IMG/VR virus record: IMGVR_UViG_3300002855_000234
Span: 1-58,317 of that record
DNA length: 58,317 bases
Source of the DNA: a virus
Taxonomy: Duplodnaviria > Caudoviricetes
Reading direction: 5' to 3' (one strand)
Shown: positions 1 to 58,317 of the stretch, one piece after another
How the letters are laid out: the number at the start of each line of letters is the position of its first letter
Position numbering within the stretch: position 1 is the stretch's first letter
Notes under the pieces: model-generated
Databases searched by the model: none
Seen by the model: only the letters and a program-made list of their open reading frames with translations
Told to the model about the DNA's origin: nothing
Program-made: the position numbers and the translations under genes

Positions 1-1164
1 TTACGCCAGTTTCAAACCAGCCTGATTTTCTCCTTGTGTCGTATTTGTGTCATGGTTGCCAAAAATGGCATCAATTTTCCGTGCATGTTCGCTTAAATGG
101 TTCGGTGCCAGGTGAGCATAACGACGGACCATTTCGATCGACTCCCAGCCGCCCATTTCCTGAAGAACGGATAGCGGCACGCCGGACTGAATTAACCAGC
201 TCGCCCAGGTATGCCGGAGGTCGTGAAAACGGAAATCCTCAATACCCGCTTTTGCCAGGCCAATTCGCCAGGCGCTGTTATCGTCCACACGCATTTTCCT
301 GACGGCCGGAGTGACGGTTTTGTCCGGGCGCGTTGATGGCTTCGTGTGAACGAATACCCACCTGGAGCTTTTCCCGATCTGATCCCTTAACACCCTGCAT
401 GCGGTATCATTCAGAGCCACGCCGATAGCCTTGCCCGCCTTCGCGTTCTCTGGATTTACCCATGCAACCTTTCTCTGCATATCGACCTGCTGCCACTCCA
501 GATCAATGATGTTGGAGCGGCGCAGGCCGGTTGCCAGTGCAAATATCACCACCGGCTTTATCGACTCAGGCATGCAGGCAATTAACCGTTCTGCCTCGTC
601 CCTGGTCAGCCATCGGATGCGTTTGCTGATCGGCTTTTTGGTTTTTATAACCGGGGCTGTTTTAATCCAGCCCCAGTCATTAGCCGCAGCCTTGAACAGA
701 GATCGCATGAACGAAAGGTGCTGGCTCTTTGTGGCCTGGCTTACCGGTTTCTCAACATACGGAGGCGGTTCCTTTCCCCGCCGTATAGCCGCGTCCCGGC
801 GCGACTCCCACACCTGAATATGCTTGCGGTGGACCATCTTCGAAACAGCTTCATGAACCTGATCAGCCGTGATGGTTGAAATATCCCGGCCGGAGAAATG
901 CCGTAGGAAATATTCGATTTTGGTCTTATCGTCATCGAGTGACCGCTTATGCTCCTTCTCGCGGATCCACCTGATGCAACATTCCTCAAACGTCCTCGTC
1001 GGCAGTTCCCCGATTTTATCAACCCGCCACGCTTCAGCCTTCAGCTTGTCGTGCAACTCCTGCGCTTGTTTCTTGTCCCCCGTACCAAGAGATCGTCTAA
1101 TTCTTTTCCCTGACGGCGTAACGAAATGACAGTGCCAGACGCCGCCTCTGAGGGTGATTGACAT
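1..1164 (-). CDS. int: Tyrosine integrase, P22/DLP12 IntD family
   Basis: [18 protein letters not shown] and VRRYAHL catalytic motifs; strongly resembles DLP12 IntD, which targets argU. Confidence 0.97.
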
Positions 1165-1376
1165 AAAATTTCTCCTTTATGTTCACCCGCGCTCGCGGAA
1201 ACAGGATCGCGCGGGTCATGTAAATACGCAATACAGGCGACGTCGGTCGTTCGGTATTTGTTACCGATCTTCTTCCCGGCCAGCTGTCCCGAGTCGATAA
1301 GTCGGTAGACAGTTCTCGGTGAGACTTTCAGGAGTTTCGCTGCCTTTTGCGCAGTGAGTGGCTCTGCTGTAACCAT
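1041..1376 (-). CDS. xis: Excisionase (HTH), overlapping int
   Basis: [24 protein letters not shown]; P22-like xis/int overlap. Confidence 0.85.
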
Positions 1377-1384
1377 CTCTCCTC

Positions 1385-1585
1385 CTATGACATTGTTTTA
1401 TAAAACTGCGGGCAGTCGGGTGTGGCAGCGCGTAATTCGTTTTCCGCGTGCACTGAATAATTGCCGTCATCCCATCGCACCCAGGCTTTCGGGTGGACGC
1501 CTTCCGGTTCCAGTTGGCTATCCACCACGCCATGTATACCGCCGTTCTTCTTCTGGACTAATGCGCCCACATTAAAAGCAGCCAT
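1385..1585 (-). CDS. Small hypothetical phage protein (66 aa)
   Basis: ATG at 1585 after GAAGGTG; MAAFNVGALVQKK, SH3-like pattern. Confidence 0.7.
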   Translation of the reverse strand: MAAFNVGALVQKKNGGIHGVVDSQLEPEGVHPKAWVRWDDGNYSVHAENELRAATPDCPQFYKTMS

Positions 1586-1674
1586 TGCACACCTTCCGGT
1601 TCGTTTAGAAATGAGATGAGAGCGTCCAGCGCCGTAATGCCGGCGATGGTCCAGATGACGGGTGTTGAGTGCAT
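1558..1674 (-). CDS. 38-aa hydrophobic peptide
   Basis: GGAG RBS; MHSTPVIWTIAGITALDALISFLNEPEGVQWLLLMWAH; fills operon gap; read manually. Confidence 0.5.
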   Translation of the reverse strand: MHSTPVIWTIAGITALDALISFLNEPEGVQWLLLMWAH

Positions 1675-1688
1675 GGTCACTCCGGTGG

Positions 1689-2546
1689 TTAAACGAAGCA
1701 CTGACCGCTGTCGCAGAACTGGATGAGGTCCATCTGCGAGTTTTTGCCGCCACTTGGTTTCAGTGGAGCTTCAGCCAGAGGTACGCCGTATTTGGTAAGC
1801 CAGAGATGAGGCCAAAGTTTCTGAATCTCCTTTTCATGTGCGCATGCCCGGGCAAAGTCTTCTGGCACGTTGTTCTTCATGAAAAGCCAGAGATCGTCAT
1901 CGCGGTTCGGGCACATCCAGCAGAGGGACGCAGGTGGAGTCGGGAGTCCGTAATCCTCAACGCACTGAATAGCCATCTGCTTGGTCATCATCATTTCTAT
2001 AAGCGGATAACGACGTTGCCATTTTCCTGGTGGAAACTTAGCCCGCCGCTGAGCTTCTTCAATACTGATACCAAGCCAGGTATCAACGCCGCGTTCGGTA
2101 AGATACTTCTCGCCATAGCGCTCATTCAGGAAACGATGAATAACCTCTGTCTTCCATTTGATGGAGCAGAAGGCTGGTTGCTTGCCTGAACACTGACCTC
2201 TACTATCCCTGCCTTCGTATTCTGTGAAGTATCCGGGAAGCGGGGCGTCTTCATCAGATCCAATAAGGTCGTAGGTTGCATACTTGCTCTTGGGGATGAT
2301 GTGGTACTCAACTCCCATTTCATCGCACAACGGGGCGATGTACTGGCGCTGATACTCGAACACGTTGCTGGCCTCTCGCTCTGTGTCAGACATAACGATG
2401 ATGTCGGGCTTTGGGAGTACTCCAGCGTGAATAAGACATATGATCGCATTGCTTTGCGTGCCCCCCCCTGACGAAAGAACGTTGAAGCGATCAGGGCGGT
2501 GATTGAATTGTTTCTGAGGTATAAAATTCTTGGTAAACCCTGGCAT
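1689..2546 (-). CDS. PAPS-reductase-like PP-loop protein
   Basis: SSGGGTQS PP-loop, DT motif, CSIKWK and CWMCP cysteines; GGAGG RBS. Confidence 0.75.
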   Translation of the reverse strand: MPGFTKNFIPQKQFNHRPDRFNVLSSGGGTQSNAIICLIHAGVLPKPDIIVMSDTEREASNVFEYQRQYIAPLCDEMGVEYHIIPKSKYATYDLIGSDEDAPLPGYFTEYEGRDSRGQCSGKQPAFCSIKWKTEVIHRFLNERYGEKYLTERGVDTWLGISIEEAQRRAKFPPGKWQRRYPLIEMMMTKQMAIQCVEDYGLPTPPASLCWMCPNRDDDLWLFMKNNVPEDFARACAHEKEIQKLWPHLWLTKYGVPLAEAPLKPSGGKNSQMDLIQFCDSGQCFV

Positions 2547-2656
2547 GGTAACCTCCGGGCAAAAAGAAGCCGCCCGTAGGCGGCAATAACATCAAGGGAT
2601 TTACGAGGCAGTGCTTTCGCACCCAATAGCCAGCTCATAACTGGCTATCAGTTGCG

Positions 2657-3409
2657 TCAACCTGGAATGACCACGATGACGGTATTTACCATTGTTCCAG
2701 ATGATTTAAATGCACCTTCAGGCAGTTCTTCGATATGGCCGCCGCGTTCCTCGATGAGTTGGCGGAAATCAGTTGTCAGTTTGTTGCTGCGAAACGTCAC
2801 AGATGAAGCCATTACAGATACAAGTAGGCCACCCGGCTTAAGGAATTTCAGTGCGTGAGAAACGTGCTTGATGTCCGCCTGTCGGCCGAAAGGAGGATTC
2901 ATGACCACGCGGTCATAAACCTGATCTGGCTCGACAGTTAGGAAGTCAGTCGGCTTACCGATACCTGAAAGCCGGAGATTGAGGCCGTGAAGAATGTCGT
3001 TGTTCGCTGGCATCAATTCATACATATCAATCATTACATCTGCTGCTGCGCTATGAGCTGCTTTAGCAATAGCACCTTGCCCGGCGCTCGGTTCGAGAAC
3101 GCACATCCCATCCCGGATATCTGCTAAGTGAATAACATGTCTTACAACGGTAGGCGGGGTAGGAAAGAACTCAAAATCATCCTTTGGCACTACGACGTCA
3201 CCGGTAAGAATAATTTGCTCAATGCGGTCGGAAGCATCGGTATCAAAAATGTGCGCTTTGGCTTTGCGGTTCCATTTTCCTCCCGCTGCCTCCAGCACTT
3301 TATTTGTTCTGGTGTAGAGGTTGCGATCAAGCTGTCCAGTAAGAAAGAGCTGTGGACCATTACACTCAGCTGCGCTCAGTACGTTCAAAACTTCATTATC
3401 TACTCGCAT
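2657..3409 (-). CDS. SAM-dependent DNA amino-methyltransferase
   Basis: FFPTP, LEPSAGQG (motif I), NPPF (motif IV). Confidence 0.88.
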   Translation of the reverse strand: MRVDNEVLNVLSAAECNGPQLFLTGQLDRNLYTRTNKVLEAAGGKWNRKAKAHIFDTDASDRIEQIILTGDVVVPKDDFEFFPTPPTVVRHVIHLADIRDGMCVLEPSAGQGAIAKAAHSAAADVMIDMYELMPANNDILHGLNLRLSGIGKPTDFLTVEPDQVYDRVVMNPPFGRQADIKHVSHALKFLKPGGLLVSVMASSVTFRSNKLTTDFRQLIEERGGHIEELPEGAFKSSGTMVNTVIVVIPG

Positions 3410-3489
3410 TCGTTAATCTCCGGGCGTAAAAAAAGCCCTGATGGGCCTATGTCGATGTTCATGCCGCACGCTGGGCGCACAGCGTAAAA

Positions 3490-3831
3490 TTACTTCCGCC
3501 AGGCGAAGCTAATCGGCTCCGGTGTAATCCACAGGTGGCGCATGTTTGCCACGTTCACCACATCAGAATTCCGCGGGTAAATCTCCACGGCATCCCGATC
3601 CCCATATCCAACGGCTGACTTTATCTCCTGCAACGCATCCCAGCTGATGCCATCCTTCCACCGGCCTGAACTGCCAATGCTGGTGGTGTTCACCGTCAGG
3701 CGGATAACGCCTTCGTCTTCCTGAAACTCCTGAACAAGAAAGTAAGAGTTAGCCCACACGTTGCTCCGCTTGGGGTCGTGGCATCGTACCGGCCACTGCG
3801 ATTCCGGTACCGGCTTGAGTATTCCGATCAC
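3490..3831 (-). CDS. Conserved hypothetical phage protein
   Basis: 113-aa ORF with AGGAG RBS; WDALQEIK...VVNVANMRHLW pattern. Confidence 0.7.
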   Translation of the reverse strand: MIGILKPVPESQWPVRCHDPKRSNVWANSYFLVQEFQEDEGVIRLTVNTTSIGSSGRWKDGISWDALQEIKSAVGYGDRDAVEIYPRNSDVVNVANMRHLWITPEPISFAWRK

Positions 3832-4063
3832 GTCTCATGCTCCTTAATTTTTTAATGTGCTCGCTCGCCTCCAGTTCGGCGCGTATCTGTGCCGCCTCAC
3901 GGTGATCGAGGTGCTCAAAATCATTGTTGAATCGGTCGATTGAAGCGGTGTTGATCCGGCCCTGTCGCCAGTAGCGGACTATCTGTGATGTGCAGCTGTG
4001 GATGATGACGGGCCAGCCATGCTGGTCAGCGTAAATCTGACCCCGTTGAATTAGCTGGAACAT
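3749..4063 (-). CDS. DUF4222-like phage protein
   Basis: GQIYADQHGWPVII pattern; 3' end overlaps next gene. Confidence 0.55.
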   Translation of the reverse strand: MFQLIQRGQIYADQHGWPVIIHSCTSQIVRYWRQGRINTASIDRFNNDFEHLDHREAAQIRAELEASEHIKKLRSMRRDRNTQAGTGIAVAGTMPRPQAEQRVG

Positions 4064-4481
4064 TTTGTTGTACCACCGGTATTGAAAGGTCAATACACCA
4101 GGAAATCAGTGAAACTTCATCTTCTGATTCCGGCTCACCGTAAACGTAGCTTTTAGCTCCAGGTCTGCCTTTTACGGGGTCGAAAACTTCAACTCCCCGA
4201 TCCGACGTCAGCGAGATGAGAATCTGATGTAGCCCACCAGTTATGTTTAGTGATGGAACCGTAAGGAAATAAATAAAACCATAAAGCAATTCAGCCTTGC
4301 GCTGGCTGCCATAGAAATACGGGATTTTGTAATAATCCAGCGCATCGTCGAGCCAGTCTGTTTTGTCGTGGAATGCCTGATGCCAACGAGCCACAACTTC
4401 TTCGACTGGCTGACCGGCAACCATAGCTACGCATGTCGCCATGCAGGTATTGAAGGTCGGTTGTTGTTGATGCTGCAACAT
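4026..4481 (-). CDS. Peptidase C39-like (papain-fold) protein
   Basis: QQPTFNTCMATCVAMV (Q..C), LHQILI (H), VFDP (D). Confidence 0.6.
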   Translation of the reverse strand: MLQHQQQPTFNTCMATCVAMVAGQPVEEVVARWHQAFHDKTDWLDDALDYYKIPYFYGSQRKAELLYGFIYFLTVPSLNITGGLHQILISLTSDRGVEVFDPVKGRPGAKSYVYGEPESEDEVSLISWCIDLSIPVVQQNVPANSTGSDLR

Positions 4482-4702
4482 TACTGCCCCCTCTGCTTAT
4501 TTCTCAACTCGATAACACTCTGGCATTCCGCGCACGTCTGGCAGCCGGGAACGGCATCGCGCCGCGGCTCGGGAATCGGGTCGTCGCATTCTTCACAACG
4601 CTCAGCTGATACGGCGTTGCGGTTGAGGCGGTGAGCGGCAATAGCCATGTCGATGCGCTGCTGTGTAAGCTCGTTGGCTTGGTCGATGATTTCAGCGGTC
4701 AT
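4481..4702 (-). CDS. TraR/DksA C4 zinc-finger protein
   Basis: EIIDQA...CEEC..IPEPRR.AVPGCQTCAECQ. Confidence 0.9.
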   Translation of the reverse strand: MTAEIIDQANELTQQRIDMAIAAHRLNRNAVSAERCEECDDPIPEPRRDAVPGCQTCAECQSVIELRNKQRGQ

Positions 4703-4946
4703 GAGAATCTCTCTTGATATATGCGATAGGGATGTAAGTGCATTCATATCCAGATGACAGGAGGTCGGCATAAACTGTATCGACTACGCGCTTATCTCGG
4801 TTGCACTGGTGAGTGCCACCGCGCTTTGATTTAAAGTACATCCCATCTTTCGTAAGCCAGTAGTTGTCCAGCAAGATTTCAGCGCCATTTCGCGGAGTTT
4901 TTATATATGACAGAGGAAAAGGCTTAATGAATTTTTCCATGCTCAT
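4692..4946 (-). CDS. Hypothetical protein
   Basis: ORF coupled to both neighbours, AT-rich. Confidence 0.6.
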   Translation of the reverse strand: MSMEKFIKPFPLSYIKTPRNGAEILLDNYWLTKDGMYFKSKRGGTHQCNRDKRVVDTVYADLLSSGYECTYIPIAYIKRDSHDR

Positions 4947-4948
4947 AA

Positions 4949-5041
4949 TCAATGCTCCCGGAACTGTCGGTTAATTCGGTTGATGGTGAACGCCAGCAAT
5001 AAAAAGGGAGCCTTAAGCTCCCGGGTGATTAGTGCCTTCAT
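4949..5041 (-). CDS. 30-aa peptide spanning an intrinsic terminator
   Basis: MKALITRELKAPFLLLAFTINRINRQFREH; overlaps both neighbours; read manually. Confidence 0.5.
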   Translation of the reverse strand: MKALITRELKAPFLLLAFTINRINRQFREH

Positions 5042-5229
5042 GTTGCACCGCCTTCATTCTTCTCGGCTTCGACAGCCATCTGCTCAAGCCGTCGCGATAA
5101 CTCTGTGGCCAGCGTCTGGAATTCTTCCTCGGTCTCCACCGGGATCGGCACAAAGCGAATCCCGATGTGTGCGAGGTGGTTGGCGATTTCGAGGCTTTTT
5201 CTCAAATCAACGGGTGAGGCTCTGTTCAT
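5038..5229 (-). CDS. DUF1382-family protein
   Basis: MNRASPVDLRKSLEIAN...GIRFVPIP. Confidence 0.75.
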   Translation of the reverse strand: MNRASPVDLRKSLEIANHLAHIGIRFVPIPVETEEEFQTLATELSRRLEQMAVEAEKNEGGAT

Positions 5230-5837
5230 GCAGCACGCTCCGCCATAATTTCGGCCTTCTGCTCGTCGTTGAGCATGTCGTCTGAGACGATCGCCACTCG
5301 GTTGCTTGCGCTCCACGATACTGGAGCACTTTCTTTCAGCGCCTTATTCAGCGCCTCAGCAGCATCACGCACAGCTTGCGGCAAGCAGTAATAGTCTTCA
5401 CCATCAGGCAGTATCTCTTCGCAGTGCTGTTCCAGGTCGAACTCCGGAGGGTAGTTAGGTTCGCAGATCATTAACTGCAACTCGCTCGGCAGCAGGGAGT
5501 GCTCATAGCAATAGTCAGCCAGCGATTCAGCGTCAAAAAAGTACTGGTCATCATCAAAGATAACGAGCGGCTCTCCGGCCCATACCGCGCGATCAAAGGT
5601 AGCGAACTTCGCCTGGCGGCTTTCGCGGTGGCATTCTTCGCAATAGCCATTAGTGCTATGAATGGGGTGCTCGTCAGGTTTGTTTTTGCACTTACGATGA
5701 GTGGCACCGCACCAACGCGCCCGGTGCTCGTCACTGCCCCAGAAACGACCTTGACGGTCTACCCAACCAGTTACAGTCTGGATGCTGGCCGCTTCATCGC
5801 TATCCATCATCACGATTTTTTCAGTTTTCATATTCAT
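5226..5837 (-). CDS. Conserved hypothetical phage protein
   Basis: 203-aa Cys-rich ORF with ATGA overlaps. Confidence 0.75.
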   Translation of the reverse strand: MNMKTEKIVMMDSDEAASIQTVTGWVDRQGRFWGSDEHRARWCGATHRKCKNKPDEHPIHSTNGYCEECHRESRQAKFATFDRAVWAGEPLVIFDDDQYFFDAESLADYCYEHSLLPSELQLMICEPNYPPEFDLEQHCEEILPDGEDYYCLPQAVRDAAEALNKALKESAPVSWSASNRVAIVSDDMLNDEQKAEIMAERAA

Positions 5838-6052
5838 TGTTCTGCTCCGAAGCGGCGATTAAGCCGACCTGTGTAAACGACGAACTCCAGGAGGCTAACT
5901 CCCAGAGCTTCAATTTTCTTGTGATGCTTGATGATGATGGGAGGCACAGTTTCGTTCCAGTTAGGCTTTGGCTTCTTGCGCATGGCCTGCTGGATTTCCT
6001 CGGTGCAGCGGCGGCAGGCGGAGCGGATGGCGTTGTCTTTTTCTGGCGTCAT
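5834..6052 (-). CDS. Hypothetical phage protein
   Basis: 72-aa ORF with ATGA overlaps. Confidence 0.7.
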   Translation of the reverse strand: MTPEKDNAIRSACRRCTEEIQQAMRKKPKPNWNETVPPIIIKHHKKIEALGVSLLEFVVYTGRLNRRFGAEQ

Positions 6053-6543
6053 GACTTGGCCCCATGATTTGCAAATTCTCCATGGACTTGCTCGCGAAGT
6101 GCCCTGATTGCCACTTCAGCATCTGCAATTTCCTTGAAGTGTCCGGCAGTGAAATACTTGCCGTTAATAATCACCCTGGCGCGCCACCGCTTACGCTGCT
6201 TATCCCAATTAACCCCTTTCACGCCACTCGTGTTATTGCTGCGCAGTGGCATATTTAGTTGATTAAGTTGGTGGGTGACTTCACGTAGGTTGCTGATGGA
6301 GTTGTTGAGCTTGTTATTGTCGATATGGTCAATCTCTTTGGGCCAAACCCCATAACAGAAGAACCAAGCTAGCCGATGGGCGAGATAACACTTCTTGCCG
6401 CAAGCTATTCGCCAGTAACCCTTGTTGTGCATCCTGCCGATCGGGTTTCCACTTTTCCTTCCAAAGAACTGACCAGTTAATTTGTTGTATGCAAGGCCGG
6501 GAAACTCGTCGTTATAAATAAGCTGATCAATACCTTCTGTCAT
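6049..6543 (-). CDS. HNH-AP2 homing-endonuclease-like protein
   Basis: AHRLAW, IDHIDNNKLNNSISNLR (HNH_3), NTSGVKGV.W...WRARV (AP2). Confidence 0.88.
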   Translation of the reverse strand: MTEGIDQLIYNDEFPGLAYNKLTGQFFGRKSGNPIGRMHNKGYWRIACGKKCYLAHRLAWFFCYGVWPKEIDHIDNNKLNNSISNLREVTHQLNQLNMPLRSNNTSGVKGVNWDKQRKRWRARVIINGKYFTAGHFKEIADAEVAIRALREQVHGEFANHGAKS

Positions 6544-7091
6544 GCAGCCTCCCGCCTAGCTAGTAGTTTTGTACCAAACTCCATCAACACATCTCGCTCA
6601 ACCGTAGTGAACTCGCAATGCGTTCGGGGGTATGGCCGCCAAATAATCAGGATGGATCCTTTGCTATTACCCGATACCGGCTTACCGGTGACCGGGTTGA
6701 TAAATGCCAGCCGCCCGGCTGTGATGAAGCGCACCTCGCTGGCGGTCTGGATAGCCTCTTTGAACCAGCCAACCGAAGTGTCTGCCGGTACCAGTATGAC
6801 TGTGCCGATCTGATTGAGGCTCTCGGCGGCGGCCTTCTTAACGAACGGCATGATGTCGCTGTATGGTGGGTTCAGCCAGACATAGCCAGGTACATTCAGG
6901 TAATCAGCCCACGGCGTTTCCAGCGTGTTCTGCTCGGCGGTGATGAACTTCCGGCACAGTGTGTTATGCGGCGCCGCGGCGGCATCAAGCTGGAAGCAGA
7001 ACTCAGCATCAAGGGAAGCGAAAAGGGCTGGTGGTGTGCGCCAGAGGTCTCGTTGATCCGCTGGCGTGTTGCTGCCGGTGTAATCAGTCAT
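6540..7091 (-). CDS. dam: Phage N6-adenine methyltransferase (phage Dam family)
   Basis: DLWRTP, FQLDAAA, WLNPPYS. Confidence 0.9.
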   Translation of the reverse strand: MTDYTGSNTPADQRDLWRTPPALFASLDAEFCFQLDAAAAPHNTLCRKFITAEQNTLETPWADYLNVPGYVWLNPPYSDIMPFVKKAAAESLNQIGTVILVPADTSVGWFKEAIQTASEVRFITAGRLAFINPVTGKPVSGNSKGSILIIWRPYPRTHCEFTTVERDVLMEFGTKLLARREAA

Positions 7092-7240
7092 GCCGCCTCC
7101 TGCCTTTCCTGATATTCCTCACCGAGCCGCTGCGCCTTTAATGGATTGCTGACCACTTCACCCCATGGCATTAGCCAGCCGTTACCAATGAAGGGAAGGC
7201 ACAGTGTGCCAACCCTGATGTCGTCGTGAGCGTGAGTCAT
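7088..7240 (-). CDS. DUF1317-family protein
   Basis: MTHAHDDIRVG...GWLMPWGEVVSNPLKAQRL. Confidence 0.75.
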   Translation of the reverse strand: MTHAHDDIRVGTLCLPFIGNGWLMPWGEVVSNPLKAQRLGEEYQERQEAA

Positions 7241-7665
7241 AGGATGGACTCCATTTCGTCGATGTATAGGCCCTGAGCAATCAGGCGGCGACGGCGTGCT
7301 GCACGCGCTATGCATTCCTGTCTTCTGCCTTCCTGCGATTGCTCAATGGCGCGCCGGGTGAATAGCCGTGATTTGCCCTGCGGCGTTACGACCTTTGGCT
7401 TCGTAACGAGGTCGAAAGCGCGGTCGCAGATGCCGTCCTCGTTGATCCATTTTTTCGACTCAACGATCTGCGCTATCTGTCCGGAGCCGCGGGTGATCCC
7501 GTTGGCGACCCGGTTAAACTCGATGAGCGTTACGCCGAATTTCTCAGCGATTTCGCTGCCACTTACTGGGCGGCCGCGCGTCTGAATCATCCAGATAACC
7601 CGTTCGCGGAGTCCTGAGAATTGCCCGGTTCGACCGGGCCTGCGGTAAAAGGGTGTGCGTTTCAT
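7237..7665 (-). CDS. Putative HTH regulator
   Basis: PVSGSEIAEKFGVTL HTH-like segment. Confidence 0.65.
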   Translation of the reverse strand: MKRTPFYRRPGRTGQFSGLRERVIWMIQTRGRPVSGSEIAEKFGVTLIEFNRVANGITRGSGQIAQIVESKKWINEDGICDRAFDLVTKPKVVTPQGKSRLFTRRAIEQSQEGRRQECIARAARRRRLIAQGLYIDEMESIL

Positions 7666-7673
7666 GGCGGCAC

Positions 7674-8156
7674 CTACTTAATAAGGAGTGAAGGTTTGCC
7701 GAGTTTTATTTGCGCGCCAGGTACATCCACGCCAGCTTCGATTTGGTGTTTGATAGCCAATTTGTCTGGCTTGATGCTCGTCTCGTATTCGACGAATTCA
7801 GGAGGAAGCGCGCTGGCATCTATAATCTCTACTGACTTGGAAGGTGCGCGAACCGTTACCTGATGAATGCCCGCCTTAAGTGATTTCTTCCCTGCCGTTT
7901 CGAGGGAAGTGGCCACATAATCTTTCATGCTCGACACACGGTTTTCTGCGGCTTTTGCGCGCTCTGCAAGACGCTTGCTTTCTTCTTTCAGCGCCTCGGC
8001 ATAAGCAGATTCGTTTTTGCAGACAGCAAGGATCTGCTCGACCTTTGCTTCCAGCTCCCACCCAATGCCATCAAGGGTGTCGGCTATCATTTCAGGCTCC
8101 ATGCCTGAATCAGTCAGCTTTGCGAAATCATTGGCGATCTGGTAAAGAGCTGTCAT
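7674..8156 (-). CDS. Siphovirus Gp157-family protein
   Basis: Coiled coil; PDKLAIK...GVDVPGAQI C-terminus; adjacent to recT. Confidence 0.85.
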   Translation of the reverse strand: MTALYQIANDFAKLTDSGMEPEMIADTLDGIGWELEAKVEQILAVCKNESAYAEALKEESKRLAERAKAAENRVSSMKDYVATSLETAGKKSLKAGIHQVTVRAPSKSVEIIDASALPPEFVEYETSIKPDKLAIKHQIEAGVDVPGAQIKLGKPSLLIK

Positions 8157-9067
8157 TGCGTAACCTCTTCGAATTTTGCTTTGCACTTGGCATAGACGGC
8201 CTGAACCTCTTGTTGAAGCTGCATTCCGACCGTCATTTTGTAAGCTGCCTGGAAGTGAGTTTTGAGAGCATGCATATTTTTCGCCTGCTTCATGTCCTCA
8301 CATAGTGACTGGATGGTATTGATAAGTTCCTGTTTTGCGTTTTCTTCCGACTGGATGATTTCGCTTTCAGGGGTGTAGGGCATAACTGGCTCCGTGTATA
8401 TGCCTTCGCTCTCGTTGAGCACATCGACGGCATTATCCAGTCGTTCGGCACGCGGCCAGTATTTATAGGCTCTCTTGACGATCGTCTTCCTGGCCATCTC
8501 AGACCAGAAGTTGACCCATGGGCCTTTTGGTGATGTTCCCGCTTTGCTCACTTTCCTGATTTCTTCTATCTCAGCGAGACTCATCTCTTCAGTCAGATAG
8601 TCGCCATCAGCGGTTTTAACTGTGCAGTAGCCACCGATAACGGCACCGCGATCGTCAGGTGTGGCAAATGGGTTGTATTTGTGAGCTGGCGCTTTATCGA
8701 GACCCAGCGTCTCGTAGTCGTCGCTTGCATGAACGAGCTTGCACTGACCCCACTTAATGACGCCAGCTGACTGGGCTATGTGCAGAAGGCCCATGTAGCT
8801 GATATCGAGGCAGACCATACCGTCGCGCGGAACCAGATAAGCCAGTTTGCTGGCGGGGTTCAGGCTTATGCCGACCGCTGCAACGTTGATAATCGCGTTC
8901 TGGGCACTGGTGGGGTTGGCTATCGCCGTTTCTGCCAGTTTTTGATTACGCTGGAACAACTGGATAGCGAACTGGCATTCCTTTGCCCATGTCAGAGACT
9001 GATCGGTAAGAGCACCGACAAACAGCGGCTCCTGCTCCTTAACGAACTGAATCAGATCGAAGCTCAT
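8153..9067 (-). CDS. recT: RecT-family ssDNA annealing recombinase
   Basis: LNPASKLAYLVP, ISYMGL, PW..FWSEMARKTIVKRA.K.WP. Confidence 0.9.
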   Translation of the reverse strand: MSFDLIQFVKEQEPLFVGALTDQSLTWAKECQFAIQLFQRNQKLAETAIANPTSAQNAIINVAAVGISLNPASKLAYLVPRDGMVCLDISYMGLLHIAQSAGVIKWGQCKLVHASDDYETLGLDKAPAHKYNPFATPDDRGAVIGGYCTVKTADGDYLTEEMSLAEIEEIRKVSKAGTSPKGPWVNFWSEMARKTIVKRAYKYWPRAERLDNAVDVLNESEGIYTEPVMPYTPESEIIQSEENAKQELINTIQSLCEDMKQAKNMHALKTHFQAAYKMTVGMQLQQEVQAVYAKCKAKFEEVTQ

Positions 9068-9076
9068 AATCACTCC

Positions 9077-9358
9077 TTAAAACGGGCAGGTTGGATGAAG
9101 GCGATCCCACTCTTCTTCTGCACGGTCGTAGCAAAGGCGAGTGATATAGTCGTTGTAATGCTCAACTGCTTTATCACCGGTTAGCGCAAGAGTGGCTGCT
9201 GCTGGGAGGAAGAGGGAGCGCATTGAAAGAGGGTCTTTCGGGAACATGGCGATCAACTCTTTCGCTCGGTCGTCGATCCACTTCTCTTTCTCGTCGGTGA
9301 GCTGCTGCTCAACCCAGCGCCGATCTTCGATGCGGTCGTAAGTGAGGTATGCGTTCAT
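9077..9358 (-). CDS. Probable Gam-like host nuclease inhibitor
   Basis: MNAYLTYDRIE resembles the lambda Gam N-terminus; lies upstream of the recombinase. Confidence 0.5.
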   Translation of the reverse strand: MNAYLTYDRIEDRRWVEQQLTDEKEKWIDDRAKELIAMFPKDPLSMRSLFLPAAATLALTGDKAVEHYNDYITRLCYDRAEEEWDRLHPTCPF

Positions 9359-9436
9359 GTCTGAACTCCTGAAATTTGGATGTGCAAATCTCGCCCGCGT
9401 AATGCCAGGCCGATCGGTTGAATAGGGTGGTTGGTA

Positions 9437-9643
9437 TCAGTGAACCATTGGCTCGCCGCGCTCATTCAGCAGCACAACGACGGAATCACTTTTGATGATG
9501 GTTTTTTCGAAGATGTTGAAGGCGTACAGGCCTTTCTCAACGTTCGCAGAGGCGCGATAAGTTTTGCCATGGTGTTGCAGCATTGTGCCAGGTAAAACCT
9601 CGCTGCGTGGCACTGATGCGGTGCCGTAGTGCATTCCAATCAT
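9437..9643 (-). CDS. kil: KilR-like FtsZ inhibitor
   Basis: HYGT..VPR..V.PG....HHGKTYRASAN resembles Rac KilR. Confidence 0.75.
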   Translation of the reverse strand: MIGMHYGTASVPRSEVLPGTMLQHHGKTYRASANVEKGLYAFNIFEKTIIKSDSVVVLLNERGEPMVH

Positions 9644-9807
9644 ACCTTCACCTCAACCTGTTCCAGGAGACCAGCCAGCTTCATGTGCCAGCGGTTTAGT
9701 GTCAGCTTTTCACGCGGTGCCGATACAGACGTCAGCTGCCACTCGTTATCGTTGAGTTTTTTGGCGGTGTAGTGCTTTCCGTTGTGAGTGACTGTTTTGT
9801 TATTCAT
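9640..9807 (-). CDS. 55-aa hypothetical protein
   Basis: GAGGTG RBS; MNNKTVTHNGKHYTAKKLNDNEWQL; ATGA overlap with kil; read manually. Confidence 0.65.
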   Translation of the reverse strand: MNNKTVTHNGKHYTAKKLNDNEWQLTSVSAPREKLTLNRWHMKLAGLLEQVEVKV

Positions 9808-10324
9808 CACTCACCTCATCCAGACGCAACTTGATTACGGGGATCAGTGCCAGATAAATTTGAGCGCGCTTACTGTCTCCGTGTCGCTCTTTTACTGCCG
9901 ACTCGAACTCGTCGATCGTTCCTGAGAAACATCCTCGGCTCACAACAATTGAGTTATCTTTCTGTCGAAAAGCAGTCAGAAATCCATTCTCTGAACCAAT
10001 TGGGCCGATAGTGATCCAATGCGCATTGCCGTACACCCGCGCATTGCCGGACACCCGCGCATTGCCGGACACCCACGCATTGCCGGACACCCACGCATTG
10101 CCGGACACCCGCGCATTGCCGTACACCCACGCATTGCCGGACACCCGCGCATCGCCGTACACCCACGCATTGCCGGATTGATCCAGGTTGTTTTCTTTTT
10201 CCACCCAACCACCCAAATCACCTTCGGAAACATCGCCGAAAGAGACAACTGCACGAATGCGGAATAATTTTCTGCCGAAAAACTCTTTCGTTAATTCGGC
10301 GACGAGTTCGAATTTTTTAGTCAT
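9800..10324 (-). CDS. Hexapeptide-repeat (beta-helix) phage protein
   Basis: AAGGA RBS; GDLGGWVEKENNL followed by GNA[WR]V[SY] repeats. Confidence 0.8.
   Translation of the reverse strand: MTKKFELVAELTKEFFGRKLFRIRAVVSFGDVSEGDLGGWVEKENNLDQSGNAWVYGDARVSGNAWVYGNARVSGNAWVSGNAWVSGNARVSGNARVYGNAHWITIGPIGSENGFLTAFRQKDNSIVVSRGCFSGTIDEFESAVKERHGDSKRAQIYLALIPVIKLRLDEVSDE
10022..10174 (-). repeat. 18-bp coding tandem repeat, about 8.5 copies
   Basis: Unit GGCAATGCG[TC]GGGTGT[CA]C. Confidence 0.95.
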
Positions 10325-10449
10325 GGTTATTTCCTTGTGATGCCGATGACGTTCGGCTGACGGAACGAATAGGACTTCTGCGCTAATGGGCGGTGGATGG
10401 CCGCCGGTTGTCATAAATGGGCAGACTCGAAAATCTGCCTATGTATGGC

Positions 10450-10475
10450 CGATAAAAAACCCGCCGGAGCGGGTC
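10450..10475 (-). terminator. Intrinsic terminator in pL operon
   Basis: ACCCGC-TCCG-GCGGGT followed by a T run on the minus strand. Confidence 0.75.
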
Positions 10476-10674
10476 ATGACACTTTCTGTAGTGCCGATGT
10501 ACGTGGGTAGTAAAACTTCGGTTTCGCCGTCGACCCTTCCTTCGGATCAACTTTTACGGTGTAACGGGTTTGTTTTTTGTATTCCCACACTTCCGTAATC
10601 ACACCAGTTTTCGTCTTCCAACTGCCCGCGGCCTGGCTTGACCACGTAACAACATCTCCTTTCTTAAACTCCAT
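10474..10674 (-). CDS. Small SH3/KOW-like hypothetical protein
   Basis: GAGGG RBS; MEFKKGDVVTW. Confidence 0.7.
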   Translation of the reverse strand: MEFKKGDVVTWSSQAAGSWKTKTGVITEVWEYKKQTRYTVKVDPKEGSTAKPKFYYPRTSALQKVS

Positions 10675-10924
10675 CGCCTTACCCTCTGTCGTTACCCGCT
10701 GATGCGGGAGAAATGCTTTGGTCGGTGTGGTGTTTCGCACCTTGCTGGCCTATGCGAATGTCTATCCAGCCGCTTCCAGGTCGTTCCGAAGAACACACCA
10801 CACCCCAAAACATTTCAGTTAGTGCCGGGATATTTATCCGCGCCCGGCGCGCGCTCCCTTGCTTTCCACAGTCAAAGGAATGCCTTAGACTGATGTTTCC
10901 ACAGTCAAAAATAAGGATTTACTT

Positions 10925-11134
10925 ATGGCATTTAATGTCTTTTCTGGAGGAAGAACGGAGGAGTCTGTCGCTTATGATTTGGCTCTTACGCTTGCCTCTA
11001 AAGACCCGGCAATTATTACCCCGGAAGAGCTTATTCAACGCATCGCTGACTTGCTGCCAGTTTGCCGGGATGCAGCGAATAAAAAGTACAAAGATGAAGC
11101 ACCAAAGCCGTTTGGGATGGCTATAAAACGATAA
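10925..11134 (+). CDS. 69-aa moron gene antisense to pL operon
   Basis: TAAGGA RBS; own promoter-like region (TTTCCA-17-TAGACT). Confidence 0.7.
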   Translation: MAFNVFSGGRTEESVAYDLALTLASKDPAIITPEELIQRIADLLPVCRDAANKKYKDEAPKPFGMAIKR

Positions 11135-11294
11135 TTGAAGCAAGGGCAGCTTCCAGCGCTGCCTTTATCAATTTTTGGCGAAACCACAGATCATCCTCTT
11201 CTTTAAATTCCTGGCTCGCCGCCGCAAGTGCGGCATCAGCCGCCAGAATTACCTTACTGCCGCTCTTGAATGTTGGATTCTTTTTCTCGCTCAT
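11121..11294 (-). CDS. 57-aa first gene of pL operon
   Basis: GAGGT RBS; MSEKKNPTFKSG. Confidence 0.6.
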   Translation of the reverse strand: MSEKKNPTFKSGSKVILAADAALAAASQEFKEEDDLWFRQKLIKAALEAALASIIVL

Positions 11295-11490
11295 AACTAC
11301 CTCGCTGTTTGATTCGCCACAGGCCACTCGCAAATGACCTCTGGTGAATCCGCTCTGCAAATCGTTATGCCCTCCGCTTTGATCGCTATGCTGGCGTATG
11401 TCTTGCCTCGCCTGTAGCACCATCCATGATGTCGCAGGGAGCGATCGCACTGCGCAATGTCCGTCCGGTTTGCAGAGCCAATTCCCAATT

Positions 11491-11502
11491 TGTTAAAGAA
11501 GC
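11491..11502 (-). promoter_or_regulatory. boxA-like element (nutL)
   Basis: GCTTCTTTAACA downstream of pL, preceded by small hairpins. Confidence 0.6.
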
Positions 11503-11567
11503 AGGCGACTTGCTGTCCGCCGCTGGCTAACTTCGCTCAGCTGTCGATGTTTCGTTTCGATGGATTA

Positions 11568-11641
11568 AAGATACAGATAAAACTGTATTATCGTCAACAG
11601 ATAAAACTGTATTTCATGGCGTGCGAAACATATGTTTCTGT
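11568..11641 (-). promoter_or_regulatory. pL promoter with three OL operators
   Basis: TTGACG-18-TATCTT; ACAG-N6-CTGT at 11573-11586 and 11597-11610; one-mismatch copy at 11628-11641. Confidence 0.85.
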
Positions 11642-11670
11642 ATTTGTGGGTAATTTATTTTGTAAGGACG

Positions 11671-11695
11671 AAAAAAAACCGGCATTAGCCGGTTT
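11671..11695 (-). terminator. Terminator after cI
   Basis: ACCGGC-TAAT-GCCGGT followed by a T run. Confidence 0.75.
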
Positions 11696-11718
11696 GTTCT
11701 GATGTTTGAGAGGGGGAT

Positions 11719-12351
11719 TTAGCGTTTGCGGCGGTAAATGCGGTGCTCAATCATTACACCGATGATGGTTAAAGGCTGGTGATCGCTGTTAATGACAGGG
11801 TAATCATCATTGAGTGGGACCAGTTCAAAGTGCTGGCAGCCGAGAGGGTCTATCCATGTCGGGCGGTATTTCTTAAAAGTCGCCTGTGTTCCGCCGTTCT
11901 TCGCTACAACAAATTCGCCAGGGGTTGGCTCAACCTCAGGATCGACAATAATAACGTCACCAGCTTTGAAGTCAGGCTCCATTGAGTCGCCTTCAATGCG
12001 CAACGCAAAAGTGTGCTGGGACACATCCAGATCAGTGAGGATGTATTCAAGGCTTCCATCGAAAGCCTCGATAGGGTTTTTCTCAGCCAGTGCTCCTGCC
12101 TGTACGTAGCTTATCAACGGAACTCTCCTGCTGTTGACCTCTGCCATCGGCATAAACGCGCCGCCGTTCATTAGCCAATCAGCATCGCATTTAAGCGCCT
12201 TGGCTATTCCAATTATATTACGTGGCTTGAGAGTTTTCCCATCTTCAATGCTCTGCCATGACTGCTGCCGGATACCGGCCTTCTCAGCAGCTTCTGTCTG
12301 GGTTAATCCCAGCTCAATTCTTTTTTGTTTAACGCGATCCGCAAGGCTCAT
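11719..12351 (-). CDS. cI: CI repressor (HTH + S24 autopeptidase)
   Basis: 434-like HTH; VQAG cleavage site, GDSM Ser, TFKK Lys. Confidence 0.95.
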   Translation of the reverse strand: MSLADRVKQKRIELGLTQTEAAEKAGIRQQSWQSIEDGKTLKPRNIIGIAKALKCDADWLMNGGAFMPMAEVNSRRVPLISYVQAGALAEKNPIEAFDGSLEYILTDLDVSQHTFALRIEGDSMEPDFKAGDVIIVDPEVEPTPGEFVVAKNGGTQATFKKYRPTWIDPLGCQHFELVPLNDDYPVINSDHQPLTIIGVMIEHRIYRRKR

Positions 12352-12381
12352 AAATCTCTCTCTCTGTATGCCTTGATAGTC

Positions 12382-12440
12382 ACAGTTAAAACTGTAATTG
12401 ACAAACAGAAATAACTGTCACAGAATACAGATAAAACTGT
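12382..12440 (+). promoter_or_regulatory. pR promoter with three OR operators
   Basis: ACAG-N6-CTGT at 12382-12395, 12405-12418, 12427-12440; TTGACA(12398)-17-CAGAAT. Confidence 0.88.
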
Positions 12441-12455
12441 GGGGGGGGGGGTGAT

Positions 12456-12677
12456 ATGGAAACAATTTCTCAACGCCTCAAGCAAAAACGTGAAGAGATG
12501 AATCTGTCTCAGGACCAGTTAGCAAAACTGGCTGGTATGAAACAGCAATCACTTCAGGCCATCGAGGCCGGGACTACTAAGCGTCCACGTTATTTGGTTG
12601 AGCTGGCTCGGGCTCTCAAATGTGAACCTGAATGGCTTCTTTTTGGCGATGAGCCGAATAAAACAACAGCCGCTTAA
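12456..12677 (+). CDS. cro: Cro repressor (434-like)
   Basis: QQSLQAIEAGTTKRPR HTH; divergent from cI. Confidence 0.93.
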   Translation: METISQRLKQKREEMNLSQDQLAKLAGMKQQSLQAIEAGTTKRPRYLVELARALKCEPEWLLFGDEPNKTTAA

Positions 12678-12706
12678 CGGCGGCTTTAACAACGAAAGGG
12701 AAAGCA

Positions 12707-13249
12707 ATGCATTCACTTGCGTATCAACATAATACCGGAATACACCCGGGAGCGATGATAAACCGCGCTCAAGCTAAGGCGGCGCCAGTCCACGAAAGGA
12801 TCCGTGATGCGGTCCGGGCATGGTCGTCGGCGCTGGACAATCAGGACGTCGTCTCGGCATTGATCATCAACGAATACCGGGAGCAGGGCGGGACTGCCAT
12901 CAGCTTCCCGGAAGATATCAGCCGGGCGCGCCAGAAGCTCTTTCGCTTTCTGGATAATCGGTTCGACTCCGACCAATACCGCGAGAACGTTCGCGAGCTG
13001 ACGCCAGCAATTATGGCCGTTCTTCCGCTTGAGTACCGCAACCGTCTGGCGCCGCAGAACGACACGATGTCGCTCATAGCAACAGCCATGAAGGAATGTT
13101 CAGAAGCAAAGCAAGCCGTTCTCCTGAACGCGCCAGAGCACCAGAAGCTGAAAGAGGTAAGCGAAGGTATAGCGTCGCTGTTCCGCCTCATGCCGGAGCA
13201 GGTAGGCCCGCTGATGACGATGGTGACGTCGATGCTGGGGGTTATGTGA
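12707..13249 (+). CDS. cII: CII-position regulator (YdaT/phi80 CII-like)
   Basis: IRDAVRAW, RQKLFRFLD; lies between cro and O. Confidence 0.75.
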   Translation: MHSLAYQHNTGIHPGAMINRAQAKAAPVHERIRDAVRAWSSALDNQDVVSALIINEYREQGGTAISFPEDISRARQKLFRFLDNRFDSDQYRENVRELTPAIMAVLPLEYRNRLAPQNDTMSLIATAMKECSEAKQAVLLNAPEHQKLKEVSEGIASLFRLMPEQVGPLMTMVTSMLGVM

Positions 13250-13335
13250 GAGGTACAGAAATGGCGAAAGCCGGTCTGCGCGAACAGAACCGACTTTCAG
13301 GTGCAAATCGTTGCGTACTCATTGCAGGAGGAATA

Positions 13336-13482
13336 ATGGCAAAAAATACACGTCATTGCCATACCGATGAACACAAAAACATTACCCGCGCTCGTTTTAT
13401 CCGCACCGTAAACCCGGCAGTGGCAGAAAAGATGCGCGCGATCCTGGAAGAGCTGAAACGTAAGGAGAATGAACGTGGGTAA
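13336..13482 (+). CDS. 48-aa hypothetical protein
   Basis: AGGAGG RBS; overlaps O start. Confidence 0.65.
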   Translation: MAKNTRHCHTDEHKNITRARFIRTVNPAVAEKMRAILEELKRKENERG

Positions 13483-14371
13483 CGTATCTAATTTAGCCGA
13501 AGCCAGAGAGGCCAGAAGGCTCCAGCAACCGCGTCAAAACAGCGGTAAGGGGTTTGCCTTGCTGCACCGTAAAATTATGGATGTGCCGTTCTACAAGGAT
13601 GCTGAGGCGTCGCATCTATGGGTTCACCTGATACTCAAAGCCAAACATGCCCCGGAGGTAGTCCTAACTGACCTTGGCGAAAAGGTGGTAGGTCGTGGGC
13701 AGTTGCTTAGTGGGCGAAATTCACTTGCATTTGAAACCGGATTAAAGCCCGATCGCGTTCAGTATCTGCTCAGGAAGTTCCAGAAACTTGGAATGGTTAG
13801 CTGGATTTCACACGGTAAATTCTCTGTTTTTACCATCGTGAAATATGACGATTATCAGTCAAATTCTGTACCAGCAGATTACCAGCAAATTACCAGCGCA
13901 AAGCCAGATGTGGCGCAGCCTGTGTCGAATAGTGTACCAGCAGATTACCAGCAAATTACCACAGATAAAGAAGTTAATAATATCTCTTCTACTAACGTAG
14001 AAGAGAGTGCATCAGAAACACAAAAATCAGAGCAGAAAAAACCGTCTCTCAGTTGTGAGCAGGTAGTCGAGGTTTATCACCGTGTGCTTCCCGAAGCTCA
14101 GGGCATACGAATCCTGACTGACAAGCGCCGTAGCATGATCCGCACCTTCTGGAAAAAAGCTGCTGCTGCCAACCGCCAGGTCGGCGGCTCAGGATTCAAC
14201 CTGGCGGACTGGGAAGCATATCTGAACTACATCGCCACCAATTGCCGCTGGATGCTGGAGAACCGTCCAGACCAGCGCACCGGTCGCACATGGCGCCGCA
14301 AATCTCTCGAATATTTCCTGAACGTGGATGTGTACGCCAGGACACGCGAGGGGGCATGCGATGACCTCTGA
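13469..14371 (+). CDS. Replication initiator (O-like)
   Basis: GFALLHRKI, LWVHLILKA wHTH; internal iterons; upstream of helicase. Confidence 0.88.
   Translation: MNVGNVSNLAEAREARRLQQPRQNSGKGFALLHRKIMDVPFYKDAEASHLWVHLILKAKHAPEVVLTDLGEKVVGRGQLLSGRNSLAFETGLKPDRVQYLLRKFQKLGMVSWISHGKFSVFTIVKYDDYQSNSVPADYQQITSAKPDVAQPVSNSVPADYQQITTDKEVNNISSTNVEESASETQKSEQKKPSLSCEQVVEVYHRVLPEAQGIRILTDKRRSMIRTFWKKAAAANRQVGGSGFNLADWEAYLNYIATNCRWMLENRPDQRTGRTWRRKSLEYFLNVDVYARTREGACDDL
13867..13990. repeat. Probable replication origin (iterons plus AT-rich tract)
   Basis: TGTACCAGCAGATTACCAGCAAATTACCA at 13867 and 13933, built from TACCAGCA subrepeats. Confidence 0.8.
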
Positions 14372-16784
14372 AATCATGACCATACCTCATAACCTCGAAG
14401 CAGAGCAGAGCGTAATTGGCGGGCTGCTGCTGGATGACGACAGCAGTGAGCGAGTGCAAAAGGTGCTTTCCATCCTGAAGCCGGAATCGTTCTACGTGCG
14501 AGCGCATCAGGTTCTGTTTGCTGAAATGCGTGAAATGTTCCGCGACAACAAGCCGGTTGATGGTCTGACGTTGTTCGACGTGCTGGAAAGCAAAGGACTG
14601 ACGGTGCAGGTAGGTGGGTTTGCATACCTTGCTGAAATCGCCAAGAACACGCCGAGCGCTGCAAACATCGTGGCCTATGCCATGTCAGTTCGTGAAGCTG
14701 CAATGGAACGCTACGGTATCCAGCGTATGACCGAAGCTACGGAGTTGCTTTATGCACGCAACGGTATGACGGCCACGCAGAAGTACGAGGCCATTCAGTC
14801 GATATTCACGCAGATGTCAGATCATGCGAAAACGGGTTCCCGTCGCGGCGCCAGAGCGTTATCCGATGTTCTGGAGGACTGGGTTGAAGAGCTGGAGATG
14901 CGTTTTGATCCGAAACAACGCTCCCGTGGACTGTCTACTGGAATAGCGTCGCTTGACGCACTGTTGCAGCCAAAAGGCCTTGTCCGCGGCTCTCTTCTGG
15001 TCATCGGTGCTCGCCCAAAAATGGGGAAAGCAATGGCCTTGGACGCAAAAATTCTTTTGCAGGATGGGTCTTGGATAACGCATGGGGAAATCAAAGTGGG
15101 GCAACAAGTTGCATCTGTTGATGGACGCGCCTCAATGGTTACTGGGGCATTTCCTCAGGGAGTCCGCAAAATGTATCAAGTCACATTTGAGGATGGACGC
15201 ACCGTTAAGGCGGCCGACTCTCACCTTTGGGAGATACGCTCGTCGAAATTTGAAGGTAATCGTGTAGTGGATACTGAAAAGTTAGAAGCGATGCTTAAGA
15301 TGGTGAGGTACCAAGGAAGGCTGCGCATTCCGTCGCTGTCAGGTGATTTTGGCTCATCAACCGATCACGTCGACGGGTGGGTGTTAGGTGCTCTCCTTGG
15401 TGATGGTTCTTTAACCAAAAGCGTCAAGTTCACTAACTCAGAAGACTATGTTCTGTCTCGCATGGCGGCTAGCGTATTTCCACTGAACCTCCGCCATGTT
15501 GGCGGGAATGATTACACCGTAACGCATCATCGTGGTTGTAAAAACCCTCTCCTCGAGAGATTGAGAGAGTACGGCTTGGTGGGGAAAACTGCGCAGGATA
15601 AAGAAATCCCAGAGTCTATTTTCAGCGCAGGAAAAGCCACTCGGATCGGCGTATTGGTTGGACTACTCGAGACTGATGGCTGGGTTGAAAAATTCGGCTG
15701 CATTAGATTCTCTTCGGCCAGCAAGAAGCTTTCGCAAGGGGTGGTAAAGCTTGTTCATTCTCTCGGTGGAACAGCCAGGGAAACAACTCGAACCGATATT
15801 TCATACACCTACAAGGGAAAAACTCTTCATGGCTTAGATGCGCAAATGGTCAGCATGAAGCTGCCTGATGAAATTCTTGAACACATTAAGTCACCGAGGA
15901 TCCGTGCAAATCTTGGTATGAATCGTCTTGGAAACCGTGGTGTTGGTATTAAATCAGTTATTGAGATCGAGCCGGAAGAGTGCCTTTGCATCATGGTGTC
16001 TCACCCCCGGCACCTCTATGTCACAGATGACTATATCGTGACCCACAACACCACTCTGTACAGCCAGTTAGCTATCAACTGCGCGCTTAACGAAGAACTC
16101 CCGGCTGTTCTGTTTAGTCTGGAAATGCCTGACAAGCAGATATTCGAGCGAATGATAGGGCAGTTGTCAGGTGTTAACACTGACATTTTCTATCGTGGTG
16201 CTGACAGTGACACTGAATTTGCTCACGCCAACGCAAGAGCAATGCAGATGGTAGAGAGCGGTAACTTTTTTATCGACGACACGCCGGGCGCCAGTCTTTC
16301 ACACATCGTGGCCGAATCTCGCCGAATTAAACGGGAACGCGGATCTGTTGGCATGGTTCTGGTCGACTACCTGACGCTCATGACCGCAGAAAAAGCCGAC
16401 CGTAACGACCTGGCCTACGGGATGATCACTAAAGGGCTGAAAAACCTTGCCAAAGAGCTTGATTGCGTCGTTGTGCTACTGACGCAGCTTAACCGCGACC
16501 TTGAAAAACGCACCAATAAACGTCCTCTGCCGAGCGATTCCCGCGACACAGGACAGATTGAGCAGGACTGCGATTACTGGGTTGGTATCCACCGGGAGGG
16601 TGCTTTCGATGACAGCGTGCCACCGGGCGAAACGGAGTTAATACTGCGGCTGAATCGCCATGGCAGCACCGGCAGGGTTTATTGCAATCAGCTCAACGGG
16701 GCAATTCACGACACTGACCAGCATGCAGCCGCCGCAGAACGCCGAGGGCGTGAGCAGCAGCCGAAAAAGAAAGGGGGATTCTGA
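14361..16784 (+). CDS. dnaB: DnaB-family replicative helicase containing an intein
   Basis: PHNLEAEQSVIG, GARPKMGK/T P-loop split by intein, FSLEM, VDYL, QLNR, IEQDCD. Confidence 0.96.
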   Translation: MTSEIMTIPHNLEAEQSVIGGLLLDDDSSERVQKVLSILKPESFYVRAHQVLFAEMREMFRDNKPVDGLTLFDVLESKGLTVQVGGFAYLAEIAKNTPSAANIVAYAMSVREAAMERYGIQRMTEATELLYARNGMTATQKYEAIQSIFTQMSDHAKTGSRRGARALSDVLEDWVEELEMRFDPKQRSRGLSTGIASLDALLQPKGLVRGSLLVIGARPKMGKAMALDAKILLQDGSWITHGEIKVGQQVASVDGRASMVTGAFPQGVRKMYQVTFEDGRTVKAADSHLWEIRSSKFEGNRVVDTEKLEAMLKMVRYQGRLRIPSLSGDFGSSTDHVDGWVLGALLGDGSLTKSVKFTNSEDYVLSRMAASVFPLNLRHVGGNDYTVTHHRGCKNPLLERLREYGLVGKTAQDKEIPESIFSAGKATRIGVLVGLLETDGWVEKFGCIRFSSASKKLSQGVVKLVHSLGGTARETTRTDISYTYKGKTLHGLDAQMVSMKLPDEILEHIKSPRIRANLGMNRLGNRGVGIKSVIEIEPEECLCIMVSHPRHLYVTDDYIVTHNTTLYSQLAINCALNEELPAVLFSLEMPDKQIFERMIGQLSGVNTDIFYRGADSDTEFAHANARAMQMVESGNFFIDDTPGASLSHIVAESRRIKRERGSVGMVLVDYLTLMTAEKADRNDLAYGMITKGLKNLAKELDCVVVLLTQLNRDLEKRTNKRPLPSDSRDTGQIEQDCDYWVGIHREGAFDDSVPPGETELILRLNRHGSTGRVYCNQLNGAIHDTDQHAAAAERRGREQQPKKKGGF
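15030..16049 (+). mobile_element. 340-aa class 3 intein with LAGLIDADG endonuclease
   Basis: Starts Ala (AMALDAKI); SHLW, CLCIMV, VTHN/T; LGALLGDG and LVGLLETDG. Confidence 0.92.
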
Positions 16785-17125
16785 TGACCATAACAATCCG
16801 TGAGCAGGTGCTGGCAGCCCTGCGTAATAACCCAGGCCTGAACAGTGCTCGTATTGCCAGCATGATCGGCATGACGACCAAAAAGATTTCCGGCCCGCTA
16901 AGCACATTGTTTGCAGACGGCCTGATCGAGTTCGAAGGCAAGCACGGCCAGCGGCTTTATCGGTTGACCAACTACGGCATGAAATACGCACCGGAAACCA
17001 TACCGGCCATGCCGAAGGGGAAGTCGAAGCTGGTTCAGCGTACAGAAACGAACGTTATCTGCCAGGAGTGCCGGAACAGTCCGGCGATGAAGCGAATTTT
17101 AAGCGTATACGGGGTGATGGCATGA
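16784..17125 (+). CDS. Winged-HTH phage protein
   Basis: VLAALRNNPGLNSARIASMIG. Confidence 0.75.
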   Translation: MTITIREQVLAALRNNPGLNSARIASMIGMTTKKISGPLSTLFADGLIEFEGKHGQRLYRLTNYGMKYAPETIPAMPKGKSKLVQRTETNVICQECRNSPAMKRILSVYGVMA

Positions 17126-17598
17126 AACCAACGGTAGAAACAAAAATCATTGAGGTAGTGAAGTTAGGGCATGAGCTGGCGAAAGAACTGCATTGTGCTG
17201 AGTCTGCCGCGCTGGTGCGTGAGCTGGCTACGCAGCTTGATGTGCAGTTTTCCCGTAGCAATGCGCTAGACGCAAAGCTGAGTATGATTAACGGCCTCAT
17301 GGACGCTGCTGAACAGGCCAACAAACTGGCACAAGAAGCAACGGGAAAACTAGTACAGGAGCGTGATGCGCTGGCTGCGGAGAATGCGGGGCTGAAGGCT
17401 GCAAATGAAGAAGGCTGTAGGTGGGATGGAGAGCAATGGGTTGGACTGTCCAATGAAACCCCAGCTACCGACGCTTTCCTGGCTGAAGTGCAGGCCAGCG
17501 GTGTGGAGATGGCAGCTAAAAGCGAACAATTTTCCACGTGGGTGCAACAGGGTCTGCGTAGTTTCGCCATCGGCGTTCGCCAGGGAGTGCAGTCATGA
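17122..17598 (+). CDS. Ead/Ea22-like coiled-coil protein
   Basis: ALAAENAGLK, ETPATDAFLAEV. Confidence 0.75.
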   Translation: MKPTVETKIIEVVKLGHELAKELHCAESAALVRELATQLDVQFSRSNALDAKLSMINGLMDAAEQANKLAQEATGKLVQERDALAAENAGLKAANEEGCRWDGEQWVGLSNETPATDAFLAEVQASGVEMAAKSEQFSTWVQQGLRSFAIGVRQGVQS

Positions 17599-17807
17599 GC
17601 AAACCAACCGATGAACAAATCATTCAGGTGCTGGCTGATTACGGAAACTGCATGACCTATTTCGTGACCAACGTTCTCCGCCGCAAATATTGGCCCCTTG
17701 ATACCGCATATATCTTGCGACGCCTGAAGAAGTTAGAGGCGGCTGGCAAAGTTCGCCGCGTTAAAAGTAGCTACGTAGTCCAAATCTGCTGGGAGGCCGC
17801 CCAATGA
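17595..17807 (+). CDS. Small hypothetical protein
   Basis: ATGA-coupled ORF. Confidence 0.7.
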   Translation: MSKPTDEQIIQVLADYGNCMTYFVTNVLRRKYWPLDTAYILRRLKKLEAAGKVRRVKSSYVVQICWEAAQ

Positions 17808-18403
17808 GCAACATCGACAAACAGGTGCTGACAGACGAAGCAATCAGCAAGGCCTTTGCTGGTACAAATTTTGGCAGAGATGACTTTAAAAACATTCTGG
17901 CCGAAACGGTTATTGATGCCGCTGCGGGTTGGCGTTGCGGCTACACAGCAACAACTATCTGTACTCAGCTTGGACTTTTGACACCGAAAGGTTGCGCGTC
18001 CGCACTTGGGTTGAGGTTTATCAGTGAGCACGTTCAGCGCGAAACCAAGCGCCTGAAGGATGAGCTGGATGCCAAAGACAAGCGGATTGCTGAGTTGGAG
18101 AGCGACAACGCTTACTTCAAAAACCGCCACAAAGAACTGGACCTGTTAATTGGCAAAAACATTCTGGTAATGCAGGCCGCAATCATCGAATGGCAGGGAA
18201 CTGGCGACGCCAGAAAAGGGCTGGCATGGATTTATAACACGCTGTTTGGGCCCGGCGAACTGCCGGACGAGGCGGAGAAAGATGCCCAGGCATACTTCGA
18301 CCGGAAATATGGCCCGCTTGACGAAGAACTCATGGCTCTTCATCGGTGGTTCTGGGAACAAAGCGAAGCAGAACGCGCCGCTGGCATCGGTAAAGGAGAG
18401 TGA
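17804..18403 (+). CDS. Ead/Ea22-like mosaic protein
   Basis: MSNIDKQ.L start; DELDAKDKRIAELE. Confidence 0.75.
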   Translation: MSNIDKQVLTDEAISKAFAGTNFGRDDFKNILAETVIDAAAGWRCGYTATTICTQLGLLTPKGCASALGLRFISEHVQRETKRLKDELDAKDKRIAELESDNAYFKNRHKELDLLIGKNILVMQAAIIEWQGTGDARKGLAWIYNTLFGPGELPDEAEKDAQAYFDRKYGPLDEELMALHRWFWEQSEAERAAGIGKGE

Positions 18404-18405
18404 GC

Positions 18406-18771
18406 ATGGCGCTGACAAAAAAACAGCGCGCAGAGTTGCGCATGAAGTTCGGCGGCCGCTGTGCGTACTGTGGTTGCGAACTTCCCGAAAAAGGCTGGCA
18501 TGCCGACCATGTTAAACCGGTGATTCGTTTTAATGGTCAGATGCTTCACCAGGAGCACGACGAAATTTCAAATCTGGTTCCTGCCTGCCATCCGTGCAAC
18601 CTGCATAAGCACTGCAGTAGCCTTGAGGATTACCGTCGCATTATTGATGACGGTCGCAGAGAGTTCCTGCGTTCAGGTAAGGGAAAGGCCTTGGTGCGTA
18701 TGGGGCTGGTTGAGATGAAGCCGGACCCGGTTCTGTTCTGGTTCGAACATACTGGACGGTCTAACCCATGA
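18406..18771 (+). CDS. HNH endonuclease
   Basis: CAYCG, ADHVKP, NLVPACHPCNLHK. Confidence 0.9.
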   Translation: MALTKKQRAELRMKFGGRCAYCGCELPEKGWHADHVKPVIRFNGQMLHQEHDEISNLVPACHPCNLHKHCSSLEDYRRIIDDGRREFLRSGKGKALVRMGLVEMKPDPVLFWFEHTGRSNP

Positions 18772-18844
18772 GCCACATCACTAATACAACCTTAAAGCTG
18801 TTATCGACAAATACAGCTTACAAGCTGTTAACGGAGCGTGCGGA

Positions 18845-19705
18845 ATGAGCACTATTACCAAAGAACAGGCACAAAAAATTATTGAAGCAGCCGATGAAGT
18901 TATTACCGCGCTGGACGGAACACACGATGATATTCATCCTGAAAGCGACAACATGCTCCGTCTGTGGGATGACCTGAATGACCGTTATGCACCGCCGGAA
19001 GTTGTACGGGAGCTGGCGCGTATCGCGCTGGCATCGCTCGAGGCGGAGCCAGTGGCGTACATCGCTGAATGTGGGACTATCGTTTCCGATGCGGACCCAT
19101 TTTTTGACGATTATAACAATCCGCAACCGCTCTATCGCCACGCGCAGCCAGCGCTGGCAGCGATAAAAGACAATCAGATTCGTGAGCTGGTGAACGAGCT
19201 GCGTGATATCGCAGTCGAGTATCACGGGACTCAGCAGCTTCGCGAACGCATTGCTCGAACCGTCCGCGCCGCCATGCTTCAGGGTGCCGAACAACCACAA
19301 AGCTCACAACAAAATATTCCGGAAAATATTCCAGGCGGTTTGCTGGAAGCCGTTAACAGCCTGCTTAATCATGATGGCTCTCGCGGCTGTTACAGCGCTA
19401 TGGAGTGCGGAGCAGCCAGGGAGAAAATAGAACTGTGGCTGGCTCAGCGCCAAAAGTGGGAGGCACAGAGAGCTGCGAACCTTTCCACTGGCAACTCTCC
19501 GGCGATTCCGGATGGTTGGGTGGCTTGCAGTGAGCGGATGCCGAATGATGGGCAGGAGGTAATCGTTCAAACACATTCAGGATGGAGATACGTATCGTTT
19601 TACGATGCTCATTCGCGATTGTTTTACGATGGCCCAGAAGGGGATGTCGAATATATTCTCGTAACTCACTGGATGCCATTGGCTGCAGCACCGCAGCAGG
19701 AGTGA
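18845..19705 (+). CDS. Eaa/DUF551-domain mosaic protein
   Basis: ELARIALASLEAEPVA, WVACSERMP, VTHWMPL. Confidence 0.85.
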   Translation: MSTITKEQAQKIIEAADEVITALDGTHDDIHPESDNMLRLWDDLNDRYAPPEVVRELARIALASLEAEPVAYIAECGTIVSDADPFFDDYNNPQPLYRHAQPALAAIKDNQIRELVNELRDIAVEYHGTQQLRERIARTVRAAMLQGAEQPQSSQQNIPENIPGGLLEAVNSLLNHDGSRGCYSAMECGAAREKIELWLAQRQKWEAQRAANLSTGNSPAIPDGWVACSERMPNDGQEVIVQTHSGWRYVSFYDAHSRLFYDGPEGDVEYILVTHWMPLAAAPQQE

Positions 19706-19741
19706 TATATAATCCCTCTCAAAGCATTGAGGGGGTTTTCT

Positions 19742-19999
19742 ATGTCAGACTGGAACATCGCAGCAAAATCGAAAGAAGAGCAGGACAAGGTTAATGTTGA
19801 TCTGGCCGCCAGCGGCGTTGCGTACAAAGAGCGCCTGAACATGCCGGTTATCGCTGAGCAGGTAGCACGAGAGCAGCCAGAACATCTACGCGAGTATTTT
19901 ATGGAGCGAGTACGTTACTACCGTGAGCAAAGCCTGAAGCTACCTAAATCATCCGATCCTCGCTACACCGAAATGGCGGAGCAGAACGCCAAAAAGTAG
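19742..19999 (+). CDS. hot: DNA polymerase III theta homolog (Hot/HolE-like)
   Basis: [25 protein letters not shown]. Confidence 0.92.
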
Positions 20000-20001
20000 T
20001 T

Positions 20002-20093
20002 TTGATTTTCTGTTATCAAGCAGCCATAATTAAATCGCAGTCGGCCTGAACACCCGATTGCGACTTCTGCGCATTTAAGGGGACTTAAATGCG
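20002..20093 (+). promoter_or_regulatory. Internal promoter with two-hairpin leader
   Basis: TTGATT-17-CATAAT; hairpins at 20035-20063 and 20070-20093. Confidence 0.7.
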
Positions 20094-20187
20094 ACCACAA
20101 TTTGAAACTCTTCACCTGTCACAGATGCTTAGCGGCACCTGCGATTTTCTGCATTCTGCGTTTGGCCTCTCAGGAGGTGAAGCGTGA
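20089..20187 (+). CDS. 32-aa leader peptide coupled to the ninB-like gene
   Basis: AAGGGG RBS; MRPQFETLHLSQMLSGTCDFLHSAFGLSGGEA; GTGA overlap. Confidence 0.5.
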   Translation: MRPQFETLHLSQMLSGTCDFLHSAFGLSGGEA

Positions 20188-20621
20188 GCATCAAATTCTA
20201 CCTTCGCGACGAGCAGGTGCGTCGCAATCTCATCGATTACATCAACAAACAGCCTGTCAGCGCTGATTTCCCGCTGGTGATCACTCTTTCTGATCCTAAA
20301 CGAACCCTTCCTCAGAACTCTCTGTTCCATGCCCTGTGTGGCGACTTCGCTAAATACCGCATCCAGTGGGCTGGTTCTGTGTGGTCACTCCCGTCGTGGA
20401 AAGCAATTCTGGTGTCCGGCCATTCGATTGCCACTGGCGGACAGGGGAAGGTTATTGCCGGGCTTGAGGGGGAGTTGGTGGCAATTCGCGAAAGCACCTC
20501 ATCAATGGGCATTAAGCGGATGAACAGCCTCATCGAGTACACCCAGGCATTTGCAGTCAGTCAAAACATCCAGCTTCGCGACGTCCGTTATCAGGGCGAT
20601 TTCTTTGGGAGAATGTCATGA
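20184..20621 (+). CDS. ninB: NinB/Orf-family recombination protein
   Basis: KRTLPQNSLFHA, WK, RESTSSM. Confidence 0.85.
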   Translation: MSIKFYLRDEQVRRNLIDYINKQPVSADFPLVITLSDPKRTLPQNSLFHALCGDFAKYRIQWAGSVWSLPSWKAILVSGHSIATGGQGKVIAGLEGELVAIRESTSSMGIKRMNSLIEYTQAFAVSQNIQLRDVRYQGDFFGRMS

Positions 20622-21340
20622 GCAATCTGATCACCTCAAACACCATCACCATGTCCAGCATTGATATTGCCGAGTTGGTTGGAAGCAGGCCGGACAATGT
20701 GAAAGTCTCTATAGAGCGCCTTGCAGAGCGCGGCGTAATACGGTTTCCTGCAATGCAGGATTTCGAAAAAATCAATAACTTAGGTCTTGTTGTAAAGGTA
20801 AGTGCTTATGTTTTTGAGGGTGAGCTAGGCAAGCGTGACAGTATCGTTGTAGTCGCTCAGCTTTCTCCAGAATTTACCGCCCGTCTCGTAGATCGCTGGC
20901 GTGAACTGGAGGAGTCCGCTTTAAGTATCCCCAAAACGCTACCGGAAGCTCTCCGCCTTGCCGCCGATCTGGCTGAACAGAAACAACAACTGGAAAATCA
21001 GCTTGCTCTCGCAGCGCCTAAAGTTGAGTTCGCCGATCGCGTCGGTGAATCCGAAGGCATCCTCATTGGCAACTACGCCAAAGTAGTAAAGCTCGGACAA
21101 AACAAATTGTTCGCCTGGCTTCGTGACAACGGAATCCTGATCGCCAGCGGTTCACGCCGAAACGTTCCTAAGCAGGAATATATGGATCGTGGCTATTTCA
21201 CTGTGAAAGAAACCGCAGTTAATACCAACCACGGCATTCACATCTCCTTCACGACAAAACTCACCGGGAAAGGCCAGCAATGGCTAACCCGGAAACTGGT
21301 AGATCATGGTCTGCTTAAGGCGCTGGGGGATGCTGCATGA
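20618..21340 (+). CDS. Rha/KilAC antirepressor (Roi-like)
   Basis: MSSIDIAELVG, AQLSPEFTARLVDRW, PEALRLAADL, APKVEF, TGKGQQWL. Confidence 0.9.
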   Translation: MSNLITSNTITMSSIDIAELVGSRPDNVKVSIERLAERGVIRFPAMQDFEKINNLGLVVKVSAYVFEGELGKRDSIVVVAQLSPEFTARLVDRWRELEESALSIPKTLPEALRLAADLAEQKQQLENQLALAAPKVEFADRVGESEGILIGNYAKVVKLGQNKLFAWLRDNGILIASGSRRNVPKQEYMDRGYFTVKETAVNTNHGIHISFTTKLTGKGQQWLTRKLVDHGLLKALGDAA

Positions 21341-21621
21341 GGTCTGTTTACCGAAGTAAAAAATGGCTAGCCGCAGTAGGCCAGATTGAGCAATGCGTCC
21401 TGTGTGGTGCATGGGGCGTGCAGGTGGCACACCGCAACGAGGGTAAGGGTACCGGAATGAAAACAGACGACTGCGCCACCGCTGCTATCTGCGTCACCTG
21501 TCATTCAGAGATCGATAACGGAAAGGGTTTGAGCCGTGACGAACGCCGTCAGTTAATGGATCGCGCCATTGTACTTACCGTTATCCAGATTGCCCGTCGT
21601 GGCCTGGTGGTACCCGCATGA
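21337..21621 (+). CDS. Zinc-binding putative nuclease (DUF968/DUF1364-like)
   Basis: CVLCG, AHRN.GKG.GMK.DD, CVTCH. Confidence 0.75.
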   Translation: MRSVYRSKKWLAAVGQIEQCVLCGAWGVQVAHRNEGKGTGMKTDDCATAAICVTCHSEIDNGKGLSRDERRQLMDRAIVLTVIQIARRGLVVPA

Positions 21622-21977
21622 AAATCTACGACATCACACCAATCGGCAAGCCTCGCATGACCCGCGCGGATAAGTGGAAGCAGCGACCACCTGTAATGCG
21701 TTATCGCGCTTTTTGCGATGAGGTCCGCCTGCGCAAGCTGACCATGCCTGAATCCGGATCACATGTGACATTCGTCCTACCAATGCCGCCAAGCTGGAGC
21801 AAGAAGAAACGAGCGGAGTTCGCCGGGAAGCCCCACCAGGCAAAGCCAGACTGCGACAACATGCTGAAGGCCTTGATGGATGCGCTTTATGAGGATGATG
21901 CTCACATCTGGGATTGCCGCATCACAAAGGTCTGGGGAGAGAAGGGGAAGATCATCATCGGGGAGTGTGCGCCGTGA
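21618..21977 (+). CDS. rusA: RusA Holliday junction resolvase
   Basis: KPDCDNMLKALMDAL..DDAHI. Confidence 0.92.
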   Translation: MKIYDITPIGKPRMTRADKWKQRPPVMRYRAFCDEVRLRKLTMPESGSHVTFVLPMPPSWSKKKRAEFAGKPHQAKPDCDNMLKALMDALYEDDAHIWDCRITKVWGEKGKIIIGECAP

Positions 21978-22087
21978 CCAGAGACGAGATAACCCGATAC
22001 CAGGCAGAAAGCGTCAAGCGCGCCTACCTGCCGCCAGTAGCAAAGCACAGCCAGCAAACCAACCAGCCACAGAAGGAAGCCGCATGA
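21974..22087 (+). CDS. 37-aa hypothetical peptide
   Basis: GTGA/ATGA overlaps between rusA and Q; read manually. Confidence 0.5.
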   Translation: MTRDEITRYQAESVKRAYLPPVAKHSQQTNQPQKEAA

Positions 22088-22776
22088 TGAATACTCAATA
22101 CCTGCAGTACGTGCGTGAGCAGCTCATTGTGGCAACCGCAGACCTGAGCGGGGCGACAAAGGGACAACTGGTAGCCTTCGCAGAGAACGCGATGTTCGAG
22201 GCGACACCACGCAGCCGCGGCCGCAAGAAAATTGCCGATCCGGTAACCGGCCGTATGGTTAACCCTGATGGCCCCGCAATGAATGGCAGCCAGTCACGCG
22301 CTAAAGGGTCACACATCCCATTGGTTAATCACGTTGAGTTCTGCACCGCGTCATGGCGGCGGGCACTTATGTCACTCGAAGAGCACCAGAAGGCTTGGCT
22401 ACTTTGGAACTACAGCGAGAACATCCGCTTTGAATACCAGGTGTCGATCACCCAGTGGGCGTGGGAAGAGTTCCGGGAACAGCTCGGCACGAAGAAAGTG
22501 GCCGGCAAGACGATGGAGCGCATGAAGAAGCTTATCTGGCTGGCGGCGCAGGACGTCAAAGCGGAACTGGCGGGGCGGGAGACGTACGAATATCAGGAGC
22601 TGGCGGAGCTGGCGGGCGTAGCGAAGTCCACCTGGACGGAAACGTATCTGCCTCACTGGCTGACTATGCGGACCACCTTTAAGCGGCTCGATAGCGGTGC
22701 GCTTATTTCAGTAACGCGATCACGTTCACAACAAAAGGCGACAAATTTAGATTTAAGTCTTGCAAAACCGAACTGA
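22084..22776 (+). CDS. Q: Late antiterminator Q (phage 82-like)
   Basis: ATADLSGATKGQL, SWRRA, LIWLAAQD; position before pR'. Confidence 0.9.
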   Translation: MMNTQYLQYVREQLIVATADLSGATKGQLVAFAENAMFEATPRSRGRKKIADPVTGRMVNPDGPAMNGSQSRAKGSHIPLVNHVEFCTASWRRALMSLEEHQKAWLLWNYSENIRFEYQVSITQWAWEEFREQLGTKKVAGKTMERMKKLIWLAAQDVKAELAGRETYEYQELAELAGVAKSTWTETYLPHWLTMRTTFKRLDSGALISVTRSRSQQKATNLDLSLAKPN

Positions 22777-22788
22777 AACGCATATATT
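22760..22788 (+). promoter_or_regulatory. Late promoter pR'
   Basis: TTGCAA-17-TATATT at the end of Q. Confidence 0.7.
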
Positions 22789-22837
22789 TCATGTAAATCT
22801 GATATCGTCGCCATAGCTTTGATTGTCGACTGAACAT

Positions 22838-22871
22838 GAAAACCTCGCCATCGTGCGGGGTTTTGTCGTTT
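22838..22871 (+). terminator. tR'-like terminator
   Basis: AAAACCTCGC-CATCGT-GCGGGGTTTT. Confidence 0.7.
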
Positions 22872-22882
22872 CTGGAGCCAGA

Positions 22883-23209
22883 ATGTCCGAGAAAATCACA
22901 GAGCAATTGGTCTTCCGTCCTGCCAGTGAAAAGCTGACAAAGGATCTGGATGGTGAGAGGGTGATTCTGCTCAACCCATGCGATGGCTGGCATATTGCCC
23001 ATGTGTTAGCCTTGGAAGAAGATGGCGAGGTCTACCATGTCGGCGCATATCAATTTGCAGGTGGCGAATTCGAGCCGCACGAATTTTATGTTGCCTGGGC
23101 GCTGCTTCCTGATTCGATAAAGTTGTCTGACCGATTTGAAGACCAGCGCCTGACGCCTGAAATCCGAGAGGCGCGCTTTCGTGAATGGTTAGCCAAAACC
23201 AGTAAGTGA
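22883..23209 (+). CDS. Hypothetical protein between Q and lysis genes
   Basis: GGAG RBS; 108 aa. Confidence 0.7.
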
Positions 23210-23222
23210 TTTATTGCCATAT

Positions 23223-23298
23223 TTGCCTGTAGCTCAGAGGAAAGAGCAACCGCCTTCTAAGCGGTTGGTCGCTGGTTCGAATCCAGCCAGGCGAGCCA
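23223..23298 (+). tRNA. Phage tRNA-Arg (anticodon UCU)
   Basis: Acceptor TTGCCTG/CAGGCGA, D arm GCTC/GAGC, ACCGC-CTTCTAA-GCGGT, GCTGG-TTCGAAT-CCAGC, G-CCA. Confidence 0.92.
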
Positions 23299-23352
23299 AA
23301 CCCAGCCAGGGTATTTACGGCCAGAGAGCCGACATTGCCTTACCCTCATCTT

Positions 23353-23375
23353 CCCGGCCTGTCGCCGGGTTTTTT
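23353..23375 (+). terminator. Terminator after tRNA
   Basis: CCCGGC-CTGTC-GCCGGG-TTTTTT. Confidence 0.75.
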
Positions 23376-23486
23376 ATTCCAGGCCCCGGGAACCATCATC
23401 GACACGCCTACTTGTTAAATCGTCCCGAGGGCCTGACCCCTTTCAAACAAACACAGCGCCATCCGTCATTAACGGAGGTGAGGCCT

Positions 23487-23810
23487 ATGAAAATGCCATA
23501 CAAACAAGATTTCATCGCTGCGCTACTTGCCGCCAAGGAGCAGGGTATTGGTGCAATGCTGGCTTTTATCATGGCGTACCTGCGTGGTCGCTATAACGGA
23601 GGTGCGGTAACAAAAACGCTAATTGATGCGCTGATGTGCGCGATGATTGCCTGGTTCGTTCGTGACCTTCTGGACTTTATCGGCCTGAGCAGCAACCTCG
23701 CCTACATAGCCAGCGTCTTTATTGGGTACATCGGCACCGATTCGATCGGTAATCTGATTAAGAAATTCGCAGCCAAAAAGGCAGGAGTTGACGATGCAAA
23801 CCAGTCCTGA
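23487..23810 (+). CDS. S: Lambda S-type holin with dual start (107/105 aa)
   Basis: Met-Lys-Met start; three TM segments; KKAGVDD tail. Confidence 0.95.
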
Positions 23811-24243
23811 AGGCATTGCGCTGATAAAAAAATTCGAAGGCTGCCGGCTGACTGCCTATCCAGATCCGGGAACAGGCGGCGCTCCGTGGACGATTGGTTA
23901 TGGATGGACTCACCCGGTAGACGGCAAGCCAGTAAAGCCCGGAATGACCATCGATCAGGCAACAGCTGACAGGTTACTTAAAACGGGGCTGGTGAGCTAT
24001 GAAAAAGATGTGCTGAAGGTGGTTAGAGTGAAACTGACGCAAGGCCAGTTTGATGCACTGGTATCGTTCGCTTACAACGTTGGCTCGCGTGCGCTTTCAA
24101 CATCCACGCTGCTGAAGAAGCTAAATGCTGGCGACATCAAAGGCGCTGCAGACGAGTTCCTGCGCTGGAATAAAGCTGGTGGCAAAGTACTGAATGGGCT
24201 GACCCGTCGGCGTGAGGCGGAGCGCGCTCTGTTCCTGTCGTGA
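23794..24243 (+). CDS. Endolysin, GH24 lysozyme
   Basis: [11 protein letters not shown]...WTIGYG, FDALVSF.YNVG, GLTRRR. Confidence 0.95.
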
Positions 24244-24713
24244 TTGGCGCACTGGTTAAGCGTTACTGGCTACAACTGAGTGTGGTGGCGTTAATCGGAG
24301 TGCTGGCGTTCTTTGTGAACCACTACCGCGACAACGCCATCACCTACAAAGACCAGCGCGATAAAGCCACCAAGAAACTCAGCCTGGCGAACGCCACCAT
24401 CAAAGACATGACTACCCGCCAGCGTGATGTCGCTGCACTGGATGCCAGATACACGAAGGAACTAGCCGATGCGAAAAAGACCATTAGCGATTTGCGTCGG
24501 GATGTCGATTCTGGCGCTAAACGGCTGCGCATCGCCGCAACCTGCCCTGGAGTGCCAAAAGCCACCTCCACCACCGGCGTGGATGATGCAGGAGCCCCCG
24601 AACTTACTCCAGACGCTCGACGGAATTATTTCGATCACCGGGACGGAATCGCAACCGCTGACAAAATGATTCGCGGCATGCAGGAATATATCAACACGCA
24701 GTGTCTAAAATGA
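24240..24713 (+). CDS. Rz: i-spanin Rz
   Basis: N-terminal TM, coiled coil, [15 protein letters not shown]. Confidence 0.93.
24469..24669 (+). CDS. Rz1: o-spanin Rz1 lipoprotein embedded in Rz
   Basis: Lipobox LNGC; PPPPPAWMM; +1 frame within Rz. Confidence 0.9.
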
Positions 24714-24724
24714 ATTCCCCCGAC

Positions 24725-25031
24725 AAGGAATCAGATTGTGTAACCCCGCAGGAGGTGATCACATCTTGACAGGCCGGAACAGACGGAAGTGGCATAGCAA
24801 CATCGTGAGATGGTGGCGACCGCTGCGACAAGAATGCCCATAGCGCCGATTCGTCGCAGTCTCCATGCCAGAACTATGACCGCAGCCTCCCTGAGGAGGA
24901 TTCTCCCTGCGCGAGTGGGCGTGGTTATTCAAAAACGGGTCACGCCGGGTTTTCCTCGCGATGGTAACGCGAGCTTTTACCTTCATAGCGGCCAGCCGGA
25001 GCCGTGGCGGGCGAATCTGGTTACTTACCTT
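24725..25031 (+). ncRNA. Candidate large structured RNA between Rz and terS
   Basis: Closing helix 24729-24737/25014-25022 enclosing at least eight nested helices, two with GNRA loops; no credible ORF. Confidence 0.6.
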
Positions 25032-25052
25032 TTCTTCAAACAGGATTAACTC

Positions 25053-25652
25053 ATGGCAAAACCGGACTGGGAGGCCATCGAAACGGCGTACCGGGCCGGA
25101 GTGATGTCCCTCCGAGAAATAGCATCACAACACGGTATCAGCGAAGGCGCTATCCGTAAGCGTGCCAAGCGTGACGACTGGTCTCGCGATCTTAATGCGA
25201 AAGTAAAAGAACGCGCTGACGATCTGGTACGCAAAGCAGAGGTACGCAAGCAGGTACGCAGTGAACAGGCTTTGTCTGAGCGCGTACTTATAGAGGCGAC
25301 GGCTGAGGTCATTGCCAGTGTTCGCATGGAGCATCGTGGCGATATTCGCAGGGCCAGGGAGATAACCAACGCGCTCTTTGATGAATTGGGCGCCGAGTGC
25401 GCAGACGTCGAATCACTGCGTAAATTGGGTGAGCTAATGCTCTCTCCTGATGATAATGGCCGCGATAAACTCAACGAAATTTACCAGTCGATAATCAGCC
25501 TCCCTGAGCGCGTTAAAGCGGTAAAAGCGCTGAGCGAATCCCTTAAAAACATAATAGGGCTTGAGCGTCAGGCGTATGACATTGGCGGGCCGGCTGGTGA
25601 CGATGACACGAAGAAACTTTCTGACCTGATGGATGAGCTAGCAAAGGGGTAA
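25053..25652 (+). CDS. terS: Terminase small subunit
   Basis: PDWEAIETAYRAG..SLREIA..HGISEGAIRKRAKR HTH; upstream of terL. Confidence 0.88.
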   Translation: MAKPDWEAIETAYRAGVMSLREIASQHGISEGAIRKRAKRDDWSRDLNAKVKERADDLVRKAEVRKQVRSEQALSERVLIEATAEVIASVRMEHRGDIRRAREITNALFDELGAECADVESLRKLGELMLSPDDNGRDKLNEIYQSIISLPERVKAVKALSESLKNIIGLERQAYDIGGPAGDDDTKKLSDLMDELAKG

Positions 25653-25654
25653 CG

Positions 25655-27139
25655 ATGAAGCCGGAACATCTCGCACTGCTGCGTGACAAGCTCTGGCGTC
25701 TGAACAATCTCTACTGGATCACCAACAAAGAAGGTAAGCCGGTTCGGTTCAAAATGACGCCGGAGCAATTGGAATACTTCGAGGGGATGCATACTCGTAA
25801 CATCATCCTCAAGGCGCGTCAGCTTGGATTTACCACTGAGGTCTGCATTATCCAGCTCGACGCGGCATTGTTTGAGGCTGCCCGTTGCGCACTTATCGCA
25901 CACACGCTCAATGACGCAAAACGCCTGTTCAGGGAGAAGATTAAGTATGCCTATGACCGACTGCCTGACGAAATTAAGGCGGCCAATCCTGCGAGCAATG
26001 ATGCGGCTGGCGAACTGGTATTTCAGAAGGGTGGCTCGCTTTATATCAGCACATCTTTCCGTGGCGGCACGCTCCGCTATCTCCACGTTTCGGAGTTCGG
26101 AAAGATATGCGCCAAGTTTCCCGATAAAGCCCGCGAGATTGTCACCGGTGCTTTTGAGGCTGTTTCGTCTGACTGTTTCACGACGATTGAGAGCACAGCG
26201 GAAGGTCGGGCGGGTTATTTCTTCGATTACTGCCAGTCAGCTGAAAAAGCGCAGATACAAGGAAAAACCATCTCTCAGTTAGACTGGAAATTTTTCTTTT
26301 TTTCGTGGTGGAAGAATCCCCTTTATGCAATTGATCCGGTCGAGCCACTTCCGCAACGGCTGGTTGATTATTTTGCTGAGCTTGAATCAAAGCACAGCAT
26401 AGCGCTGAACGATCGCCAGAAAGCATGGTATTACGCCAAAGAGAAAACTCTCGGCGACGACATGAAGCGGGAATATCCGTCGATACCAGATGAAGCATTC
26501 CAGCAGTCGGTCGAGGGCGCGTACTACGCTAAACAGTTCCGCTGGCTATACACCAACAAGCGGATCGGCCAAATCCCGGATAACTCGCACCTCCCGGTGC
26601 ACACGTTCTGGGATATCGGTGTTGGCGACTCCACTGCTATCTGGTTTGTTCGCGAGGTTGGCACGGAGTATCACGTTATCGACTACTACGAGAACTCTGG
26701 CGAGGGGCTGAGACACTACATGAAGGTGCTGAAAGACCGGGGATATATCTACGGCGAGCACTGGGGGCCGCACGATATTGACAATCGCGAGTTTGGCAGT
26801 GATGCCAAGTCACGCCGCGAACTGGCGCGCGAAGGTTATGAAATTGACGGGCAGAAATATTCACTCCGATTTCAGGTGGTGCCAAAGGAATCTATCGATA
26901 CTGGTATTGAGTCCGCGCGTGAAATTCTCAAGAAGTGCGCTTTTGATGAAGTGAAGTGCGCCGAGGGGCTAAATGCGCTGGAAAACTACCGCAAGGAGTG
27001 GGACGACAAGCGCGGCTGCTGGAAAGATAAACCGCTTCACGACTGGACATCCCACGGTGCAGACGCATTCCGTTACTTCGCTGTGACGAAAAATAATCGA
27101 CGTAAACCGACTGGTAAAGTCACTCAACTTCGGATCTAA
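25655..27139 (+). CDS. terL: Terminase large subunit
   Basis: LKARQLGFTT, HVSEFG, ESTAEG, WDIGVGDST, SHGADAFRY. Confidence 0.96.
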   Translation: MKPEHLALLRDKLWRLNNLYWITNKEGKPVRFKMTPEQLEYFEGMHTRNIILKARQLGFTTEVCIIQLDAALFEAARCALIAHTLNDAKRLFREKIKYAYDRLPDEIKAANPASNDAAGELVFQKGGSLYISTSFRGGTLRYLHVSEFGKICAKFPDKAREIVTGAFEAVSSDCFTTIESTAEGRAGYFFDYCQSAEKAQIQGKTISQLDWKFFFFSWWKNPLYAIDPVEPLPQRLVDYFAELESKHSIALNDRQKAWYYAKEKTLGDDMKREYPSIPDEAFQQSVEGAYYAKQFRWLYTNKRIGQIPDNSHLPVHTFWDIGVGDSTAIWFVREVGTEYHVIDYYENSGEGLRHYMKVLKDRGYIYGEHWGPHDIDNREFGSDAKSRRELAREGYEIDGQKYSLRFQVVPKESIDTGIESAREILKKCAFDEVKCAEGLNALENYRKEWDDKRGCWKDKPLHDWTSHGADAFRYFAVTKNNRRKPTGKVTQLRI

Positions 27140-27143
27140 TCCC

Positions 27144-28550
27144 ATGCCAGATATTTCGACACCCAACCTCGACTATAACGACATGATTGAGGCGTGGGAC
27201 ATTAACGATGCACTGATGGGCGGCACGCTGGAAATGCGTCGACAGGGCGAAACATACCTACCTCGCTGGCCGCGCGAGGACAAAGAGGACTATAAGAAAC
27301 GCCTGTCTGTTGCGACGCTGCTCCCGGCCTACGAAGAAAGCATTAAGCAAAATACCGGGCGCGTATTTGCTGAGCCAACCGTGTTAAGCGAAAAAACGCC
27401 GGAAAAAATCAAAGAGTATGCCGAAAACATCGATATGGAAGGCAGCCGCCTTGATGTCTGGGCGCAGCAATTCTTCAGCCTGGCGTTTCAGTATGGTCTC
27501 GCACATGCACTGGTGGATTACCCGCGCACCAACGCCGAAGAAATTCGCACAAAAGCTGACGAGCAGGCTGCTGGTGGTCGACCGTATGTAACGATGCTTA
27601 ATCCTAGGCAAGTGATCGGCTGGAAATCAAAGGTCGTCAGCGGAAAAGTTGTGCTCACTGAGTTGCGTGTAAAAGAAGTCATTGTCGTGGATGGTGACGA
27701 CTTCGGGCAAACCAAAGTTGAGCAGATCCGCCACATCATGCCGCGTAAAGTGGAAATCTGGCGCCGTAACAAAGGTGATGGTGGGGAATCCACCTGGACT
27801 CTTTATGAAGAGTGGGAAACCAGCCGCGACGACATTACCCTTGTAACGCTCTACACCAAAAAAACTGGGTTTATGCGAGGTTCTCCGCCACTGCTAAATC
27901 TGGCATTGCTGAACATCAAGCACTGGCAAAGCCAGAGTGAGCAGGACAACATTCTTCATGTTGTGCGTGTGCCGCTTCTGTCAGTTTTTGGTCTGGAAGA
28001 CGATCAAGAACTGGTCATTGGCTCATCCAGCGCTACTAAATTCAGCGACCGCGCAAAGCAGGGTATGGAATACACCGAGCACACCGGCGCTGCCATTGAA
28101 TCCGGCAAAACATCGCTGGATGATCTGGAAAATCAGATGCGCCAGGCGGGCGCGAAACTGCTGCGCGCAGAAAACACATCAACAAAATCTGACGACCAGA
28201 CGCATGAAGAGCATATGCAGGAAAACTCGCCGCTGTACACCATGGCGAGTTCGCTGGAGGATGCACTTGATAACATTCTGCAAATCATGGCTGAGTGGAT
28301 TGGTGAAAGTGATGGCGGCAATGTTGATGTGCGCACAGAGCTGGATGTTTCTGCTCAGACGTTCGATTCATCTGCTGCTATGGCCGTTCAGTCCCTGCGA
28401 CAGGGTGGTGACATTCGCCAGGTTGATGCCGTGCGAGTGCTTCAGGCGCTTAAATTCATCGACCCTGACGCGAAGCCGGAAGAGGTAATTGACGAACTGA
28501 GAAACCAGCAGGTAACGCTGGCAGGTGGCAACAATGGCGACAGCGAATGA
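27144..28550 (+). CDS. Portal protein (DUF4055-like)
   Basis: 468 aa following terL; YLPRWPRE..Y..RL, PPLLNLA. Confidence 0.88.
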   Translation: MPDISTPNLDYNDMIEAWDINDALMGGTLEMRRQGETYLPRWPREDKEDYKKRLSVATLLPAYEESIKQNTGRVFAEPTVLSEKTPEKIKEYAENIDMEGSRLDVWAQQFFSLAFQYGLAHALVDYPRTNAEEIRTKADEQAAGGRPYVTMLNPRQVIGWKSKVVSGKVVLTELRVKEVIVVDGDDFGQTKVEQIRHIMPRKVEIWRRNKGDGGESTWTLYEEWETSRDDITLVTLYTKKTGFMRGSPPLLNLALLNIKHWQSQSEQDNILHVVRVPLLSVFGLEDDQELVIGSSSATKFSDRAKQGMEYTEHTGAAIESGKTSLDDLENQMRQAGAKLLRAENTSTKSDDQTHEEHMQENSPLYTMASSLEDALDNILQIMAEWIGESDGGNVDVRTELDVSAQTFDSSAAMAVQSLRQGGDIRQVDAVRVLQALKFIDPDAKPEEVIDELRNQQVTLAGGNNGDSE

Positions 28551-29646
28551 GACACTGCGCGATGAGTCCATTGCTCACGCTATCTGGATAGCCCGATACA
28601 GCACCGGCGTTGCAAACAGGATGGTAAAACTGCTCAACGAAAGTGATGCTGAGCTGACAGCGCGCCTGCTGGTGGCGATGGATGGTATAGAGCCGAATAG
28701 CTTTACGGTCACACGTCTTGAAGCGCTGCTGGCGAGCGTGCGGGAAATTAACCGCACTGCGATAAACGGTATGTTTTCCAGTCTGTCATCAGAACTGAAC
28801 GAACTGGCGCAACATGAGGCTGGGTATCAGTTGAGTCTCTTTGACGCACTGTTGCCGGAGTTCGTGACCAACGTTCATCCGCTGGTGGGTATCTCTCCTG
28901 ATGCGGTTTACGCTGCGGCAATGGCGCAGCCATTTCAGGGGAGATTACTCAGCGAATGGGCGTCAAACCTCGAAGCGGATCGCCTCAACCGCATCAGTAA
29001 CGCTGTGCGACAGGGCTTTTTGCTGGGAGATACGAACGAGCAGATTGCGCGCAAGGTGCGCGGCCACGCTAATCGCGGCTATCAGGATGGCGCGTTACAG
29101 ATGAGTCGCGCCAATGCCGCCAGTATCGCGAAAACGGCGGTGGGTCATCTTGCAGCGACGGCGCGTAGCAGCTTCGCTGACGCCAATAACGACCTGATGA
29201 AGGGTAAGCAGTGGCTTTCCACCCTGGACAACAGAACGACGCATATATGCAGTATTCGCGACCGTCTGAAGTACACGCTGGATAATAAGCCAATCGGTCA
29301 CAAAATCCCGTATTTGCAAGGACCGGGCAAAATTCACTTTTGCTGCCGATCTATTGAAACTTTCATCCTCAAATCAGCGAAAGAGCTGGGTATCGATGTT
29401 CGCGATATCCCACCAGCGGAACGCGCCAGCATGGACGGCGTTGTACCGGGTGATACCAACTATCAGGAATGGTTCTCTCGCCAGTCGTTCGATCGCCAGA
29501 AGCAAATCGTTGGCGAGAAGCGCGCGCGGCTTATCCGTGATGGTGGTATGTCGCCGGATGAGTTCTACACCGACAAGGGTGAATGGCTGACGCTGGCGCA
29601 GTTGCGGGAGCGTGACGAACAGGCGTTTAAAGATGCCGGGTTGTGA
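28534..29646 (+). CDS. Head morphogenesis protein (Mu F/SPP1 gp7 family)
   Basis: WLSTLDNRTTHIC...HFCCRS. Confidence 0.9.
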   Translation: MATANETLRDESIAHAIWIARYSTGVANRMVKLLNESDAELTARLLVAMDGIEPNSFTVTRLEALLASVREINRTAINGMFSSLSSELNELAQHEAGYQLSLFDALLPEFVTNVHPLVGISPDAVYAAAMAQPFQGRLLSEWASNLEADRLNRISNAVRQGFLLGDTNEQIARKVRGHANRGYQDGALQMSRANAASIAKTAVGHLAATARSSFADANNDLMKGKQWLSTLDNRTTHICSIRDRLKYTLDNKPIGHKIPYLQGPGKIHFCCRSIETFILKSAKELGIDVRDIPPAERASMDGVVPGDTNYQEWFSRQSFDRQKQIVGEKRARLIRDGGMSPDEFYTDKGEWLTLAQLRERDEQAFKDAGL

Positions 29647-29657
29647 TAGGATTAATC

Positions 29658-29705
29658 AGTGGCTAGGGTAGCTCCCGAAAAGCGGCATCGTCACCGCCTG
29701 CCACT
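29658..29705 (+). ncRNA. c4/CI-like antisense RNA structure
   Basis: AGTGGC/GCCACT base stem with GGG-TAGCT-CCC and GCGG-CATCGTCA-CCGC hairpins; loop complementary to TGACGATG at 29734. Confidence 0.65.
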
Positions 29706-29738
29706 AATAACCTGACGAGCAACGAGACGAGGTTGACG

Positions 29739-29984
29739 ATGGCTGCTCCAGAAAACAATTTACATTACGCCGGTAATGAATTGATTATTCATGATTCAGG
29801 TGACGGACCCGATCAATTTTATCGCTGCGTTAGTCCGAGCGACCTAACAAATGCTGAATTATTGAACGCGCTGCGCGATGTTGTTGAGCGCAATGGCATT
29901 GGATACATAGAATCATCCGATACGGTAGTACGCGTCGGTGATCACGTTGGTCCATGCAAAGAGCTATTTAAAAAGTTTTCCTAA
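29739..29984 (+). CDS. Moron hypothetical protein 1
   Basis: GAGG RBS; AT-rich; interrupts head operon. Confidence 0.65.
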   Translation: MAAPENNLHYAGNELIIHDSGDGPDQFYRCVSPSDLTNAELLNALRDVVERNGIGYIESSDTVVRVGDHVGPCKELFKKFS

Positions 29985-30006
29985 ATGGCAATGTGGAGAT
30001 GGCATT

Positions 30007-30186
30007 ATGAACAAAGAAAAAGATAACCATCAAGATGTTGTCCTGAATGTGAAAATAATTAATTCCACGCCAACCACGGCAGAAGACCACGAAAACTGGA
30101 AAAACGAAGATTTTGCTCGAATCACAGATTGTGTGGAAGTGACTCGCGCCGGGGGTGTTGATGGCAAGTACACTAAAGGCAGGTAG
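30007..30186 (+). CDS. Moron hypothetical protein 2
   Basis: GGAG RBS; 59 aa. Confidence 0.55.
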   Translation: MNKEKDNHQDVVLNVKIINSTPTTAEDHENWKNEDFARITDCVEVTRAGGVDGKYTKGR

Positions 30187-30192
30187 GTTGAT

Positions 30193-30366
30193 ATGGATTC
30201 ACAAAAACAAAGAGACCTTATTGCAAGCCTGTATGAAGAGCTAGTAATCGCAAGGGGGCTCATTAAAGAGATTTGCACAGTGCGAAGCATTGCGGAACCA
30301 AAGGCTTCTTTGCAGAGAATGGATAAAGCCATTAAAGGCGCAAAAGATATGCTTGAAAATATCTAA
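30193..30366 (+). CDS. Moron hypothetical protein 3
   Basis: AGGT RBS; MDSQKQRDLIASLYEELVIARG, 57 aa; read manually. Confidence 0.6.
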   Translation: MDSQKQRDLIASLYEELVIARGLIKEICTVRSIAEPKASLQRMDKAIKGAKDMLENI

Positions 30367-30372
30367 ATAAAG

Positions 30373-30441
30373 AGGTCGCCATAGCGCGGCCTTTTTTATT
30401 ATCTGAAATTCACAACAGGCTGCCTCCGGGCGGCCTTTTTT
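30373..30441 (+). terminator. Two tandem terminators ending the moron
   Basis: AGGTCGC..GCGGCCTTTTTT and AGGCTGCC-TCCG-GGCGGCCTTTTTT. Confidence 0.75.
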
Positions 30442-30502
30442 ATGGCCGCAATTCGGATGATGCGCGGTGCAACGGTCGGATGACCAAATCAAAGGTAACA
30501 AC

Positions 30503-31267
30503 ATGAAACTGAAGACAGTAGAAGTAAACGGTAAGCACTATGCAGAAGTCGATGCTAACGGCCTGCCGGTTTACGTGCATGACGACGGGAAAGAGATTGG
30601 TTTTGATGCTGCTCAGGCGATGAGCACAATTTCTGCACGCAACGCCGAAGCAAAATCTCATCGTGAAGCCAAAGAAGCGGTTGAAGCAAAACTGGCAGCT
30701 TTCTCCGGGATTGAAGACCCCAAGAAGGCGCTCGAAGCAATCGAGATGATGACCAAAATCGACCAAAAAAAACTGATCGATGCTGGTGCTGTTGACCAGG
30801 TGAAGGCCGAAATCACCAAATCATTCCAGGCGCAACTGGATGAGGCCAACAACAAAAGTAAAACGCTGGAAAGTCAACTGTACGATTCGATGATCGGCGG
30901 TAGTTTTACCGGCTCCAAATTTATCACCGATAAGATCGCCATCCCTGCCGATCTGCTTCAGGCCCGCTTCGGTCAGTCGTTTAAGGTCGAAGAGGGTAAA
31001 GTTGTCGCCTATGACGGCACCGGCAACAAAATTTATTCCCGCTCTAAACCGGGCGAGCTGGCCTCATTCGATGAAGCGCTGGAGTTCCTGGTAGAGCAGT
31101 ACCCGCAAAAAGACCACATCCTGAAAGCCAGCGGCAATAACGGCGGTGGTTCTCGCTCAACTCAACATCAGGCAGGACAAAAGACAATGAAGCGCGATGC
31201 GTTTACAGGTCTGAGCCCTGTCGAGCAGCAGTCGACGCTGAAAGAAGGCATCACCATCGTCGACTAA
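30503..31267 (+). CDS. Capsid scaffolding protein
   Basis: Helical coiled coil directly before the capsid gene. Confidence 0.8.
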   Translation: MKLKTVEVNGKHYAEVDANGLPVYVHDDGKEIGFDAAQAMSTISARNAEAKSHREAKEAVEAKLAAFSGIEDPKKALEAIEMMTKIDQKKLIDAGAVDQVKAEITKSFQAQLDEANNKSKTLESQLYDSMIGGSFTGSKFITDKIAIPADLLQARFGQSFKVEEGKVVAYDGTGNKIYSRSKPGELASFDEALEFLVEQYPQKDHILKASGNNGGGSRSTQHQAGQKTMKRDAFTGLSPVEQQSTLKEGITIVD

Positions 31268-31357
31268 TCGCATTTGCCAGTTGCCGGATGGTGGCTGGCG
31301 CCAGAGCTGGATAGCTCACTAATCAATCCACGATAAAATCTCAAGGAACACAGAAAA

Positions 31358-32494
31358 ATGGCTAATACCCTTACCGGGTTGATCCCGACTATCTATACAG
31401 CTCTGGATATCGTTTCCCGTGAGCAGGTGGGCTTTATCCCTGCTGTCGCGCGAAATACCAAAGCAGACGCAGCAGCGAAAGACCAGACCGTTACTGCGCC
31501 GGTTGCTCCGGTTGCTGTTACCGAAGACATCGTGCCGGGTCCGTCTGCGCCGAATACCGGCGATCAGAATATCGGCACCGTCGATGTCAAAATCACCAAA
31601 TCCAAAATGGCCCCGGTCAAATGGAACGGTGAAGAGCAACTGGCTCTCGGTCCCGCTGGTACTTACAACACCATTCTTGCTGACCAGTTCACCCAGGCAT
31701 TCCGCGCACTGTCAAATGAGGTCGATGCTGATCTCGGTGCACTTTACTACGGCACTTCTCGCGCCGTTGGTACTGCTGGCACAACGCCGTTTGGCGTGAA
31801 GGAAGACCTGACCGACGCAGCTAATGCACGCAAGGTTCTGGAGGACAACGGTTCGCCAACTACCAGCCTGCAAATGGTTCTCGGTTCTTCTGCAATCGCG
31901 AATCTTCGCGGGAAGCAAACGGTACTGTTCAAAGTGAATGAATCCGGCACTGAGCAACTTCTTCGTGAAGGTACGCTGGGCCGACTGGAAGGCTTCAACA
32001 TTCACAACTCTGCGGGCGTTAAGCGTGCGCCAGCTGCTACCGCGACAGGATATCTGGTCAATGGCGCGAAACAGGAAGGCGATATCATCATTGCCATCGA
32101 TACTGGTACGGGCGCTATCGTAGCTGGTCAGGTCGTTACTTTCGATGGCGACGATAACCAGTATGTTGTTGCGGCAGCTACTTCAACCACCATCACTCTG
32201 GCTGCGCCGGGACTGCGCCAGAACCTGGCGGACAATACCGAAATCACGGTTGTTGGCGGCTTCACCGCGAATATGGCGTTTGACCGTAACGCATTCCTGC
32301 TGGCTTCGCGTACCCCGGCAATGCCAGAGGGTGGCGATACCGCTGATGATGTGATGAATGTAACCGATCCCGTCTCCGGTATCACCTTCCAGGTTGCGTT
32401 GTATCGTCAGTACCGTCAGGTGCGTTATGAAGTTGGCCTGGCGTGGGGTGTCGCTTCCGTTAAGCCTGCTCATGCGGTAATGCTGCTGGGCTAA
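31358..32494 (+). CDS. Major capsid protein (P22 coat-like family)
   Basis: 378 aa; MANTLTGLIP; position. Confidence 0.9.
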   Translation: MANTLTGLIPTIYTALDIVSREQVGFIPAVARNTKADAAAKDQTVTAPVAPVAVTEDIVPGPSAPNTGDQNIGTVDVKITKSKMAPVKWNGEEQLALGPAGTYNTILADQFTQAFRALSNEVDADLGALYYGTSRAVGTAGTTPFGVKEDLTDAANARKVLEDNGSPTTSLQMVLGSSAIANLRGKQTVLFKVNESGTEQLLREGTLGRLEGFNIHNSAGVKRAPAATATGYLVNGAKQEGDIIIAIDTGTGAIVAGQVVTFDGDDNQYVVAAATSTTITLAAPGLRQNLADNTEITVVGGFTANMAFDRNAFLLASRTPAMPEGGDTADDVMNVTDPVSGITFQVALYRQYRQVRYEVGLAWGVASVKPAHAVMLLG

Positions 32495-32543
32495 CACCAT
32501 CACACACAAGGGGCTTCGGCCCCTTTTTCTTTCTGGAGGGCTT

Positions 32544-32864
<321 letters not shown>

Positions 32865-32867
32865 TTT

Positions 32868-33278
32868 ATGATCACCTACATCACAGTGGCGGACGTTGAT
32901 CAGATACTCGGTGCTGACTGGACTGATCCCAGTAAAAAATCAAAATCGGTACTGATGGCTAACACCTGGATGAATGGCCTTAGCCTAAAGTTACCATGTG
33001 ACAAAAATACCCACGAAGTCATTATCCCTGATGATGTGAAGCAGGCTGGGGCGTATGCCGCACAGGCGGCAGCGAATGGCGGATTGTATCAACAGAAAAC
33101 CAGTTCTGGCGTGCTCACCAGTGAATCGGTTGATGCCGACGGCGTGAGCGTGTCAGAAAGCTACGCCGAAATGGCAACAAACAGCACATCTTTGCTGGAT
33201 TCCGATCTGCAACTGGCGCTGGCGATGTTAAAACCATACGGCGCTAACACCTCGCAGATTCGCCTTGTCAGGGGGTGA
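32868..33278 (+). CDS. Head-tail adaptor
   Basis: YITVADVD, IPDDVKQA; position. Confidence 0.75.
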   Translation: MITYITVADVDQILGADWTDPSKKSKSVLMANTWMNGLSLKLPCDKNTHEVIIPDDVKQAGAYAAQAAANGGLYQQKTSSGVLTSESVDADGVSVSESYAEMATNSTSLLDSDLQLALAMLKPYGANTSQIRLVRG

Positions 33279-33279
33279 T

Positions 33280-33663
33280 ATGGGAATTCGTGACAAGATC
33301 CAGACGAAGGTAGCAAAAGCCTTTGATACAAAACTGGCGGATGCGGTTAACGATTTCACTGGCTCTTTCGTCATTCAAACGGGCTGGGACCCGGTAACGG
33401 AGACTGGCGGTGAAACCACAGTGACCTACACTGGTCGTGGCGTTCTGTCGAAATACAGCCTCAACCGCATTGATGGCGTTAATATCCTGCACGGCGACCT
33501 GAAATTAACAGCGCTGACGAATGAAGTTACCGACGAACCGAAAGTCGATCACATCATCACTGCACCAGATCTGATTACCGGCGAACAGCAACGCTACAAG
33601 GTCATTACCGCAGGAACCGACCCGGCGAAAGCGACATATTCCATTCAGTTGCGGAGGGCGTAA
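33280..33663 (+). CDS. Head closure/joining protein
   Basis: WDPVT, IDGVNILHGDLKL, QLRR. Confidence 0.75.
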   Translation: MGIRDKIQTKVAKAFDTKLADAVNDFTGSFVIQTGWDPVTETGGETTVTYTGRGVLSKYSLNRIDGVNILHGDLKLTALTNEVTDEPKVDHIITAPDLITGEQQRYKVITAGTDPAKATYSIQLRRA

Positions 33664-33869
33664 TGCAATTTCTTCTGCTTTATCTAATCTGCGGACTGCC
33701 TCTCGGTCTTTTCGAGTTTGTATCCGTATTGCTCGTCAGGGATGGTGGCTCGGTATGGCTTAAGGCTACTTATGGTGTAATCGCCGTGCTTTTATGGCCG
33801 CTAATTTTTGCTGTACTGTTCGTGCCTGAACGGATTCTTTGCAAGTGGCGGGGAGTATGGGATGACTAA
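33663..33869 (+). CDS. Small two-TM membrane protein
   Basis: Hydrophobic 68 aa overlapping both neighbours. Confidence 0.6.
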   Translation: MQFLLLYLICGLPLGLFEFVSVLLVRDGGSVWLKATYGVIAVLLWPLIFAVLFVPERILCKWRGVWDD

Positions 33870-34494
33870 GGCCTGGAGTCTTGACCCTGCATTATTCGCT
33901 GACAAGGTGGAAGAGGATGTCGGAAAACTGCAACGCGTTATAGCCATTCAGTTGCTCAATGAGATCGTTATTCGGTCACCGGTCGGTAACCCTGAAATAT
34001 GGGCTATCAACAGTATGCAGGTTCAGCAGCGCGACCGGGTTAACGATATCAATGAAGCCCTTCGGAGCAGCGACCGGTTCGGGACTACTGACAAAAACGG
34101 TAACCGTCGGATTAAACGAGGCAATAAAGTCAGTCTCGCCGGTGCTGAGTACAGCAGTAATGCGGGGAAATTCGGCCCCCAGCGCGTGCGCAAGCTAAGG
34201 CGAGGGCAGGGAGAGATTTATCGACCTCCAGGCTATCGCGCGGGGACTTTCCGGGCATCTCACTTCGTGAGTGTCGGTTCGCCAAGTGATTATGTTCCAC
34301 GTGAGCCAGATCCAAACGGCGCAAACACCATCAATAACGGGGCGTCGACAATTCTTGCGGCGCCAAGTTATTCGGTCATCTACATCCAGTCAAACCTTCC
34401 TTATTCCGTACCGCTTGAAAACGGGCACTCAAAGCAGGCACCGGCAGGCGTTTATGCGGTCTCATTTAATGGTGTAACACAGGCCTACAAATGA
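33862..34494 (+). CDS. HK97 gp10-family tail completion protein
   Basis: SPV, GTFRAS, NLPYSVPLENGHSKQAPAG. Confidence 0.85.
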   Translation: MTKAWSLDPALFADKVEEDVGKLQRVIAIQLLNEIVIRSPVGNPEIWAINSMQVQQRDRVNDINEALRSSDRFGTTDKNGNRRIKRGNKVSLAGAEYSSNAGKFGPQRVRKLRRGQGEIYRPPGYRAGTFRASHFVSVGSPSDYVPREPDPNGANTINNGASTILAAPSYSVIYIQSNLPYSVPLENGHSKQAPAGVYAVSFNGVTQAYK

Positions 34495-34883
34495 CCCTCA
34501 CAGAAATTCGTAACGCTGTTATCACTCGTATGACGGCGCAGACGGCTATTGCCTCTGATGCTGTGGATTATCCCAACGGACCCGTATTTGACCCAAGTGG
34601 TCGTGATATCTGGGCTCGCTTTACCAATATTTCCGGACTGGCCGGCGCGAATGAAATCGGTGCTGGCCCCGTCGTTCAGCGCACCGGAGTGCTGATTATT
34701 CAGATCTTCGTCCCTGTTGGCTCTGGCACCATCCTCATCACTCAAACAGCAGACAAACTCCGTGAGCTTTTTGAATTTCAGGATGATGGAAAACTCAGTT
34801 ATTTCGCCGTATCCGCTGTTCCCGCTGGCGAAACGGATGGCTGGTCTCAGTTCAATCTACAAATCCCTTACCGCGCTCTGTAG
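34491..34883 (+). CDS. Tail terminator-like protein
   Basis: 130 aa directly before the tail tube gene. Confidence 0.78.
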   Translation: MTLTEIRNAVITRMTAQTAIASDAVDYPNGPVFDPSGRDIWARFTNISGLAGANEIGAGPVVQRTGVLIIQIFVPVGSGTILITQTADKLRELFEFQDDGKLSYFAVSAVPAGETDGWSQFNLQIPYRAL

Positions 34884-34909
34884 CGCTTAACTTCGATGGA
34901 GGTGACCGC

Positions 34910-36070
34910 ATGTCGAGCGGCGCTAAGGTACTCTCGGCCTTTATCCGGGAGACGACTCCAGGAATCACGCCTGCTGGCGTCTGGAATCTTTTCAAACGTA
35001 CGAGCTGGGGCGTTGGTCCATCCCAGAATACCAACGACAACGATGAGATCGGCGGCACCCGAATGGCGCAGGGCGCTACGCTGGGAACGGTCGATGTCGG
35101 CGGTGATGTCGGGGCAAAATTCCGTTACGGCCAGCATGATGAATTTCTGGCTTCGTGTTTTGGCGCAGAGTGGGCGGGCAATGTGCTGACGATGGGGAAT
35201 GACCGTATCTCTTTCTCACTTGCAACGTATGCCTCTGATGTTGGTATCGCCTCCATCGTTCGCGGCGCGCAGGTAAGCGTGTTCCAGTTGGAAGTTCCGA
35301 ATGATGGCGACGTTACCGCGACAGTCACTTTCGCCGGGCTGGGCTGGGATTCGAAAGCAGATGATACGAGTTATATCGAAGGTACACCTGCTGATAACGC
35401 TGGCGAGCTGCGTTACTCGTTCAAAGAGGTCACCGCAATCAACCTGAATGGCATCGACGGTGGTGATGGATTCTGTATTGATACCTTCAACATCCAGTTC
35501 GATAACAACGTTCAGACCCAGCGCTGTATTGGCACCGGTTCACCATATGCCGGGGCTAATATCCCAACCACCTTCACGCCTTCAGGTTCGATCACGCTGT
35601 CCTGGTCTAAAGCTGCGTGGGAGGTCTGGAGCAAAACGCTTACCGGAGCAACCGTGCCGTTCAGTTTCACCCTGGCGAACGACGAAGGTCAGTACACGTT
35701 TAACTTCCCGAAAGTGCAGGTCGCTGGCGACTGGCCGGATGGCGGCAATACCGACATTATCCAGGTTCAACTGGATATCACTGCGGCCGACGAGTCACCA
35801 ACCATTACCCGCGCCGTTACTATTCCGGCAACCGGCATCACGGTAACCCCGGAAACAGCTTCCGTTGATGTGGGCGATACAACCAGCCTCACTGCAACGC
35901 TGGCTCCCGCAGGCGCAACGGATACTGTTACGTGGGAGTCATCCGATCCTGAAGTGGCAACAGTTAGTGCGTCAGGCGTCGTTACTGGTGTTGCGGCCGG
36001 AACGGCAACTATCACCGCCAAGGCGCGCACTTTTACCGATACGGCAACCATTACCGTAACTGAACCATAA
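34910..36070 (+). CDS. Major tail tube protein with C-terminal Ig (Big_2) domain
   Basis: MSSGAKV; VTWESSDPEVATV..GVVTGVAAGTATITA. Confidence 0.9.
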   Translation: MSSGAKVLSAFIRETTPGITPAGVWNLFKRTSWGVGPSQNTNDNDEIGGTRMAQGATLGTVDVGGDVGAKFRYGQHDEFLASCFGAEWAGNVLTMGNDRISFSLATYASDVGIASIVRGAQVSVFQLEVPNDGDVTATVTFAGLGWDSKADDTSYIEGTPADNAGELRYSFKEVTAINLNGIDGGDGFCIDTFNIQFDNNVQTQRCIGTGSPYAGANIPTTFTPSGSITLSWSKAAWEVWSKTLTGATVPFSFTLANDEGQYTFNFPKVQVAGDWPDGGNTDIIQVQLDITAADESPTITRAVTIPATGITVTPETASVDVGDTTSLTATLAPAGATDTVTWESSDPEVATVSASGVVTGVAAGTATITAKARTFTDTATITVTEP

Positions 36071-36132
36071 AATTTCCCTTGCCCGTTCCGCTCTGCATGG
36101 TGGAGCGGGCTTTTTTCATGCAGGAGTTTAGA

Positions 36133-36600
36133 ATGATTATCCTCAACCCACGAATTGATGTTGGCGGCGAGCGCTGGTTTACACCGCTGAAAGATCTGAA
36201 ACCCATTGAAGGGCTGAAATTGCTCGTCAGCAGCATTGATAACGACCAGTATCGCTCGCGTAATGCGCTTATTCGCCGCCACATTGAAAAAATGGATGCC
36301 AGTTACCAGGTGGGAACCAGCGAATTTAGCCTGTCAGCGGTCGGGGAAATTGACTCTGCTGACGATCTTCTGATCGACAACTGCGCGCGTTACCTGCTGA
36401 AAGACTGGAAGGGCGTCGGTGAGCTTGTTGAAGGCGAAGAAGTTCCGATTGAATACACGCCTGAACGCGGTGCTGCACTTCTTAAACAGGAACCAGAGAT
36501 GTACTGGCAAATTCTGGCTGAAGCCGCCAGCATCGCCCAGGGCAAAGAGCAGCAAAAGCAGGAAACCGTAAAAAAGCCATCGAAGCGCAAAAGTGGCTGA
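36133..36600 (+). CDS. Tail assembly chaperone G
   Basis: AGGAG RBS; LLKDWKGV; between tube and tape measure genes. Confidence 0.85.
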   Translation: MIILNPRIDVGGERWFTPLKDLKPIEGLKLLVSSIDNDQYRSRNALIRRHIEKMDASYQVGTSEFSLSAVGEIDSADDLLIDNCARYLLKDWKGVGELVEGEEVPIEYTPERGAALLKQEPEMYWQILAEAASIAQGKEQQKQETVKKPSKRKSG

Positions 36601-36920
36601 GTGAGTTCGGCGGGGAGCAGGGTGAAAAGGCAAAGTGGCGAAGGGAGAAATTAAAACTCCCGCCAATTCCCGAGCCTGAAATTGACGGCGTGACAGGGGA
36701 AATCCTCAACGCTTACTCCGTTATTTCCCGCTCCCGGCTGTATGCCGGGATGGCGGGCGCACCGCTGCCGATCTCACTTCATGATATTGAGCGCTTTCTT
36801 TCTGCACGTCCCGTCCTCATTGATCGTGATGAATTTGACGCGGCGATATTTGCCCTCGATGACGCATGGCGTGAGCAGTGGGCACAGGAACAAAAAAAAC
36901 ACGGCAAACAGAAACAATAA
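36570..36920 (+). CDS. Tail chaperone T segment reached by -1 frameshift (G-T fusion)
   Basis: A-AAA-AAG at 36570-36576; -1 frame open to 36920. Confidence 0.85.
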   Translation, partial: KKAIEAQKWLSEFGGEQGEKAKWRREKLKLPPIPEPEIDGVTGEILNAYSVISRSRLYAGMAGAPLPISLHDIERFLSARPVLIDRDEFDAAIFALDDAWREQWAQEQKKHGKQKQ

Positions 36921-36959
36921 GCCCGGCATGTCCGGGTATTTTTATGCCCGGAGATCGCA

Positions 36960-39893
36960 ATGGCAGAACAGACATCCCGCCTCGCCATCATTATTGACAG
37001 CACCGGCGCAGAAAAAAATGCTGAAAGCCTGACCAGCGCCCTTCACGGGCTTACTGAGTGGGGGCAGAAAGCAGCGGCCAGCGCCGGGAAGGTGACAAAA
37101 GCCACAGAGGAAGAATCCGCTGCATTATCGGAACTGCTTGACCGCATTGATCCGGTTAACGCGGCTCTGAATAAACTGGATAAACAACAGCAACAACTCG
37201 CGAAATTCAAGTCGAAAGGCATGCTGGACGATGAGACCTTTGATGTCTATTCGAAAAAAATCGAAGAGGCCCGCAATCGTCTCACCGGGTTTTCAGAGCA
37301 ACTGAAAAATACTGGCATGTCAGCAAAGCAAACCGCATGGGCCATGCGAATGATACCCGCTCAGATGACGGATATTGTCGTCGGGCTGTCAACCGGACAA
37401 TCGCCGTTCATGGTGCTCATGCAGCAGGGCGGCCAACTGAAGGATATGTTTGGCGGTATCGGCCCGGCAATCAAAGGCGTCGGCGGCTATGTCGCCGGAC
37501 TGATCAACCCATTCACCCTCGCTGCCGCGGCGGTTGGCGTTCTGGGACTGGCATATTACAAAGGTTCACAGGAACAGGACGAATTCTATAAATCGCTGAC
37601 GCTGACCGGCAATCAGGTTGGTAAAACAACCGGGCAGTTAGCAGATATGGCAGCTCGCGTATCGGTAGCGACCAACTCCACGACTGGCGTGGCGGCAACA
37701 ACGCTCAATCAACTGGTTTCATCCGGGAAAGTTGCCAGCGACTCACTGGAACGTGTAACCACTGCCGTTGTTGAAATAAGCGAAGCCACTGGTATTGCGA
37801 CAGATAAATTGGTGGACGATTTCAACAAAATCGCCACAGACCCGCTGGACGCAATTACCAAACTGAATGACCAGTACCACTTCCTGACGCTGGCGACTTA
37901 CAACCAGATTAAAGCCCTTCAGGATGAAGGTAACCAGCAGGAAGCCGCCCGCGTTGCCAGCGAAGCATATTCTTCGTCGATGATTCAGCGCTCTAATCAG
38001 ATTAAGGAAAATCTGGGGTATCTGGAAACCGCATGGAACTCACTGGCTAAAGCTGCCGGATGGGCGTGGGATGCCATGCTTGATGTTGGTCGTGATGCAT
38101 CCGTAGAGCAAAAAATTCAGGATGCCAGCAGCGAGCTTGAACGCGCGCAGAAATCGCTTGCTGATTTGGAGCGTGGACAGGCCGCTAATGCAGGTCCCTA
38201 TGGAGCATGGAAATCTGATGATTTAGATCGGCAGCGAAAAGCGGTAACTTTGCTTAAACAGCGGTTATCTACACTGCAAAGTGAAAAAACAGCGCAGGAT
38301 GTAATTAACAACACAATTGATGATTACAACAGGAAACAACAGGAAAGCATCAAGATTCAGCAGGAAGCTGATCGCGTTAACCAGCAGTTCCTGTCGAATG
38401 CTGATAAGCGAAACAAGGCGATTCAGCAGCAGAAGAAATTCCTTGATGCCGGGGCCATCAGTGCAGATCAGTACGCGAAAAATATCGCGCGCATCAATGA
38501 AATGTACAAAGACCCTAAATCGCCAACAGTACCGAAGGGAAAAGCATATAGCGAAGATGCAGCGACACGACTGCTCGATCAGTTAAACCAGCAGACATCC
38601 GCTATGCAGTCTCAACTGGACGCCAGCGATAAGCTCACCAGCGCTACTCAGGCGCGAGTGAAGTTTGAACAGCAGATCGCTGACCTCAAATCGAAAACGC
38701 AACTCACCGCCGATCAAAAATCGCTTTTGTCCCGCTCTGAAGAAATTATTCAGGCCTATAAGCGACAGGAAGTTCTGCAAAACTCCGTTAAGACTCTCGA
38801 CGATTACCGGAAAATGCAGGAGCAGGTTAAAGCGAAGGATGAGCAGCAGAACGATTTGCTGCGTGAGCGTCTGGCGCTGCTGGAAAAAGCAAAAGCCACC
38901 GGGAAACTGGCTCCGGGAGAATATGAGAAAACTCGTTCTGATATCTATAAAAACACACCAACGGAACTGCCTTCTTCAGTAAAAAGTGTGGTGGGCAATC
39001 TGTCACCGACTGGCGGCCAGTTATCCGGCACGTTCGGCGGTATGCAACAGCAGTACATGCAGCTCGATCAGGCGCAACAGCAGTTACAGACGTGGTTGCA
39101 GGCTCAGGAAGCGGCATATGCACAGGCTGCGCAAATCACCACGGAAGGCGAAGCGCGCATGACAGCAATCCGCCAGCAGGCGGCGCAAGCCAATCAGGTT
39201 ATTGAATCCCAGAAAAACGAAATCATCACCAGTGCGACGCAAACCATGATCGACAGTGGTTTGCAGATTCTGGCAACTGGTTTCGGGGAGCAATCCGGGA
39301 TTTATAAAGCGGCGTTCGCTGCCAGCAAGGCATTCGCTATTGCACAGTCTCTGGTTTCGATCCAGCAGGGGATTGCGATGGCGGCTGCCAACCCGTTCCC
39401 GTACAACATCGCTGCGATGGCATCTGTTGCAGCGGCCACGGCGAGCATCGTTTCTAATATCGCAGCTGTTGCGGATGTTGGTTTTGCTGCCGGTGGTTTT
39501 ACGGGCCCGGGCGGAAAATACCAGCCTGCCGGAGTGGTGCATAAAGGCGAGTATGTTTTTGACCAGGCTGCAACCAACCGGATCGGCGTCTCGAACCTTG
39601 AGGCGCTGCGCAATGGCGGTTCTCTGGACGCAACGCTGAGCAAGCCCGGTTTCGGTACGGGGGCACAGAACGTCAATAACAACAGCAATGCCATGACCCT
39701 GAATGCACCCATCAACCAGAACTTCAACATTCAACAGGGTGTAACCCCTGATCAGATGAATCTGTCGCTGGCGCAGACTCAGAAACAGGCTACCAGCGAT
39801 GCATTGGATCAGGTCGCCAATCAGATTGTGAAAGGCAACGGGAAAGTGGGTAACGCAATGCGAGGAACGTACACCGGAAGGAGAACTACCTGA
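36960..39893 (+). CDS. Tape measure protein
   Basis: PAQMTDIVVGL.TGQSP..VLMQQGGQLKD; 977 aa, helical. Confidence 0.95.
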   Translation: MAEQTSRLAIIIDSTGAEKNAESLTSALHGLTEWGQKAAASAGKVTKATEEESAALSELLDRIDPVNAALNKLDKQQQQLAKFKSKGMLDDETFDVYSKKIEEARNRLTGFSEQLKNTGMSAKQTAWAMRMIPAQMTDIVVGLSTGQSPFMVLMQQGGQLKDMFGGIGPAIKGVGGYVAGLINPFTLAAAAVGVLGLAYYKGSQEQDEFYKSLTLTGNQVGKTTGQLADMAARVSVATNSTTGVAATTLNQLVSSGKVASDSLERVTTAVVEISEATGIATDKLVDDFNKIATDPLDAITKLNDQYHFLTLATYNQIKALQDEGNQQEAARVASEAYSSSMIQRSNQIKENLGYLETAWNSLAKAAGWAWDAMLDVGRDASVEQKIQDASSELERAQKSLADLERGQAANAGPYGAWKSDDLDRQRKAVTLLKQRLSTLQSEKTAQDVINNTIDDYNRKQQESIKIQQEADRVNQQFLSNADKRNKAIQQQKKFLDAGAISADQYAKNIARINEMYKDPKSPTVPKGKAYSEDAATRLLDQLNQQTSAMQSQLDASDKLTSATQARVKFEQQIADLKSKTQLTADQKSLLSRSEEIIQAYKRQEVLQNSVKTLDDYRKMQEQVKAKDEQQNDLLRERLALLEKAKATGKLAPGEYEKTRSDIYKNTPTELPSSVKSVVGNLSPTGGQLSGTFGGMQQQYMQLDQAQQQLQTWLQAQEAAYAQAAQITTEGEARMTAIRQQAAQANQVIESQKNEIITSATQTMIDSGLQILATGFGEQSGIYKAAFAASKAFAIAQSLVSIQQGIAMAAANPFPYNIAAMASVAAATASIVSNIAAVADVGFAAGGFTGPGGKYQPAGVVHKGEYVFDQAATNRIGVSNLEALRNGGSLDATLSKPGFGTGAQNVNNNSNAMTLNAPINQNFNIQQGVTPDQMNLSLAQTQKQATSDALDQVANQIVKGNGKVGNAMRGTYTGRRTT

Positions 39894-40357
39894 TGGCTGA
39901 AAAATACTACCCTCATGATTATCTTCCTATGCCGCTTCAGGACGGTTATGCATTTCAGCCAGTCAGTCCGTTAAAGCGCACCGAAATGACCACCGGCCGC
40001 GCCCGCCAGCGCCGTGCGTTTATTTCGACGCCGACACAGGCAAATGTGCAGTGGCTTTTCGAAAAAGATGCTCAGGCTCAGCTTTTTGAGGGCTGGTATC
40101 ACGAAACCATTACTGACGGTGCCGACTGGTTTTTTATGCGGTTGCAAACGCCGTTGGGCGTTGAACTCTACAAATGCCGGTTTATGGACATCTATCAGGG
40201 GCCGACTCTTGTCGCCCCGATTTACTGGCAGTTCTCCGCGACGCTTGAGTTGTGGACTCGACCCGTCCTCGGTGATGGCTGGGCTGAGTTCCCGGACTAC
40301 ATCATCAACAGCAGCATCATTGATATTGCACTTAACAGGGAGTGGCCGGAAGCATGA
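39893..40357 (+). CDS. Minor tail (distal tail-like) protein
   Basis: Position after tape measure; GRARQRR. Confidence 0.8.
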   Translation: MAEKYYPHDYLPMPLQDGYAFQPVSPLKRTEMTTGRARQRRAFISTPTQANVQWLFEKDAQAQLFEGWYHETITDGADWFFMRLQTPLGVELYKCRFMDIYQGPTLVAPIYWQFSATLELWTRPVLGDGWAEFPDYIINSSIIDIALNREWPEA

Positions 40358-40842
40358 CCAGTCCGACTTTAAAACGACTGTACGCCTCTTCCGGTGAAGA
40401 GGTCATTATCAAAACTTTGCAGATCAACATCGGTGATGATGTCCTTTATCTCTGTGATGGCTACGACAACATAACAGCGACGACGGAAACTGGTGAAGAG
40501 GTCACATTCATCGCCAGCGCCATCGATGTTGCGCTACCGGCGCGGAACAGTGACGGTACTCAGGATTTGCAGTTTGCTGTCTCAAACATCAAAGGCGAAG
40601 CATCCACATCCGTGCGTAGCGCGCTGGAAAATCTGCGTGGCGCCACGGTGACCTACCGACAATATACATCTGACGATTTAGCCGCGCCCGCAGACCGCCC
40701 TTATACCCTGACGGTTAAAAACGGGTACTGGACTGCAACACAGGCGCAGATTATCGCGGGATACATGAATGTGCTGGATACCGCGTGGCCCCGCTATCGC
40801 TACACACTCCCGTTCTATCCTGGCCTTCGTTACATGAGCTAA
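40354..40842 (+). CDS. Minor tail protein (DUF1833-like)
   Basis: RLYASSG; ends YPGLRY. Confidence 0.8.
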   Translation: MTSPTLKRLYASSGEEVIIKTLQINIGDDVLYLCDGYDNITATTETGEEVTFIASAIDVALPARNSDGTQDLQFAVSNIKGEASTSVRSALENLRGATVTYRQYTSDDLAAPADRPYTLTVKNGYWTATQAQIIAGYMNVLDTAWPRYRYTLPFYPGLRYMS

Positions 40843-40851
40843 GGAGTTTCA

Positions 40852-41232
40852 ATGTTCAATCAAGATAAATACCTTTCGGTCAAATGGCTGAAGGGCGGGC
40901 GCGCTTACCCTGAGCTTGACTGTTTCGGCATCGTGAATGAGGTGCGTCGCGACCTGGGATTACCAGAATGGCCGGATTTTGCCGGGGTAACGAAAGATGA
41001 TGGCGGCCTTAATCGCGAAGCACGGAAACTGATGCTCTCCCTGCAACGCTGCGAGCCGTGTGAAGGTGCGGGTGTTGCGTGCTATTCAGGCTCAACTGTT
41101 ACGCATGTTGGCGTTGTCGTGGTGCTTAATGGCCGTCTGCATGTGGCCGAATGCAACCCTAAATCCAACGTTTCTTTCACGCCGGTGGCACAGTTTGTTC
41201 GCCGCTTCGTTAAAGTGGAGTTCTGGAAGTGA
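40852..41232 (+). CDS. NlpC/P60-like tail assembly protein
   Basis: GGR..PELDCFG, HVGVV. Confidence 0.85.
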   Translation: MFNQDKYLSVKWLKGGRAYPELDCFGIVNEVRRDLGLPEWPDFAGVTKDDGGLNREARKLMLSLQRCEPCEGAGVACYSGSTVTHVGVVVVLNGRLHVAECNPKSNVSFTPVAQFVRRFVKVEFWK

Positions 41233-43946
41233 CCATCAGAATTTATCCTTCCCGGTTACCCGGCGAACCGCTGGAAACGCATGAACATGGTGCGGTGACT
41301 ATTCATCAGTGGATGAAGCGGAATGTTGATAATTACCGCGCTGACATGAAGCATCCGATCGCCATTGAAGTGGACGGTGTGAATATCCCGGCTGCGGCAT
41401 GGTTCGATTATGCGATCAGCCCGACAAGTGATGTACGCATTTATCCGGTTCCTCATGGCGCCGTTGCGCTGGCGTGGATTGCCGTTGCTGTTTCGGTCGC
41501 ATCTGTTGCGTATGCGCTGTTCTTTGCGCCTGGCGCATCCGATCCCGGCGGTTTCTCTTCGTCGACAGGCGATTCACTGGATGTTAACCCGGCAAAAGCG
41601 AACCGTGCAAAGCTGGGCGATCCAATCCGCGAGCTATTCGGACGCCGCCGAATTTACCCCGATTATGTAGTGCAGCCGGTAACCCGGTTCAGTCCTGACG
41701 ATCCGACAGTGATGACCGTTGAAATGTTCGTTGCTCTGGGGTTCGGACAATTTTCATTCGGCGAAGGGGATATGCGTGTCGGCGCCACGCCAGTTTCACC
41801 GCTGGGTGATGGTTTCGCGTACACCGTTTTTCAACCGGGACAGAATGTGGCTGGTGATCGCCGTAGCGAAAACTGGTTTAACTCTACCGAGGTTGGCGGG
41901 ACGTCATCGGGTGCCGGGCTGGATATGGCCCAGACCGCGCCGGATACGGATGATGTTGTGGCGCAGTCGCTGACGGTGTCGGGAAGCACAATCACGTTTA
42001 ACGGATTAAGCGCTGACGACGATACTGCAACAAACGAGCTGCCTGATTCGTGGGTTGCTGGTGCGACGGTTGAGCTAATCGTACCCGATCAGTTTGTTGT
42101 AACCAACGATGGCGCATACAGCCGCATTACCAGTGACAATCTGTCGGAAATCTCTCCTTACGTTGGAATGCCGGTAACGCTCTGGTACAACAGCGTCGAC
42201 TACAGCCTGTTTATCGCTTCATATACGCCGCATGCAGACGCGACAGAGGACGAAGAAGAAGTCACCGCGTCGGTAACGCTGGCTTATGAGAGTGAAACTG
42301 GCGCACCATTTACTGGCATTCCAGAGGGGTATATCAGGCTTTCCGTTTCTCACGCTGGATATCAGTACAAAATTTTCGACGTGGACGGCACCAGTGTGAC
42401 TCTTCAACGCTTGATTGACGGCGTTGTCGATAACACATGGCCGGGTTTCGTTGCGCGCACCGTGCTTGATTTTGAAGCCTCTGGCGTTAACCAGAACGAC
42501 TCCTGGATGGGGCCGTTTCTGGCATGCCCGGATAATGAAACCATCGACATGTTTGAAGTGAATTTCTTCTTCCCGAATGGCATTTGCGGGTACGACAAAA
42601 AAGGGAGAAAGCAAAACAGAACGGTTCGCTGGGAAGTTCAGTACCGTGTCTATGGCTCTGGTTCTGGCTGGATGAGCAAAACCGGTTCGTATAACACAAA
42701 AAATATTAACGGCCTTGGTTTTACTGAGCGCATCACGCTGGGTTCTCCCGGCCTTGTTGAAGTGCGGTGCCGACGCACTAACGAGCAGGGGCAGGATAAC
42801 AGCCGCGATAATATGTACTGGCAATCGTTGCGTGGACGCCTGCTGACCAGACCGTCATCGTACGCTGGCGTAACGACGATGGGGGTCACTGTGGAAACCG
42901 GCGGCAAGCTGGCGGCGCAGTCCGATCGCCGGGTGAACGTTGTAGCTACAAGGATTTACGACACTGGCGCGGCGCGAAGCATCTCCGGCGCGCTGTACCA
43001 CGTTGGTAACTCGCTGGGGCTGGACATGGACACCGACGCCATTGACGCGCTGGAAAGTGCGTACTGGACGCCTGGCAATGAGTTTTTCGACTTCGAGACG
43101 ACCGACAGCACATCTGCGCTGGAGGTTTTACAGAAGATCGCCAACGCCGGGAAAAGCTATTTTCTGCTGGCAGACGGGCTTGCCTCGGTTGCGCGCGAAG
43201 GCGTTAAGCCCTGGTCGGGGGTTATCAGTCCGCATGAGATGACTGAAGACTTGCAAACCGCGTTCGTGGCTCCGTCTGACGACGACTATGACGGCGTGGA
43301 CGTTACGTATATCAACGGGACCACCTGGGCGGAGGAAACGGTACAGTGCCGTACGCTGGATAATCCAACGCCCGTAAAAATCGAAGACTATACGCTTGAT
43401 GGCGTGCTCGACCGGGACCGGGCATATCAGATCGGCATGCGGCGGCTGATGAAGTATTTACAGCAACGGTTGACGCATACGACATCAACCGAAATGGACG
43501 CGCTTTGCTATAACGTCGGCGATCGTATCGTACTGACCGACGATATACCGGGCAGCCAGACAATTAGTGCGCTGATTGAAGGAATGGTGACTGCGGACGG
43601 CATAACGACATTCACGGTAACCGAGCCGCTGGACTGGTCGTTTCCAAATCCTCGCGTGCTGATACGTTACCAGGACGGCTCCGCTTCATCGCTAATGCTG
43701 GCGACCAATGCAGGCGATTACCAGGTTGCAGTTCCTTACCTGTTGGCTTTCGATAACATGATTCTCAATGATCCAGCCATTGAGCCACCACGCCTGATTT
43801 TCTGCGATTCTTCACGCACAGGTTATAACGCGATCATCTCAGAGATAGCACCACAATCAGACGGCACATGCCAGGTAACGGCGAAGCAGTATAAACCCAG
43901 CTTCTACGATTACGACAACGCCACTTATCCTGGCGACGTTGCATAA
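41229..43946 (+). CDS. Tail tip/host-specificity J-like protein
   Basis: 905 aa; AKLGDPIRELFG; position. Confidence 0.88.
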   Translation: MTIRIYPSRLPGEPLETHEHGAVTIHQWMKRNVDNYRADMKHPIAIEVDGVNIPAAAWFDYAISPTSDVRIYPVPHGAVALAWIAVAVSVASVAYALFFAPGASDPGGFSSSTGDSLDVNPAKANRAKLGDPIRELFGRRRIYPDYVVQPVTRFSPDDPTVMTVEMFVALGFGQFSFGEGDMRVGATPVSPLGDGFAYTVFQPGQNVAGDRRSENWFNSTEVGGTSSGAGLDMAQTAPDTDDVVAQSLTVSGSTITFNGLSADDDTATNELPDSWVAGATVELIVPDQFVVTNDGAYSRITSDNLSEISPYVGMPVTLWYNSVDYSLFIASYTPHADATEDEEEVTASVTLAYESETGAPFTGIPEGYIRLSVSHAGYQYKIFDVDGTSVTLQRLIDGVVDNTWPGFVARTVLDFEASGVNQNDSWMGPFLACPDNETIDMFEVNFFFPNGICGYDKKGRKQNRTVRWEVQYRVYGSGSGWMSKTGSYNTKNINGLGFTERITLGSPGLVEVRCRRTNEQGQDNSRDNMYWQSLRGRLLTRPSSYAGVTTMGVTVETGGKLAAQSDRRVNVVATRIYDTGAARSISGALYHVGNSLGLDMDTDAIDALESAYWTPGNEFFDFETTDSTSALEVLQKIANAGKSYFLLADGLASVAREGVKPWSGVISPHEMTEDLQTAFVAPSDDDYDGVDVTYINGTTWAEETVQCRTLDNPTPVKIEDYTLDGVLDRDRAYQIGMRRLMKYLQQRLTHTTSTEMDALCYNVGDRIVLTDDIPGSQTISALIEGMVTADGITTFTVTEPLDWSFPNPRVLIRYQDGSASSLMLATNAGDYQVAVPYLLAFDNMILNDPAIEPPRLIFCDSSRTGYNAIISEIAPQSDGTCQVTAKQYKPSFYDYDNATYPGDVA

Positions 43947-44002
43947 CAAAAACTCTCCAATACAGACCCGCTTAGGCGGGTTTTTTCGTTTATGAGGCCC
44001 AT

Positions 44003-46753
44003 ATGACGACTTACAACACCCGACATCCGCTGGGGTCCGCTGCTGCAAAAGATTTGTACGATAACGCCCAGAACTTTGATCACCTCTCAAATGACCGGGT
44101 CAATGAAACGTGGGATGACCGTTTTGGCGTACCACGCCTTACATGGCATGGAATGGAGGTTGGTTTCCAGGGGCTTGTGAATGAATATAGCGAACAACTT
44201 GAAGAACTCACTGATGAATTTGAAGAAACGATAGCGTCCGTTGGCTGGGTACAGATGGGTAACTATGCTCCAGGCATGGTCATCTCATCACGAAACCAGA
44301 TCGTGTTTTACAACGGCTACTGGTATGCATGGCGCGGCGACTTGCCTCATGAGACATCAGGCGCAACCCTTGATGATGATGGTGGGATTTGGTCGGAGGC
44401 TAATCCTGATGGTATGTGGGTTAATGTCATCGGCATTGAAAACACTGCATCCGTTGAAAAAGCCACCGGCCTGAAGATTTTCTCAAAAGTTGGAAATGTC
44501 GTTGTTGGTGACAGCATCACAAGCACAGGTAACCGCTTCGCTGTTGTTTATGGAAACAAGCTGCGCATGCTCACGAATCTTCCAGCCAGCGGTAATGTAG
44601 AGAGTATTGATGCTTCCGCAAATAGCATTACCATCGGCGGTAAAAAGCACTGGATGCTGGAATATTACGGTGACGCCGTAAACCTCTCTGAACCGGTGGT
44701 TGTTGCTGCTGGCGAAACAATGGTGGTAAGTGGCTCCCCGGATATGCGCGGTGCGGCTGTCACCGGCGCGGGAGCGGTTGTTGGTGTTGTCGGTAATGGC
44801 ACCGACATGGGCGTGTTTGATGTTAAAGCCAATGTTGTTAAAGCATCTGAGCGCGACACGGCAGTCCTGACCGCAGACATTATCATTGATCCAATGCTTA
44901 GCACTGCTGGCGCTGTCGCTACGCTTTCAGATGCGCTTGCCGCCGCTGCTGCGCTGGTAAGTGGTGGAAGAACAGCAGACATAAACGTCCTCCTGCGCGC
45001 CGGGCGGCATGAAATATCCCCGATTACTATTACTGATGAGCACATTCCTGGATTCGGTAACCTGTCTGTTACTGTTGATGACACGACTGTCGTAATCAGC
45101 GACAACACCATTGTTCTTGGACAGAACAGTGAAGGTCGTCTGATCTTCAAAAACTATGGGCGGGAAAAGCCGGTTATCACGCCGGTGATGAATTACGTCT
45201 CATCATCCGGCGGTCAGCCATATAAAACCCATCATCAGCGCGTTGCGAACGTGAGCGGCGAGCCGCATCTTGAAGCATACGACGTCTACATGAATCCCGT
45301 TAAAGTTAGCGATAACTATAACGAGAAGACAGGGAAGTTACCCAGAAACGTTAATAAACGTATTATTCAGGTTGTGGATAATGTTTATACGTTTAAATTA
45401 CAGCCAGATGATGCCGCCGGGATGGCGGGTGAGGAGTTGAGCAGCGTAGCTCTACGCATCAACCAAAACTACAGCTCTTCATGGAATAATATTACAGAGA
45501 TAAATAGTTTTGGTGAGGTTATATACCCTGCGCAGGGACCATGGGATACCAGTCCGGGAGGGCTATATTTTGATGGGTTCTATTATGCAACTGGATTCTC
45601 TGCCCCTTACTGGCTTCGCAATGCAAAATATCTGCTTAACGAAGATACCTATTGCTGTGACACCTCTTACTGGTATATCCCGAATAAGAAAAATGGGCTC
45701 TATTACCCATCAACTGTTTATGGTTTCTGGATTACGGTTAACACCTCAAGCGTTACATTTTCAGGTGTTGATTTTGCGTATTTTGACATGCCAAAAACGT
45801 CCCTACAGGCGATATGGAATGAACGATTCCAGCTTGCAGGTTGCTTAGAGGTGTCTACCTCTACAGCATGTTTGTTTGAGAGATTTAACGCGCATGACAT
45901 TACTGGTTTATTTATGCGCACCAGTAAGAATTCATCTGTTATAAGAGATTTTAAACTAAGGAATATTGGTTGTAGTGGTTTTGTTGTTGCATATCAAACC
46001 AGTTGTGCAAATATGCATATCCAGAATTTTGAGATATCAAATATGGGTAAGTATAGTGTTGCTGCGAATGGTATATATGTTCTTGGATACAATGTTAGCG
46101 TAAGAGATGGAAATATCAATAATATAGGGTTTACCGGAATTGCTACATCTTCATCATGGCAAGATGTCGGTAATGAAGGCAAGGTGGTGACAGGTAACTT
46201 TACAAATATTAAAGTAACGGATGTTGGTAAAAGAGATGGGATAAACTCCGACCTTCACCTTGCATCAGACTTTGGCGCTGTAAGTTGTGGTGCAAAACAG
46301 ATTGCTGTAAATTACCATTTTAGCAATGTTTACATCAACGATGTTGTAGGTGCTTCTAATGTAAGATCTTTGTTCCTTGATGATGGTGTGAATGGGTTTA
46401 ATATAACAAATTCATTTATAGGGGCTGTCGACGGGCAATATGCTCTTGATGCCAGACAAGTTAACAACGGAACATTCAACAATAAGTTCTTAAATCTTAC
46501 AGTGCTTGGTAATGTAAGACTCCATTCTCTGACTGACACGACTTCCTTCACTGGAATTGTTGCAGGTAACAACAACGAGTTAGACACTAACGGTGCAATT
46601 GCCTTTAAGCCTTCAGTGTCGCCATTTAGATTTGAACGTCGAGAAACATATCTGACAGCGATACCATATAGCGTGAATAACAGCTCTAATATCACCGATT
46701 ATCTATCACAATTTTTAGTTAGCAATTCATTGTTAACCTCAACACAATATTAG
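44003..46753 (+). CDS. Tailspike with right-handed beta-helix (putative depolymerase)
   Basis: MTTYNT..PLGS...KDLYDNAQNFD anchor; Asn/Ile-rich beta-helix C-terminal half. Confidence 0.85.
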   Translation: MTTYNTRHPLGSAAAKDLYDNAQNFDHLSNDRVNETWDDRFGVPRLTWHGMEVGFQGLVNEYSEQLEELTDEFEETIASVGWVQMGNYAPGMVISSRNQIVFYNGYWYAWRGDLPHETSGATLDDDGGIWSEANPDGMWVNVIGIENTASVEKATGLKIFSKVGNVVVGDSITSTGNRFAVVYGNKLRMLTNLPASGNVESIDASANSITIGGKKHWMLEYYGDAVNLSEPVVVAAGETMVVSGSPDMRGAAVTGAGAVVGVVGNGTDMGVFDVKANVVKASERDTAVLTADIIIDPMLSTAGAVATLSDALAAAAALVSGGRTADINVLLRAGRHEISPITITDEHIPGFGNLSVTVDDTTVVISDNTIVLGQNSEGRLIFKNYGREKPVITPVMNYVSSSGGQPYKTHHQRVANVSGEPHLEAYDVYMNPVKVSDNYNEKTGKLPRNVNKRIIQVVDNVYTFKLQPDDAAGMAGEELSSVALRINQNYSSSWNNITEINSFGEVIYPAQGPWDTSPGGLYFDGFYYATGFSAPYWLRNAKYLLNEDTYCCDTSYWYIPNKKNGLYYPSTVYGFWITVNTSSVTFSGVDFAYFDMPKTSLQAIWNERFQLAGCLEVSTSTACLFERFNAHDITGLFMRTSKNSSVIRDFKLRNIGCSGFVVAYQTSCANMHIQNFEISNMGKYSVAANGIYVLGYNVSVRDGNINNIGFTGIATSSSWQDVGNEGKVVTGNFTNIKVTDVGKRDGINSDLHLASDFGAVSCGAKQIAVNYHFSNVYINDVVGASNVRSLFLDDGVNGFNITNSFIGAVDGQYALDARQVNNGTFNNKFLNLTVLGNVRLHSLTDTTSFTGIVAGNNNELDTNGAIAFKPSVSPFRFERRETYLTAIPYSVNNSSNITDYLSQFLVSNSLLTSTQY

Positions 46754-46764
46754 GAGTAACAGAA

Positions 46765-47847
46765 ATGGCAGAAGCATTGACGGGAATGAGCTTGAATGAC
46801 GCGTATCAGTTAACCCTGTTTAAGTCAGATGTTAACGAGACTAATTATCGAGTGCGGTTTGGTAGTGGTGGTGCAACACCCTGGTCAGTAACGGGGAATA
46901 CTAATCTTTTTGCGACATTATCGCCGGATGTAGTCGCTCCGTTTCTCCCGGTGAACTACGGAGGTGTTAGGGCTGCGAACTATGGGGGATCTGGTTCTGC
47001 ATTTGCCGTGGGGACAACAACAAGCTCACCGTCCTCGTCTGGCGATCGATCTCAATATCTTTTAGTTTGCGGAAGCGTTGGGTTTCTTGCTCCGGCGGTG
47101 GCAGGGAAGGCGACCAAAGTAACCGAGGTTCGCAAGACAGTTACAGCAACTGCGACTACGTGCTTAAACCAATTTCAGATTGCGGCGCGTAATACTGGCT
47201 CTGATAGCACTGAAGATCGCATTATAGAGGCCAACACTTATTACGATAGTGCTAATCCAGCAAATAACTACAAAGAGTTCAAGTTCGGGGGATTCGGTGC
47301 GAGTTACGGTGACTCTGCACAAATGGTTTTTCATCATGATTTGTCAACTGGTACTGGATATTTCGGTTATGGTGTTGATAACAAGATTTCAGTGTTTACT
47401 GTTACCAATAGGGCATCAGTGATTTATGCAGCAACTGGAACAATTAACACTTCTGATGAGAGGGAAAAAGATAGAGAGGAAATTAATGATGCAGAGAGAG
47501 CGGCAGCACTAGAAATCAAGAAAGATATCTGGAAATACAGACGCACTGACTCCATAGAGGAAAAAGGCGACTCTGCAAGATATCACTTCGGTGTTGGTGC
47601 TCAATCTGTTGGCGATATCATGCGCAAGCACGGCCTGAACCCTGAGCTTTATGCGTTCTATTGCTATGATGAATGGGGTGATGAATTCGAAAGCGAAAAA
47701 GCCGTCAGATCCTCAGGATTCAATGAGGCTGGAGAAGAGCTATTCGAACAATACGAAACTGGTAAAATGATTCAGACCCAAAAGGCTGGCAGCCGGTACG
47801 GCATCCGGTATGATGAGCTGCTATGTTTTATTATGGCTGCATTGTGA
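46765..47847 (+). CDS. Fibre-like protein with C-terminal intramolecular chaperone (peptidase S74)
   Basis: INTSDEREK, RYHFGVGAQ, FYCYDEW, RYGIRYDELLCFI. Confidence 0.85.
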   Translation: MAEALTGMSLNDAYQLTLFKSDVNETNYRVRFGSGGATPWSVTGNTNLFATLSPDVVAPFLPVNYGGVRAANYGGSGSAFAVGTTTSSPSSSGDRSQYLLVCGSVGFLAPAVAGKATKVTEVRKTVTATATTCLNQFQIAARNTGSDSTEDRIIEANTYYDSANPANNYKEFKFGGFGASYGDSAQMVFHHDLSTGTGYFGYGVDNKISVFTVTNRASVIYAATGTINTSDEREKDREEINDAERAAALEIKKDIWKYRRTDSIEEKGDSARYHFGVGAQSVGDIMRKHGLNPELYAFYCYDEWGDEFESEKAVRSSGFNEAGEELFEQYETGKMIQTQKAGSRYGIRYDELLCFIMAAL

Positions 47848-47855
47848 TTAAAATT

Positions 47856-47882
47856 AAAAAGGGCCAAGTTATGGCCCTTTTT
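47856..47882. terminator. Bidirectional terminator
   Basis: AAAAAGGGCCA-AGTTA-TGGCCCTTTTT between convergent genes. Confidence 0.8.
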
Positions 47883-47885
47883 GTT

Positions 47886-49013
47886 TTAATGCTTTGCCGT
47901 GAACTTGTCAGCAAGAGTTTTACCGTAAGATATGAACGGCTTTTCTATATATGCATAAGTCTTTATTGACATGTAGCACATGGCATACCATGTAAGTGTT
48001 TGTAATACGTAATAAGTGACGTGGTTATTATTTATACCGTAATGAAATAATGTTTTATTCATTACAAACCACGCCACACCGTGCATCAGGTAAAGGCTGT
48101 AACTGGCATCACCAAGTAAAACGGTTCCTCTGCTTGTGAGGAACCCGAACAAGGTTCCTCCAGTGGCGATCATAAAGAAGAACACACCGATGAATACTGC
48201 AGATATAACATTATATGCAGTCTGTTTTTCTGAGTAAAACATGCAGTAAATTAATATCAACAGGGCGATTACGTTTTTTATAAGTATTGAAAACTTGAAG
48301 TCGAATCTAGATTTCAGGTTTTTAATTAATATGCCGATGGCAAAAAACAGCAGTAATGATGAGTTAAATAGAGGTATTTTAAAGAATGATGCCGTGTTAA
48401 TTAATATGGCGATAGAAGCGATACAGATACCTATCGTATAGGTTCTATTGAACAGAAGGGCCAATAAAGGTAAGGAAAAATAGAAAATCCATTCCCAGTA
48501 CAATGTCCAGGTAACGCCCGCATTTATGAGGTTGGTGTGTTTGAATCCAAACAGGGCTGGGCGCATTCCTGACGTGCCACCATCAAACCAATAAACCAAA
48601 TCAACGTAATTCGACTTCCACCCACCCTGTATCCCAATGTAAGCGGCGATAACTATGCAGCAAATAGAAGACAGATAACACATAGGTACGATCCTGAAGA
48701 ATCGCTTAATGAAGAATTCTGGCCAATTACTTTCCTTCTTCATCTCACCAAACAGATATCCAGTAATCATAAAGAATACCGCGACGCCGAACGTTCCTGC
48801 ATATGCAAGGACGCTGTCTGATGACCGCCATACTCCAATTTTGAATAGATTCTCTGAATATCCATTGTGGTGAAAGACTACAAATGCAGCAAGGATGTAG
48901 CGGAGTCCATCAATATTGTACTGCCTATCGGCCTCTACTTTCTCTTTTCTGAACCCAAATAAAAAAGAGGCAGATAAGATACAAAATATGACCCATGTCA
49001 CATATAAATTCAT
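47886..49013 (-). CDS. Acyltransferase-3 family O-acyltransferase (probable surface conversion)
   Basis: IDGLRYILAAFVVFHH, GVAVFFMITGY, KRFFRI, WTL.WEW.FY, LG..SYSLYLMH; multi-TM, AT-rich. Confidence 0.92.
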   Translation of the reverse strand: MNLYVTWVIFCILSASFLFGFRKEKVEADRQYNIDGLRYILAAFVVFHHNGYSENLFKIGVWRSSDSVLAYAGTFGVAVFFMITGYLFGEMKKESNWPEFFIKRFFRIVPMCYLSSICCIVIAAYIGIQGGWKSNYVDLVYWFDGGTSGMRPALFGFKHTNLINAGVTWTLYWEWIFYFSLPLLALLFNRTYTIGICIASIAILINTASFFKIPLFNSSLLLFFAIGILIKNLKSRFDFKFSILIKNVIALLILIYCMFYSEKQTAYNVISAVFIGVFFFMIATGGTLFGFLTSRGTVLLGDASYSLYLMHGVAWFVMNKTLFHYGINNNHVTYYVLQTLTWYAMCYMSIKTYAYIEKPFISYGKTLADKFTAKH

Positions 49014-49222
49014 TTTTGTACAAATTCCATATATTTAGTCAGCTTGCCAAAATGATATCTACTTTACTGATTTATTGTAGGAACGGAAGTTTACCATCCA
49101 AGGAGCGATTGATCGACTCTATGATAGTGGTAGTTGCCATGGGATGAGAGTTGTCAACACCAATTTTAAGTGGTGTTGAACCCTGATAAGATGTTTCCGA
49201 TTGCAATCAAAGGGAAAATGGA

Positions 49223-49747
49223 ATGAAAAAATTTTTAGTAGTGGCGCTTGGTATGCTGGTTTTGGCTGGGTGTTCCAATACTCAAGGCACGGGGCCAATT
49301 TCAGGTATTGATCGACATAGTGGCAGCAAAACGATCATCATTCAGCCACATGGCACTGATTGTGAGTCCATGCAGTGTATCGCGCTGGGGGCATTCTGGA
49401 CTGAAAGTGAAAAAGATTATGCTTTATTGACTATTTCGCTGATGAATACCAGTGATTTTGTTCGTAGCGCTTACCTCGAAATAGGCGGGGTTAAATATCC
49501 TCTGCGAGATGATGGAGATCTAACGCGATATGATCGCCCACTGAACAATGTTTCATCATATGTGGAATCTAAGAAAGACTACATAATCCCCTTGGATGTA
49601 GTGAAAAAAATCACTACATCCAAGAAAGCTTGGGTTTTTGTGCAGACCGGAAGCGGTTACATGTCTAACGCAATAATTGATGCTCAAGGAGATAGTAAGG
49701 CCTACTATGCGCTTCAGCGATTCCTTGCAGCGATTCCAAAAACCTAA
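49223..49747 (+). CDS. Lipoprotein moron
   Basis: MKK + hydrophobic stretch + LAGC lipobox; own terminator at 49754-49776. Confidence 0.8.
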   Translation: MKKFLVVALGMLVLAGCSNTQGTGPISGIDRHSGSKTIIIQPHGTDCESMQCIALGAFWTESEKDYALLTISLMNTSDFVRSAYLEIGGVKYPLRDDGDLTRYDRPLNNVSSYVESKKDYIIPLDVVKKITTSKKAWVFVQTGSGYMSNAIIDAQGDSKAYYALQRFLAAIPKT

Positions 49748-49813
49748 AAGCTGAGCCCACTCAGGTGGGCTTTTTTGCATTATGGAATTGATCTACACCG
49801 CCGATCGATAATA

Positions 49814-49829
49814 CTGTATGCATATACAG
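49814..49829. promoter_or_regulatory. LexA (SOS) box
   Basis: CTGTATGCATATACAG = CTGT-N8-ACAG upstream of the umuD'-like gene. Confidence 0.9.
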
Positions 49830-49848
49830 TTACTATCAGAGGTGAATT

Positions 49849-50235
49849 ATGGGATTCCCCAGTCCTGCATCAGACTATGTAGAACAGCGCATATCATTAG
49901 ACAGGCGCATCATCACTAAACCAGCGGCCACGTACTTTATGAGAGCTGGGGCGACACATTACCGGGAGGGCATACTCAACGGCGCTTTGCTCGTTGTAGA
50001 CGCATCACTTAATCCGTGCGACGGATCGATTCTTGTGTGTAGATTGGGTTCAGAGATGCGCATCAAGAAGTATCGCAAGTTTCCGACTCCTCACTTAGAG
50101 GACCTGGAGACAGGCAGGAAAGAGGCGATACCCAAAAGCGAGGAGGAGGGGATTAACGAGGCAATATTCGGGGTGATAACGTACATTATCAACGATGCAC
50201 GCTCAGGTGAGTTTGATGACAGCCCTGTGATGTGA
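49849..50235 (+). CDS. UmuD'-like (HumD-like) protein
   Basis: Starts MGFPSPASDYVE; catalytic GDSM replaced by GATH. Confidence 0.85.
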   Translation: MGFPSPASDYVEQRISLDRRIITKPAATYFMRAGATHYREGILNGALLVVDASLNPCDGSILVCRLGSEMRIKKYRKFPTPHLEDLETGRKEAIPKSEEEGINEAIFGVITYIINDARSGEFDDSPVM

Positions 50236-50280
50236 TGGAGAAAAGGCATAGCTATGCAGTTGGCATGGCTGTGCACTCTC

Positions 50281-50353
50281 TGTGTCACAGATGTGTCATG
50301 CATTGATGAGCCGTAACGAAACGCAGAAGCATATAACGACACGTAATGACACA
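50281..50353. other. Putative integrase arm-type sites
   Basis: TGTGTC pair 11 bp apart (50281, 50292), inverted GACAC copies (50338, 50348); same pair at 35 and 46. Confidence 0.6.
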
Positions 50354-50414
50354 AATCCGGCGCGAGCGCGGAAAAACTAATGATATTACAGTGTGTTAAA
50401 TAGTGCTCTACGTT

Positions 50415-50459
50415 CTTCTAAGCCGTAGGTCACAGGTTCGAATCCTGTAGGGCGTGCCA
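50415..50459 (+). other. attR core: 3' half of tRNA-Arg(UCU), argU-like
   Basis: CTTCTAAGCCGTAGGTCACAGGTTCGAATCCTGTAGGGCGTGCCA without the 5' half. Confidence 0.9.
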
Positions 50460-50656
50460 CTTCGACAAAATCAGACGTCACCCGACGTCTTTTTTATGCC
50501 TGAAATTCAGTTAGTTGCCTGAATTCAGCGCATCTAAATTCTCTCAGCGTCTACTTACATCTACCTGTATCAAGAAGTCGCTGTTGGTATATGTGATGAA
50601 TGCCTTGTGGTTAGCTTGCCATGAGTCTATCCAGATGATTAGATGAAAAGCTAGAA

Positions 50657-50687
50657 GCAGAGCCTCTCCTAAATAGAGGGGCTCTGC
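50657..50687 (-). terminator. Hairpin downstream of autotransporter
   Basis: GCAGAGCCTCT..AGGGGCTCTGC inverted repeat. Confidence 0.6.
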
Positions 50688-50730
50688 AGAGTAATGTTAC
50701 CCGTGATACAAAACTGCTCCACTCCACCGC

Positions 50731-53700
50731 TTACCATTGGTATTTTATGCCCACCATAGCCTTAGGCTCGCGGTACTCTCTGTCACCTACCGAGTAGGAG
50801 ACATTAGCCCAGCCGTTCAGGTTTTTATTGCGCTGCCCCTCCACGCCGAGCTTCAGCTCATAGCGGTTTTCCGGCGGCTGGTTGTCAAAGTCATACCGCT
50901 CGTTGAAGGTCAGGGTATTATCGCGGAACTGATGGCGCCAGTTAGCTTCCACGAAAGGCTGCACGCTCTGACCCTCTTTGAAGTTATAGACCCGGGTCAG
51001 CCTGGCGCCCAGCCTTGACTCCAGCGAGTTTGATTTGTTCTTGCCGATATTCAGCCCGGAATCGCTGCTTGCCGCGTCGCTGGTTAGCTGCCCGTAAGTC
51101 AGCTGGGCCTGCGGCTGGAACTGCCATTCGCGCTGTTTTTCGACATCTTTTGCAAAGACCCAGGTATGTCCGGCCTCAATTGAGAGGTTGTAGCCGTGGC
51201 TGTCGTATTTCGCATCGGAGTAGCCCGACATGCCGACGCTGTTGTTATACCAGTTATACAGTGCCCAGGTATCAACGTAGGTGCCCAGCGGATTGTCATC
51301 ATTCTGGTACAGCGTGCCATACAGCCCGACGCTATAGGCGCTGTCCACGTTCGCCGTGGCGCGCGATCCCGTATGATGGGACTGGCTGGTGAACTGCTGA
51401 TTACCCACCCCCCCCATAATCCCGACGCGCCCGCGCCAGTTCTGATTATCGCTCCAGTGAATGATGTCATGGCCCAGTTGCACAACCGTGCTGTGGCCGT
51501 CAATGCGCAGCTGATCGTCTATGGCGTCATAACGCTGGTGACTGCCCACAACGCGCAGCCACAGGGAGTGAGCAAAGTCGTCGTCCTGCCGGAGACTCTC
51601 GGCATACTGAGGCTCACCCAGTCGATCGTGCAGGGTCATATTAAACAGCGACAGCGCATTCTGGTTAGCGGCGAAGGCACCGATCATCGGGTTGACATAG
51701 TGCAATTCCGCCACGCCCTGGTTTTCGGAAGGCGGATAGGCCGGATTGAAGGAGCTGAGGTACCAGCTGTTATCGTCAACGCCCCGATTGAGCCGGTACT
51801 CATATACTCCAATCACCGTCGGGCGTCCGAGAACAAAAGCATTGCTGTCTGACCGGCCCTTAACGTCGACCAGCTTAATGGCATCCGGCTGCGTGAAGGC
51901 GCCTTTGCCGCCAACGTTCTGGACGAATATCCGGGTGGCGCCGCCGGCGTCGCGCACGTTACCTGAAACCCGCATCTGGTCGGTGTCGGTTTCTGCAAAG
52001 CCCTTATTCAGCACCGTGTTCAGGTGCAGCGACCCTCCCTGCGAGAGATAGTCACCGCCGATGTTAAGGGTGCTGCCTGTGACGTTATCGCTGCCGAGCA
52101 CAATCTCCCCTGCGTTGCTGAAGTTCCCTTTCACCAGGTATGTTGTGGCGCTATCCAGACTGGCTTTATCCAGGCCGCCGACGTAGAAAGTGCCCTGGTT
52201 GTTGACCGCGCCGGCCGTGGAGCCATATCCGCCGAAAGCTGTGCCCTGAGCGATATTAAGCGCCGAGGTGGTCATGTTGACTGGTGTCGCCTCTTCCCCG
52301 GCAGTAAGGGCACCCTGTGTGATCCACGTTTGCCCGGTATACTGTGCGGCCTGCTGCGTCAGGGTTAGCGTACCGCTCCCTTGTTTGTAGAGGTTGCCAG
52401 TACCGTCGATCAGGTTATTGACGGTCCAGGTGTTCACCTGGGTATTCGTCAGCACCAGATCGCCGCTATTGTGAATATCCGCCGGTGTGCTGGCGGCGGC
52501 CATTACCATTGCCCGCGCGAGCGGGGCAACCTGCGGGCCGTCGCCGATGTTCTGCGCGGACGAAGCGCGAAGGATGCTGTTTGCGCCCACGTTAAAGTCG
52601 CCGCTAAAGGCGGTGTTATTGCCGGTCAGATTTACGTCGGAGCCGTTAATAATATTGGCCTTACCCTCTCCCGACAGGCGGTTCACCAGGTTTCCCGCTG
52701 CGGCCTTAATCACGTTCAGCGTGCCTGCCAGCGTGATTGCACCGTCTCCCAGGCCGGTTACGTGGTGAATGTTGGTCGTAGCCGCCGATGCGATGGCGGT
52801 GGTGCCGTGGTAGCCTGCGTTAGCGGAGGTGATATCCAGCGTGCCGCCGTTGACGTTAAGGTTTGCGTCAGCGGAAGAGGTTATCTGCCCCGCAACGCTG
52901 CCGCCGCTGGCAACGTTGAGGGTGCCCTGCACAAGTGCGGCGGTGCTGCCGGCGTTACCGTTAAGCTGGCCAATGTACTGCGTCGTACCGCCGAGTTTTA
53001 CCTGCGTGCCGGCAAGCAGATTGAGAGCCCGGGTATACTTATCCTCCTGACCCAGCACCGTGTCGTCAGCCAGCACCAGCGTACCGTAGTTGACGGTTGT
53101 GCTGCCCGTATAGTCATTGTGGTGATTAGAGAGGGAAAGATAGTCGCCATAGCCGTTGATACTCACGCTGCCCGCGCCGGTGATCCTGGCACTCAGATCG
53201 AGCGAGTTTTTGATATCGCCCGGACTGGTAGCCAGATTAACGGTTTTGCCGCCCAGAACGTCAATCTGCTTCAACAGATAAGCGGCGTACAGGCCATCAC
53301 CAAGTTCCCCCGTAGTACCGCCAATGCCGTAAGTGCCGGTGGCGACCTTTTCTCCTCCCTGACGAATATCCTGCTGCTGATCTTCCGAGCCGGGCAGGGG
53401 AGAGCCGTCGGGTTTGGTCAGGTCGAGATCGATATCCACCGCTTTCCCTGTCACCTCGCCGGTAGCTTTCACGATGGTGACCAGCGTATTCCCTTCATCC
53501 TGGCGCAGCAGAGATTTACGCGACAGATCCTCCAGCTGTTTCTGTGGGTTATAGTCGTTATCAAAGCCGTTGGCGACGATGTGTACCGACCCTTCTCCGC
53601 TGATATCAAGGTCCGTGACCTGCATATGACTCTGCAGCGCATTTTCCTTCGAGCCGATAAAATCCTCCTGGACAAACAGCGTGCCGCCGTTGAAGCGTAG

Positions 53701-56700
53701 CCCGCCAATGATCTGGGTAGGCTGATCCTTCTGCAAAATGGCCAGGCCGTCCGGATCCAGCTGCAGGGTGGCGTTGGTCAGCGCGCGGGTATTATCGTCA
53801 GCTACGGTGAACTGCCCGTTCCCCAGCGCCAGCGTACCGGTGAAGTTATTCTGCGTATAGTCGGCATTGGCGAAATCGAAGGCCTTACCGTTGGTGTTGG
53901 TTCGAATGGTGCCGCTGCCGCGAATATCCTGCTTCAGAAGGTAGTCCGATGGCGTGGCGTCAAAGTCGATATAGTAGGTACTGTCGCCGTCCAGGCTGAC
54001 GATGTTGGTGCCCGCTCCCGCGTTATTCAGCGCCAGATCGGTGTTTTTAACTTCAAACGTCGAGCCTTTTTCGACGTTGAGATTCTCCATGTTCTGCACG
54101 GCAGCGGCGTTGTTCAGGATGTACCAGCTGCCGTCCGTCACGGTGAGCAGATCGGTTCCCGCGCCGCCGTTTATGCTGCTGAAGGCGTTGCTGCTTTGCA
54201 CTGGCGTCGCGTTGCCCGTGTTCACGCCGTGCAGGGTGTAGCTGTCATTACCGGAACCTGAGGTCAGCGAGCCGTTATGGGTGCCGCCGTAAATATTCAC
54301 CTGGTTGCCGCCGTTGCCCAGCGCCACGGCCTGCGTCTGGCTGGTGTCCTTCAGATCGAGCGTGTTTGCGCCATCGCCCGCCGTTAGCGTCCCGGTTAGC
54401 TTCGCGCCGTTCTGAACGGTGATGGTGTTGTTGCCATTACCCAGCGCCAGATTATTGACCTGGCTGGTATCTTTCAGGGTTACCGTGTTCGCTCCGTCGC
54501 CAGCCGTCAGCGTATCGGTCAGTTTTGCCGTATTCTGCACCGTAATGCTGTTATTGCCGTTTCCTGTCAGGATGTTATCGGTGCTGCTGGCGTCTTTGAG
54601 GGCGATAACGTTGTTGCCGCCGCCCAGCAGGACGCTGCCGGTGATGCTTCCCGAGCCGCTGTTGGTCACGTTTACCGTGCCAGAATGATTTGATGCATCC
54701 ACGGCCTGCCCGCTGCCGTTGGCAGTAATTTTGCCGCTGTTGACCAGATTGACCGTCGAGCCAGGGTTGCTGAGCTGGGTAAGATCGACGACCGCGGCGT
54801 TGTTTGAGGCTGAGGTCAGGTTGCCGGTCTGCTGAATGTCCGTGGTTGTTCCTTTTACCACCAGCGCCGATTGTCCGTCCGGAGAGTTAATATTGACGCT
54901 GGTGCCGGAATAGACGTAGCCGGAGGTATTGGTAACGATGCCGTTGCCACCTTGGTCATTTACGTTTATCACCAGTTGCTCAGAACCGCGGGTATCCATA
55001 TTGGCGTTAGATTGTGTCGGGTTGCCGCTATTGTCCTGGCCCTCAAGAGTGATCCCCGCTGCGTTGTTGCCCGTGACGCTGATGTTGCCCGAACCTGACA
55101 GGTGAAAGGTGCTGCCCGCTGCATCGCCTGCTGTGTTCAGAAAGTGGATACCGCTTCCTGAGCCGTCGACGCTGATATTGGCACCGCTGGTCGTCAGGCT
55201 GGCGCCGGACATAACCCGGATGGCGTCCGCCGTGCCACTGCCGGCGATGGTGCCGTTGCCGCCTACCTTCAGGCTGGCCTTATTGTTCAGGCGAATGGCA
55301 GCCGTGCCGTCCACCGCCGTAATATTGCTGGCGTTATTCACGACCGACGTGCTGGCTCCGGTCTGGTAAACGTCAACGCCGATGCCGTTTGAGGTAATAT
55401 CCCCGTTGTTGGTCAGCGTCCCGCCGTCGATATAGACCCCGGTGGTATCCGCCGCATTGCTAAAGTCGATGGTGCCGTTCTGCACCAGTTCGCCTTTGTT
55501 GATCACCTTATAGCCAATGGCGTTTTCCGCTACCTGTCCGCCGCTGCCGGCGGTCAGCTGCGCCTCTGTGAGCAGTCTGGCACCGTCCTGGCCGACTTTT
55601 TTACCCAGCAGATCGTAGGTGTTGCCGTCGACCGTGGCGATGGTTGCACCGGCGCCGGTCACCTCAATCTGCGTATCGCCGGACAGCGTAACCTTTCCGT
55701 CGGTGCCCGCCCCGCTGTTGACGTTGATCCCGGTAGCGTTATCGCCGTTAACGTTAATGGTGGTGCCGCCGCTGGTAAAGGTCGTTCCTTTCGTCGCGAT
55801 GGTGTAACCGTTTGAGCCGCTGCCGTCGACGTTAACGGTGACCAGATTAGAACTGCTGCCGTCGTAGGTGGCGCCCTGATCGACCCGGAACAGCGTGGAG
55901 TTGCTGTTGGCCAGCGAATAGCTGGTGGGGTCGGAGAAGCCGATCGTTGAGGTTTTGCCCTCCGAGTTTTTACCCGATACCCAGAACACGACCTGATTGC
56001 TGGCACTGGGATCCAGTGGAGCATCGATGGTGCCGCCATTGACGTTGATTATCCCGCCGGTACGGGCGTACAGGCCGGTGGTATTGCTGCCTTTTACCGT
56101 CAGGTTGCTGTTGTTTTCCAGGGTAACCGTTGCGTTGTCGGCGCGGATCCCATAGGCGCGGTTGCCCAGCGAGTCAGAGCCGGTCACCACGACGGTGCCG
56201 TCGTTGACGATCTCCGCACCGGATGCGGAAAAGATCCCGGAGCTGCCGGCGCCGCTGACGTTAATGGTGCCAGTGTTAATGATGCGATCGCTGTTAGCGG
56301 CAGTGAAGGCGCCAGCCGCCTTCAGGCCGGCGCTGTTTTTGCCGAGTACGTCGATGGTACCGGCGTTTTCCACCGTTACGTTCTGCGGCGTCAGAACGGC
56401 GCCGGTGGTGTTGGTCAGCACCGGATCCGCACCGATATTCATGGCAACGCTGTTCTGCGCGCTGTCGCTAATATTGATGTGGCCGCTCGCGCTGTTGGTA
56501 ATGTTGATGGGGTTGCCGTCGTTGTTTACGTAGGCGCTGACGGCGTTATAGGCTTCGTCAACGTTCAGCGTTTCAGTGGCGGAACCGCCCTTCAGGGCCA
56601 CGCTGTTGCCGTCGGCATCCTGGCCGATGGTCATGGTGCCGTTGTTGGTGAAGCTACCGGCGTTGGTGATGTGCGCGCCGGTAGCCGTACCGATTTTCCC

Positions 56701-58317
56701 GGAAGGTTCGCTGATGCCGATAAAATAGCTGCCGTTATTGACCGCCGAAGCGCCGTCCAGTATTTCCGTCGCGATATTACGGCTGCTTTTATAATAGCGG
56801 TTGGGATGTACCGTATTGGGATCGTTTTTCGTTGAGGTCGCGACCGAGATCACGCCGCTGGCGTTGTTGGTGTAGGTGGAGCCAGCGCCGCTGACCTGAT
56901 CGGCCCAGTTGGTGCCGTTGACGTTGAAGGTCAGGGAGCCGCTGTTGTTGAACTGCGCGCCGCTTTCGATCAGTGCGTTCTGGGTGTTGGTGTTATCAAC
57001 CACCACCGCCCCGAGGTTATTCACCGTACCTCCGTCATGTGCCCAGGCGTTATATGCCCGTGCCCACGTCTGGCCGATGGCCGCTACATTTGCATTCAGA
57101 TTCACCACCCCGCTGCCGGTGGCTTCAAAAATTGAGCGTTTGCCGATGGCTGCGCTCATTTCCGGTGAGATAAAGTAATCGGTGTAGTCGACCTTCGTCG
57201 GGTCGTAGGTATAGGTATATTCCGGGGCTACGTCCTTAAAAGCCTTGCGGAACCAGCCGTCGTAATCCGAAGAGGCCAGCGTATTGTCCTTTATCGCCGC
57301 GATTAATGCCTGATTGTAGGTATCCAGTGCATCGTTGGAATCAATCAGGTAGCTTTTGCCCTGGAAGGTAATGGTGGAACCGGAGAGAGCTTTGGTGGGG
57401 CCAAACGTTCCCGACACCGGGTTGGTATCGGCGGGATTGTTAACTCCGTCGGTGTAGGAAAACGTAACGCGTATTGGTGTATCTGCAGCCTGGTTAATGG
57501 TGCCATTGTCTGCAATAAACAGGGAGCTTTGCTTTACCTGGCCCGGTTGCCAGTCGATGGCGAAGCCATCGCTATTTTTTACGCCGTCGCTGACCAGGTC
57601 CAGGGTCGCGCCATTATTGATGGTGGCCAGAGTGAGCTGTACAAAAGGCTCGGTAGGCTGGGCGGTAATAATCTGCGCGGAAAAACCGGTCGCGCTGTCG
57701 ATATCACGGCTCACCTGGAGGGCCGAAGTGTCATAAACGTCGGCATAGCCAGTGGTGCCGTCAGTTTTTGTCCAGCTAAGTTGGTTTTTGCCATTCACCG
57801 CATCCAGGTTCCAGTCGGTGAATTCCGGCAGCGCGGAAAGCGTATTTCCGTCTTTGTCTTTAACCGTCAGTGCCCCTTTATTGTAAAGCTCTGAGGCGCT
57901 AACGCTGCTGACGGGAAGCGTGGCGGTTGGACCATCCACGGCGGGAAGCCATTGCACCCCATTGCTTAGAGAAAAAGTGGTATTACTGCTGAAGTTCTGG
58001 CTCTGATTTTTATAATTTGCGCTGTCCGTTGAGTCGACGGCGTCTTTTTTGCCATCGCTGTCGTTATCCTGTAGTGCGCCGGATATATAACATTCCCGCA
58101 CGCCGGCGCTTGCGCCCCCGGTCAGCGGTAATGAGGTGGTCGCACACTCTTCGGCGAAGGCGGGCTGAGCCAGCCATAGCGCCGGCAAAACGGCCAGCAG
58201 CGGTGTTTTGCTCAGCGCGGCTTTTCGTCCAGATTTCTTTTTACCGCGAGCCAGCTCGCTTGCAACCATCCATATTCCACGACTTGCATTAAAGACAACG
58301 CAATAAGAGCGGTTCAT
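50731..58317 (-). CDS. Large type Va autotransporter (AIDA-I-like adhesin)
   Basis: ESPR signal MNRSY.VVFN....W.VASE; beta-helix passenger, PATR repeats (LYKQGSGTLTL); barrel ending VGIKYQW. Confidence 0.93.
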   Translation of the reverse strand: MNRSYCVVFNASRGIWMVASELARGKKKSGRKAALSKTPLLAVLPALWLAQPAFAEECATTSLPLTGGASAGVRECYISGALQDNDSDGKKDAVDSTDSANYKNQSQNFSSNTTFSLSNGVQWLPAVDGPTATLPVSSVSASELYNKGALTVKDKDGNTLSALPEFTDWNLDAVNGKNQLSWTKTDGTTGYADVYDTSALQVSRDIDSATGFSAQIITAQPTEPFVQLTLATINNGATLDLVSDGVKNSDGFAIDWQPGQVKQSSLFIADNGTINQAADTPIRVTFSYTDGVNNPADTNPVSGTFGPTKALSGSTITFQGKSYLIDSNDALDTYNQALIAAIKDNTLASSDYDGWFRKAFKDVAPEYTYTYDPTKVDYTDYFISPEMSAAIGKRSIFEATGSGVVNLNANVAAIGQTWARAYNAWAHDGGTVNNLGAVVVDNTNTQNALIESGAQFNNSGSLTFNVNGTNWADQVSGAGSTYTNNASGVISVATSTKNDPNTVHPNRYYKSSRNIATEILDGASAVNNGSYFIGISEPSGKIGTATGAHITNAGSFTNNGTMTIGQDADGNSVALKGGSATETLNVDEAYNAVSAYVNNDGNPINITNSASGHINISDSAQNSVAMNIGADPVLTNTTGAVLTPQNVTVENAGTIDVLGKNSAGLKAAGAFTAANSDRIINTGTINVSGAGSSGIFSASGAEIVNDGTVVVTGSDSLGNRAYGIRADNATVTLENNSNLTVKGSNTTGLYARTGGIINVNGGTIDAPLDPSASNQVVFWVSGKNSEGKTSTIGFSDPTSYSLANSNSTLFRVDQGATYDGSSSNLVTVNVDGSGSNGYTIATKGTTFTSGGTTINVNGDNATGINVNSGAGTDGKVTLSGDTQIEVTGAGATIATVDGNTYDLLGKKVGQDGARLLTEAQLTAGSGGQVAENAIGYKVINKGELVQNGTIDFSNAADTTGVYIDGGTLTNNGDITSNGIGVDVYQTGASTSVVNNASNITAVDGTAAIRLNNKASLKVGGNGTIAGSGTADAIRVMSGASLTTSGANISVDGSGSGIHFLNTAGDAAGSTFHLSGSGNISVTGNNAAGITLEGQDNSGNPTQSNANMDTRGSEQLVINVNDQGGNGIVTNTSGYVYSGTSVNINSPDGQSALVVKGTTTDIQQTGNLTSASNNAAVVDLTQLSNPGSTVNLVNSGKITANGSGQAVDASNHSGTVNVTNSGSGSITGSVLLGGGNNVIALKDASSTDNILTGNGNNSITVQNTAKLTDTLTAGDGANTVTLKDTSQVNNLALGNGNNTITVQNGAKLTGTLTAGDGANTLDLKDTSQTQAVALGNGGNQVNIYGGTHNGSLTSGSGNDSYTLHGVNTGNATPVQSSNAFSSINGGAGTDLLTVTDGSWYILNNAAAVQNMENLNVEKGSTFEVKNTDLALNNAGAGTNIVSLDGDSTYYIDFDATPSDYLLKQDIRGSGTIRTNTNGKAFDFANADYTQNNFTGTLALGNGQFTVADDNTRALTNATLQLDPDGLAILQKDQPTQIIGGLRFNGGTLFVQEDFIGSKENALQSHMQVTDLDISGEGSVHIVANGFDNDYNPQKQLEDLSRKSLLRQDEGNTLVTIVKATGEVTGKAVDIDLDLTKPDGSPLPGSEDQQQDIRQGGEKVATGTYGIGGTTGELGDGLYAAYLLKQIDVLGGKTVNLATSPGDIKNSLDLSARITGAGSVSINGYGDYLSLSNHHNDYTGSTTVNYGTLVLADDTVLGQEDKYTRALNLLAGTQVKLGGTTQYIGQLNGNAGSTAALVQGTLNVASGGSVAGQITSSADANLNVNGGTLDITSANAGYHGTTAIASAATTNIHHVTGLGDGAITLAGTLNVIKAAAGNLVNRLSGEGKANIINGSDVNLTGNNTAFSGDFNVGANSILRASSAQNIGDGPQVAPLARAMVMAAASTPADIHNSGDLVLTNTQVNTWTVNNLIDGTGNLYKQGSGTLTLTQQAAQYTGQTWITQGALTAGEEATPVNMTTSALNIAQGTAFGGYGSTAGAVNNQGTFYVGGLDKASLDSATTYLVKGNFSNAGEIVLGSDNVTGSTLNIGGDYLSQGGSLHLNTVLNKGFAETDTDQMRVSGNVRDAGGATRIFVQNVGGKGAFTQPDAIKLVDVKGRSDSNAFVLGRPTVIGVYEYRLNRGVDDNSWYLSSFNPAYPPSENQGVAELHYVNPMIGAFAANQNALSLFNMTLHDRLGEPQYAESLRQDDDFAHSLWLRVVGSHQRYDAIDDQLRIDGHSTVVQLGHDIIHWSDNQNWRGRVGIMGGVGNQQFTSQSHHTGSRATANVDSAYSVGLYGTLYQNDDNPLGTYVDTWALYNWYNNSVGMSGYSDAKYDSHGYNLSIEAGHTWVFAKDVEKQREWQFQPQAQLTYGQLTSDAASSDSGLNIGKNKSNSLESRLGARLTRVYNFKEGQSVQPFVEANWRHQFRDNTLTFNERYDFDNQPPENRYELKLGVEGQRNKNLNGWANVSYSVGDREYREPKAMVGIKYQW

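Follow-up and report, generated by a model that had tools for sequence, protein, structure and literature searches.

Two conserved RNA modules between the lysis and packaging genes

The stretch of DNA analyzed here (the window) is 58,317 nt long. In this prophage, a 339-nt gap separates the lysis genes from the DNA-packaging genes, and it is occupied by two RNA elements, designated module A and module B. The stop codon of the spanin gene Rz (24711-13) abuts module A. The genes and modules of the locus are as follows.

24240-24713, + strand: Rz spanin gene, the upstream neighbor (from the open reading frame [ORF] list; Pfam PF03245 Phage_lysis, 8.1e-40)
24469-24669: Rz1, embedded in Rz
24714-24829, + strand: module A, a conserved structured RNA motif of ~115 nt (covariance model R1)
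~24848-25009, + strand: module B, a conserved two-domain structured RNA of ~170 nt (model R2 match, 24837-25035)
25053-25652, + strand: terS, the downstream neighbor (phrog_1206, 4.6e-90)
25655-27139, 3′ of terS: terL (phrog_2, 4.3e-43)
27144-28550, 3′ of terL: portal gene (phrog_145, 9.4e-156)

The initial annotation had proposed that the gap holds one multidomain RNA of ~310 nt closed by pairing of its ends. Rather than one such fold, the gap contains two independent conserved structured RNA modules in tandem, both read from the late (+) strand, and each occurs elsewhere independently of the other. Module B is absent at most module A loci, and module A lies upstream of module B in only 2 of 121 matches to a module B pattern (about 20 of the 121 being chance matches). 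Both modules are real RNA folds, maintained through compensatory substitutions. They are noncoding, travel separately between phages, and match no catalogued RNA family. The more general claim of the initial annotation, that a conserved structured noncoding RNA lies here with no match to Rfam 15, tRNA, or tmRNA, was borne out with clear covariation, and all of the sequence strings that it quoted were found where it had placed them.

The folding z-scores of the whole gap were +0.96 and +0.81 for the two strands, showing no excess stability, and those of the individual modules were unremarkable (+0.81 for module A and −0.56 for module B). The case for structure therefore rests on covariation and not on stability. 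Of the refuting outcomes that the initial annotation had named, a z-score near zero was observed; an absence of covariation and coding-type conservation of 24810-25049 were not.

A cmscan of positions 23000 to 26000 against Rfam 15, at E values of up to 10, returned only the tRNA at 23223-95 and chance matches outside the gap. Rfam likewise gave no match on module A at four phage loci or on module B at five loci; the only similarity in those scans was terminator-like, to ncS54, at 22.4 to 22.9 bits versus a cutoff of 43. ARAGORN found only tRNA-Arg(tct) at 23223-23298 in the window, no tRNA in six related loci, and no tmRNA. Searches of openly accessible article text, by keyword and with sequence strings, recovered nothing on either module.

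Module A is a compact, covarying fold

Model R1 was built from seven sequences, one of which was the window sequence, and matched the window at 24723-24834 with 98.4 bits (E = 2e-24). With filters off, there was no second match in the window, the next best scoring 7 bits. The elements of module A are listed below.

24714-24731, + strand: P0 hairpin AUUCC-CCCGACAA-GGAAU, restricted to the “GACAAGG” subgroup and present in the minimum-free-energy (MFE) fold
24733-24766, + strand: 5′ domain, comprising P1, GUG/CAC, and P1a
24733-36 with 24763-66, + strand: P1
24738-40 with 24760-62, + strand: GUG/CAC
24743-47 with 24751-56, + strand: P1a, loop GCA
24751-60, + strand: extended Shine-Dalgarno (SD)-like box GGAGGUGAUC
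24766-68, + strand: UUG, 5 nt after the SD-like box, opening a nonconserved short frame to 24843
24774-24786, + strand: P2 hairpin CCG-GAACAGA-CGG
24789-24826, + strand: 3′ domain, comprising P3, P3a, and P4
24789-93 with 24822-26, + strand: P3, 99.7% paired, 3 of 5 pairs compensatory
24797-98 with 24816-17, + strand: P3a
24801-04 with 24809-12, + strand: P4, GUGA loop

Among 75 distinct copies (alignment A10), 14 of 25 pairs showed compensatory changes (0 of 500 shuffles) and 91% of cells were paired. In a structure-blind MAFFT alignment of 67 sequences (A3), 96.4% of cells were paired, versus 22 to 61% in slid controls, and there were 100 double-change cells versus 21 in shuffles (0 of 500). 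The 3′ domain helices were also recovered by RNAalifold from the structure-blind alignment. P3a and P4 showed compensatory changes in 7 of 7 pairs, and P4 is the CAUC-GUGA-GAUG hairpin (24801-12) of the initial annotation, in which every pair of the helix covaries in this way. By manual count, P3, P3a, and P4 stack to 12 bp. The U-G and G-U pairs of P3 are kept in 71 to 75 of the 75 copies, which identifies the + strand as the folding strand of module A. Two pairings proposed earlier, UGGCAU 24790-95 with AUGCCA 24865-70 and CUGCGAC with GUCGCAG, were not supported, since both clash with the covarying helix P3.

The 5′ domain was paired in 82.8% of cells, with 3 of 7 pairs compensatory. Its UGUG/CACA hairpin (24737-40 with 24760-63), noticed in the initial annotation, was retained in that its GUG/CAC pairs form in 50 to 67 of 75 copies. 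The MFE fold agreed on P1a and placed the outer helices in another register. Since the domain is mostly invariant and offers little covariation, its structure is plausible but less certain. P2 in most relatives is ACGG-GUAAG-CCGU, and its closing pair is A-U in 56 copies, C-G in 11, and G-C in 7; the Vibrio, Serratia, and window copies have a different P2. P0 was identified by inspection, not by a formal covariation count, in 13 of 26 sequences, with the variants UAACC/GGUUA in loci L044 and L039 and AUCAACC/GGUGAU in L048. In all, module A packs 6 or 7 helices into ~115 nt, and its junction carries the highly conserved unpaired stretches AAGUG, AGCA, GGCRAC, and UGCGA, along with GNRA loops.

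Module A is widespread among unrelated phages

All 69 R1 matches outside the model-building set scored at E = 3e-10 or better. R1 found 67 of 68 loci scanned and all 10 named phages that blastn had retrieved. As a negative control, it matched none of 100 chance-pattern loci. A pattern derived from module A matched the window once and 100 shuffles not at all, and it was present in at least 120 IMG/VR contigs. A relaxed DNA pattern applied to genome contigs gave 120 loci, and all 100 of those scanned with R1 were chance matches. The named phages carrying module A infect Vibrio, Serratia, Klebsiella, Yersinia, Hafnia, Cronobacter, Proteus, Pectobacterium, Acinetobacter, Citrobacter, and Salmonella. 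R1 found nothing in 2 Pseudomonas genomes or in 151 genomes sampled within one class, a sample too sparse to be evidence of absence. The common form is rare in E. coli (6 of 5,426 genomes).

Carriers of module A have unrelated terminases, and mosaic junctions coincide exactly with the borders of the module. Most enterobacterial copies, in temperate and virulent phages alike, share a near-identical stretch of 24 nt, UUGCUGACGGGUAAGCCGUAAGUG. Public RNA runs yielded only contigs, at 8 to 14% of the sampled words, most of them covering the Rz gene of relatives. A 165-nt metatranscriptome contig covers 24703-24835 and a transcriptome contig holds a relative's module A, both being contigs that carry no information on ends, strand, or level.

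Module A carries a Shine-Dalgarno-like box that opens no conserved gene

The SD-like box has an exact complement of at least 7 nt to the 3′ tail of 16S rRNA in 72 of 76 distinct copies, a length reached by 6.8% of shuffles, and a UUG follows it by 3 to 9 nt in 69 of 76. The apparent invariance of the box is inflated, because the search pattern behind 66 of the 76 copies required GTGATCAC; the 10 phage copies obtained independently of it show variation in the box (GGUGGUCA, GGUCAAA). The box is half-sequestered by AACCCC. By eye, the frames that follow the UUG are 6, 8, 9, 13, 21, or 25 codons long in differing phases, and a conserved peptide was rejected because length and reading frame differ among relatives. 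Judged by its sequence, module A has a putative ribosome-recruiting element, complementary to the 16S 3′ tail, that opens no conserved gene.

Module A usually ends 16 to 30 nt before the start codon of the next gene. In 47 of 72 distinct downstream contexts, an SD sequence with an ORF of at least 40 amino acids starts within 60 nt with no terminator between. From a reading of the list, these ORFs belong to at least 11 unrelated families and share no common function. The element precedes many kinds of gene and not only terS, and none of the roles suggested in the initial annotation (packaging RNA, regulator of terS, ribozyme, or decoy) was borne out. In Yersinia phage vB_YenM_29.18, the gene after module A is terS (Terminase_2), beginning 11 nt past the end of the model match and 18 nt past the UGCG of the motif; by eye, it resembles the window terS only at the first residues. 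In the window, the 220 nt of module B lie between module A and terS, so module A is not an immediate leader there.

The module lies after lysis genes or in moron cassettes, inside or heading long operons. Citrobacter phage K1M and Salmonella phage CF-SP1 encode it antisense to the structural genes on either side, in cassettes composed of a sigma70-like promoter, module A, a small ORF, and a terminator; the two ORFs are unrelated, and the promoter-like site of K1M (TTGACA-17-TAGATT) ends ~7 nt before P1. In the Jedunavirus-like phages (Klebsiella RCIP0055, Pectobacterium PEAT2, and Acinetobacter LAPP1), module A occupies a promoter-to-terminator unit that is antisense to tail genes and contains no plausible ORF. 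No promoter was found upstream of module A in lambdoid phages, including the window. A terminator follows within 50 to 110 nt in several phages, and terminator-like hairpins lie 3′ of the module at loci L048 and L251/L253, in Vibrio phage Her, and in the window. In most copies, no terminator intervenes between the module and the gene that follows.

Module B is a two-domain RNA found in lambda and E. coli prophages

The helices of module B are listed below.

24848-24941, + strand: domain I, nested helices and a hairpin
24848-54/24935-41, 24863-70/24917-24, 24873-74/24915-16, and 24881-85/24907-11, + strand: nested helices of domain I
24886-99, + strand: hairpin CCUCC-CUGA-GGAGG of domain I
24943-25009, + strand: domain II, helices 5 to 9
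24943-46/25006-09 and 24947-49/24980-82, + strand: enclosing helices of domain II
24955-73, + strand: terminator-like hairpin CUCGCG/CGCGAG, then CUUUUACC, enclosed in domain II
24988-94/24998-25005, + strand: further helix enclosed in domain II

The 43 consensus pairs of module B were 95.5% paired, versus 33 to 61% in slid controls, and 22 of them were compensatory, versus 7.1 ± 1.8 in shuffles (0 of 500). Helices 1 to 4 of domain I were 92 to 97% paired, with 15 of 25 pairs compensatory, and the MFE fold of the window sequence reproduced the domain I helices. Two hairpins of the initial annotation held up: CCUCC-CUGA-GGAGG is replaced in relatives by CCGC/GCGG, CCAG/CUGG, or CCC/GGG, and CUCGCG/CGCGAG is 97% paired in its inner four pairs. 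The longer-range pairings fared poorly. GGCGUG/CACGCC was 53% paired, CUAUGA/UCAUAG was weak at 72%, and the proposed switch pairing of 24876-83 with 24921-28 was 50.6% paired, versus 50.0% in shuffles. The end-to-end helix (24729-37 with 25014-22) cannot be general because the two parts of the gap that it would join are found separately in nearly all relatives.

A terminator scan picked up the 24955-73 hairpin with its T-run (6 pairs, 5 of them GC, tail CTTTTACCTT). This hairpin covaries (CCGCG/CGCGG, CACGUU/AACGUG, CUGUG/CGCAG). The U-run behind it is short and variable in relatives (GUUGU, GUUUGU, or AUUGU), which makes it weak for an intrinsic terminator.

R2 matched the window with 154 bits, the window sequence being part of its training set. 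Independent matches were obtained in lambda (NC_001416, 46863-47046, 87.7 bits), Stx2 phage II (144.6 bits), and Lambda_ev066 (188 bits). Module B was found in 398 phage records, those of lambda and Stx phages among them, and in 1,892 of 5,426 E. coli genomes, about a third. In lambda, it lies 1.5 kb from cos and does not adjoin terS. The window copy is divergent, ~73% identical to that of E. coli phage PhiR5_2, and it lies directly behind module A and directly ahead of a different terS.

Module A as a candidate portable leader

RNAs with covariation as strong as this are usually functional. Module A is nearly unchanged across unrelated phage lineages and several bacterial families, which suggests interaction with a conserved host component. 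Our best guess is that it is a portable cis-acting leader, a function that we infer. Module A would present the SD-like box (GGAGGUGAUC here) and the UUG in a partly closed hairpin beside the three-helix 3′ domain and would dock the 30S subunit, or some other conserved factor of the host, where the downstream message begins; docking would protect that message or boost its expression. For module B, where the proposal is weaker, a covarying hairpin and U-run within a three-way junction ahead of the morphogenesis genes may constitute a conditional terminator or insulator that Q-modified polymerase would read through, or else a processing or stability element. The joint reading, with two independent modules of which A is such a leader and B perhaps has one of these roles, is put forward tentatively.

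Sequences that resemble an SD but do not start a real gene are known from leaders, as in the STAB-SD 5′ stabilizers (the B. thuringiensis cryIIIA leader) and in standby sites, where a 30S subunit is proposed to sit on them and to shield the downstream message or raise its output. Module A is like these in carrying its SD-like box in 72 of 76 copies. Unlike the bare SD-like sequence of STAB-SD, it has in addition P2 and a three-helix domain that is conserved and covaries.

Alternatively, module A, and perhaps module B, may be a trans-acting noncoding RNA, a decoy, sponge, or mimic of a conserved host component such as the ribosome, an RNA-binding protein, or a defense protein, and its closeness to genes would merely reflect tight phage packing. 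The ORF-less promoter-to-terminator units of the Jedunavirus-like phages, antisense to tail genes, fit this reading better than they fit a leader, and the near-identity of UUGCUGACGGGUAAGCCGUAAGUG in most enterobacterial copies, the mosaic junctions at the module borders, and the terminator within 50 to 110 nt in several phages also point to it. Because 47 of 72 contexts have an ORF within 60 nt and no intervening terminator, however, we regard a trans-acting role as somewhat unlikely. A more specific form, with module A as a stand-alone trans effector on a conserved host machine and module B as another regulatory RNA, unrelated to it, within the late operon, we consider rather unlikely. Its likeliest target would be the 30S subunit via the 16S 3′ tail, or else a defense or RNA-binding protein, and its role would be translation takeover or counterdefense in temperate and virulent phages, from those of Vibrio to those of Klebsiella and Acinetobacter. 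If it were true, two new functional RNA classes would be present in the best-studied phages.

The multihelix junction of module A, its conserved unpaired nucleotides and GNRA loops, the half-sequestration of the SD-like sequence by AACCCC, and the 5′ untranslated position would also suit an orphan riboswitch or a protein-binding operator, through which a ligand or host protein would control downstream translation or termination. The downstream genes lack a common function, though, Rfam gave no riboswitch match, inspection revealed no conserved alternative pairing with the downstream SD, and the SD-like box is 5′ of the junction domain and not in an expression platform, all of which leaves such a regulator doubtful.

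The put RNA of phage HK022 is ~70 nt long with two stem-loops, lies downstream of early promoters, binds the zinc-binding domain of the RNA polymerase beta′ subunit, and suppresses termination. By analogy with put or with EAR of Bacillus, nascent module A RNA might modify the polymerase for processive antitermination into the morphogenesis operon, and the terminators to be read through here would be 24925-47 and 24955-73. The location of the module inside or heading long operons, with terminator-like hairpins behind it in the window, L048, L251/L253, and Her, is compatible with this. Against it, a terminator ahead of the next gene is lacking in most copies, and read-through in the K1M and CF-SP1 cassettes would yield only antisense RNA to structural genes. 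Homology to put was also rejected: across all 40,751 bp of HK022, with filters off, R1 reached at best 5.5 bits (E = 3.5), and 6 or 7 helices in ~115 nt contrast with the two stem-loops of put. Antitermination is, in our view, improbable. What likeness there is to put lies in being a short phage RNA element within operons upstream of terminators; module A differs in having no sequence or structure homology, in its length of ~115 nt, and in its late or moron positions. PMC9378689 describes putL and putR as short, cis-acting phage RNAs that act without a dedicated phage protein, in operons upstream of terminators.

The modules might also be processing sites, a self-cleaving ribozyme or a site for RNase III, E, or P, at which the late transcript is cut between the lysis and head genes to leave protective ends. 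Their location at a boundary of functional gene blocks, their conserved cores, and the 12-bp stack of P3, P3a, and P4 would accord with cleavage; stand-alone cassettes begin at the motif and do not require processing, and no Rfam ribozyme matched, making this very improbable.

A single ~310-nt RNA closed by end pairing is already largely refuted and scarcely credible: complementary strings exist and the MFE fold of the whole gap pairs its two ends, but nearly every relative has the halves apart, P3 is incompatible with the cross-domain helices, the inter-hairpin helices proposed for module B are 53 to 72% paired, and the whole-gap z-score is +0.96. Hardly tenable either is conservation due to protein coding (24810-25049 on the + strand or 24759-24986 on the − strand) or to a DNA site (pac or cos). 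The ORFs exist, some records annotate small hypothetical proteins over module B, and module A contains an 8-bp palindrome, GTGATCAC, with a GATC site; however, none of the frames stays open throughout the 20 module B sequences, the phase variabilities of module B (0.139, 0.166, and 0.120) show no 3-nt periodicity, there are 27 single-nucleotide gaps, and Pfam gave nothing for either ORF. Compensatory changes and strand-specific G-U pairs favor RNA, and the terminases of module A carriers are unrelated.

Relation to phage morons and prophage RNAs

To our knowledge, Rfam holds very few structured RNAs from enterobacterial phages. Module A resembles morons in its insertion slot between lysis and head genes and in the promoter-gene-terminator cassettes of K1M and CF-SP1. 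Unlike morons, which are defined by their protein cargo, it has an RNA fold as its constant part and a variable cargo. The moron cassettes of lambdoid phages are attributed to Juhala et al. 2000 in PMC4104026. The AgvB, AsxR, and Pas small RNAs of pathogenic E. coli are, like the modules, noncoding RNAs of the lambdoid prophage late region. They have a different prophage position, downstream of pR′ and near Q and the holin gene, and are 51 to 60 nt long or in Rfam families (PMC4104026; 10.64898/2026.05.13.724894); neither module matched them in the Rfam scans.

Either module could reveal how late transcripts are partitioned, stabilized, or translated between the lysis and assembly genes, and the small size of both puts direct genetic and biochemical work in lambda and E. 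coli K-12 within reach. Lambda, Stx-converting phages, and about one in three complete E. coli genomes carry module B, yet it is unannotated. Since several database records place small hypothetical proteins over module B, recognition of the modules would improve phage genome annotation.

The Rz-terS gap holds two separately conserved modules

The window corresponds to a complete provirus record of IMG/VR (58317 bp), in which a lysozyme gene is located ahead of the Rz spanin gene and a 339-nt intergenic gap separates Rz from terS. The genes around the gap are as follows.

23223-23298, + strand: tRNA-Arg (anticodon tct; Rfam 66 bits, also found by ARAGORN), just upstream of the holin/lysis cassette
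24240-24713: Rz spanin gene with Rz1 embedded (Pfam Phage_lysis, 8e-40), upstream of the gap
25053-25652: terS (phrog_1206, 4.6e-90), downstream of the gap and followed by terL and portal
25655-27139: terL (PHROG terminase large subunit phrog_2, 4e-43)

The tRNA-Arg(tct) was the sole tRNA found in the window; an ORF at 23214-23810 overruns it and probably does not have a real 5′ end. A Pfam search with terL (25655-27139) at E values up to 0.01 gave no match, and two PHROGs of "unknown function" divide the gene at about residue 185.

The initial annotation had proposed a single RNA of about 310 nt in the gap (24725-25031), with a possible switch. All of the strings that it quoted were found at its coordinates in the window, its local hairpins are real, and its lack of a match to tRNA, tmRNA, group I/II intron, or riboswitch motifs agreed with an Rfam 15 scan, which at E values up to 10 returned nothing within the gap. 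Compared with shuffles, the entire gap had folding z-scores of +0.96 (+ strand) and +0.81 (− strand), indicating no excess stability. Before blastn, this looked like a refutation, since the annotation itself had counted a z-score near zero against the RNA. In sensitive blastn searches, two different stretches of the gap matched other phages in DNA that is unannotated, and the two were conserved independently of each other. These are module A, a motif of ~115 nt (24714-24829, + strand), and module B, a two-domain fold of ~170 nt (about 24848-25009, + strand).

Among the 121 matches listed for a module B pattern, module A lies within 400 nt upstream of module B only in the window and at one other locus. 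Hafnia phage Meifeng, found by covariance models for module A (R1) and module B (R2), is a further phage with both. Because the modules are rarely together, the 310-nt unit is a juxtaposition of two modules rather than one RNA. The helices proposed to connect it were not conserved (GGCGUG/CACGCC, 53% paired; CUAUGA/UCAUAG, 72% paired), those that cross the modules are incompatible with helix P3 of module A, and the proposed switch helix was paired in 50.6% of cases versus 50.0% in shuffles.

Neither module matched Rfam, and neither their sequences nor the concept was found in the open-access literature; subscription journals and bioRxiv supplements lay outside this search, so an earlier description is possible.

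Module A recurs in phages of different hosts

By blastn, window positions 24751-24819 matched Vibrio anguillarum phages (86%) and Serratia phage Eta (83%), and positions 24737-24832 matched an E. coli prophage (79%), each just past lysis genes. A search pattern derived from a four-way alignment had one match in the window (0 in 100 shuffles) and at least 120 in IMG/VR. The 124 instances collected comprised 78 distinct cores, and 67 distinct full-length copies were taken into an alignment.

R1 was built from 7 diverse copies, including that of the window, with a structure drawn by hand. Run with filters off, it scored 98.4 bits at 24723-24834, a training sequence, while the next best match in the window scored 7 bits. 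Module A was detected in 67 of the 68 loci scanned, the sole miss being PhiR5_2, and in 0 of 100 loci that match only a relaxed pattern by chance and that served as a negative control. The commonest form was found by blastn in 48 additional phage records. R1 matched all 10 phages examined out of these (E values of 3e-13 or better): Hafnia Meifeng, Cronobacter ES2 and ENT47670, Proteus Brookers, Yersinia vB_YenM_29.18, Klebsiella RCIP0055, Pectobacterium PEAT2, Acinetobacter LAPP1, Citrobacter K1M, and Salmonella CF-SP1.

Structure of module A

24714-31, + strand: P0, an extra 5′ hairpin present in a subgroup only
24733-36/24763-66, + strand: P1, 5′ domain, with a GUG/CAC helix
24743-47/24751-56, + strand: P1a, 5′ domain
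24751-60, + strand: extended Shine-Dalgarno-like box GGAGGUGAUC, within the 5′ domain
24774-76/24784-86, + strand: P2, 3′ domain
24789-93/24822-26, + strand: P3, 3′ domain, along with P3a
24801-12, + strand: P4, 3′ domain, with a GNRA loop

RNAalifold on a plain MAFFT alignment gave three helices, in which 9 of 14 pairs were compensatory. In this structure-blind alignment, 96.4% of cells were paired (84.7% in shuffles, 22-61% in slid controls), and double changes were present in 100 cells versus 21 in shuffles (0/500). For all 76 matches (75 distinct), 91% of cells were paired, and the 75 distinct copies had 14 of 25 pairs compensatory (9.3 ± 1.1 in shuffles; 0/500) and double changes in 169 cells (44 in shuffles); this alignment was fitted to R1 and thus leans to its structure, a bias from which the MAFFT alignment is free. 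The structure of the 3′ domain (P2, P3, P3a, and P4) is very well supported, and near-invariant U-G and G-U pairs in P3 identify + as the folding strand. The 5′ domain (P1, GUG/CAC, and P1a) is plausible rather than proven, since it is mostly invariant. In some members with P0, the hairpin is formed by UAACC/GGUUA, as judged by inspection.

A complement of at least 7 nt to the 3′ tail of 16S rRNA was present in 72 of 76 copies, compared with 6.8% of shuffles, and a UUG lies 3-9 nt past the Shine-Dalgarno-like box in 69 of 76. The invariance of the box is partly built in, because the retrieval pattern imposed GTGATCAC on 66 of the 76 copies; in the 10 pattern-free copies, the box varies between a perfect match over 12 nt, as in Brookers, and degenerate forms such as that of K1M. 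The reading frame opened by the UUG was not conserved among module A copies. The near-invariant, partly pattern-imposed core GTGATCAC (window 24755-24762) is an 8-bp palindrome with a Dam site (GATC), lengthened to a perfect 14 bp in Vibrio phage Her.

Genomic context and proposed role of module A

In lambdoid and P22-like phages, module A is read from the late strand and follows Rz, Rz1, Rha-type, or small accessory genes; its borders coincide with mosaic junctions. In 47 of 72 distinct contexts, a Shine-Dalgarno sequence and an ORF of 40 aa or more begin within 60 nt downstream; in 9 others there is a terminator-like site no more than 200 nt downstream, and 16 have neither (by a crude script). 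By our reading of the list, at least 11 unrelated families are represented among these ORFs. The downstream gene in Yersinia vB_YenM_29.18 is terS (Terminase_2), which by eye resembles window terS at the first residues only. In two lineages, module A is opposite in strand to the flanking structural genes, within a 400-675-nt gap that contains a predicted sigma70-like promoter and an intrinsic terminator of its own. K1M and CF-SP1 share the order promoter, module A, small ORF, and terminator, with unrelated ORFs. The Jedunavirus-like unit consists of a promoter, about 200 nt, module A, 70-190 nt, and a terminator, with no credible ORF. Given such varied surroundings, the sole constant is the RNA itself.

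We favor the view that module A is a portable cis-acting leader that would bring the 30S subunit, or some other conserved factor of the host, to the start of the message that follows. This view is based on its location 16-30 nt upstream of the start codons of many unrelated genes, on its Shine-Dalgarno-like box and UUG, and on the predicted promoter of K1M, which is placed right at P1. A trans-acting RNA is well alive as an alternative, consistent with the ORF-less Jedunavirus-like unit and with the extreme conservation of module A across hosts. Antitermination in the manner of put, the HK022 antitermination RNA, is a minor possibility as a mode of action; membership in the put family is unsupported, as R1 detected no homology to HK022 put.

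Module B is a covarying two-domain RNA

Window positions 24906-25023 matched E. coli phage PhiR5_2 (73%, blastn) just ahead of its packaging gene. The module B pattern, derived from a five-way alignment, had at least 121 matches in IMG/VR, of which roughly 20 are GC-rich and due to chance. Ninety-nine loci passed a sequence filter, giving 65 distinct sequences and 31 after removal of near-duplicates, of which 20 were aligned. RNAalifold predicted 43 pairs in two domains. In the 20 sequences, 95.5% of cells were paired (33-61% in slid controls) and 22 pairs were compensatory versus 7.1 ± 1.8 in shuffles (0/500); these statistics are biased toward the structure, since it was derived from the same alignment. 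Despite this derivation, the long-range helices clearly covary. In helix 24848-54/24935-41, for example, most copies have GUAUCGU/ACGAUAC, and the window has GAUUCGU/ACGGGUC. Domain I was also recovered when the window copy was folded by itself (MFE).

R2 scored 154 bits on the window, which is in its training set. Outside training, it scored 87.7 bits in phage lambda (record positions 46863-47046, between bor and lambdap78), 144.6 bits in Stx2 phage II, and 188 bits in Lambda_ev066; it found nothing in HK022 or in loci with module A only. By blastn, module B is present in 398 phage records and in 1892 of 5426 complete E. coli genomes, at up to 9 places per genome.

No coding signal was found in module B: reading frames are not maintained, a 3-nt periodicity is absent, and 27 gaps have a length of one nucleotide. 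In several database records, it is overlaid by small hypothetical proteins, such as ORF C87 of Stx2 phage II (L379, 1793-2038). That module B covaries and lacks a conserved frame suggests that these calls are wrong. The covarying hairpin and the U-run, which is weak in relatives, suggest that module B may serve as a stability element or as a conditional terminator or insulator upstream of the assembly genes.

Other conserved elements beside module A

In three Jedunavirus-like loci (L246, 2797-2985; L247; L249), the ~190 nt from promoter to module A are almost identical across Klebsiella, Pectobacterium, and Acinetobacter phages and contain no credible ORF; a single, larger non-coding RNA may span the entire unit of 400-500 nt. 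In PEAT2, a tandem duplication of 46 nt adjoins module A. A third conserved non-coding stretch, absent from the window, lies 100-250 nt downstream of module A copies and ahead of KilA-N or antirepressor genes (loci L111, L036, L044/L072, L251, and L253); it contains ...CCUGAGA(A/U)UAUCCGU...GGCGG.UU...CUGUGCGACAGGCU... A strong 10-bp hairpin, GAAGCUCUUC-ACU-GAGGGGCUUC followed by GAUAAUGA, recurs upstream or downstream of module A (about 1430-1465 in locus L005; about 50 nt downstream of module A in L035) and resembles a further small mobile element, of RNA or DNA.
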